Counted from the whole stretch's first letter, positions 1 through 62,751 are shown. The stretch: 62,751 bases of DNA, filler included, from Rhabdomonas costata (GCA_019059605.1; 47 parts of 47 records of this genome joined end to end with filler, not necessarily neighbours in it); one strand, 5' to 3'. Notes: generated by a model from the sequence alone, not told the origin. Program-made: numbers and translations.

Positions 1-13126: not shown

Positions 13127-13927
13127 CTACACAAAGTTTAAAAAATAGAAGGAGGACGAGGAAGAACGACTATAAGAAGAAGACCTATAACAAAAGAAAA
13201 AGTTGCATCTGCTCCATGACCCACGACACGACCCATGACCCACAAAATAGTCAACACAATCCATATTTAACAAAAACANNNNNNNNNNNNNNNNNNNNNN
13301 NNNNNNNNNNNNNNNNNNNNNNTTAATTAATTAANNNNNNNNNNNNNNNNNNNNNNNNNNNNNNNNNNNNNNNNNNNNGGAGAGAAGGCCGAACCGGAGA
13401 GAGAGAATGGCAAGACCCTCGAGCGAGACAGTGAGAGAAAGGATTGGGAAGGAAAGTGGAAAAGACGCGAAAAGCAGGAAGGCACGGCAAGCGAAAGGCA
13501 CAGGATGTCAGCGCTGTTCTACATGGGCAGCAAGGGTATGCGTGTGTGCATCCGAAAGTGATGGGAGGTTGCCGTGGAAAAAGGTGCCCACAAAGCTGAA
13601 AGTGCATGAGGTTCCACCGAGGTGTTTAATTATAACCGCGCCATCCCGCTGCGTTTTTGGATTTTTTCTTGCTGTGTTCGGTTCAAATTTTTATTATGTG
13701 GGCAGGCACATCTGCCTGGAATCGGAATGGGACTGAGATACCGATCCGTAACTGCCTAAAACAGAGACAAAGCTACACTGGCCTCACTCTTGGACAAGTA
13801 ACTGTTCATAATTTTTACTTTGTTTGAAATACAGCTCTTCTTCACTCCTCCCTGGCATCTGTTCTCTTCCATTCAAACGTCCGTCGTCAGGCTGCCGCGC
13901 CGCTCCTCCCGTATCCTTGCCCAACAG

Positions 13928-14096
13928 TGACACACTCGTGCCAACCCAACTGCATGGCCATGGGCCTGGGCACGAAGCTGTCCTATCGCGCCCTGCACGA
14001 CATCCCCAAGGGCGAGCTCATCACCTTCTCCTACATTTCCGGGTTTGACCTCTGGAAGTCCACTCCGGTCCGCCGGGCGCTTCTCCGCGAGACTCG
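13928..14096 (+). CDS. SET-domain (SMYD-type) methyltransferase exon
   Basis: THSCQPNC...YRALHDIPKGELITFSYISG...KSTPVRRALLRETR contains the NHSCxPN and GEEL..SY motifs. Bounded by cag and gt. Confidence 0.88.
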
Positions 14097-16146
14097 GTGT
14101 CTGCGTAGGGTAGGAGGGGTAACACTTATTTCGGGTTAGATGTTCACTCTATTTTTTCTCGGTGTTGGTCAGTAGGTTTGTATTTTGCAAGTGAAGGGGC
14201 GGGGCGTTCGGAGCAGGTTGAATTCTTCTTTACATGTCCATAGAAGCGGTCCACTTTTCTTTTTGTCCGTCCGGATGGTTATGTGGTCTTACCCACCGCT
14301 CTCCTCCTCTCCACGTTGCCACCGATCACTCCCCAATCCTGCTGCCCCGCTCCACTAGAGCATCAGAGTGCCTTGTGGAGGTCGTGCTGGGCCGTCGGGG
14401 CAACAAGGAGTGCGTGATCCGCTATGGCCGGAAAGGTTGAGCGAACCCTGTTTGTCTTCAGATCGATTTTTTCTCCTCTGCAGGGATGTGATGGCCTTGG
14501 TTTGTTCGCTCAAGCTGGGCTGGGCGAGATCGATATCTGAGACTGCTCTGTTTGGAACTGGCTTGTTTTGGTATTAAAAGAGAGACTTGATGGCAAGTAA
14601 CAAATGGAACAACAAANNNNNNNNNNNNNNNNNNNNNNNNNNNNNNNNNNNNNNNNNNNNTTAATTAATTAANNNNNNNNNNNNNNNNNNNNNNNNNNNN
14701 NNNNNNNNNNNNNNNNGGGTGTGGGTAGAGGAGCAAACCCCGCGGTCTTCAGAACCACCACCACCCGACACACCGAACGGAAGCTTTGCAAACCTCTACC
14801 CACCCCCCGGCTGTCACCCGTTCGGTGATGCGAAAGAATCTGATTTGCCTCATCCGAATTTCGCACCTCTCTCTTTTCTGGGTCAAAATGCCCCCTTCAC
14901 TGAGGTTCCGCTTTGGATGCGTTGGAATCCTGTCTTCGGGTGTTGCAATCACTCTCTTCAATGCCTTGGAAACGAGGCAGACATACACACACATACGCTT
15001 CGCAATGGTAGCAGCGTTGAACTTGTCTCGGCAGAATCGAGGTTCTCTTCCCCTCTGCTTCCCTCTGAGCTGCACGTCCATTGGGCCTCACTGTGGCTGT
15101 GTCAGGCCGTTCTCGTCTGATCACGTTCCCTCCTGCTCTCTTTCTTTTGTTCACGCAGCCATGAGGCACGCACAATTGCACAAATACCCACAATATTCTA
15201 TTTAGGTGGAAACCAAAGTCAGGTTGCACCGATATCAGGATCGACCACAACACCACCCACCAAAGGCACTTCCACGGCATTTCCCGAAATCCCCCGTCAA
15301 GCACGACCAGCAAAGCAAAGTCGAGTGGAACCTCCGCTGAGCCATGTGGAAAGATGCCCCAGACCGTGGAACTGCTTACATCACCCTTTCTTCTCTTCCA
15401 CTCCACCATCAGCAAACTTTTTTTTGCCAGATTCCCAAGAAAAAACGACACATCGGAAGCACATCCCCGTTCGGCAACTTTGCAATCCAGCGAAATCGTT
15501 CGTCCCTTCCCACGTCCCTCCTCCCTTTCCCTTTCCTTCACCTGGAGTCTCCGGAGCCTTCTCTGTGAGGGCAGTGCGGGCGCCCATGCTGTGCCGTGGA
15601 CTTCGGCTGATCACCGGAACATCGTACGCCCCAGGGCCTGCGAATTGCAAGGGAAAAAATGCCCTTGTAGCTTTATCTGCGCAAACAATGAGGACAACCA
15701 ACCAAGCACACAAAGACACACATTCCAGATTCCCCAGGTGTAGGGCATCTCTTTCAGGGAGAATAGTCTCCAGGAAGCCATATAGTTTCCAAACCCCCAA
15801 ATCAACTTTGCGGCAGTGACGACGTAGCGCATAGAAACCGTTTGAAGCTGCCACGTTGCCACAAGAGGTGGCCGCCAACCCGCACTCACTATTTACCCCA
15901 CACGCAGACGCAATTCCACCCACCAGTCCAAACGCAAGTATTCCCCCCACCCCCNNNNNNNNNNNNNNNNNNNNNNNNNNNNNNNNNNNNNNNNNNNNTT
16001 AATTAATTAANNNNNNNNNNNNNNNNNNNNNNNNNNNNNNNNNNNNNNNNNNNNGTTTGTTGGTTGATAAGGCGAGCGGGTGGGCAATGGTGCACGACCT
16101 GCAGTGGCTGAGGGGGTGGGCAATCCCGCGCTCTTTGTCATCTTAG

Positions 16147-17012
16147 GTGGGCATTGCAAGGCGGCTGCCCCAGAGTACGAGAAGGCCGCCAAGAGTCTGC
16201 AGGGCATGGTGAAGGTGCTGACGCTTATCCCCTCCCTTCCCCTCCTGTTTTCCAGCTTCCTTCTGATCCTTTTGGGGTGCAGGAGGGACGTAGTGCCCCA
16301 GCCCGCCAACGTTCTTCAACTGCTCGTTTTTAATTCTCTGCCATTCTTGCAAAAAAATGTCTGCCTATCTCGGCTCGTCTTGACGAGCAATGGCGACACC
16401 TGTGGTTCCAGCCCTGCTATATGGCACGTTGGTGACTGTTCGCAGCTTTTAGTTGCGACCACTTCTGTGCATTTTCCTGATATACTTCCTGCGATTTTTC
16501 CGTGCGAGGCCAAGACAATGAGGCAGTATATTCCTCCTACATCTGCGGAAATATTTGCTGAGCTGTATGTTATGCGCTGTTCTAACCATTTTTCACCAAA
16601 CACACGACGAGTGTCATGTCTTATCCGAGTGCCCCCGCGCCTATTCCCCCCGCCTCCCGCATTGTATGCTCTGATTCTATTGAAAACCACGGTGCATCAT
16701 CGCTCACACAAAGACACACGCACACACACAGCTCACACACTTTTTTATAGCTTGGGGTTCTGGACTGTGACAAGTACAAGGAAATTCCAGGTGCTGCTTT
16801 TTGGGGAAACGGGGATAGGGATGCTGGGGGGTGGAACGCTGCTGGACACCTCTGTTCTTTGAGTTGAGTGGGGGAGTCATTGGACTTGCTGCTGCTACGG
16901 TTCGTTCATTGTTGAGCTTCACTTGGGATGCCCCGTGCATCTGTGACCGCGTTTCCTCAGGGCAATTCGGCGTTCAGGGGTTTCCTACGATCAAGTACTG
17001 GCCCTCTGACAA
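16147..17012 (+). CDS. Protein disulfide-isomerase (PDIA6-like) thioredoxin domain; exons 16147-16214, 16751-16790, 16961-17012
   Basis: Phase-consistent GT-AG splicing gives CGHCKAAAPEYEKAAKSLQGMVK|LGVLDCDKYKEIPG|QFGVQGFPTIKYWPSD, with the CGHC active site and the GFPTIK cis-Pro loop. Confidence 0.93.
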
Positions 17013-17436
17013 GTGTGTGGCGACGCCTGCGCACGCGCGCGCGCGCGCACACACACACACACGTACACACAGTCCTGAGCACCAATGGAGCCACGTGGGT
17101 GGCGGGTGCAAAAGGTAGCTGCGCGACAAAGGCCTGAGACCCATGGGGCAGAAGGCAGGTGACCGCATCGGTGTCTTCCGCTCCGAAGTTTCTTATCGCG
17201 AGTACCAAAAGGCCCCTCAACCACAGTGGTCACCACCAATCAGTCGGGCAACATCATTATGAGCCCAACACACGCGCACACAACACCCAAACCCNNNNNN
17301 NNNNNNNNNNNNNNNNNNNNNNNNNNNNNNNNNNNNNNTTAATTAATTAANNNNNNNNNNNNNNNNNNNNNNNNNNNNNNNNNNNNNNNNNNNNGTGTGG
17401 TCTCGTGTGTGCCGGACGTCACACACGAGACCACAC

Positions 17437-18538
17437 CTTCGCCTTTCATCTTGTCGTTTTCCCATTGGCCTTCGTATCTGTTGTTGCCATCGATGTAAAC
17501 GCCGAAGCCTTTGCGCTTTATCACCAGCGGGACGCCGTCTTTCACCCAGCCTCCTTCTGATAACAGCAAGGGCAAGACGCCAAAGCCCATTGGGTGAAAT
17601 TCGCGATGAAGTTTAAACAGAACAGGCACAGATTTCCAAAATGCCCAGGGAGTTTATTGAAGTTAAAAGGAGTTAGTTGGTGTGGAGCTTTTTGCGCTTC
17701 TACTTCTTCTTCTTTGCGTTTCCAAAGTGAATTGTTGTGCTTTCGTTTCTCGACCCACCAGGGAAAAGACCAGAAGCGCATAATGAACTTCTCAAGAACT
17801 TTCACATCCCCAACCCTCCAAAACCGCAGTTTATGGGAGAAACTACACCATGGTCTTCGCCTGAGTCTGTCGAAGCTGCTCCGCCCCGCCGACACCTCAG
17901 TATTTGCGGTCTCGCCCCACTCGAACTGCACTTGTCTGTCGTTCGACCTCTGCATTTCATTGCATCTTTGGCGGAACCCCTCGCTGTCTCGATGTCCTCG
18001 TCTTCCTCGTCATCAAGGAGGAGGGACGTGGCTGCCCCGCGTGAATGCTGAATTTGTTTGGCGTAATTTAGCTTGTCTTCCTGTATGAGATGAAGGTGTG
18101 CCCCGCTGCGCCCCCTCCAGCCTCAAGGACGGTCTTTGATTGTGCTGGCCCAATATTTTAATGTTGGAATGAGCTGTCGCTTATGGAGTTGTGCTAGCAG
18201 CCTGCAACAGGACTTTGTGCTGCATCCCCTCCGCTGTCTTCTCAACGTGGGAGAGAGGAAAGGGGGCATGGTTCCTCTCAGCCGCAACCTGGTTAGATTA
18301 AAAAGATGAGCTTGCCCTTAATGCCACTTCCTCCAGTAGAATGTATAATGTGGGGTTATGGCCGATAAGTCGACGAGAAAGCGGAGTTCGGGTGAGTTAA
18401 TGAGCTGGTGTGCTTCCCTTCTAGGGTCGTTCGAAAAAGTTAGACACAGAGATACAGATTTAGAGATGAAAAGCGCACGTTATTACCATAGCGGCTGCCA
18501 TCTTCGTAGATGAACACTCCGGTCCCCTCAGAAGGTTC
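17437..18538 (-). CDS. MORN-repeat protein (MORN2-like); exons 18538-18487 and 17556-17437
   Basis: EPSEGTGVFIYEDGSRY|EGGWVKDGVPLVIKRKGFGVYIDGNNRYEGQWENDKMKGEG. The phase-1 join recreates the YEGxW motif. Confidence 0.88.
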
Positions 18539-21407
18539 CTGGACGATGAAACACAATACCATCGTGCGCGCGCACACACACACAGGACCTGGTTTTTCGG
18601 CTACGGATTCTTTTTGCGCCCCACCCAACCAANNNNNNNNNNNNNNNNNNNNNNNNNNNNNNNNNNNNNNNNNNNNTTAATTAATTAANNNNNNNNNNNN
18701 NNNNNNNNNNNNNNNNNNNNNNNNNNNNNNNNATTCCAGCTGCTGTCAATCATTGTCTTGTTGGAAAACGCGTACGAGCGTAGAAGCCAGCCTAAACTCG
18801 AAACAGAAGTGATAGTGTCCCCACAAAGAAAATTACATTACAACTGGCCATCGATGGCCGCGGGAAGCGCATCAGAAAGTTCTGTACTTATCCTTCCAGC
18901 TCTGCAATCGTCACCAGTTCAATACTCCCCAGAAGGGGAAGTTTTTATCGTAACTTAAACGTAAAGCTCCGATAATGAAACTGCACCTTCACTTCCAGAA
19001 AGGACTCTTCCTTTCCGCTTCAAGACTCCAAGACGGGCGGGGTTGAACGTCACTCCAGTGATCACTCACTGCATCCCCAGTTCCGGATGGATCACGGTAC
19101 CCAAAAAGGTCTCTTCTGAGACATAGCCGTGCAAGTGATCATGCAATACGGCCTGCAGGCGTGCCTGGAACACAGGCTCCCCAATTCTCCGCACATGCTC
19201 CGCAATGAAGGCCGTGGATTGGGTGTAGGTCTGTCCCGTGAAGAGCTTCTGGCTCTCCCCAGTTGACGTAGCCTGAAAAAGATGTTGCACCTGGCAACAC
19301 ATGCCAACCGATACCCGCAAGGTAGTGCAAACTATTTCACCGGGGAGGAAGGCGAGTCTGGACGAAGGGCATAACCGCTCCTTTCGCCCCGTCCACTTCT
19401 CCCCCCCCCCCTCCCTCTCACTGCCACACAATACAAAACGCACATCAACAATTACCTATCGATATATTCGCGATACAAAGCTCATCAATGCACTAACTGT
19501 CGCATCTCGCTACATCATTCCGACGCTGAGAAAAAGAGCATGATAGAAGCCCTGTATCCCGCAAACACACGTTCCAATCCAATTGGACCCCCTCTCAAAG
19601 CAACATGGGACAACAGAGCATCCCGCCCAGCTCATGACCTACCATTTTTTTGACACCCGGACCCATCGCCCAGTGTGGTACATTCTCTCCTTGCACACAA
19701 AGATTAAAGGCACACAGCCAAGCGGCAGAGCTTCCTAAGAAGAAAGACCTGAGACGCAGCTTGTGCGGCCGATTCGGCACGGGCCACACTGCTCTTCGGC
19801 GCGGGCTTACGGCTAGAGACACTTGAGAGTTCCACCCCACGCAGCTCAGCAGTTAGCTTTTGGTCCAGGAAGCACGCCAGCCCTAATCCCCGCCCACCTT
19901 GGAAAGCTGGGAAAATAGAAGGGCTCAAGCCCCCTTCGCTCCGAAACAGGAGTGAGTGATAAAAACCAACNNNNNNNNNNNNNNNNNNNNNNNNNNNNNN
20001 NNNNNNNNNNNNNNTTAATTAATTAANNNNNNNNNNNNNNNNNNNNNNNNNNNNNNNNNNNNNNNNNNNNGCAGGGCGGTAAGGACACAAAAGCAAGAGC
20101 AGAGAAGGAGATATAAAAGCTCTGCGCCGGCTTTCCCCTTGCCGGCACGAAAAAGGCCGTATGGAGGGTCCACCGAAAAAATGATTACACTCAGTAAGTG
20201 AAGTTTCATTGGAAAATACCCTTTTTTCCAACCACGCAAGGTAGAGTTCAAAAACGTCCGTCGTCACGGTTGCCCACATACACACGCGTGATCGTGGGAA
20301 AGAGGGAGGTGGCCACAAAGAATATAAATGATAGGGTTGAATCACGCGCCGACACCACGACCTCAGCAGGTCCTCTGTGCCAATAAATCGACTTTCCCGA
20401 CTCACTGAGAAGTTTGAGGCCTTTCATGACCTTCTATCCGCTCTTCACACAAACCGCTCTGCTCCACTCCTGCCTAGGCGCTTGCAAACCGATGCCACGT
20501 TGCACAGGGGCCAGAACTGGGTCTTTTAGCATGCTCAGGTATTGAAACTTTCATTTTGAACAAACTTGGGGCTTGGTTTGCTAGCAGGCCCCCACTCTTA
20601 ATACCAGTGATATAAAATTTCCCTAAAAACTTTTATAACGGTATAAAATTATATAGCCAAGTTCTAAAAGTTTCGAAATTTATAGCGACGGTTATGTAAA
20701 ATTCACATTAAAAAGTAACTCGACCAAACAGTTCACAGCATCGCCGAACATGTGAAAAATTTTCTACCACTGCTGTATAAACTTCACGATCATCAGCTTC
20801 ACGAATCCGACGCTTTGATGTAACCCCGAATACTGACACCGACCCCAACCAGCAGACCCAACTCCGAAATCAGCCCCTGAAACCAACCAAGAAGCGAAAG
20901 CAATCCCCGAATACCGACACCAGAAACCCTGAGGTCACCCGATACAAGTCGAACCATAGTCCCAGAACACACAAACGAACCCCAAGCCCGGTGTAAGACC
21001 CACGGACCGGGAAACCGTGATGTCAAGAACCCCACTTTCTGAAATACCGCAGCGGAAATTGAGCCCACGAGTCCAAGAACCCCCAGAACCCAAGAGCCCT
21101 ACACTCGCTAACACTACATGAAGGCCGTGACCACCAGAATGCAGAACCACGAGTTCAGACCGTAGATGTGGTACACGTGTTCGCCACATCATGACCGGCC
21201 ACCACGGTCCCAAAGCAGATCAAGTGGTAGCAGACACTCGGGGCACGGCCGCCCTACAGCGGACGCCGGGAGGAGAGGCACGCCGAGACGCAACCGCACC
21301 AAACAAANNNNNNNNNNNNNNNNNNNNNNNNNNNNNNNNNNNNNNNNNNNNTTAATTAATTAANNNNNNNNNNNNNNNNNNNNNNNNNNNNNNNNNNNNN
21401 NNNNNNN

Positions 21408-22186
21408 GGTTGGTGGTGACCAGGGTCCAAGCCGCGCCGTCGGAGCTCTTCCAGATGTCCTTCATGGGGCTCAAAGAGGGGTTGCTGAAGCCGGCAATCA
21501 CGAGAAGCTGGCCGTTGAAGGTCAGGGAGCAGTGCCCCCCGCGGGCGGGGAACGCGGACGAGGAGGGTACCACGGTCCACCCGGAGAGAGCTGTCGCGAG
21601 GAGAGTGAAGGACAATGGTTCGCGAGCCAAAAGCAGTAAACAGGCAAAGAGGAAGAGCAATGACTGACCAGAGGGAACTGGCATGCAGCGGATCAAGCCT
21701 CAACGCAGCGGAGGAAAGTGCTGATCAGCCGCCATGACCAGGCCGCGGTGGGAAAAATAAAGGGTCAAAAAATGAAAAACGTACTGAGATTACCCTTTTT
21801 CACCCTGCCCGCTTCGTTGCATCGACGTTTCCCTCAAATTCTCACGTTTAATGTGAAGCGGGCCATATAAAAAGATATAAAAAGGGGGGGCTGGGAAGAG
21901 GCCACACCGTAGGAGCCCGTGGAGTAGATACTGTTGGCCCATGTCCCGCCGCATGTCTGGGTCTGATCCATGTTGCAGAGGGCGTTGCAGGAGGATGAGG
22001 GGAGGGCCCCGTAGCCTCCATAGCTGTCACCGCAGAAGCACTGGCTGTAATACTGGACCCCAGCGTAGGAGTACCCCAGGGCGAAGCACATGTTGATGCA
22101 CTTCTGTGGGGTGGCCGTGTTCCAGTCCGCAGCGTATGGAAGGTCCCGGGTACTGGAGTCCGCAAAACACCCGATGTACTTCGGGC
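21408..22186 (-). CDS. Extracellular WSC-domain plus Kelch-repeat protein; exons 22186-21908 and 21590-contig end
   Basis: WSC domain: YIGCFADSSTRDLP...TPQKCINMC...YAGVQYYSQCFCG...CNALC...CGGTWANSIY. A phase-1 splice (TAC G|CT CTC) leads into GWTVVPSSSAFPARGGHCSLTFNGQLLVIAG...KDIWKSSDGAAW. Confidence 0.88.
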
Positions 22187-24081
22187 CTGCCCCCCCACAC
22201 ACACACACAATAAAAAACCTCACACGCTGAGCGCCTGTTACGTTTCTCAGCCTCGGTTCGAAGCGAAAAGGTCCTAACCGGAATCCATGGAACGTGATGT
22301 CAGTCACCACCTAGCTCCTGCCAAACAACAACAACATTACAAATCCTTTACATGTGTAGTGCACCCTTTCGTCCCTAGCCCCAAACGAAGTACCAGTACC
22401 ATCTCATTCCTCAACTCATCCAATGAACACGCATCCTTATTTTCGTACTATACCCTCAACTTGGAAGAGAAGCAAAGTGGATAAGCATCTTACCAACTTG
22501 ACAGCGTTCTCTGGGCGCTTGCCGTGCACGGCTCACAAGCATTGCAGATTTTCTCGGGAGGCGAAAAGAAGTTGAATCACGTCTGTCTCTTCCTCTGAAA
22601 TGTCCTCTGAAACAGGCTCTCAGCTATCACCACAAAGCATCCAGNNNNNNNNNNNNNNNNNNNNNNNNNNNNNNNNNNNNNNNNNNNNTTAATTAATTAA
22701 NNNNNNNNNNNNNNNNNNNNNNNNNNNNNNNNNNNNNNNNNNNNGTTGTTGGGTTCCTCCATCGTCATTCGAATGTTCGAATGCAAATCCGTCAGTGTGC
22801 AGGTGCGATGTTGTGTGCACTTCAGCCGCATGAGGGATGTCTTGTCCGCGGCATTATCAAGTGAGTGTAATTTCACGGCACGTTTCACGTGGACCATTAT
22901 TTACCCGCAATTTAGGCATGGGCTGGTGAACTTACTATAGCCCATAGTGGTCGAATACACCTACAAGAACGGAAGGGAATGAGTATATCACTTGGGCTCT
23001 TGCATCCTTCATGAATATTCTCGCATACTCTCACTCATCAAAGTTGATCGCAAGACACACTTTTTGATTTTCTGTTTTGGTATTGATGAAATTCTTCCAA
23101 ATTCTAATCGAAATTACTGACTCTCCCCGAATCGTGTGCACTCTCATGGCAGGATCCCACACGGTTCCGGTTGGAGATCCTGTTTTCACCGGGCGCGCGG
23201 ACTCCCAGCACGGCTCCTGGAGGGAAGTTCGGGTCCATTCAGGGCCACGTCTGCCCCGTTCAAGCTGGTAATGTCACAGTGCTGTGCATTGGCGGGGAAA
23301 ATGGACTTCTGTTTAGTATTTCATCTTTCAGCTACCTTTTCTAGTTTTAATCTTTCCCCATTCTTTCTTTTTCGGATAGGAACTTAAGGTTTGTTTGGAT
23401 GCGCACGGCCCCATTGTAGACTGCATTAGCGTCAAAAAAAGAAAACTACAGGGTGTCTGTGCACAGCTGAACTTTATGATCTCTGTAAAGAGTCTGGTGT
23501 ACGGCTTAGAAGGTCCCCAACACCACCTAACACCTCGGTCTTCCGCAATCCTACACAGCCACCACTCCAATACCGTCTTTCGATTCCGAGCCTTGCATTG
23601 TGATGGCTTCCTTTCAAAAGAGACCCCCCCCAACTCACCATAGGGGTGCGGATGAACAGCGGTGATTCCATTCTCACTCTGGACCATGTCTACGAGGCCC
23701 TCGCTCCGTTCGCCTTCCAGCACCACAGCAGCGTGGCCAGCTCTGTGGCGCCCTCGCAGGCAGCCCCCTCCATCCCGGCCCCAGGGGTGCCCGTCACCCC
23801 GCCTGCCAGGGTGATGCACTCTCGGCGCGCCAGCGCAGGCAACAGCAGCTGCCTCACCAAGTCATAGTTGCGGACCCTTGGAGTTGTACCAATGTGTGCA
23901 GGGGGGCTAGCGTCTCATAACAGAGTCTGGCAAACCGATTCTGTTTCCTTTGGAGACTTCCTGGTTGCAGAGCGAACCGAANNNNNNNNNNNNNNNNNNN
24001 NNNNNNNNNNNNNNNNNNNNNNNNNTTAATTAATTAANNNNNNNNNNNNNNNNNNNNNNNNNNNNNNNNNNNNNNNNNNNN

Positions 24082-24237
24082 AAGGCCTGCGTCAGCGTGT
24101 CGATCTCCTTGTACACGGAGCGGGGAAAGGGCTGCATCTGGACCACGTCCAGGGTGCACAGCAGCTCCACCTCCCGCGTCAGGCGAATCAGAGGAGTAGC
24201 AAAAAGCCTCACCAGCAGAGTGGTCAGCAGCGCTGTC
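24082..24237 (-). CDS. TM-HAMP segment of a receptor-type nucleotidyl cyclase or sensor protein
   Basis: TALLTTLLVRLFATPLIRLTREVELLCTLDVVQMQPFPRSVYKEIDTLTQA: a hydrophobic stretch followed by the HAMP pattern PL.RL...S..KEI..L..A. Confidence 0.6.
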
Positions 24238-25995
24238 CTGAAAGTTAAGTACACAAAACCTGGTGGCAACCGGAGGATCGTGTCATCGTCCAGGTTCATA
24301 CTAGAACAGTGCACTGCTCGGAGATAATAGGAAATATCACGGAGGTCACTGAAAATTGTTGCCCGACTCGCCCAGTTGCTGTTTCTTTTACTTGTGTGGC
24401 GCCGCACGCCAGGAGACCTCCTTTGACCTTCAAGGGTGCGGCTCTCTTCCCTTCCCAACTGCTGATGTCACCTTGCTGATTTCACCTCCACAGCTACGGT
24501 TGTGGCGTATTTCAGCTCCAGAAAAAGTATGCCTTAACGGTGTCCCTCACGCGGTGAACCGCCTAGAAAGGCCAGGGCACTAACCGAATGGGCCATGATT
24601 TGAGCACCATTTAATAACGCGCATCGGCACAGCAAAAACAAAAGTAGGCCGCGTTTGCCAGACCTGAGTGAGAGTTATCTCTGATCTGGACAGAATTGCT
24701 CCTTTCATTATTTTGCGACCTTTCCGGTTTCCCTTGGATTTAGGCGACATTTCCTGGACCCTTGGTCCCTTACCAAACTGGGACTGTTGGATTTTGCGGG
24801 GGGAGGTGGCAAGCGCTTAACGCCAATAAACAGTTAAAAATTAGTTGACTTCAGTCTTAATCTCAGTCTAAGGAGGCAAAATAACAAAATCCCTTTAAGG
24901 GGAAAATATCCTCTCGTGGCACAGGCACAATAGGTCGAAGAGGCTTTACCTAACCCAACGCTCCGAAAAAAAACTTCCCAAAAAACACGAGAGAATACGG
25001 TGTTTAACGGTGTTAATCGTTTAACGCCCCCCTCCGACCCATACAATTTTCACAAACTTTGTCACCAAAAAAGCATTCAGCCAGATTATCGTTGGAGTAG
25101 TCTCACCTCAACACGCTTTACCGCAACCACGCAGCACGCGGCCACGCTTTTAACGAATGGACGGTCCGATACGGTCTGAAACCAAACGGGATCGTTCAAA
25201 AAAGCCGCAAATCCACTACTGCCTCACAGAACTCCCAAAACCGTCTACGATCACAGGAATGGGAATCGACCGAAAGTGCAGAGAAGCGCACACCCAAGAG
25301 TGACCAGCACCACACACCNNNNNNNNNNNNNNNNNNNNNNNNNNNNNNNNNNNNNNNNNNNNTTAATTAATTAANNNNNNNNNNNNNNNNNNNNNNNNNN
25401 NNNNNNNNNNNNNNNNNNGTGTGGGTGGTTACCTCCTCTCTCATCCTCCCCCCCCCCCACTTCTCTTTCATTGAACTCTTTCAGTCATGGTTTCTGTGTT
25501 TTGCTATCGCAAAGTCCGCAAAGTCAAGATACTAGAGAAATAACACAATCATGGACTCCTCGAAGACCTCCACCTCAAATCACACCGCCGAATACGATTG
25601 TAAGCCAGCTGATCATGACGTACCAGGAGAGGACGGTGTTGCACAGGTGTGTGATTGGCATCGCCTCTCCTGCCCCTATTATTTCACCGCTCTAAATGCA
25701 TATCTGTGGAGGACTAGTACTGGACCTGAAAGCAAGGCAGCGCAACGGCGCTTGGAACCTTTGGGAAGATGGGAAGGGGCTTTTTGAATTTCAGCAAAGT
25801 GTGCGCCACAATTTGTAGTGAGGTACGCGTTTGACCAAGGTTTTTGATTCGTTGGTAGTTCTGCTTCCTCTTTAGCCTTCCGCTGTTCTTCACTCGTCGC
25901 GCGTGTGGTCGCGTTTCGCACAAGTGGGGCCGAATCTTTTAATCGCAATCCACCTCATCCTTTTCTCTGTATAGGGACTCAGCGGTGGAAGAGCT

Positions 25996-26655
25996 TTGCT
26001 GCTGACTATCCTCCTGATTGTATTGGCCTTGCTGGAGTTGAGCGGGCTTCCCTTCGATGTTTTCTTGTTCTTTGCGCGGCACTCCATTTTCCTCCACGTA
26101 TTAAAAGGCAGTCCTGTTCAATCGCAACCTTTTGACGATCTAGAGTTACCGCTGGCCAACGTCAGCGTTTTCCGCCTCCTGTTGAATAATTGCACTGACT
26201 CCGACGTGGCCTCTTGTTGGTGGGCCTTGCGGAGGAGGCCAATGGTGAAGGACCTCCCAAGCGCAATGAGGGATCTCCAACGAGATGGCTTCCGTGGTGA
26301 CTGCGGAGACCTGCTGAAAATATTGCATGTGCGAGCGCAGCTGGCCGCCGATGCTGCGCGGATGATGTCCTGTCAGAGCCCTTCTCTTGGAGCGCTTCGG
26401 CTTACGTTACGGCGATGTGGAATGTACAATCAGGCTGGGTTTTCAGATCAGGGGTGGTCGTTCTGGCAAGTTTACCACGACAGGGCCCGAAATGGGGTCA
26501 CCTATCCCTCCAGAGGGCAACCTAACCACACGTACTACGGGTTTGCGTTGAGTGGGCCACGGCGACGCGAATGCGACGCAAGCCTCAGCGACCTGGCGTC
26601 CTTCCTCCCCGAGTTGAGCCACCGTGCAGGGGAGAGTCTGGCAATCATCTCGCTG
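25996..26655 (+). CDS. Unassigned open frame of about 220 codons with a hydrophobic N-terminus
   Basis: Long stop-free frame running to the contig end, beginning LLTILLIVLALLEL. No family recognised. Confidence 0.3.
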
Positions 26656-28491
26656 NNNNNNNNNNNNNNNNNNNNNNNNNNNNNNNNNNNNNNNNNNNNT
26701 TAATTAATTAANNNNNNNNNNNNNNNNNNNNNNNNNNNNNNNNNNNNNNNNNNNNTGTGGTGGGTGTGGGTGGTTGTGTGTGTGTGTGGGTGTGTGTGGG
26801 TGTTTATTGTGGTCTGCATCTTTTCAGTGCCAAACTACCGTACGCACGTTCACAATGTGGTCCTTTGTGCACGTGCATGTAAAGCAGGTGCCGTGGCACC
26901 TTGTTTTGGGATCCTTTTGGTCCATGATGATTTAGGGGATCCCCGGAGGTTCTGATAGGTTGTAATGGATGATTCCTCCTGTCCGCAGCATTGCTATCCC
27001 CGGTAGCACCATCATCCTATCATCATTAGGTCGCGCACATTGTGGTCAGTTATGTGTGACGAATAAAACAGTAACTGTCCCCTAATGTGTCTCCATGGAA
27101 AGTGTGGGGTGATGTCCCATGCTGCCCCCCTCAGCAACCGGAAGTCATCCGGAGGATCACCTACACGACGTACCCCGCGTCGTCTGTTGAGGTCTGTGCT
27201 GCACTTGAGTGAGCACGATGGGAGGGTGGGGAGACGGGCTGAAACTCAGACTTCCCAGCGGAAACCATTTGAATCACATCCTGAAATAGGTATTATGTCG
27301 GCCTTTCTCGGGGAAGGTGGGGGGAAGGGAAATGAGCTTCGTGTGACTAGTGCATCTCTGAACGCAGAACTTCAGAAATGCACTCACGGAGAAGACGGCT
27401 TGCATTTTTGCAGTAGGCTCCCCCCTCTCTGGATCTTGGCGATTGCAGGAAGGGATTTGCCTCCGTCCAAGGGATAAAGTGACAGCGCCATCTAAAAAGG
27501 CTCGTTCTTTTAGGGTTTTCTGTTGCCTCAGGCGGCATGGTCCCCCGGCCCCAACTGTCTCATCGTTCGAACCCTTGTGATTGTTCAACTTTGTAGTGAA
27601 GGTTGGGAAGGTATGTCCTGCGTCAGGTCCGAGCGCACCCCACCGATACAATATGTTTATGCAGTGGGTGGATCAGAATTAGACAGACGGGAGTCAGGGG
27701 TGGAGAAGAAGGGGGTTCTATGCCTCTCTCAGTACGTGACCGGAGGGACCTATCCCGCCTCTGCAGGTTAGCACCTATCTGTTTCTTCTTTCCATTTCCA
27801 TTTTCATTTCTCTCGCGCGCTCCACCGTGCAGTCGTTTTCACCATAACACGTCAGTTGTACAATCAAAGTTTTTTTTTGCGTCGGTCGAAGACGGTGTGA
27901 ATTTTCAGCATCCCATTAAGCAAAGCACCACAGCACTTTCAGGTTGCATTGCGTCTGACGGGCATCGGAAGATCCCGCTCTAGCAAACTTGNNNNNNNNN
28001 NNNNNNNNNNNNNNNNNNNNNNNNNNNNNNNNNNNTTAATTAATTAANNNNNNNNNNNNNNNNNNNNNNNNNNNNNNNNNNNNNNNNNNNNGTGTTGTGT
28101 GTTTGGGGGGTTTGGTGATCCCAAGCTTGTCGCAAAGCTTCGAAGAAGGTCTTAGTGCTCTATTTCTTCGAAGGAGCTTTATTTCCCTTCGGCTGGGACA
28201 GGAGAATGGTTGTTTCCCTGCACTTGCGGTTCCTTTTTTTCTCGCTTGATGTTGTGGTTTTTGTAAATCGGGCGATTTTCCTCGGCATGGATTTCTTAGT
28301 CAAGCTTGTATTTTCTTAGATTTTCTTGCGTAACCGTGGGTTTTCACAACCCACAGGGTCTGGTTCCGGTATTCGTTTGCTTTGCCAGCACAGCCACCAT
28401 TCCATTGATTCCACCTGGTTCTGGTGTTTCTGCCAAGCAATTTTTAGCTACCGCTGAGCTTACCACACAGTCTCCCTCTTTTCGGTGACAG

Positions 28492-29238
28492 GGTGGAGGA
28501 GCTGGAGCGTGCGCTCAAGAAGCGCGACTCTGGCCGGCCGGCCACCACAGAGGAGGAGTCACTGGCCGCCCTGGTGCGGGCGGCACGGCCCTCTGAGGAG
28601 GACACCAAGGAGTTCAAGGCCCTGCAGCGCAAGGCGTGTGCTTGAGATAAGAAAGGCCCCGGTGGATGTCGGGTTTTTGGGGGTGGGGAATTTCTGCGGG
28701 GATGGGAAAGAGGTGATAAGAGGTTTGCGCTTTTTTGTGGTGCTGGTGGTGGGGTACGCATTGCTAATTTTAGGAGTGTGGCTTAGGCTTTGCAAGCTGT
28801 TTATCCGCAAAGGCTGCTCCAAGAGTCCCGTCCAAGAGTCCCGTGTTCCGTACTAAGTTGAACAGAACTATGGACATTGTTGTTTTTGCCGGAGCCGCGA
28901 TTGTTCGTAGATCCCTTCAAAACCCCTCTTCTAAAAAGACAAGGGAAGCACCTGTGTGCTTCCCGCGCACATTTTGCGTGCAATGGCTGATCGTGGTTTT
29001 GTGTGAAGTCCCCAAAGAGATTTTGAAGGGTACCAGAGTGCGAGTATTCCATCTTAAAGGGCCCACCATTCCTCTCTCTTTTGGTGTGCAGGTAATGAGC
29101 TTGCAGGCGGAATTGGACGAGCAGGTCGCGCAGTCGGAGAAGGCCCTGCGAGTGCTGCGGCTAGAGTCCGACAAGCTCAAAGTGGGCTACGAAGCCAAGA
29201 TAGCCGAGCTGGAGGAGGAGTTTAAGATTCGCCTGAAG
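28492..29238 (+). CDS. CEP162-like centrosomal coiled-coil protein; exons 28492-28633 and 29092-29238
   Basis: VEELERALKKRD...SLAALVRAA...FKALQRK|VMSLQAELDEQVAQSEKALRVLRLESDKLKVGYEAKIAELEEE resembles the CEP162 segment LKRR.PNSLPALI.AA...LEAELE.KD.....LR......K.K..YE. Joined through a GC-AG intron. Confidence 0.65.
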
Positions 29239-29613
29239 GTTCCCCCCCCTCTCTCTTTCTCTCTGTAATGGTTTGCCTCCCTCCCCGTGTATCCCCCCAG
29301 TCCTGAAATTAGTATTCTCCCACCAACCNNNNNNNNNNNNNNNNNNNNNNNNNNNNNNNNNNNNNNNNNNNNTTAATTAATTAANNNNNNNNNNNNNNNN
29401 NNNNNNNNNNNNNNNNNNNNNNNNNNNNTCACCTCAAAAGCCACAGCTGCGTGCTCTAAATCGGGCGTTTTCGGACTTAGAAGCTACAACGGGTGGTGAA
29501 AATCTGGGGTTCAAGAGCATATCAGTTGTGCTTGTTTTTCATCTTTTCATCTTATGACCGTATAATGGACAGGAAGTGAGTGTGAGAGTATGCAATAAAC
29601 TAAAGTGGCAAAC

Positions 29614-30329
29614 CAAATCCAGCTCGTAATACACGAGCTGCTTCGGGGGCTCGTCTGCATTAGGGTCCTCGTCAAGGTCACTGTAATCAACCTGAGAAAA
29701 CGACGGGTGTCACACTCTCCGACTCTCCATTTGTTGTCTGACAAGTCTGAGAGGCTCAGCACAGCTCCGCTTCCCGTTGACCAAGAGAGACAACGAAAGG
29801 AAAGAAAACGTCCTGCAGCATGACTTTCTGATTGTCACCCAAACATGTATCGGGACAAACAATGTATCACTTGTAAATGCATTCATTTGAGCAAAAAAAC
29901 CGGGGTGTGTTTACCGTTTATCTGCCCTGTAGAGCCGCAACCTATTTTGTGGGGGAGTGCTTAACTTTATTTTAACGTTACCGTCCCCCCGCCTCCTGCG
30001 TCCTTTCGGTCACGTCACATCAAACAACCCTAACCCCCAACCGTAACACCTAACCCTAACCCGAACCCTAACGCTAACCCTAACCCTGCCCCAACCCTAA
30101 CCCTAAGCCTAACCCTAACGCTGCATCACAGTTGAAGCAGGTGAGGAGTTAATCATACCCCAGCCCACTAGCCTCCTGTGAGATCCTCCACCAAATACCG
30201 TCTTCTCGTATCCTGCCCGCAACGGGACAGCACAAGGAAAGGAGGTACCTCCAGAGTGGCGAACGTGGGGTTGTCAAAGCCCACGTCGACCCCGCAGATG
30301 CTGAAGACAATGCTGTGGGACTTGTGCGC
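29614..30329 (-). CDS. SF3B3: Splicing factor 3B subunit 3 (SAP130/Rse1); exons 30329-30249 and 29691-29614
   Basis: AHKSHSIVFSICGVDVGFDNPTFATLE|VDYSDLDEDPNADEPPKQLVYYELDL matches the conserved SF3B3 segment EAHK....GVDVGF.NP.FA.LE.DY...YELDLG. Phase 0 GT-AG. Confidence 0.93.
30027..30122 (+). repeat. Degenerate interstitial (CCCTAA)n telomere-type array
   Basis: About 15 units of CCCTAA with variants (CCCCAA, CCGTAA, CCCGAA, CGCTAA, GCCTAA), lying inside the SF3B3 intron. Confidence 0.85.
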
Positions 30330-31018
30330 CTGAGACCCAGAACGAGAGCAGCGCATAAAAAGAAGACACTACCACAGTTGGCAGCCTAGCTCTCCCGCGA
30401 CGGTACTGAGACAGCCAAGCGCGGAACAAAAGGAAAGCAAAATGACCATCGGCTGCAAAACACTCGAGCAGGCAGGTGGCAAAGATGAAAGGACAAGGAA
30501 TATAGCAGTGCGTAAGGAACTCCCACAGAAGCTTTCTTTACGGCATTTTCGACCGCTGACTTTGCTTTGGTAGCCAGTTACGAAAGTCACGTTATGTGTT
30601 ATGTCATTTGTTAAAAAATTGAATTGCATGGATACGATGGAACTTGTTTTGGATCTATACCCAAANNNNNNNNNNNNNNNNNNNNNNNNNNNNNNNNNNN
30701 NNNNNNNNNTTAATTAATTAANNNNNNNNNNNNNNNNNNNNNNNNNNNNNNNNNNNNNNNNNNNNGTTGTTTTGGCGACGAAGGCATGAATTCATGTTTG
30801 GAGGCACATCCGAAATCCCGAAGCCTCTCCGGTGTGCCCGATGATTTAAGAGTGATTTTTTGAGTTTGTGTGTCCTCTTTGATGAAATGAAATACTTTGC
30901 CTGCATGCCTGATGTTTGAACATATTTCAGTCTTATCTGCACATTTGTTTGCCGGTGAACTAGCTGCAACTGAGGCGCAGCACAAGCAACACTCTTGACC
31001 CTCTCCCGACAGACAGAC

Positions 31019-31295
31019 CTGCCCCATTGCATGAGAAGTTCGCCAGCCCTGGGCACGTTGCCGCGCACAGGCTGGGGTCTGGGCCCTGGAAGGCCCCCCG
31101 CAGGGACAGCACGAAGGGCTGCGCTAAGACGGCGTTGAGGCTGTCCACTGCCACCACAATATGGTAGCTCCCTGGCAGGGCTGGATTCAGGCTAATCATC
31201 TCCACGTTATTGATGGAGTCGTAGGTCACGCCCCCGTTGCCATAAATGCTGCCCATGGGACCGTACACCAACAAGTTTAGGTCGTTCACAAGAGC
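31019..31295 (-). CDS. KP-43-type subtilase (S8) C-terminal domain exon leading into an EGF-like module
   Basis: ALVNDLNLLV...GNGGVTYDSINNVEMI...GSYHIVV...QPFVL...CAATCP...CNGAG contains the LVNDLDL and D..NNVE motifs. Confidence 0.78.
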
Positions 31296-33547
31296 CTGGG
31301 ATATCAAAGAAAGTCATCGAATCATCATGCATATCAAAGCACTACACCTAGATCCGCAGCGCAGAGCAAGAAAACAAAGGGGTCGGTTGAATCAAACGCC
31401 GATTGAAACGGAACACGGGGTACCATTCCACTCCATTTCAAGTCAAACGGAGCCGGCTTCTACCATTGTGCTTGGTTCCAGCAAAAAGGAATACAGGGAC
31501 CACTGCAGAGACCGCGGCAGTTGTCCTGTCCTTACATCCTTCCTGGAGACGTTCCCTCCGGATAGCATATTCTCGGTGGCATTTAACGGTCACGTCACCT
31601 GCCCTGCCTGGTCCGACTTGGGTGGTGGGACTGTGTGCCTCAGAGGAAGGTACCGTCCGCCTTGGCACTGAAGAAAGGAATCCGTCCCGCTCGCCCATCC
31701 GTTGACGTGTTGATAAGGCCAACCCCTGACAGCGTTTTTACAGCACACTGAAAAATTTTACAGTGTGTGTGGTGGTGGTGGTGGTGTGGAATCCAATGAA
31801 GAACTCACAGCAAAACAACCCTTACAATCAATGGGAAACGTGGCACCGCCACCTATTGATAACATGAATTTTACTGTGCAGCAATGAGCCATCAGTAGTT
31901 CAGGAGTTCAGAATCACTGTTGGTGAGGAAAGGCATTCCATGAGAACGCAACCTGCTTGCTGGGCGGATACCTACCACATGAGCATACATCATTTCCGAA
32001 CCNNNNNNNNNNNNNNNNNNNNNNNNNNNNNNNNNNNNNNNNNNNNTTAATTAATTAANNNNNNNNNNNNNNNNNNNNNNNNNNNNNNNNNNNNNNNNNN
32101 NNTGTTGGTGGGCCTTTCGGGGCGGGCTTGCGGTACAGCTCCCGGGACCAGACCGGCCCTCCTCCGCAGTCAGCTTCAAGAGTGACAGCCATCATGCAAT
32201 CAAGCGCAAATCAAAGATTTTCTTTCTTTGCACTGACGATTTCCATCTACTACCATTCTACTACCACAACACAACAAATGCGCACATTCCTTGCGCTTTT
32301 GGCACAGGCTGCTTTCTCTCTCTCGTTGGAGGTTCCATCCAGTATATACTGCACTTCTCCGAGCAAACCACGACCCTTACCCACTGCGTTCCGATTCCAG
32401 CTCACGCCGCAACTGCCCAACCTTCCTACGTCACCTGCCTCCCAGAAACATTAACATTCTCTCACCCATGAACATTAACATCACTGCGCTGAAGGAGAAT
32501 CGCAGAGTAAGGATCATCAAGAGTGGGGTGAAGGGGTTAAGGTATCATTGGTACACATGCCCGTAATATGAACACACCTCAATAGCGGGGCCAATGAGTG
32601 CTTCAGGCATTCGGAGCCAAGTCAGCAGTAAAAAAGAAAAAGGGCGAGGGCACAAACAAACAGACACTACTATGGATGAAGGGGTGGGGGTGCTGCAGAG
32701 AGGTCGAAAACCCGCAACACCCACGCACACACACAAACAAACACAAACAGCCCAGCGCGGCAAAACGCAACCCCGTGGGCAAGTTTCGAGCTGCACACAG
32801 CTCTTGTCCTTTTTTGTGGCGGTGGGGGGGAGGGGGTTGCTGCTGCTCTTGCCAGTGTTAATTTGGAAATGCAATGCTTTCCCTTCATACACTTCGCACG
32901 TATCATGGCGTACGTAAACCAGTCATCTGCCAGGTAGATCAAAGGGTGTGCGTTCCCACAAAAAAAAACTGTCACTACTTTTGAAACCCCCAAAAGCTGG
33001 TTTTGATTGCCTGTCGGGGCGGTATGGGATTCCGGTCCATCCCTGGAGCATGGAAAAGCACGTGCGATGCAGAGGTGACCGTATAGCTCAAGGAGGTAAA
33101 ATTAATGTAATTTGCCCGCCACTGGTATGCCTGTGACTTATTGCTGGAAATCCCAAACCAGCCAAAAGCTGGTGATGTCGGACGATCATTAGCAAGGATG
33201 TGACCCAATCCACCACGATGGTCACCCCAAAGCAGCGGACTTTCAGGAAGAAGACTTTCATAACAGAGGATCCGACAGGTCCCAAGAAGGTGCACTGCAC
33301 CCAGCCAAGAAAGGGGAACCCCACTCTCTCCAGCAGAGNNNNNNNNNNNNNNNNNNNNNNNNNNNNNNNNNNNNNNNNNNNNTTAATTAATTAANNNNNN
33401 NNNNNNNNNNNNNNNNNNNNNNNNNNNNNNNNNNNNNNGTGTTGTTGGTGTTGGTTGCCGTTGATTGTGCTACGAGAGTGCTGCGCGGCTGCAAAGAACG
33501 ATGGTGAGCAGCGGCTGGAAAAGAGCAGAACAGAAAAGGGGGCTCAC

Positions 33548-34238
33548 TGCCAAAATCTGTGATCTTCACCACCACCCCGCTCCTATCCACCAGCACATTG
33601 GCGGGCTTGAGGTCGTGGTGGATCAGTTTCACTGCAAAAAAGTCGATCGCCAACTGGGGACAGTGATGAGTGAAGGCAAATAGCGGTACAACGTCGCAAA
33701 GGGGAGAGGATGATGAGCAGTGGTTATATCCACTGGCGGAGCACATCACGGAGGTTGGGGTGATATGGATTTTGCAGACACTTAGTTATCATCATCCTTG
33801 AGCAAATTACACTTCACCTCACACCCCACAACTCCACCAAAATGGCTGAAACACCCTAAAGTGGTAAGGCCAGGTTTGTTGTTTTAATCGCTTGAAACAG
33901 GGCATCAGTTGGAGGAATGTGTAATGCGAAAGCGGGAAACGAAACCTCAACCGCTGAAGAAAACTGCTCAACCCCCACCCCCATCCGCCGCAGTGGGCGG
34001 ATGGGACCCAGACAGCACACAAACCTTCATCGTGGAGGAACTTGAGTCCCTCCAAAATCTGCCTGAGGTAGTTGCGGCAGCGGCCAGTTTGCACTTTCCC
34101 CGCACTCTTCAGGATGTCCAACAGGGATTGATCCATGCGCTCCATCACAATTAGCAGACGCTCCTGATAGTCAAGGATGTCCAGCAGCTTCACGACGTTG
34201 GGGTGGTTGTGCTTCTCCAAGCTCTTGAGAATCCTTGC
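33548..34238 (-). CDS. Ser/Thr protein kinase, subdomains III-VII; exons 34238-34025 and 33631-33548
   Basis: HPNVVKLLDI...LLIVMERMDQSL...YLRQILEGLKFLHDE|VKLIHHDLKPANVLV...VKITDFG. Phase-1 join. Confidence 0.93.
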
Positions 34239-35275
34239 CTTTGGGCAACACGGGTTTGGAAAAGCAGTCTCAAAAAAAGTCTCAAAAATCATCGAATCAA
34301 ATCGCTAGCGCAAAGCCGACCACCCATCACAAATCACGCCTACAGCATGTCGAAAAAAAAATACGGGGCAGCCGAATAAATACAGCCATGTTCAGGACAA
34401 ATTCAAAGACCCATTTGGCAAACGGATGTGGTGCGAGCCGGATGCTGGGCAAGGAAGGGGAGGGAGGGGAGGCGAGGCATACGAAGAATGAAGACATCAG
34501 GACGGCGGGATCTTTGGAACAACTTTGCACTTTGCACCACCGACAAAAACACACTTTGTGCACCTTCCCAGTCCGGATATCCTCCCGCACCCCCCCCCCA
34601 TAAGTAATGTGGTGCGCAGCCAGGTGGGAATATACGTACCCAAAGGCAAGGCATACTTTAACAAGCACACAAACCNNNNNNNNNNNNNNNNNNNNNNNNN
34701 NNNNNNNNNNNNNNNNNNNTTAATTAATTAANNNNNNNNNNNNNNNNNNNNNNNNNNNNNNNNNNNNNNNNNNNNGTTTGTTGTTCTCGTTGGAAAACGA
34801 ACGAAGTGAGAAATGCCCGCGTGTGCAATGGTTTTTAGTATTCACCAGAAAAGGTGGGCTGCTACGCGACACGGAAAATAAAATAGAAAACTCTTATATG
34901 AATACGTTGGATACGTTATGGATACGTTTCGTAACGGGACCTCTGAGCGCTGGCGCCGGGCCCGAGCTCCTTCACTTGTGCTGTTGGAATACGGGAGCTG
35001 AGAGCAAACAGCATTTTTTTTTGCCCTTCTGATATGCTTCTGTTGTGTAGGTGTGCAAGGTTTATTTAAGTGGAGTGGAAGCTGTGTGTGTCATTGCGTG
35101 TGCCTGTTTCACTCTGTGCCTGCACAGTTTTTATTTTTCTCCGTTGCAGGGTCGCGAAAAATGCTCATAGAAGTAAGAGAGCCGACCTGATTCGGGGTAC
35201 GATATGTCGTGAATCAAAGAGTTCGATGACGGCCTCGTTATGAGGGTTGCTGCGCGCTCTCATTCCTCCCGGTAG

Positions 35276-35720
35276 GTCTTCGCGGTCGTTGGAGAGGCGG
35301 TGGGGCAGGCTGTCACCCTGCAGCGAGTGGGCTGCAAGGCCCAAGGCGTGCCCATCCTCGTCTCGGAGGCTGTCGCAAAGCAAGTTGCACTCCTTATTTT
35401 TTCTGTGCCCTGTAAGATTTTTTCTCTGGAATCCTGCACATTATGCTGATCTTTCTGCTGATGCTCCTTTTTGTCGTGCACATTGCTTCGCTCATCTGTA
35501 TCCTCCGTTGATGAGCTGTGTGTCCGTCCGCGTAAAAATTCCTGTCTCCCTTCTTTGGCAAGATCTCTTAAAACCTCTTCCAAAAATGCACACAGGTGGA
35601 CTGCTACATCCGCTGCGTGCCCTGCACCGTGCTCCGAACGACCTACCACACTCCTGCGACGGTGATGACGTGCTTCCAGCCGCTGCCGGAGTCCTCTCCT
35701 GAGATCTCCGAGAACCAAGA
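35276..35720 (+). CDS. Degenerate class III adenylate/guanylate cyclase domain; exons 35276-35383 and 35596-~35720
   Basis: VFAVVGEAVGQAVTLQRVGCKAQGVPILVSEAVAKQ|VDCYIRCVP aligns with the YTVIGDAVN.ASRLE...ILISE motif. Confidence 0.65.
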
Positions 35721-36433
35721 CATGGAGTATGATCCAAGGGCTGGAGGGAAGAGGGAAGAATGCGGTTGCTTGTCCCCCGCTTGTATGGATTCCTGCGTAT
35801 CTATGGATCATGCGTATGTTGTGGCCCGCCCATTTCGCCAAAAAACAATTTCGCGGCTCCCCGTTTCCTCGTACTTCTGTGTTTTAGGTCTCAGTACTTA
35901 TCGACGGGCCATTTGGTAAAGATAAATGAAATCAGGTTGCTACACTCGCGTGAGACTTCCCCCACCTTCCCCTTCTGACTCATCTACGAGATTTTGAGGT
36001 TGAACCACCACCNNNNNNNNNNNNNNNNNNNNNNNNNNNNNNNNNNNNNNNNNNNNTTAATTAATTAANNNNNNNNNNNNNNNNNNNNNNNNNNNNNNNN
36101 NNNNNNNNNNNNAGGAACCCTGTTCTTCAATATTTTCCCCTGCATGTTGTTTCCTCTTGCTGTCTGCCTGTCCCCTGTTATGCCCGACGTCCAAGAACGA
36201 ATGCCCATGCAAGCGTGCATTTAAGCGAACGATCCGAACGAAAATCCGTTCCTATTGGCCATCCTTTTTCCGGGGAGTTGTGCCATCTTCTCCTTGCCAT
36301 TCACAATTGTAAATTAAAATGGCATAACTTTCGCAGTGACCCTTTTTCTAGGGGAAACGGGCAAGGCTTCCTAACCCCCTGCGAGAAGAAATATCTTGTC
36401 CTATGGGACACAGCCAAGGCTTCCTAACTCCCT

Positions 36434-36514
<81 letters not shown>
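36434..36514 (+). repeat. Compound microsatellite (GC)n(GA)n(GT)n
   Basis: Directly visible. Lies between the transposase stop codon and the subterminal repeats. Confidence 0.95.
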
Positions 36515-36516
<2 letters not shown>

Positions 36517-36531
36517 AAATAAAAGCACACA

Positions 36532-37354
36532 TCACTGGAAATGCCCGTCACGAATGTGCCCCATCAAAGTGAGGAAAGGGCCATTTCCACACAAGTTGGC
36601 TCTCCACTGGAATTCCTTTACATATCCAGGCATTGTCCGTCAGGAACACCCCCCATCTCCCTGATCCAGTTCTTCAGTCTGCCCCAGGTTCAATCAATTC
36701 CATTGGTTGAAATGGTCCGCTGCTGTCCACTAACAACATCCTTAGGAGAGAAGATCCCTTTATTGTGGTCCACTGTGCGTAGATCAAGCCATGAGCATCA
36801 GCAGGCTTTTTGTAGGCACGAGCATCATCCGCGGAAAAGAGAGAGCCTGCAGCTACGTGGTCGAACAACTCCGCAGCTTCAGCAGCGTTTGGAGGTCCAA
36901 ATCTTCGCTCATCCGTCTCAGGTTGCAACTTTTCATACAGCTTAAGCTCCACACGTCATGTTCCTCTCTCAAATACGCCATTGACGCGGTTGTCATGCCC
37001 GTGGATCCCCTTTTTCTTTCTGCCCAACCCGGTCTCGACAGCGTCAACCCCCATGTCCAGACCGTTCACCACCTCGCCCCAAGAAGACTCGTAGTTCATA
37101 ACACATACGCGAAAGCGAATACTCCAATCCGCCACGGTGGCATCCCCGTCGCCCAGCATGGGCGCGAAGCCCAGCACAGTCATGAGCCCACCAGTAGGCC
37201 AAGAGGACGAACTGCTTCAAAAAAAGCTTGGAGCCGTCCATAAGGCTTTCCAAAACCGCATAGACTCTGGTACGGCACTGCTGGTCAGTACACACCAGAC
37301 CCGCCTTGCCACTATACACCCTTGGCTTAATGTCAGAGCCCTTTGAGCACTTAG
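36532..37354 (-). pseudogene. ISXO2-like (DDE_Tnp_IS1595) transposase pseudogene
   Basis: Read across frameshifts and stops: GLVCTDQQC...LAYWWAH...VADWSIRFR...VET.LGRKKKGIHGH..GVFERGT...GSLFSADDARAY...VDHNKGIF...ISTNGID*TWGRLK...GYVKEFQWRAN...PFLTLMGHIRDGHFQ*. Confidence 0.9.
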
Positions 37355-40144
37355 NNNNNNNNNNNNNNNNNNNNNNNNNNNNNNNNNNNNNNNNNNNNTT
37401 AATTAATTAANNNNNNNNNNNNNNNNNNNNNNNNNNNNNNNNNNNNNNNNNNNNGTTGTTGGTTTGCAATCAGACCTTCGATTGCAAACCAGCTCGCGGC
37501 CCGACAGCTGAAATCGCTTCGGCCGACGACCCACGATGAGACGACACAGAGTCTGTTTCTTCGCGTATTTTTATATTCAATTCGAAGACGGAAAGAAAAC
37601 ACAGAGGAAAAGCTGCCCCTAACAAGGCCGTCGCGGTCTGTGTGCTAACAAGGAGGGTCCAACAGTTCGCCTCGCCACTTATCGCTTCCATCCCATCAAA
37701 TCCTATCAATATCTAGGGAGGAGAGGTGCGTGTGCGTGTTGGGCGGGGAGGGGGTGGTTTGCCATTCCGGCCAACACATTAGTTTGAGATCATGTGAGCG
37801 GAGAGAAGCACGATCGGAGAGAGCAGTGAAAAAAAAAGGAGGAGCAGCATTGGGTTCATACCGAGAACCGCTCTCGCAGAGAAGCGCCCTTCGCGGCGGC
37901 TGCATGCCCAGCAATGCATTTTGAGTGCTGGGCACAAAGAACCATAGAGGAGGTCTGCGCACCCGTACACCGACAACAGGATGCAAAGGGGGCGGGGGGT
38001 TGATTCAAAACTGGTGACGGAACTGGATTATAGCTCAACCCTGCCAAATGCTGCCGAAGCTGCTCTGACGCTCCAAAACTCTGGTTCGTGTAAAGACCTC
38101 ATATTGGCCAAAAGTTTGAAAAGTAAAGCCGGCATCCGCTTCCGAAACGATGTTTCAGATGGACTGAAACTCATCAGTTAACTGAGATGGGCGATGCGTC
38201 CGTATTCTCTTCTGTTTCTCGCGCCCAGCGAGGAGTCCACCCACCCGAGCACCAAAAAGGCAATCGGAACAAACAGGCAAGGAGAAGTGGAGTTGTCCAT
38301 GAACCACAACCGCGAGATGGGAGGATACGGTAGCAGCCTCCCACGCGAAAATTGGAGAGGTCAGATCTGCAAGAGAGAGAGAGAGAGAGAGAGAGGGGCC
38401 CCGCTCGTACGCAGATGCAGGGTTGGAAGGGGTGGAATGGGCTACTGACCCACTATCACAGACAGCGATACGGTCGAAAAGCCCACTGCCCGTACCCCGT
38501 CGCCACGGACAAAAAACGAAAAAGGGAAGCAGGGGTACGGCCATTGCCCCGCACTACCCTCAATCTCACTCTGTCTTTCCATACCGTTGCCCTCTTTTTT
38601 TTTTCCGTATGAATGCAGTAAACACAGAAGGACCTGGAAAATGTTCAGTACCCATTCACAGCTTGCGTCTGTATCAGTGGACGCCAAAGCCNNNNNNNNN
38701 NNNNNNNNNNNNNNNNNNNNNNNNNNNNNNNNNNNTTAATTAATTAANNNNNNNNNNNNNNNNNNNNNNNNNNNNNNNNNNNNNNNNNNNNTGTGGTGGG
38801 GGAACAGTCAAGAATGGGAAGGCGGATGTGGGATCGGGTTCGAGATCCCGCCAATTGATTAAAAAAGCAGAGCAGAATGTAGAGCAGAACCCTCCCAAAA
38901 GAGGGCATCCCTTCCTTCCCAATTTAGCTTTTCGTTGGACTGAAACTTAAGAACAGCGAAAAGGGTACGCCTGTCTGGTGGAGGGGTCTATGTCCTTTCG
39001 TCCCCCTTAATACAGGTTGCCTGGGTCTCTTCCAGTACACATTCGACACGTAAGGACGGCACGTTCGTCGAACGTTTTAATTGGAATCAAGCACAGAAAA
39101 ACAAACTATTTCCAGGGGTTAAATGCCCAGTGAAGTGCAGCGGTGTAAACGGGGGGGGGGACCACTGCAAGGGAGTAGTAGTTCTCCCTTTTGCAGCTGT
39201 ATTTTTCTTGTGCCTAAGCTAACTGGAAAACAACACAAAAGAATCAAACTCTTGGCATCCAACTCTTGGCATCTCAAAGAATATACCTAACACTGCATCA
39301 TCTCTAAATACTACAATACCGGGGACATTGAAAAGAAACTGCATTTGTTGAAATTGTCAATGCGCAAAAAGGGACAAACTAACGCAAGGGTATAATTCCT
39401 ATTGTTATGCTGAACTGCCAATTGTGAGTTTGTGCATGGGTGTGTCATTGAATTGAATAAAAACTGTTTTTTTTACAATTTTATTGTGTTAATGCTAACA
39501 TATGTTTTTCCGGTTTTTTCTTCACATTTTCCCTCTCTATGATTGCTTGATCTCCACGCACTCTCCACCAATTCGTTGCTTTTTGCCCGGACCCTGAACA
39601 CTTTGCGCTGTTGCTGTGGCTCGTTTATAATAAAAAGCATTTTGGTGGGTTTTGGTGAGTTTACATAAGCTTCACCAAGCGGCGGAGCTGTTGTCTGGCG
39701 GTTGGACATGTGCCTGTGGCTTCAATTTTGCCTTATAACTGGGGCCAAAAGAGCAGGGTGGTCAGAGTTTGTGCATGAAGATTTATGGCAGGGAAAAATT
39801 AGTCGAACAGGCCTGGAGATTATTTTGGGCAAGGCAAGGCGCCCGCATCCGAAGGCCGCGCTGCGCTGCGCTGTGGGGGTGGGGTGAGGCGGGTATGTGT
39901 GCGGTTAACAGCAAATCTTGACTGAGCTCAAGGGTCGATAGCAAATGTTACGGAGGGAATCAGGGTGAATATTGTGTGTCATCAAGTGAGGTCATACTCA
40001 CCATATAGAGCTGGGCAACAAACCACNNNNNNNNNNNNNNNNNNNNNNNNNNNNNNNNNNNNNNNNNNNNTTAATTAATTAANNNNNNNNNNNNNNNNNN
40101 NNNNNNNNNNNNNNNNNNNNNNNNNNTGTTTTTCGTCCTTCCAG

Positions 40145-41360
40145 GGCTCGCGGAGTTTTACCACACGGGGCAGGAATACAACGTACGAGTTGCCTCACGG
40201 TACTTCAAGGGGCCAGAGCTCTTGGTCGACCTGAGGACGTACGATTACAGCCTGGACCTGTGGTCGCTAGGATGCATGTTTGCTGGCATGGTATGCGTGC
40301 ACGTGAGAATTTGCGGGTGAGCTTCTATATACCACAATCAATGCCGATTTCGATTACAAAAATGTTCCAGTATTTTCGGTGAGCTTGCCAGTGATGGGAC
40401 CCGGCCTGTTTTTAAAGCACCTCCCGGTCTCCTCAGTGCCAGGGTTTTTTCAAAAATTGTTGAACTTCGGCTCCCTCAGATCTTCCGCAAGGAGCCGTTC
40501 TTCCACGGTCACGACAACTACGACCAACTGGTGAAGATTGCTAAGGTGCTGGGAACGGACGATCTGTTCGCATACTTGGATAAATACAGCCTTGAGCTGA
40601 GTCCGCAGTATGATGGAATTCTCAGCAGGTGTGACTGCCCCACACCCACCCTTCTACGTTGCATGAAAAGGTGCTAGAGTTTGGAGTTTCGGTGCATGTA
40701 ACCTGCATCAAGGCAACTGTTGCAGCCCTTACCACTCGAGTTGTTTGACGCCTTGTGGAAGTGTTGATTCCGGTGCTGTGATGCAGGGGAATCTAAAACG
40801 GTGGCCTGTGGTTGATGGTGCCCATGGTGTCGAATGGAATTGAACTGAGTCTGGGAACACCAGCAAGATGTGCTAAACCTATGTGATCAACTGTAAAATT
40901 CGCAAACGCTTTGACCTTTTTCACTCCCTTCCTCAGCATATCACCATGGATGAAAATTAGATTCACGTGCCCCCTCCCTCCTCCCCCGGCAAATGGCAAT
41001 GTTGCGGCCATGGGCATTTTCTGGAACCAACATTGTCAACAATCGGTGGGTGGGGAGGGGCTTGAAACCATCCTTAATCCGCCGTCACCCAAACTTCTCA
41101 GTGAATGGATACTCGAAAGGTTAGATACAATGCAAGGAGAATACCAAGAAAGGTCACAACGCAGAAAAAGCTGGTAAATACGCTGCCCTTGCAGGCGTGT
41201 CTCCCTTTATGCCACAGGTATCCCAAGAAGCAGTGGTCCTACTTCATCACCAAAGAAAACCAGCACCTGTGCAGCCCAGACGCGCTGGACTTTCTGGACA
41301 AGCTGCTGCGGTACGACCACCAGGAGCGCATCACCGCAAAGGAAGCCATGGAGCACCCCA
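40145..41360 (+). CDS. CSNK2A1: Casein kinase II alpha catalytic subunit; exons 40145-40290, 40480-40628, 41218-contig end
   Basis: [29 protein letters not shown]...[43 protein letters not shown]...|YPKKQW...[24 protein letters not shown]. All junctions are GT-AG and in phase. Confidence 0.98.
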
Positions 41361-42050
41361 ACANNNNNNNNNNNNNNNNNNNNNNNNNNNNNNNNNNNNN
41401 NNNNNNNTTAATTAATTAANNNNNNNNNNNNNNNNNNNNNNNNNNNNNNNNNNNNNNNNNNNNTTAGAGAGGGAATGGAGAATAAATGGATTTCCGAGTC
41501 CTCCATTACTGTTTGATGTTTGCTTTTTATGTTTGTTTGCGTCCTCTCTTATTTTCCGCGACCGACGCGGAAATACTCTGTTTCGACTGTGTTTTCGTAG
41601 CCTTTTCTGTTCTCACCACGGAAGAGGAAACATAAGACGCCCGAGATATGCCTGCTTTCGAATTCCTCATTCAGTTTTGTGTGCCCAATTCCTAATTCGG
41701 AGGATCCCCCTCGATGCTTAAACTACGACCCCACGACATCATTCAGCGGCTACCTTCGGGGGGGGGACCGACCGTCGGGAGTGACGTGAAAACTTCTTAA
41801 ATGGGAGCACCGGCCCAAAGAGTTCAGGAACCCGCGCGGTCACGAACCATTTCCGCACCTCAGTTGACCAACTGCGACGGCCCCGCGCGGTTGCACGGGA
41901 GCACGCCCGCAAGTATCAGGACCTAGGAAACAACAAAAGAACACTACTAGTATGAATTGAGCCTTCATGCCGCCATGCCGTACCATATTTTTGCATTCTT
42001 TGAGACCGTTTCTCATCGTGACAAACCCAACCACTCGCGTCTTTAACTCA

Positions 42051-42382
42051 CCTCGAAGCTCTTGCTCGCCGGCCCGTTTTGCGGAGGGCATGCCCTGACA
42101 AGCGCCCTGGACCGCCTCCTGCGCAAGCGGTTTCTTTGATGGCAGGCAGGGGATATCCTCGGACTGTGGAATAACACCGTGCTGGTACGGAGGAGGAAAG
42201 GCAACCGGCCCAGGGCCGAAGTCACCCAGGTAGCCGCCACGTTCAGAAAGGAAGCGCAATGGGTGGACAAAGGCCGTCAGGGTATGAGATGCAGAATGCT
42301 TTGCTCCCGAGGGACCGTCGACGTCCGCCGGAATCTGGACAAGATCCGGGCCCTCTTCAACAAAAGGGACGATCCCGTTGGG
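42051..42382 (-). CDS. Probable Pro/Gly-rich exon, unassigned
   Basis: tag|PNGIVPFVEEGPDLVQIP...FLSERGGYLGDFGPGPVAFPPPYQ...EQELR|gtgagt is an open frame between splice sites. Confidence 0.35.
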
Positions 42383-44137
42383 CTACCGACACACGTCAGC
42401 TGAGAAGTCACCGGGGACAACGCAGACAAGCGGATACACCGACTTGTCCCGGGCACCGCACCCTGACCGTATGGTCTCAGGGCAGAACACCTCTCCACTC
42501 AGATGCTCCCATATATCTTCCGTGAATCACTGGCTTTATCCCAATGCACCACTACTTCATCAACTCTTGATCTTTTCTGAAGTCTCATCGCACCAACAGA
42601 CGGCTGCGAACACCAACGTGTTCTTAATCTTTTTATCCACTAGAAGGCTCTCCTACGTGTCCTGGGCGGTTACAACCTACACCAGTTAGCCAATAGCACC
42701 NNNNNNNNNNNNNNNNNNNNNNNNNNNNNNNNNNNNNNNNNNNNTTAATTAATTAANNNNNNNNNNNNNNNNNNNNNNNNNNNNNNNNNNNNNNNNNNNN
42801 TGTTGTGTGTGCTTTGCACAGCAACCGAAAAGTGCCCAAATCGGCTTTCCCCAGCTAAAAAGGGTACAATTAAGGGGGGAAAGCTGTGGTTTTTAGGCCA
42901 AAATTGATGAAAAAAGAAGCAAATTACAAGTACACGTGGATGAGGGGGGTGGTAACGGCACCTAAAATAATAGCTCTACTGGGATATGATGAAAGATGAA
43001 TGAATGAATAGTACAATGGCTGTAATACCCCACCCGCAAGCATCATTTCCCCATCAGCCTAAGCAAAAATAAGCTTACTACAAAAATAAACCGCGTTCTA
43101 AAACGTTTTTGTTTCCATTCATCCGCTGTCCACTTATTTATTTAGCAGGAGCCGAGGTTGCAAAACCTACCCCCAGGTTACTGTTGGTGGACTATCCAAT
43201 GGAAGTGGTCTCGACCGACAACTCGAAGGCTGGGTGGTAGCGCTGGCATTTCAGTGAAAGGATTTCTCATCTTTCCCGTTCAACCCAAAAACTGCACCAC
43301 CTGTTTATCAGCACGTTGGAAGGCTTCAGGTCGCGGTGAATGATTTTGTTTTTGTGCAAGCAGAGAAGCCCTGACCCGATCTGTGGGGTGGGGGTGGGGG
43401 TGACGAGGCGAGAAAACACCACTGGCAAAACTAAAAAGAATGACAGTTAATCACCACCCCTTCCCAGTGACCCATTGATTTGGTTTTCGAATTCGCCAAC
43501 CAGGGTGTTACCAGCTGGGCCCACTGGATTGCACCTCACTCAATTTGTGATGCACGGTTTCTGAAACAAAACGCGTTTAGACAGGTGGAGGAGAAAAAAC
43601 CGTCCTCCTGGATGCTCACCAGGCTACTCAGGCAAAGCAGCAATGATTATCCCACTTTCCCTGGGTGGAAGAACCAACCTTATCCGTGCCGATATGGAAA
43701 TGTGACGTGACCTCAGGGTGGTGGTTTAAATCAAATTTGGACGAAAAACTTGATAAACACAAGACCAAGGCAGACCGGGGCAGATCAGTACAGAGGGTGA
43801 TTTAATAAAAAAGAATTTCATTTCTTTTCACTGCACAAACCATCATTTTATCACCGCGGTTGAATCAATTTGAAAGGACCCTCTCCATAGTAAAATACGC
43901 GGCAAATAATTCCGAAACTTTCTGGCGCTCTTTTTTTTTTGCCTCTTTTGGCTCTTCTGGACTCTAAGGCATAGTCCTCCCCTGAAACTCCTTTTTGCAA
44001 CAATGGTCTTCCTTTGTTGTCTAAAATAAAACAAAACNNNNNNNNNNNNNNNNNNNNNNNNNNNNNNNNNNNNNNNNNNNNTTAATTAATTAANNNNNNN
44101 NNNNNNNNNNNNNNNNNNNNNNNNNNNNNNNNNNNNN

Positions 44138-44965
44138 TTTGTTTTAGCATCTCTATGATTACTAGAATCCTCAAATCATGTCTCTCAACTGGAGCAGTAG
44201 CATACAACATAAAAATTATGACGTCCGACAAACTAGCCTCTGCCAAAGAAAAACATAAAAACAGCTGATCTACATCCCATCAGTATGTGCTTTTTCTACG
44301 TAGATCAGCAGTTTCGAAGATGAAGAATAGTTCTGCCTTCGCTTCAGAAACCCCTGGACTGCATTTCTGATTGCTACGGCAATAGGACTAATCTATAGCC
44401 TCTTGCTTCCAGCAAGAGTGTAGATAAAGGTGGATTTTCCGGTGTTAGGAAGGCCGAGAATAGCGGTAACAACAGATCCATTTCTCTTGACATATGGTAC
44501 CTATTGAAGAGAAAAGTCCAAAATGGCTGATTCTACATCAGCGCTCGATAACAGCCATAGATGGCGCACTTATTCCAAGGCTATAATAATCACCAAAAAT
44601 GTGGGTATTTATGGAACTCTTGTTTATCGAAAATATTGACGGCTTGCGTAGTGTTCTGAGGAATTACACTGTGCTGAAGTCAGACCAACAACGCCATTCA
44701 TTTTCGTCACCATATACCGTAAATCGTGAAATATTTTACTTCACACTCCCGCAGCGCCTCCAGGAGCTGTTTGGTAACGTCCATATGACCGGTGATGCCA
44801 CGATATATCAACTGCTAACAACAATAACCTTCTAGTTACAATTGCGAGTCGTGCAAGAAACTTGCGACGCTTTTTTCATCAGCTTTTCTTTGACGAAGGT
44901 GTTTAAGAAGCTATATTTCCAACATGTGTATGTTGTGTACGCCCTGCAAGTACAATTACAGGCAT
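44138..44965 (-). pseudogene. der: Bacterial-type ribosome biogenesis GTPase Der (EngA) pseudogene
   Basis: Two tandem G domains can be pieced together across frames. GD1: MPVIVLAGR..HVG/SFLNTFV..TTRN..QLLEALRECEV..GLT..LRKPSIFSINK..DYYSLG. GD2: VTAILGLPNTGKSTFIYTLAGSKRL*ISPIA..RNAV/FFIFETADLRRKS..SDVIIFMLYATAPVERHDLRIL. No introns, several stops and frameshifts. Confidence 0.82.
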
Positions 44966-45002
44966 ATTAGTTAAAATTAGAGTACTTCCCAAATTGAAAC
45001 AG

Positions 45003-45073
45003 TGATAACGCCAGAGATCAAACCTGGGAAACATTGATTAAGAGCCAAGTGCTTTACCGCTGAGAACGTTACA
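45003..45073 (-). tRNA. Degenerate tRNA-Lys (anticodon CTT), probably a pseudogene
   Basis: Minus strand TGTAACG-TTCTCAGCGGTAAAGC-ACTTGG-CT-CTT-AA-TCAA-TGTTTC-CCAGG-TTTGATC-TCTGG-CGTTATC-A. The acceptor, D, anticodon and T arms are recognisable, but the T-loop and D-stem are mutated. Confidence 0.75.
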
Positions 45074-45815
45074 ACGAACGCTGTAGCATGTGCATGCGGT
45101 AGTCAAATTAATAGCATAACCACTCATGGAAATAATCTGGTGCCTGGATGGAGAGCCAGGTTTCTCGAGAAACTGTTAAAAACTCACGAAAGCAATATCA
45201 AGCCAGCAGCATTTTATAAGGTTCCTAAGCCCATCTACATATACATCTACTCTCAGGAAATTGGATGTATATGAGCACGGTCCACCTACTTTTCCATGGC
45301 GCTAACGTCACCTTTTAAAACGATAAACAATGAATAAGTGTGCAAGAGTCATCACAGAAATATCCAAAACAACCNNNNNNNNNNNNNNNNNNNNNNNNNN
45401 NNNNNNNNNNNNNNNNNNTTAATTAATTAANNNNNNNNNNNNNNNNNNNNNNNNNNNNNNNNNNNNNNNNNNNNTTTTTGTGTGTTCAATGAATCTTCAT
45501 CTCTTCATTCAATATTACTTGAAGCTTTATCGTGACGGTCCTTGTGCTAGTGTTGTTACGAAGAGCTGTCCCTTGGCTCAAAGAACCATTTTCTCCTTTC
45601 ATGCCATCTTCAGCGCTGCCGGGAGTCCGAAATGCTTGTCACATTCATGGCTGTGCAAAGTGAAAAGTGACGGCACTGTACAGTAACATTAATCAGATGA
45701 ATGGGCCAGTGAGGAACAGCCAAATGCAGCTGCTTGCAAAGCTGACTCTCCAGCTCCTTTCAGCAGTCTTCTGTTCCGGGGGCCTTTCTGATGTGTGCCT
45801 GTTGGAAGGGCGCAG

Positions 45816-45983
45816 CTCAGGAGGGTTCTCTCGGGGCGGCCTGAGGTTGTGGCCTCGACGGGTGCCCTGCTGGGTCAGAACCAGGTGGTGGGGTACTCCG
45901 AGGAGTCCCTCACTGACCTAAACGAGCACGTGATGTTTGTACACGCCAAGGTGCTCCTCGTGGACCCTTTCGCGGAGCGATCG
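45816..45983 (+). CDS. Phospholipase D superfamily (HKD) exon
   Basis: EESLTDLNEHVMFVHAKVLLVDPFAERS|gt contains the HxKxxxxD motif (HAKVLLVD). Confidence 0.75.
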
Positions 45984-46807
45984 GTGTGATTATGTGTACG
46001 GATTTTGAAAGAAAAAATGGTAGGTGGGCTCTGAGGCCGGTAGTGGCCACCTGGTCAGTGTTCTGCGAACACTAACTTTCGTCCTTCCTCACACCCCTGA
46101 GTGCATGCCACTAACGTGATTCTGTCTTTTCTCTCATGTCTTTCCTTTTGTGCCACCCCCAACCCCATCCACCCTCAATTTGTTCCCGCGCAAACTCATT
46201 CGAGGGTTATACTCTGGCGGCTGCAGTCGTTGCATAATTGATTTTCTTGTTGCTGAGCAGCCCTCCCATCCCAGCACCTAACATCGGGCGGTGTCCCAGT
46301 GGGTGTGTGCATCTCCTCCGCTGCACTTCTTGGCTAAAACGAGTACCTTCTGTGCAAAATGCAAAATGTTGTATCTTGCGTGTGTGTGTGTGTGCGTAAA
46401 TTGGGTGGTGGTGGGGCGTTTTCATTTTGAATTTTTATAACGTTTGAGACAACTCCAGGACGGACCTGTCCCATGACGGTCACTAGCGACGGCGACAGGC
46501 GCGGCCGAGCAATCGATGACTTATTAATCCTCCTCTAAGGCATCTATCACATAGTAAAACGAAGCACGGTCCAAAAAGCAAAGTAAAACAGAATCGGAGA
46601 AAAAACCCACAAGCAAAAGTGCAAATTGGTGGGAGGGGAGGGGTCATTCCGGTTTCTGTAAGTATTTGGGTACTCCCCCCACACCACAACCCACACACAC
46701 CCAACACNNNNNNNNNNNNNNNNNNNNNNNNNNNNNNNNNNNNNNNNNNNNTTAATTAATTAANNNNNNNNNNNNNNNNNNNNNNNNNNNNNNNNNNNNN
46801 NNNNNNN

Positions 46808-47440
46808 TGTGTGGTTGGTGTAGTGCAGGGCGTAGTCTTGCAGCAGGGCTCGAGCGGCGGAGAACTGCCCTGGGGTCGGGTGGGGGTGCGGGTGGATTAG
46901 CAGACAAAGCCTCTTCAAGCGGTCACTAGTTTCAGAGATGCTGGAAAAGCGATCGTTTTTCGTTAGGAGCTGGTTTTTCAGCGATAGATATGCAGAACTT
47001 AGAGCTCAGCGAGATGGCCAAGTTGGCCTCATTGTGGGAAAACACGCTAAACTCCTCCGTTATGTTGAACGGAACTCTCTCTCTCTCTCGACCTCGGTAG
47101 AACTGCTCCACACAGTTGGCCCACAGCCTCTGGCGGTGAAAGCTCTTGCTGCCCGCCCTCTCCACGTCCAACCCACTGGCCAGGGAGTGGTGCTCCATTG
47201 GGATAAGCAGAGCTGCAAGAACACACGTACACACATGTCATGGGACGAGTCACTCGCCCGAGTGTGGTGTGATGGGTGCGGGACCGGCCTCTCGGAAGGT
47301 CTTCGAAGAGAGCGAACGGTTTGTCACAGGGCTGCTGGCTCAGCACCCAACAGGAGCCCAGGTTGACTTCCATGCTGCCGATGGGTTTTTGGTTCGGCGC
47401 TTGGTCGCGTTGAACTGCTTCCGAGAGGTCATCCCCAGGG
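46808..47440 (-). CDS. Probable C-terminal part of a divergent class III cyclase (3 exons)
   Basis: Phase-1 joins give ...CWVLSQQPCDKPFALFEDLPR|ALLIPMEHH...QRLWANCVEQFYR|GQFSAARALLQDY, resembling the KP...YE and Y..G.F..A...L tail of cyclases. Confidence 0.45.
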
Positions 47441-47735
47441 CCCTGTTTGTCCATCAGTGACCGGGGTGGACACACGGTTGCCCATAATTTGGTCTCCGTG
47501 TGGCAGGCTGCAGGTCGCAGGCTGGGTAGGCAGGGTGAGTGAGGTAAGAGCTTGAGCTTGGCTTGATGACCCCACATGGTCATGTAAAGTCATCCAAACA
47601 TTCAAACTGCGACTAGCGCTTTTGGTTTGGGTGACTGGTAAATGTTTTGTATACATCCAGTATATACATGCAGAAACGTTGAACCGCTTCATTTGTAAAT
47701 TTATGTACGCAATTTATGTATACACAAATTTATAT

Positions 47736-48044
47736 GGCATAGGTAAACTTATTCGACACACAGGATAGAAGAAGAACTGTGAAACCTCACTGGAAACAGC
47801 CCTTGTCCTTGATGCACTCCAACAAGCAAAAGAAAGGGTCAGAGTCATCTGGGAGGTTTGCCCGCCACTGGATTTCCTTCACAGAGCTCTCTAAAATGTC
47901 ACCACGGCAGCCACCAGGTGCCCTGAGAAAGTTCTTCAGGTTACCCCAAGCACCGTCTATGCCTTGAGTAGAAACCACTCCCAACTTCCCGTGAATGGTC
48001 TCGCGTCGGGAAAACTCCCCTTTGCTATGATCCACCTGGGCATT
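47736..48044 (-). mobile_element. Third Merlin copy: transposase C-terminus and probable 3-prime end
   Basis: VDHSKGEFSRRETIHGKLGVVSTQGIDGAWGNLK...VKEIQWRANLPDDSDPFFCLLECIKDKGCFQ* (47787-48035) is homologous to 36532-36775. GGCATA at 47736 matches the family terminus. Confidence 0.85.
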
Positions 48045-49556
48045 NNNNNNNNNNNNNNNNNNNNNNNNNNNNNNNNNNNNNNNNNNNNTTAATTAATTAA
48101 NNNNNNNNNNNNNNNNNNNNNNNNNNNNNNNNNNNNNNNNNNNNGGGTGGGGGTGGACGGAGAAGACAAACGTGAAAGGTGGAGAAAACCTCCAATGTCT
48201 CCTCGGCTGGCGTGACCTCGTGATTCCCGCGCATACACGATGCTGACTCTTGTCTTGTGCCCGGTGCCGCGCAAGGGCACTGCAGTTAGGTGGCAGTTGA
48301 GGTCAATAAAAACATCCGGTAGTAGTTACTTTCAATTTCGAAACCGTACGTTGCAGATTATTTTAGACAATTTGTTCCACTACGCGAACAACCTGTATTT
48401 CCATGAGCTGCACGATGTATGGTTACATGACAAAACAGAGAAAAATAAACCGACTTGTTGATTGTCCTAGCAATTTTGTCACCCAAATTTGTGAGTGTGT
48501 TGTCCTCAAAGGTTAGTTATTTAATTAAGGGGATGTTTTATTTTACTTTGAATATTATATGGATTATTTTTTCTTTTCCATCCAGAACTGGTGAATATCG
48601 AACAGTACGCAGGAAACAAGCTGCCGTGAAGGGTGTGCGGAGGGATAGCCAATGGGGAATGGGTTTTTGTATACAAGACACACTCCCTCTTTCCACTCAC
48701 TGGACTTTCAAAATTGGAAGTTGCAGGGAAAAGCGCTCCGCGGTCCTCATGCGGCACTGGCCCCCTGGTCGGCACGCAGCGGTTGATTTGGTCACACATG
48801 CGTTGAACCACTCCCAACATTCGAACGTCAACTTGCGCTGGAGAGGGCTGAACAAAGAAAAGACAAGGTTTAAAGGGACGCAAGGACCGACCGACCGGCA
48901 AGAACACAAAAGCCCCCTAGATACCCCTAGATACCCCCTCAGTAGCATCAAGGCATCACGTAGGCATGGTCGGTAGGGCATGCCGTAGTAGAGTGTCCCC
49001 GAGTGGAGGATGTTCTGAGTCGGAGTAAGGCATCTTTCTCTCTCTTTCTCTCCCCTATGTGTCCCCGAGTGGAGGATGTCATGCATCGGAGTCACTCATA
49101 GGCACGAAGCATGCAGTCACGTACTGGCGCATGCGTAGTAGAGGCATCAAGGCATCTGCGATAGAGGTAAGAATCCCCCTCTACCCTTCAAGCCCCCAGG
49201 ATGCTAGCGAGGGAGCCATGCGTAGAAGGAAAGGCACCGCAGGTAGAAGAAAGAACCCCTGCATGCCTTTTACTCTCTCAACGCTGGTAGAAGGCGTAAC
49301 ATCAACCCCTACCCTCACAGAATGCCTCCAACTCCTGACCCCACGAAACAAGAAAGCCTAGACCTAGATCAACCCACAACCNNNNNNNNNNNNNNNNNNN
49401 NNNNNNNNNNNNNNNNNNNNNNNNNTTAATTAATTAANNNNNNNNNNNNNNNNNNNNNNNNNNNNNNNNNNNNNNNNNNNNGTGGTTTGTGCAAAATCCC
49501 CTGCCCCATTCTTTGGGTGATATAATAAAGAAAGGGGCAGGGGATTTTGTACAAAC

Positions 49557-50214
49557 CAGTGGGGCAGTTGACAACGGACTGGATGCTGACCTTGGTGAAG
49601 TCAGGGCATGCGCCTGTTGACAGCAGCAGGGGGAACGCCAGGTTGCTGAACTCATTCCACGCCAGGCCAGCTGAGAGAAAAGAGGAAGGACATGCAAGGA
49701 GGGGCGTGGAAGCGGATGCGCACAGAGTGTATCTGTTTTGCGGGTTTACTTGCGAGGATGGCTTCCAGGATGGAGCCCGAATCCATCGCCAGCAGCCCAG
49801 AGGTGGCCCCGGAGCCCGCGTTCTGCGACTGTACGTTCTGGAAGGACAGCCAGCTGTTACCCTTCACGCTGATCCCCGCCAGGGTGGTGACGTTGGTGGT
49901 GGTGTTGGTGATCCGGATAGCCGGGTTCGCAATGCACAAACCGCCCAGCTGGATGATCAGGGCCTGGTTGGTGCTGTTGCTGCCGATCACCCAGGGATTG
50001 GACCCCACGGCGGCGTTGCCGCACACAGTGAAAATATTGTTAGCGGTGATGCCCGTCACCGAGGCGTCGAACCGGGAGGAGTCGGGCGTGCTGGGGGGCC
50101 TCTTGGCCTCGAAGGAGAGCACCACGTTGCTGGATGCCTCCGGCTTGGAGGAGTGCCCACTGAGGTCGTACACCACAAACGCAACCACTGCCGCCGTCAG
50201 CAGAACCTCGGCCG
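49557..50214 (-). CDS. Unassigned extracellular Asn/Ser/Thr-rich protein; exons 50214-49750 and 49670-49557
   Basis: Two phase 1-1 exons (465 and 114 nt) with high GC3, several NxS/T sites and paired Cys residues. Confidence 0.65.
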
Positions 50215-50989
50215 CTGCCCGGGCGGGGTTGGAAGGGAAAAAGCGCATTCTGAACGATGTTGCTGAGGAACAAACACTGACGGCAGCGAAGGACAGTTGG
50301 TGTTAAAAAGTGAAAACGACACAGTTAAATTGGTTTAATTCTTTCATAACCTACTTTTTCTTTGCGATGCAAAAACCTGTACTACTCTAGCTCTTGTCTG
50401 CCCGTCTTTGTTAAAAAAGAAAGATGCTCGTGCACCTAACAGCACAAAAGGTCCCTTTTGACTACTATCTAGGATCGTTAGTAAATAGTAACAATGGCAA
50501 ATCCGCTTTTTGAGAGAAACGTAAGCATACCGCCTTGCTGGCCTCTTTGCTTTTCTGAGATACCCAAAAAGACCACGTAAACGCGCAGTAGATTGCAACT
50601 GCAACACAAACAAGCAGGCCTCCACAAAATTTACCGAGAAACCGCCAGGAGCGGTGAGGTTGAGCGGAAGGGGGAGTGGGGTTAGGAGAGCTGCGGCGGA
50701 TGGAAGGAGAGGACCACANNNNNNNNNNNNNNNNNNNNNNNNNNNNNNNNNNNNNNNNNNNNTTAATTAATTAANNNNNNNNNNNNNNNNNNNNNNNNNN
50801 NNNNNNNNNNNNNNNNNNGGGTTTTGAACCAAAAACTATGTCAAGTGACTTTCTAAAGGGGCTAAAGGGCTGCCTCTTAGAAAGGAAGTGAGCGGAACTT
50901 CTTGCTCCCTTTTATCTCAGTAAATTATTTCAATTGCCGCAAACGAAAGTGAGCAGCTGGCACAACCATCAAGGTTGACTCAGCCACAC

Positions 50990-51533
50990 CTTAATCGCAT
51001 TCACGGTGGCTTTGCCTTGGAGCAGGGTCTCCACAATCTTCAGCGGATCAAACCCCTTCGCGGCCAGGGCACTGCGGAGTGGACTGTTCCCCAGGTCATC
51101 CTACAGAACAGCGGTCAGGGCATCATCCATCAGCATATCTATGAACTCCAAAATCCAAAATTTACTCCAACATCTGCGTCAACTGGGGCCGAAAAAATAA
51201 ATCCAATCCATTGGGAGGATGGCGGAGGCAACTTCACAACAAAGTGAGTCCGGACGGCAAGAACACCGCAACTCCAAAGGTGTGCAACGCCTGTGTCTCC
51301 TCTTCGGGCGATTGCGCAAGCATGCGGTCCCGCTGAGACTATTGGCCACAGAGGGGTAGAGCCGTTGATATCTCGTTGGTGTCACACATCAAGCCAAGTA
51401 CTCTCCTTGTCCCCTCCCCTTCTCTTCCTCTGACCAGCTTGTCTGGTTTGGCGCCCGCCTCCAGCAGTTTGCTCACGGCCTTCACGTTACCCGCCCCCGA
51501 AGCAAAATGCATCGCCATCTTTCCAGTCGAGTC
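50990..51533 (-). CDS. Ankyrin-repeat protein; exons 51533-51435 and 51100-50990
   Basis: DSTGKMAMHFASGAGNVKAVSKLLEAGAKPDKL (99 nt) and DDLGNSPLRSALAAKGFDPLKIVETLLQGKATVNAIK (111 nt). One repeat per phase 0-0 exon. Confidence 0.88.
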
Positions 51534-53831
51534 CTGCAGAAGCAAGTAAGAGAGCAAGGGCCAACAGTGCTGCAGAAAGTGCGCCTATGAGAAGAGGGAC
51601 TTCTTTGGGTGGTATGGAGGGGAGGGGAGCGATAAAATCTGAGAGCAATCACTTTGCCCAATCCTTGGACACGCCACGTATCACAAACCGCTGGACTGTG
51701 TTGCTATTTTTGTAGGTCTGCGTCCAATCGCCCAAGACATTGACCCAACAACGGCGTTTCCAAGCAAAGGGAGCAATTGAGAAAGATGACAGTGCAGATT
51801 CCCTAGCACTGGACAAGGCATGGAAGCCAAAGATAGAAAATCTGCTGTTGTCATGTGCAGGTTTCTTTTGACTGACGACGTCCCCTTTTGCTCTCTTGTT
51901 TTCGCTTGCACGCGCGTTTGGAAACTCGAGAGCAACCACCACTCTAAGAAGGACAGGAGAGGGGCACCAGAGGAGGACTGTAGCAAAGCGCAACTGTTCC
52001 CACATTTTGCGACCGCAAAGTCACTTGCTCCAATGAGCCCAAATGTCACTATATCNNNNNNNNNNNNNNNNNNNNNNNNNNNNNNNNNNNNNNNNNNNNT
52101 TAATTAATTAANNNNNNNNNNNNNNNNNNNNNNNNNNNNNNNNNNNNNNNNNNNNTGTGTGGGGGAAGAGATGTATTCAGCGTTGCTTCATATATTTTTG
52201 CTCGGAAGGAGGCAAGGTAAGATGAGGGTTCCAGTGATGTCATATGCCGGAGTTGGGTGCAGGTTCTCGTGCTCGTGCCCGTGCATTCGGAAAGGGAGTT
52301 TGAAGGTTGCTCAGCGACTGCATTTGACGGTTTGCTTTGGCGCCACTTCCATGAGTAAGGTACTGTGTTGGATGCACTCCTTGCGCAAACCTAAGAGATG
52401 GCTGCAGAGTTCCTGGCACCTTCCTAAAGAGCACTTGCAATGCACAAAATGAAGCAGATCGACAGGACGAAGCTGAGGGTGCTTGGCGAGTGGCTTCTTC
52501 TTGAGGAACTTCTGGAGTGTAGCTTGGTGTACGTTTTTGCGTCTGCTGCAATTCGATCGATCATTGATCTGTCACCTTGGAGGGCACGATGAACCATGCT
52601 CTTTCTGTGGAAATGCAGCTTACTGCTGTGGCCAGCGCACGGGGGACACTTTTATGGGCCGAAGACTGGGTGAGTTCCTGATCATTGCTGGTTACAATGC
52701 TCGTCAGATTATAGCCACTTGAAGTCTGTGGGCTTCAGGCGGCCAAAAGCCAGTCTGGCCCCGTTCGGAGAGGGTTTTTGCAAATACGTGGGTGCTGTCG
52801 GAACCCTGCTGCGTGGGGCAATAGCGGCACAAAAAGGATATGAAACCACCACCGGCCGAGTTGTTTCACTGATGATGTTTCTTTTTGCGGTATACCTGGG
52901 TAGCGTTATTGGGCCCCTACCTAGTAGACTTGAGGCCTTTGCTAGAGGTAAAGTGAAAAAAGAAAGACTGGAACCACAACTACCGCAGTACAAAAAGGAT
53001 GAAAAGTCAAAAAAAAATCATGCAGTGTTTCGGGAGGCCTTCTGAATATACAAAAGATCCCTAGCTGCTTCGGCTCAGCCCTCCTCAGTCCCTCCCTCCC
53101 GCCGCTTGAAGCTTCGTCTATGGCTCGCTGGAGACCTGGTTTTGGGGATCACCTGTCCGAAAACATCAATTTCTATTGCCACCATTCAAGTCAAGCATAT
53201 CGTTCGCGGTGATATTGGCTCTGAGCTCTTAGCAAGCCGTCCTTCCTCACCTGTGTGTGAGACTGATCTTGAGAATTTCCCCCTTCACCTCTCTTGTTAT
53301 CCCCCGCAGTCCATCGACTTCGCGGAGATCGAAGCCAATGTCCCGCTGAAGCACACCATCGACTTCGGGTTCGGCACCCTGACCACCCCACANNNNNNNN
53401 NNNNNNNNNNNNNNNNNNNNNNNNNNNNNNNNNNNNTTAATTAATTAANNNNNNNNNNNNNNNNNNNNNNNNNNNNNNNNNNNNNNNNNNNNGGGGGGGC
53501 ACGATGAAGGGGCCTTGGACTACGAGTCCCTCGAGAGCGTCATTAACTGCGTGGTGTCTGATGGCGTGGCGTCCGCCTGCATTTGTCTGTTGATGTCCTG
53601 TGCTTTGGATCCGTCTGTCAATCCTCCCCTTTCACAGCAGAGCACAGTAGAGCAGAGAAGGTGGACCCTAAACCGTGCGGGGCATCCTTGGTTGGCGGAG
53701 TGGTCGGATCGGCATCGCTTTTGTCTGTTTTGATAATTGAGGAAGGTTTTGCACTGACTGCCACCGCGCCACATAAATTGCGTCTGCCATGCTGCTGTCT
53801 GCGGCCTAGGATGTGCTGCTTTTTGTTTCAG

Positions 53832-54400
53832 GTCGAACTTCCGGAGACTGGTCGCTCGACGGTTAAGCCCATTCGGGACTGGGAGGACCTCTACCTGGGG
53901 CAGAGTGTACCTGGACTGCTGGAGGTCCTGCTGCAGGAGGGTTGCAGGCGGCCCTTCCCCGTTCAACAATGGGTTCTCCCTGCAATTTTGACGACTGCGT
54001 CGGACTGCGTCTTCATCGCCCAAACAGGTGGGGTTGGGGACTGTTTGGGAATTAGCTTGTGCCGAGAACGCACAAGGGGAAAATGAACCAAGCCGACCCA
54101 ACGCCTACAGCTATAGGACCACCTCACGCCAGCCCACGGGTCCAGGGCAGCACCGAGTGCGGAGAAAATCTAAATCGCCAACCTGAGGCAACCATAAAAA
54201 AAGACAATGGATTTCGGTGCAACGCCACCTTCTGGTTTCGATCAAGGGTAGCTGATCTTCGCTGAGCCCGGCAGTGCGATAGGAATTGCGAAGATTTGCG
54301 GTTTCATGGTAGGGTTTTCTTCTGTTTATCACCTCTTTAGGCTCTGGCAAGACCACCGCCTTCGTGATCTCCAGTATTGTGGCAATTCACGATTCCCGAG
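53832..54400 (+). CDS. DEAD-box RNA helicase, Q motif and motif I; exons 53832-54027 and 54341-54400
   Basis: KPIRDWEDLYL...LLEVLLQEGCRRPFPVQQWVLPAIL..DCVFIAQTG|SGKTTAFVIS. The phase-1 splice recreates AQTGSGKT. Confidence 0.92.
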
Positions 54401-54605
54401 GTTCCTGTGCTGTCACACTACTAATCGTTCCCGAGCGTCCGCTGAGAAACTGGTGCCTGTCATGTCATGTGAGGTGGTGGCTTTTGCCATGGTGACGGGA
54501 AATTCAGCCATTATTATAACGGGGACACTCAATCCTCCTGTTGTCCATGGTGCACGGGGCCAAACAATGGCTTTCTTATAGGAGGTTGGACCTGCCTGTG
54601 CGGTC

Positions 54606-54724
54606 GTGTTATGCTGACGTGCAGATATGCCAACTTAGGGGAACCTTTCTGATCGTATGAAATCTTGTTTTGGTCGATCAGAAAGGTTCCCCTAAGTTGG
54701 CATATCTGCACGTCAGCATAACAC
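54606..54724. repeat. Perfect 50-bp inverted repeat with a 19-nt loop
   Basis: 54606-54655 is the exact reverse complement of 54675-54724. Confidence 0.95.
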
Positions 54725-54829
54725 ACCACNNNNNNNNNNNNNNNNNNNNNNNNNNNNNNNNNNNNNNNNNNNNTTAATTAATTAANNNNNNNNNNNNNNN
54801 NNNNNNNNNNNNNNNNNNNNNNNNNNNNN

Positions 54830-55066
54830 GGGTGGTGGTGAGGTCCCACATCAGGGCTCGCCGCGGACGCCACCAGCGGGGCCCTGATGTGGGACCTCAG
54901 CACCGCGAGGACGGGGTTCCGGTTCGGGAGCTTCCCGGCGACAGCGGTGGGCTGCAACGAGACGGCTGAGAGCTGCTGGGCAGAAGCCGTATGGAAGGAG
55001 CCGGATTGGCTGAAGCGCGTAGGGGAGATGAGCGTGGCCAACGAGTCGTACAATGCCACGGCTCGG
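54830..55066 (+). CDS. Probable exon of an unassigned extracellular protein
   Basis: GC3-rich frame ...GALMWDLSTARTGFRFGSFP..GCNETAESCWAEAVW..ANESYNATAR|gtac with three NxS/T sites. Confidence 0.45.
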
Positions 55067-56177
55067 GTACTTCTGCTTTCGGTGGAGGGTGAAAGGTCAG
55101 GGTTTTTCGGAAACCGGCGGCCAGAGGAGCCATCGTTGTTTCCAAGGATCCACTCTATGTGATACCACCCCAGCCCCCTTGAACCGAAGACTCTTTCGCT
55201 TTTTCGGGTATCTGCCGGACGAAGTGCAGCGGGACGCAATGACAAACACTTTTTGTTTGCCGCAAGGATGACGATGAATCCCTTAAAATACCTACAAGGC
55301 ACAACTGCGACGGGTCACTAAGCAGTTGGAAGGAAATTTGGCTCCGTATTAGTTGTTAAGCAAGCAGACGTGCAGCCCTCTCTGCCCTGCAGTGATACAC
55401 AGAGACACGCACAAGTGCTTTTGGCGCATGGGGGTGTCAGCTGAAGGTAGCAGAGCTATTGTTCTTTTCTGGGTCTACTCTGAGTGTTTGCGTAACAGCA
55501 TATACTTCCTCCCGCGACCTTAAAACTGCGCTCTTTCAGGATCTCATTTTTAATAAGACGACGTATTGGGTCAAACATCAAAGTTCGGCGAGAAACCAAC
55601 GTACACAGATTGGGGGTTTCCATGGTGGCGAAGAATCGCCAAAAGTCACAAGGCACAACTTCAACAGGTTGACAGGAAATTGAAAGGAAATTCGAGCTAT
55701 TCTTCGAGAAGTGTGCAACTAAGGCCGCGAAGATCCCACTATATATCTGGGATCTACTAAGGGTACTTTTTATATATCTGGGCCCGAAGTGGAACATGCT
55801 CTTCGAGCATCACACCTCCGCTGGCGATCCTGCCAATTTCTGGCCCGAGCCGTTCTCTGTGTCGAAGATCAAGGCCTCGTCAAGTCCTTTCCCCTCGATT
55901 CGGATGGCGGGCCCTCCCTTCTGATGTCTGTGGTGCAAGCACCCAGACTTCCAGCGCCTCCGACTGTCTGTGTGTGCGTGCTTGTGTGCATCCATGCGCG
56001 TTCGATAAGAAGTGCTGAGAGGGCTGCATATCCTCCTCGCTTACATAGCTGAACCAAAACCCCCACNNNNNNNNNNNNNNNNNNNNNNNNNNNNNNNNNN
56101 NNNNNNNNNNTTAATTAATTAANNNNNNNNNNNNNNNNNNNNNNNNNNNNNNNNNNNNNNNNNNNNTTTGTTGTGTG

Positions 56178-56828
56178 CACGAGAAAACCCGCGAGGAGAT
56201 AACCGCCACACAGGAGGACCTGGACCAGACCAAGCAGCAGGCACTTCCTCTCATTGCGCACGTGCTGCGCGCGCACACACAAAGAGACACGCCACACAGG
56301 ATACACGGACCTTCCCCTGTGTGTGTGGGGGGGGGGCGGTCGGCATTCCGGGTCTAGTCGTGCACAGCAAACACTTCTGAGGCCCAAAAACAATTGAGTG
56401 TTGGTACCTCACCCACTTCGTTTTATCTCGCACTGTCTCACTCCACGTATGGCGTCGCAGGTGTTGTCGACAGTGGTTTTTTGGGGGGGGGGCTCAGGTT
56501 GAGGACCTGGGCAAGTATTTCGGCGAGAACCCAGCCACCTTCAATGCGCAGGTTGAATTTGAGTGAGTGAGAGGGGGGATGGGGCATCACCCGAACTCGC
56601 GTGCTTGCGGGCGCTCCTTTGGCTGTGCCTGGCAGCTCTCTGCGCACTTTGGTATGGTCGAACTCTCTCAGGGAAGCCGCACACAATCTGAACCCTGCGC
56701 AGGACGCTGGACACGGAATCCCTCTCTTTCCCGCACCTTTCCTCGTTTTCCCGTCACCATCCTGTGTGCAGGAGTTTTTCGGTCAACTGGCTGCTTTCTG
56801 CACGGACTTCGAGACGGCCGCCCGCAGG
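56178..56828 (+). CDS. Possible formin FH2 C-terminal exons
   Basis: EKTREEITATQEDLDQTKQQ ... LSAHFG ... EFFGQLAAFCTDFETAARR resembles the FH2 segment L..YFGE...EEFF.....F...F..A. Confidence 0.5.
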
Positions 56829-58045
56829 CGCCCCCAGAGGCGCACTTCTCAGGTCTCCTCCACGCCTTGGGATGCGAGCCTGTTTCCACGCCTTTCGGGC
56901 AATATTTGTGCATACGTCTGTGCAACTTATGTTCAGCTCAGAGAGGTTCCTCCTACTTAGAATGGAGCGTGCGGCTGTGATGCGCTGCCAAGGCATGCTC
57001 TGGGTCAACCTTTGTGGTGTTCTGCGAGCACCGGAAAGTCAAAATACAGCAAATACAGCAATGGTGAAGAGATGATGGCCCGTCACGGTTGTCTGCTTAT
57101 CACAAACACGCACGTATGTGCCCAAAACCGAAAGGCAAAAGGCGGACCAACACCCTCCAAGAAAAAAATTAATACATCTGTGTCCCGAGGGAAATGTGAA
57201 GTAGAGCATAGTTGCAGGCGATCAGTACGAAACCTCCCGGAGCCCAGATGACAGAAGAGGACGGAAGCCAATGCGGAGAGCAGTGTGAGCAAGGGCAGGC
57301 GCACTGGGCAGTCAGCCACTTCAGCCCACACAGAGGACAAAGGAGGGCATTCGCCCTGCATCCACCATCTCACGCCGTCTCCAAAGGACCGGCCCACCAC
57401 CCCNNNNNNNNNNNNNNNNNNNNNNNNNNNNNNNNNNNNNNNNNNNNTTAATTAATTAANNNNNNNNNNNNNNNNNNNNNNNNNNNNNNNNNNNNNNNNN
57501 NNNGCAAAGAAGAGAAAAACACAGCGTCTGAGTGCATCCTAAAAAACATTGCTTTCCAGCTGCCAATAAATGGGAGCACGACAGTTGGGGCTTCCGCTGC
57601 ACGGGAGGAAGGAAAGCTGGTCGGTTGCCGGCTGTACACACCCTATCTCAGCACTGCTACCACACTTACACCCCACGATTTTCTTTTTGCAGCGCTTGAA
57701 GCTACACTATTTTCAAACTCCGCGTAGGCGGTTCACGTCAGAACGGCCATAACGGAAATTTTTGCACGACCCCCCTGAACAACCCAGGGAACGCTAATTC
57801 CTCCCCATCATTCTTCCTCCAACGCTTGAAAATATTACGTAAAGGCACCACCACAGCCTCAATATGCTGCCCCGAAATGTAATGCACCTCTATTTGTTTT
57901 GTGCACGAAAATGCGTTCCACCATATGTCGCCACATCTCAGGGGCCCAAACGCTGTGCGGGGTGACGGGTTCCCTTCTGACCAACCGCGCCACCCCCCCA
58001 CCTCCCCCAGAGCCCTCTCGCCTTCGCCAGCACACACACACGTGC

Positions 58046-58153
58046 CTTCATCGCATTCACCGCGGCCCCGGCTTTGAAGAGGACCTGGATGAGCCCCACT
58101 GGGGTCTCCTTCCTGCCCGAGGCGATGCCCAGAGCAGTGCGGAACTCTCTGTC
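58046..58153 (-). CDS. Ankyrin-repeat exon with a GC donor
   Basis: gcag|DREFRTALGIASGRKETPVGLIQVLFKAGAAVNAMK|gcacgt, 108 nt, paralogous to the exon at 51100-50990. Confidence 0.78.
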
Positions 58154-59035
58154 CTGCAAAGAAAATATACCGCAAAGAGACAGAGAAAAGGGCCAAAGGG
58201 AGATCGCAGGTAGGCATGGAGAAGGGATAGAGTATGGTGCAGTGAAAAAACGAGAAAGGAAAGCACCCCCCACACACACAAAGAAAAAGTCGGTGGTTGT
58301 TTTCCAAATGCATATGCCCTTCCGTTTGCTTTGCAACCGGAAAATCCCATCAATGACTGAAGATGGTCGCTCTACCCGACGCCGCCGTGCACATCAACTG
58401 CGCATCCGTCACAAAGGTTGACGGGCAGCACCAGCGGAGGGCCTCTACCCCCTCCCACTGCCCGTCCCTCCGCTAATTATCCTCCAAACGAATGAGGGGA
58501 TGCGTCGGTTCAGCGCCTTTTTCCTCAATTGTTTGGTCCGGCGGATTGTTCGAAAAACAAGGAGCCCAAAACTTCAATTGAGAAATCACCGATTTAAATG
58601 CCTACCGCACTATCCAAGATTCCTCCACGATCCCGGATTTATGGAAGTGGAAATTCCGATGCGGTCCTGAGAATTCTGAAACTGAAGCCTTTCACCGGTT
58701 CTGCCGAACGGCTGCATCCTATTATGGCAACCAAAAAACANNNNNNNNNNNNNNNNNNNNNNNNNNNNNNNNNNNNNNNNNNNNTTAATTAATTAANNNN
58801 NNNNNNNNNNNNNNNNNNNNNNNNNNNNNNNNNNNNNNNNTGTGGTGTTGCAATGGCAGCTCCCCTCCATTGTTCACGCTGAAGGTGAGCAGTGTTGCCG
58901 TCATTTCAGGCCTTTGTGGTCCTGTCTCTGTCTTTCGTCCTTCATTTCCAATGAGCTCCCATGTTTGGGGACAAAACAGTTTTTTCGCGCACCGGGGTAC
59001 AGAGCTGGGTCCTCTTCGTCACTTATGATCATTAG

Positions 59036-59710
59036 GTTCAGTCCTTTTAACTCCACGGACCCCACTATCCACGCCGCTTCAATGTGGCTGGCTTTGACTT
59101 TTCTCTCGTGGGATGCGATTCCCAACTTAAATACCGTGCAGCTCTTCAATGGGGTCAATTACTGGCTGAACACCGCGGTGATAGCCTCCAAGGTGTGCCC
59201 TGGTGCCTTGGTGTGGGACAAAGAAGGACTCAAAACCCCACCCCGGAAGTAAGGCACATTGGCATGAGCTTTTTTGTTTTAAATTGGTTGGCCAAAATGA
59301 CAATCGTCCAATGGAAGAGGACAGTGTTGTAATTTGTGTCGTGTGGGCAAGGGGAGGGGGAGGGGAAGGTTGATTTCGCCAGGGGGTTCGCAGAGCCCTG
59401 CTAGCCGTGTCGCGTCAGAGACTGTATCTCGGACCCCTCGACACGTGCGAACGACGGTAGGTTGCACCCCAACGCTTGGCTTTCCCAGATGGGGTTGAAG
59501 GTGAACCTGGTTCTGCTTGTTGATCGGGATTCCACCATGGGCCCCATTGATGCCGACATGGCCTCCACTATGGACAGCGTTGCTCATGCCAACGTCATCA
59601 TGACGATTGTGCTAGTGTTTGTGGTGGTGGCTGCAGTGGCGTTTGCCCTCCTGATTAGCTGGCTGCTCACGGTGCCACTGTCTCGGCTTGCGCTTGGGAT
59701 GGACATGCTG
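59036..59710 (+). CDS. Receptor-type sensor (Cache-like domain, TM, start of HAMP), probably an adenylate/guanylate cyclase; exons 59036-59192 and 59489-59710
   Basis: NGVNYWLNTAVIASK|MGLKVNLVLLVDRDSTMGPID...IMTIVLVFVVVAAVAFALLISWLLTVPLSRLALGMDML: a TM helix followed by the P L.RL...M start of a HAMP domain. Confidence 0.7.
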
Positions 59711-62700
59711 GTGTGCGTTGCAGCTAAACATGGTGGCAATTTTTCGAACGGCGGAAGGGATCAGTTGCGTCAGAGGTGGAAGCCGAAGGAGGCGCGGAGT
59801 CTTTTGCATTTACAGTGGCATCAAACGAAACCACATGGGGGACCCGAGATAGGACCTTGCCTTTATCGCAACTCCCCCACATCTGAATTCTCCCTCCCTC
59901 TCTCGCTCTCTCTCCCCCTGTCTCTCTGAGTTGCAAGTGCGGAGGGGGGCGAAGTCTACAATGTCTTTTTCTAACTGCAACCACCGAAAAATGGGTCGTG
60001 ATCTCCACACGTAACCGTGGATGGTGGCTCATCACGCATATCATTAACCCTTCCTCCTCTCCACCCAACCCACCACANNNNNNNNNNNNNNNNNNNNNNN
60101 NNNNNNNNNNNNNNNNNNNNNTTAATTAATTAANNNNNNNNNNNNNNNNNNNNNNNNNNNNNNNNNNNNNNNNNNNNGTGAAATGCTTGGTCTGCAAGCC
60201 TCCTCAAAAGAACCACTGCGCTGAGCACGTTTTTCAGCAGGCAAAAGACTTCTGCTGAAGATAAGCAGAATTCAGACCGTAGACCTAAGAAAGACTGGGG
60301 ACAAGAACGCAAAAGGGCCAAGAAAATCGCAGCTGAAAGCCCTCGCACACCCCAGGAGCGGAAGTCGAGTCTCCAGCGCCAGCACCAGTCTGCGGGCGTG
60401 CCCCCTAAAGGTATTCCGAGAGACCACAGCCCCCTCCCATCTCCCCCTATCCCAAGCATTTGCAGTTATCAGAAGGGCCCATCAGGTGAGATCATCAAAA
60501 CATCGTCCGTGGCTTCAAAGAACTTCGATGTGTCCAAGACAACCGTTCACTACCGCAAGCACAGTCAGCTAACGAGGGGATGACCGACATGACTGCAAGC
60601 TATCAATGGTTCCAAGCGCCCAACTGAAGTGTAAAATCTCGACGCTCTCAAAATGACTTGTGCAGGGGAGTCACGTGTAGTTTGCCAGTGCACTGGGATC
60701 TTCACTTCTGATCAGGGGATATGGGTGAGGCCAGCACTGCTGCAAAATTTTGCAGGGCAGGATGCATCAGACGTGCATTCTGTACAGCTTAACAATAAAT
60801 AGATGTCAGAGGGGTGATGCAAAGGGTACTGCCCGCTCGTGTCCCAAACTCAGCAGACAACAGCACCTCGAAAGCAGGCTGCGTATGATGCTGGCTGGGT
60901 CGGATCGGGGGGTTTTGCGGCTTGATCAAACGAGACCTGTGAGCACGCCATCAGCACCCAGCTTACAGCCTAGCAGCCCAGAAGGAAGGGTCAGTACTCT
61001 GAATGCGGTAGCGCTAAAACCTTGCACCCTTCCTGAAACTAAACCCAAAAAACAATAGAGAGGGTGGAGATAAACGGCAAAAACGGTATATGGCAATGGC
61101 CAGAACAATGGCAAGAGGGAGACAGAGACAGGTACATGGTGCTGGGAGCGGCGGTACACATTGAGAATATAAGAAGACGACGCACCGCAGCTGAGCAAGC
61201 TTTTGGTCTCGGTAGGGATCACTCAGCGACGCGAGCACCGTCTGAAACGAGTGCAATTAGTCATTGGCATTGGCCGAAAAAATATGCTGCTCCCTCTTCT
61301 CCATTCTCTCTCTGACCGTCCATCGCAGGCTTTCTCATTGGAAAGCTCTAAAAAATAACTGCGACCTAATCCTAAAAATGGGGGTACCTTTTGAACGGTC
61401 AGAAACCAAAAAAANNNNNNNNNNNNNNNNNNNNNNNNNNNNNNNNNNNNNNNNNNNNTTAATTAATTAANNNNNNNNNNNNNNNNNNNNNNNNNNNNNN
61501 NNNNNNNNNNNNNNGTTGTTTTGTATTCCAGCCTAATGCGACTCAATGCTTCTCGTCAAGACGTCAAGGCGGTGCAGTCGGACAGCGCGATAAGCTTTTC
61601 AGCTATGAAGTAGAAAAGGGAGAAGGAGGAAAAGCCGTATATGTTATCCTTCTCCGCGACTCTTCTGCTCGCTCATTTTAGGCTCTCACTTGATTCATGG
61701 TTGATGTTTGATGGTTTTGCAGGTCAGATCGGAACTTAGCAACCTGTGTGGTCCGCAAATTCCAATTTGTAACGGCAAATTTCCAGTTTGAATTGGAAAT
61801 GCAGTAAAATCAGTTTTATGTGCTAAGACAGTTTGATGGTTAGTGCAATGCTGTAACATCCAGAAAATGATGGTTCGTGCATCTGCCATAACATTAGTGT
61901 GCGGCTGACGTCCACTTCCATCCTGATTCCCCCCTTTGATAGCTGTTATTGTGCTTTTTCTTGTTCCCTTTTTGGCCGTTGCGCTTTGGCGCTTTTTTCC
62001 CAAATGATACGCTCCGAAGAAATCATGTATTCCTCTGCTGATAGGTGTGATTGAACCACCTCAGAAACCATTCATTGCCACCTGTTGGATGAATCTTCAT
62101 GTCTATTTAACTTCACACCATTGGTTTCTTTTCTCGTCCCGATTTAAAGAGTTTTTGGGTATGGTCTGAAAGGGGCCTGCCTTCCCCGCACTGACAGTGA
62201 CGTGTGTAGCCAAACCTGTGTGTTCTCCAGTATGGAAGAGATTGCGCTTGTTGCAATGCTTTTGGGACCTCTTCCCGGATTTCCTTCCCTTTCTTGCTGT
62301 ACTTAGTGTGCTTCGGCTGGCCCGGTTGCGGGCGCTGCTTACTGCCTCGCAGTGCGACGCCATCCTGCTCATCGCAGGTCTCCGTGCATGATTCGCTTTC
62401 GCTGTTGTTCCACCGGAGCGCATGGTCTCGTGACCCGGATAGCCTCTATGTTTACCTTTTGATCCGAGGTTGCTTTCGAGTTTCCGCTGGAGCAGACAAG
62501 GGGCGTCAGTGAAGAACAAGAAAGCATTGGGGGGTGGGGGACTTCGTTTGTAAAGAGAATGTCTGGCGATATCGATCGAAATGCTGTTTCCCGCGAATGT
62601 CCAGCCTGTCTTGCTTAATCTGTGGATACACGCATGCAAGGAATGGCTCTGAAAGGGGGATAGTTTTTGTTTTTCCTTCTGTGGTCTTGCAGGCGTCGAC

Positions 62701-62751
62701 AGCCGCGAGAACCCTGGTTGTGCCAAAGCCCTGAACTATCTCCTGCTAGGA

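Follow-up and report, generated by a model that had tools for sequence, protein, structure and literature searches.

On the minus strand of one contig in the Rhabdomonas costata assembly (GCA_019059605.1) lies an apparent tRNA-Lys gene relic of bacterial style. Behind it come a short spacer and what its sequence identifies as a relic of der that includes both G domains. Der, also named EngA, is a GTPase with two G domains that helps in assembly of the large ribosomal subunit. The window, meaning the whole stretch of DNA analysed here (62,751 nucleotides), consists of 47 contigs of 1233-1242 bp each, which are sorted by length and connected by joiners of the form N44-TTAATTAATTAA-N44. The finding is confined to exactly one of these contigs, located at positions 44138-45374 (about 1.2 kb; 1237 bp). 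There, the order on the minus strand is the tRNA-like relic, a 37-nt spacer, an ATG codon and a Der/EngA path that continues up to the contig end.

The decayed tRNA-Lys-like gene (45003-45073, minus strand) matches the Rfam tRNA family RF00005 over model positions 1-71, which is the full length of the model, with 21.4 bits and thus below the gathering score of 29. The E value of this match is 0.15 when 4227 Rfam families are considered and falls to about 3.5e-5 when tRNA is the single family searched. The anticodon loop is 7 nt long and reads CUCUUAA, which corresponds to Lys CUU, and six of the seven acceptor pairs are kept. Damage is visible as four non-standard, broken pairs in the stems, as a T-loop (UUUGAUC) in which C56 has been replaced, and as one base that is absent near position 9. 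In the entire window, ARAGORN does not report a single tRNA, and the relic at 45003-45073 is no exception.

For comparison, ARAGORN was run on 12 loci and identified six bacterial tRNA-Lys(UUU) genes there. The relic is identical to these at 31-56 of 72 bases, and its nearest counterpart is a tRNA-Lys(UUU) from Cellulosilyticum (55-56 of 72 bases; score 28-29 versus a shuffle maximum of 11). Two alphaproteobacterial tRNA-Lys genes share 47 of 72 bases with the relic and two from one Bacteroidota genome share 31-43 of 72, in a sample so tiny that the likeness is not a donor placement. The original anticodon of the relic could have been UUU. With a full-length cloverleaf, a Lys anticodon loop and up to 56 of 72 identical bases, the relic resembles a bacterial tRNA-Lys (RF00005), whereas its score under the gathering level, its lack of an ARAGORN call and its damaged T-loop set it apart from a normal member of this family.

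The 301 nt that precede the tRNA relic (45074-45374, minus strand) are without a recognisable gene or RNA. This region yielded no NCBIfam or Pfam match when all six frames were scanned with stops read through, and its sole RNA match is a sub-threshold hit to snoZ43 with an E value of 1.9. Likewise, six-frame scans with NCBIfam and Pfam over all 1237 bp found no live gene on the contig.

The der relic and its lesions

A direct reading of the sequence shows that a spacer of 37 nt (44966-45002, minus strand) separates the tRNA relic from the start codon of der. The ATG at 44965-44963 opens the peptide MPVIVLAGR. Its Met coincides with the exact start of bacterial Der, six codons ahead of the P-loop glycine, and leaves no space for a presequence. 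The N-terminal part of the relic with the broken G1 motif of the first G domain (GD1) occupies 44883-44965 (minus strand) and comprises MPVIVLAGR, an insertion of 3-4 codons and the residues HVG/KYSFLN, which are read over one frameshift. This piece covers Der profile columns 1-25 and scores 27.4 versus 20.4±3.5 for shuffled sequences, of which 8 of 200 reach the score. By themselves, these first 27 codons are a weak, marginal match to Der, yet they are collinear with the remaining relic.

The later part of GD1 (44562-44778, minus strand) includes INKS, derived from NKxD, and DYYSLGIS, and scores 36.9 versus 22.2±3.4 over profile columns 71-140. The second G domain (GD2; 44163-44464, minus strand) scores 106.8 versus 20.1±2.8 over columns 178-278 and carries an intact P-loop, GLPNTGKST (44455-44429). 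In both cases, none of the 200 shuffles reaches the observed score.

Assignment of the relic to Der rests on several features in combination. The NCBIfam model for Der (TIGR03594) gives two collinear matches to GD2 in different frames, covering model positions 174-221 (24.3 bits; E 1.4e-5) and 220-283 (24.6 bits; E 1.2e-5). Neither reaches the curated cut-off of 306.7, as is expected of a relic. The only Pfam family seen in the der relic is MMR_HSR1, with 22.4 bits. GD2 taken alone is not specific to Der, since our frameshift-aware aligner scores it at 90 with E. coli Der, 86 with MnmE and 62 with Era. Der identity therefore relies on the collinear TIGR03594 matches, the presence of a second G domain upstream and a start codon that leads straight into a P-loop. 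Two consecutive G domains are present, with the GD1 part and GD2 being collinear. The best match is not to a YlqF-type GTPase, which the preliminary description had named as a competing identity; the profiles for YlqF, Era, MnmE and Obg match the P-loop stretch only.

Alignments to individual Der proteins were made with a purpose-written, frameshift-aware local aligner, alongside scoring of panel profiles with 200 shuffles. The top single protein, from a Microscillaceae metagenome-assembled genome (L069), aligns over Der residues 88-278 with a score of 167, with 56 of 191 columns identical and with three stops and four frameshifts in the path. The same protein scores on average 36.7 (sd 5.1; maximum 58) on the 93 other contig-strands of the window and at most 48 on 60 shuffled versions of the target. 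The relic leaves the contig at its end at 44138, near profile position 283 of 432, such that the C-terminal KH-like domain would fall beyond the contig.

The best der path contains 204 aligned codons and is interrupted by four in-frame stops, namely TAA (44666), TAG (44503), TAG (44395) and TGA (44282), as well as by six frameshifts. The N-terminal piece contributes another frameshift, which brings the total to at least 6-7. A short insertion splits the P-loop of GD1, and the DTGG motif is lost. In GD2, the G3 motif reads ETAD rather than DTAG (44315-44304). Of the G1, G3 and G4 motifs and the open frame that belong to a Der protein, only the P-loop of GD2 is intact. With every type of stop codon represented in the path, and with the frameshifts in addition, no single recoding restores the der frame. 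An alternative genetic code is ruled out by the presence of TAA, TAG and TGA within the same path.

The relic thus has the two tandem Era-like G domains of Der/EngA (TIGR03594), the Der order and a start that runs into a P-loop, and it differs from Der in its four stops, its 6-7 frameshifts and its broken GD1 G1 and G3 motifs, which make it non-working. With these lesions, neither the tRNA-Lys nor the der gene on this contig can function now. Several proposals made in the preliminary description are borne out by these data, including a degenerate tRNA-Lys(CTT) about 37 nt upstream on the same strand, a gene start at MPVIVLAGR without a transit peptide, and two Der G domains that are both broken by stops and frameshifts. 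The frameshift-aware alignment to Der that it had put forward as a check also came out in favour of Der.

Depth of decay and the search for a donor lineage

Across 196 aligned columns, the relic has identities of 0.19-0.32 (mean 0.267) to 83 Der proteins. Over those same columns, Der proteins from different phyla are identical to each other at 0.34-0.43, those within the alphaproteobacterial sample at 0.47 and those within the Bacteroidota sample at 0.56, whereas shuffled relic residues give 0.064. In a quick-search tree, the end branch of the relic has 3.76 changes per column, compared to a median of 0.46. A rough calculation from the identities suggests that approximately 40-50% of the residues have been replaced since constraint ended, equivalent to some 0.2-0.3 substitutions per site. 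The relic is very old. Despite its decay, 828 nt span about 283 Der columns, and therefore the length of the gene has been kept with no deletional shrinkage.

Searches of large sequence collections are consistent with this depth. A phmmer search of the read-through frame against 1.84 billion (1.84e9) representative proteins returned no match at E<=1e-3, and two word-indexed searches with the relic, which gave 81 and 20 candidates, contained none at E<=10. In addition, blastn of the contig found nothing similar in collections of plasmids and phages.

These results bear on the proposal that the contig is an ordinary bacterial contaminant with sequencing or assembly errors, or that it carries a working gene read by means of an unusual code, frameshifting or RNA editing. 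Errors in homopolymers can yield frameshifts, and to this extent the lesions could be explained. Against the proposal stand the occurrence of all three stop codons in the der path and the substitution of invariant motifs (DTAG to ETAD, loss of DTGG, interruption of the GD1 P-loop). Furthermore, identity to every Der protein is below the cross-phylum level, and the protein search described above came back empty. We consider such an explanation to be extremely improbable, and the relic is far too decayed for the ordinary contaminant that the preliminary description had entertained as a way to overturn its own reading.

To look for a donor, 106 Der proteins were scored with one frameshift-aware aligner: 27 from mixed phyla, 30 from Bacteroidota, 26 from Alphaproteobacteria and 23 from the Wolbachia order. 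A Microscillaceae genome served as the anchor for its phylum, a Methyloceanibacter genome for its class and a Wolbachia genome for its order, and the samples left out Cyanobacteria, Chlamydiota and eukaryotic organellar Der. Scores versus the relic are 75-167 for the mixed phyla, 96-164 for Bacteroidota, 67-147 for Alphaproteobacteria and 64-161 for the Wolbachia order. These ranges overlap fully, and no donor lineage is identified.

The preliminary description had tentatively called the GD2 features alphaproteobacterial. A few residues in the relic are indeed enriched in Alphaproteobacteria, including P at 44386 and L at 44264, and others are enriched elsewhere. The relic matches none of the eight columns that are diagnostic for Alphaproteobacteria, as well as none of six for Bacteroidota and none of five for Firmicutes. 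Moreover, the mean number of identical columns, out of 196, is higher for 34 Bacteroidota proteins (54.8) than for 31 from Alphaproteobacteria (52.0), with values of 47.3 for gamma, 47.5 for Firmicutes and 48.7 for others.

The phylogeny of Der that had also been suggested as a check places the relic nowhere with support in two trees, one of which is the quick-search tree. Compared to the quick free tree, constrained trees gain 19.68 lnL units when the relic is grouped with Alphaproteobacteria, 16.87 when Alphaproteobacteria alone are constrained and 20.40 when the relic is grouped with Bacteroidota. The corresponding p-AU values of 0.81, 0.76 and 0.87 mean only that these trees are not rejected, since the quick free tree has a lower likelihood than each of the three constrained ones. 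The trees with the relic in Alphaproteobacteria and in Bacteroidota differ by 0.7 lnL and are equally likely. In other words, an alphaproteobacterial origin as originally stated is neither supported nor rejected. No placement of the donor emerges from per-sequence scores, identity in fixed columns, group profiles or diagnostic columns, nor from the two trees and the three AU tests.

The arrangement of a tRNA-Lys gene beside der was also sought in other genomes. No tRNA-Lys gene is present in the 1.5-kb flanks of 85 der loci. Pattern scans were designed to span 58-88 nt from the tRNA T-loop to the codons of the der P-loop, which corresponds to a spacer of about 22-52 nt between the tRNA and the ATG. 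When applied to genome contigs, the matches were mainly chance P-loops and ARAGORN found no tRNA-Lys in the 120 loci listed, and this particular scan says little. Stricter patterns applied to metagenome contigs gave no match for the CUU anticodon and two chance matches for UUU, both of which lack a tRNA and involve genes with a single G domain. A scan of viral contigs for the tRNA-Lys-der pattern gave no match.

Composition of the contig and its eukaryotic neighbours

The contigs that accompany the relic in the window have eukaryotic characteristics. A Pfam scan of 150 of the 151 stop-to-stop ORFs of at least 100 aa in the window produced matches at E<=1e-3 for seven ORFs. These represent Kelch, WWE, SET and WSC domains, two pieces of one protein kinase (Pkinase) and a weak DUF7731. 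For the WSC exon, the nearest matches reach no more than 44-57% identity. The protein kinase, which is located elsewhere in the window, is split by a GT-AG intron of about 390 nt.

Among these neighbours, the contig at 44138-45374 is a compositional outlier. None of the 47 has a lower GC content than its 0.407, which compares with 0.45-0.568 in the remaining contigs, and GC is uniform along its length (0.36-0.48). The observed-to-expected ratio for TpA, at 0.86, is the highest of the 47 (host 0.55±0.08; z 3.85). GpC, too, is higher here than in any other contig, ApA and CpC are lower, and the trinucleotide (3-mer) distance is the largest. The CpG value of 0.82 is inside the host range. A faint coding signal remains in the der codon positions, with GC contents of 0.456, 0.387 and 0.407 for positions one to three (GC1, GC2 and GC3), and the GC3 value is close to the 0.401 of the non-coding upstream part. 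The contig carries no host sequence, and no repeats were found that it has in common with the other 46 contigs. The target is therefore foreign in composition among contigs with eukaryotic domains and an intron. This agrees with the preliminary description, which had proposed a foreign contig in a eukaryotic assembly that is more AT-rich than the host exons and had advised a comparison of k-mer composition.

The absence of shared elements is relevant to the idea that the der relic is a processed pseudogene, copied from a nuclear gene of the host that encodes a Der targeted to an organelle, and that a SINE of tRNA origin lies just upstream by chance. SINEs derived from tRNA-Lys occur in eukaryotes, and a processed pseudogene would be intronless and dead, as this contig is. 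Such a scenario fits poorly with a Met at the exact start of bacterial Der, where the tRNA relic fills the place of a transit peptide, and with a tRNA relic that is bacterial-like and agrees with bacterial tRNA-Lys at as many as 56 of 72 bases. In addition, the tRNA-like element has no second copy in the 46 other contigs, a search that covers only about 57 kb of host DNA. We judge this combination of events to be very unlikely.

Another explanation is that the contig derives from a different organism in the sample, either as an old bacterial insertion in the nuclear DNA of another eukaryote or as a redundant, long-dead extra copy of the region in a bacterium. A window of length-sorted contigs carries no linkage information, and the target stands alone and takes the extreme value of the 47 contigs in six measures of composition. 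There is no positive evidence specific to this possibility, however. Matches to plasmid or phage DNA number zero, and no protein relative is near enough to name a source. An origin of this kind seems improbable to us.

The compositional data can also be read as the signature of a degenerating endosymbiont or organelle-like genome in which der and the tRNA-Lys gene are dead and their function is supplied by a sister lineage, as in Hodgkinia, or by the host. Endosymbiont genomes of the Hodgkinia type, which are splitting or degenerating, carry pseudogenes, and the relic resembles them in that a gene essential elsewhere has been lost from a compact, prokaryote-style layout. The contigs examined show no sign of a companion genome, of further symbiont genes or of a symbiont. 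As noted, the target is an outlier with uniform GC content and without host flank, and its GC3 and non-coding GC are both about 0.40, as they would be at equilibrium in a genome of its own. Bacterial genomes tend to delete dead DNA, and thus an identity of 27% with length preserved is unusual for them; decay this deep at preserved length would presumably not be expected in Hodgkinia-type genomes. Furthermore, there is no live gene in 1237 bp, and the two contigs with the next-lowest GC content, examined in six frames, are eukaryotic and not bacterial. We hold a degenerating symbiont genome to be an unlikely source.

Origin and meaning of the relic

Our preferred history, to which we give roughly an even chance, is an old insertion of bacterial DNA in a eukaryotic nuclear genome. 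The preliminary description had offered this reading and that of a degenerating endosymbiont lineage side by side, and both still stand. The source would have been a bacterium with a moderate AT bias, possibly one that had earlier lived within cells, a fragment of whose genome may have been copied into the nuclear DNA of a eukaryote. A long period of neutral drift would then have introduced the estimated 0.2-0.3 substitutions per site, without shortening the fragment and without erasing all of its foreign base composition. Today, the fragment is inert and would serve only as a record of past bacterial contact.

A nuclear home is favoured by the preservation of gene length despite deep decay, by the fact that nothing is alive in two adjacent genes or in the 301 nt before them, and by the loss of an essential gene. 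It is also favoured because documented fossil transfers, such as those in filariae, look alike, although they are younger (PMC2882956). Several observations argue against an insertion. The contig is without host sequence and without repeats common to the host contigs, its GC3 equals its non-coding GC at about 0.40, and its TpA value is still unlike that of the host. Values near 0.40 together with non-host dinucleotides are as much or more in line with equilibrium in a separate genome with some 40% GC than with drift toward the host value of about 50%. The preferred reading is further weakened because the donor lineage is not found among the sampled Der proteins and because no examined genome has a tRNA-Lys gene beside der.

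A dead bacterial relic in a eukaryotic assembly is an already known kind of thing. Filarial nematodes that are free of Wolbachia offer a useful comparison: many Wolbachia homologs in their genomes are reported to contain frameshifts and stops, and two probed pseudogene fragments are 73-83% identical in nucleotide sequence to their Wolbachia counterparts (PMC2882956). The Wolbachia-derived DNA consists, as here, of bacterial genes in a eukaryotic assembly that are frameshifted, prematurely stopped and truncated (PMC2882956). The filarial fossils are still recognisable relative to a named donor, whereas the der relic has no detectable DNA relative and only 19-32% protein identity (PMC2882956). 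Similarly, those fossils are presented as nuclear insertions (PMC2882956), whereas the der contig is known without flanking host sequence.

More broadly, the contig might be the trace of a bacterial partner without a close sequenced relative, either as the fossil of an extinct endosymbiosis in host DNA or as part of a living symbiont in terminal decay whose der function is complemented from outside. We hold this to be a small chance. One short, unlinked contig is a lead rather than a result, and its significance depends on where it resides. If the contig belongs to a symbiont genome, the absence of a working der would suggest that the symbiont relies on another genome in an unusual way. If it is located in host chromosomes, it would record an old bacterial transfer from a lineage that ordinary similarity searches do not detect, and it would also demonstrate that frameshift-aware profile scans can find such fossils.

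Make-up and composition of the window

The window (positions 1-62751) comprises 47 unrelated contigs of 1233-1242 bp each, which are separated by spacers of the form N44-TTAATTAATTAA-N44. Because these contigs are merely chained together, adjacency within the window is uninformative with regard to linkage. Among the 46 host contigs, the TpA dinucleotide is strongly depleted (observed/expected 0.55±0.08), and CpG exhibits mild depletion (0.75±0.09). Two short repeats, one of 66 nt at 82% identity and the other of 82 nt at 74%, are common to the host contigs at 2676-3913 and 36113-37354.

Coding content of the host contigs

No Pfam match (E≤1e-3) was found for 143 of the 150 long ORFs (stop-to-stop, at least 100 aa) scanned in the host contigs. 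The scan of ORFs did reveal a protein-kinase gene on the minus strand (33439-34400), which is interrupted by a GT-AG intron of approximately 390 nt extending from about 34025 to 33633. This intron carries AGCCATTTTGG, a sequence that belongs to the dinoflagellate spliced leader, and its occurrence there may be due to chance.

A der locus with an in-frame TGA in an alphaproteobacterial genome

In one sampled alphaproteobacterial genome, the Der match at locus L191 (G154:C4:337420-338418) is truncated to profile positions 2-300 and contains one in-frame TGA codon. This locus could represent either a broken der gene or one in which TGA is read as sense.

A WSC-domain exon and the host lineage

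The closest relatives of a WSC-domain exon on the minus strand (21837-22310) share just 44-57% identity with it and derive from fungi, bacteria, molluscs, and metagenomes. Judging from these relatives, the host lineage seems to be thinly covered in the protein collection.
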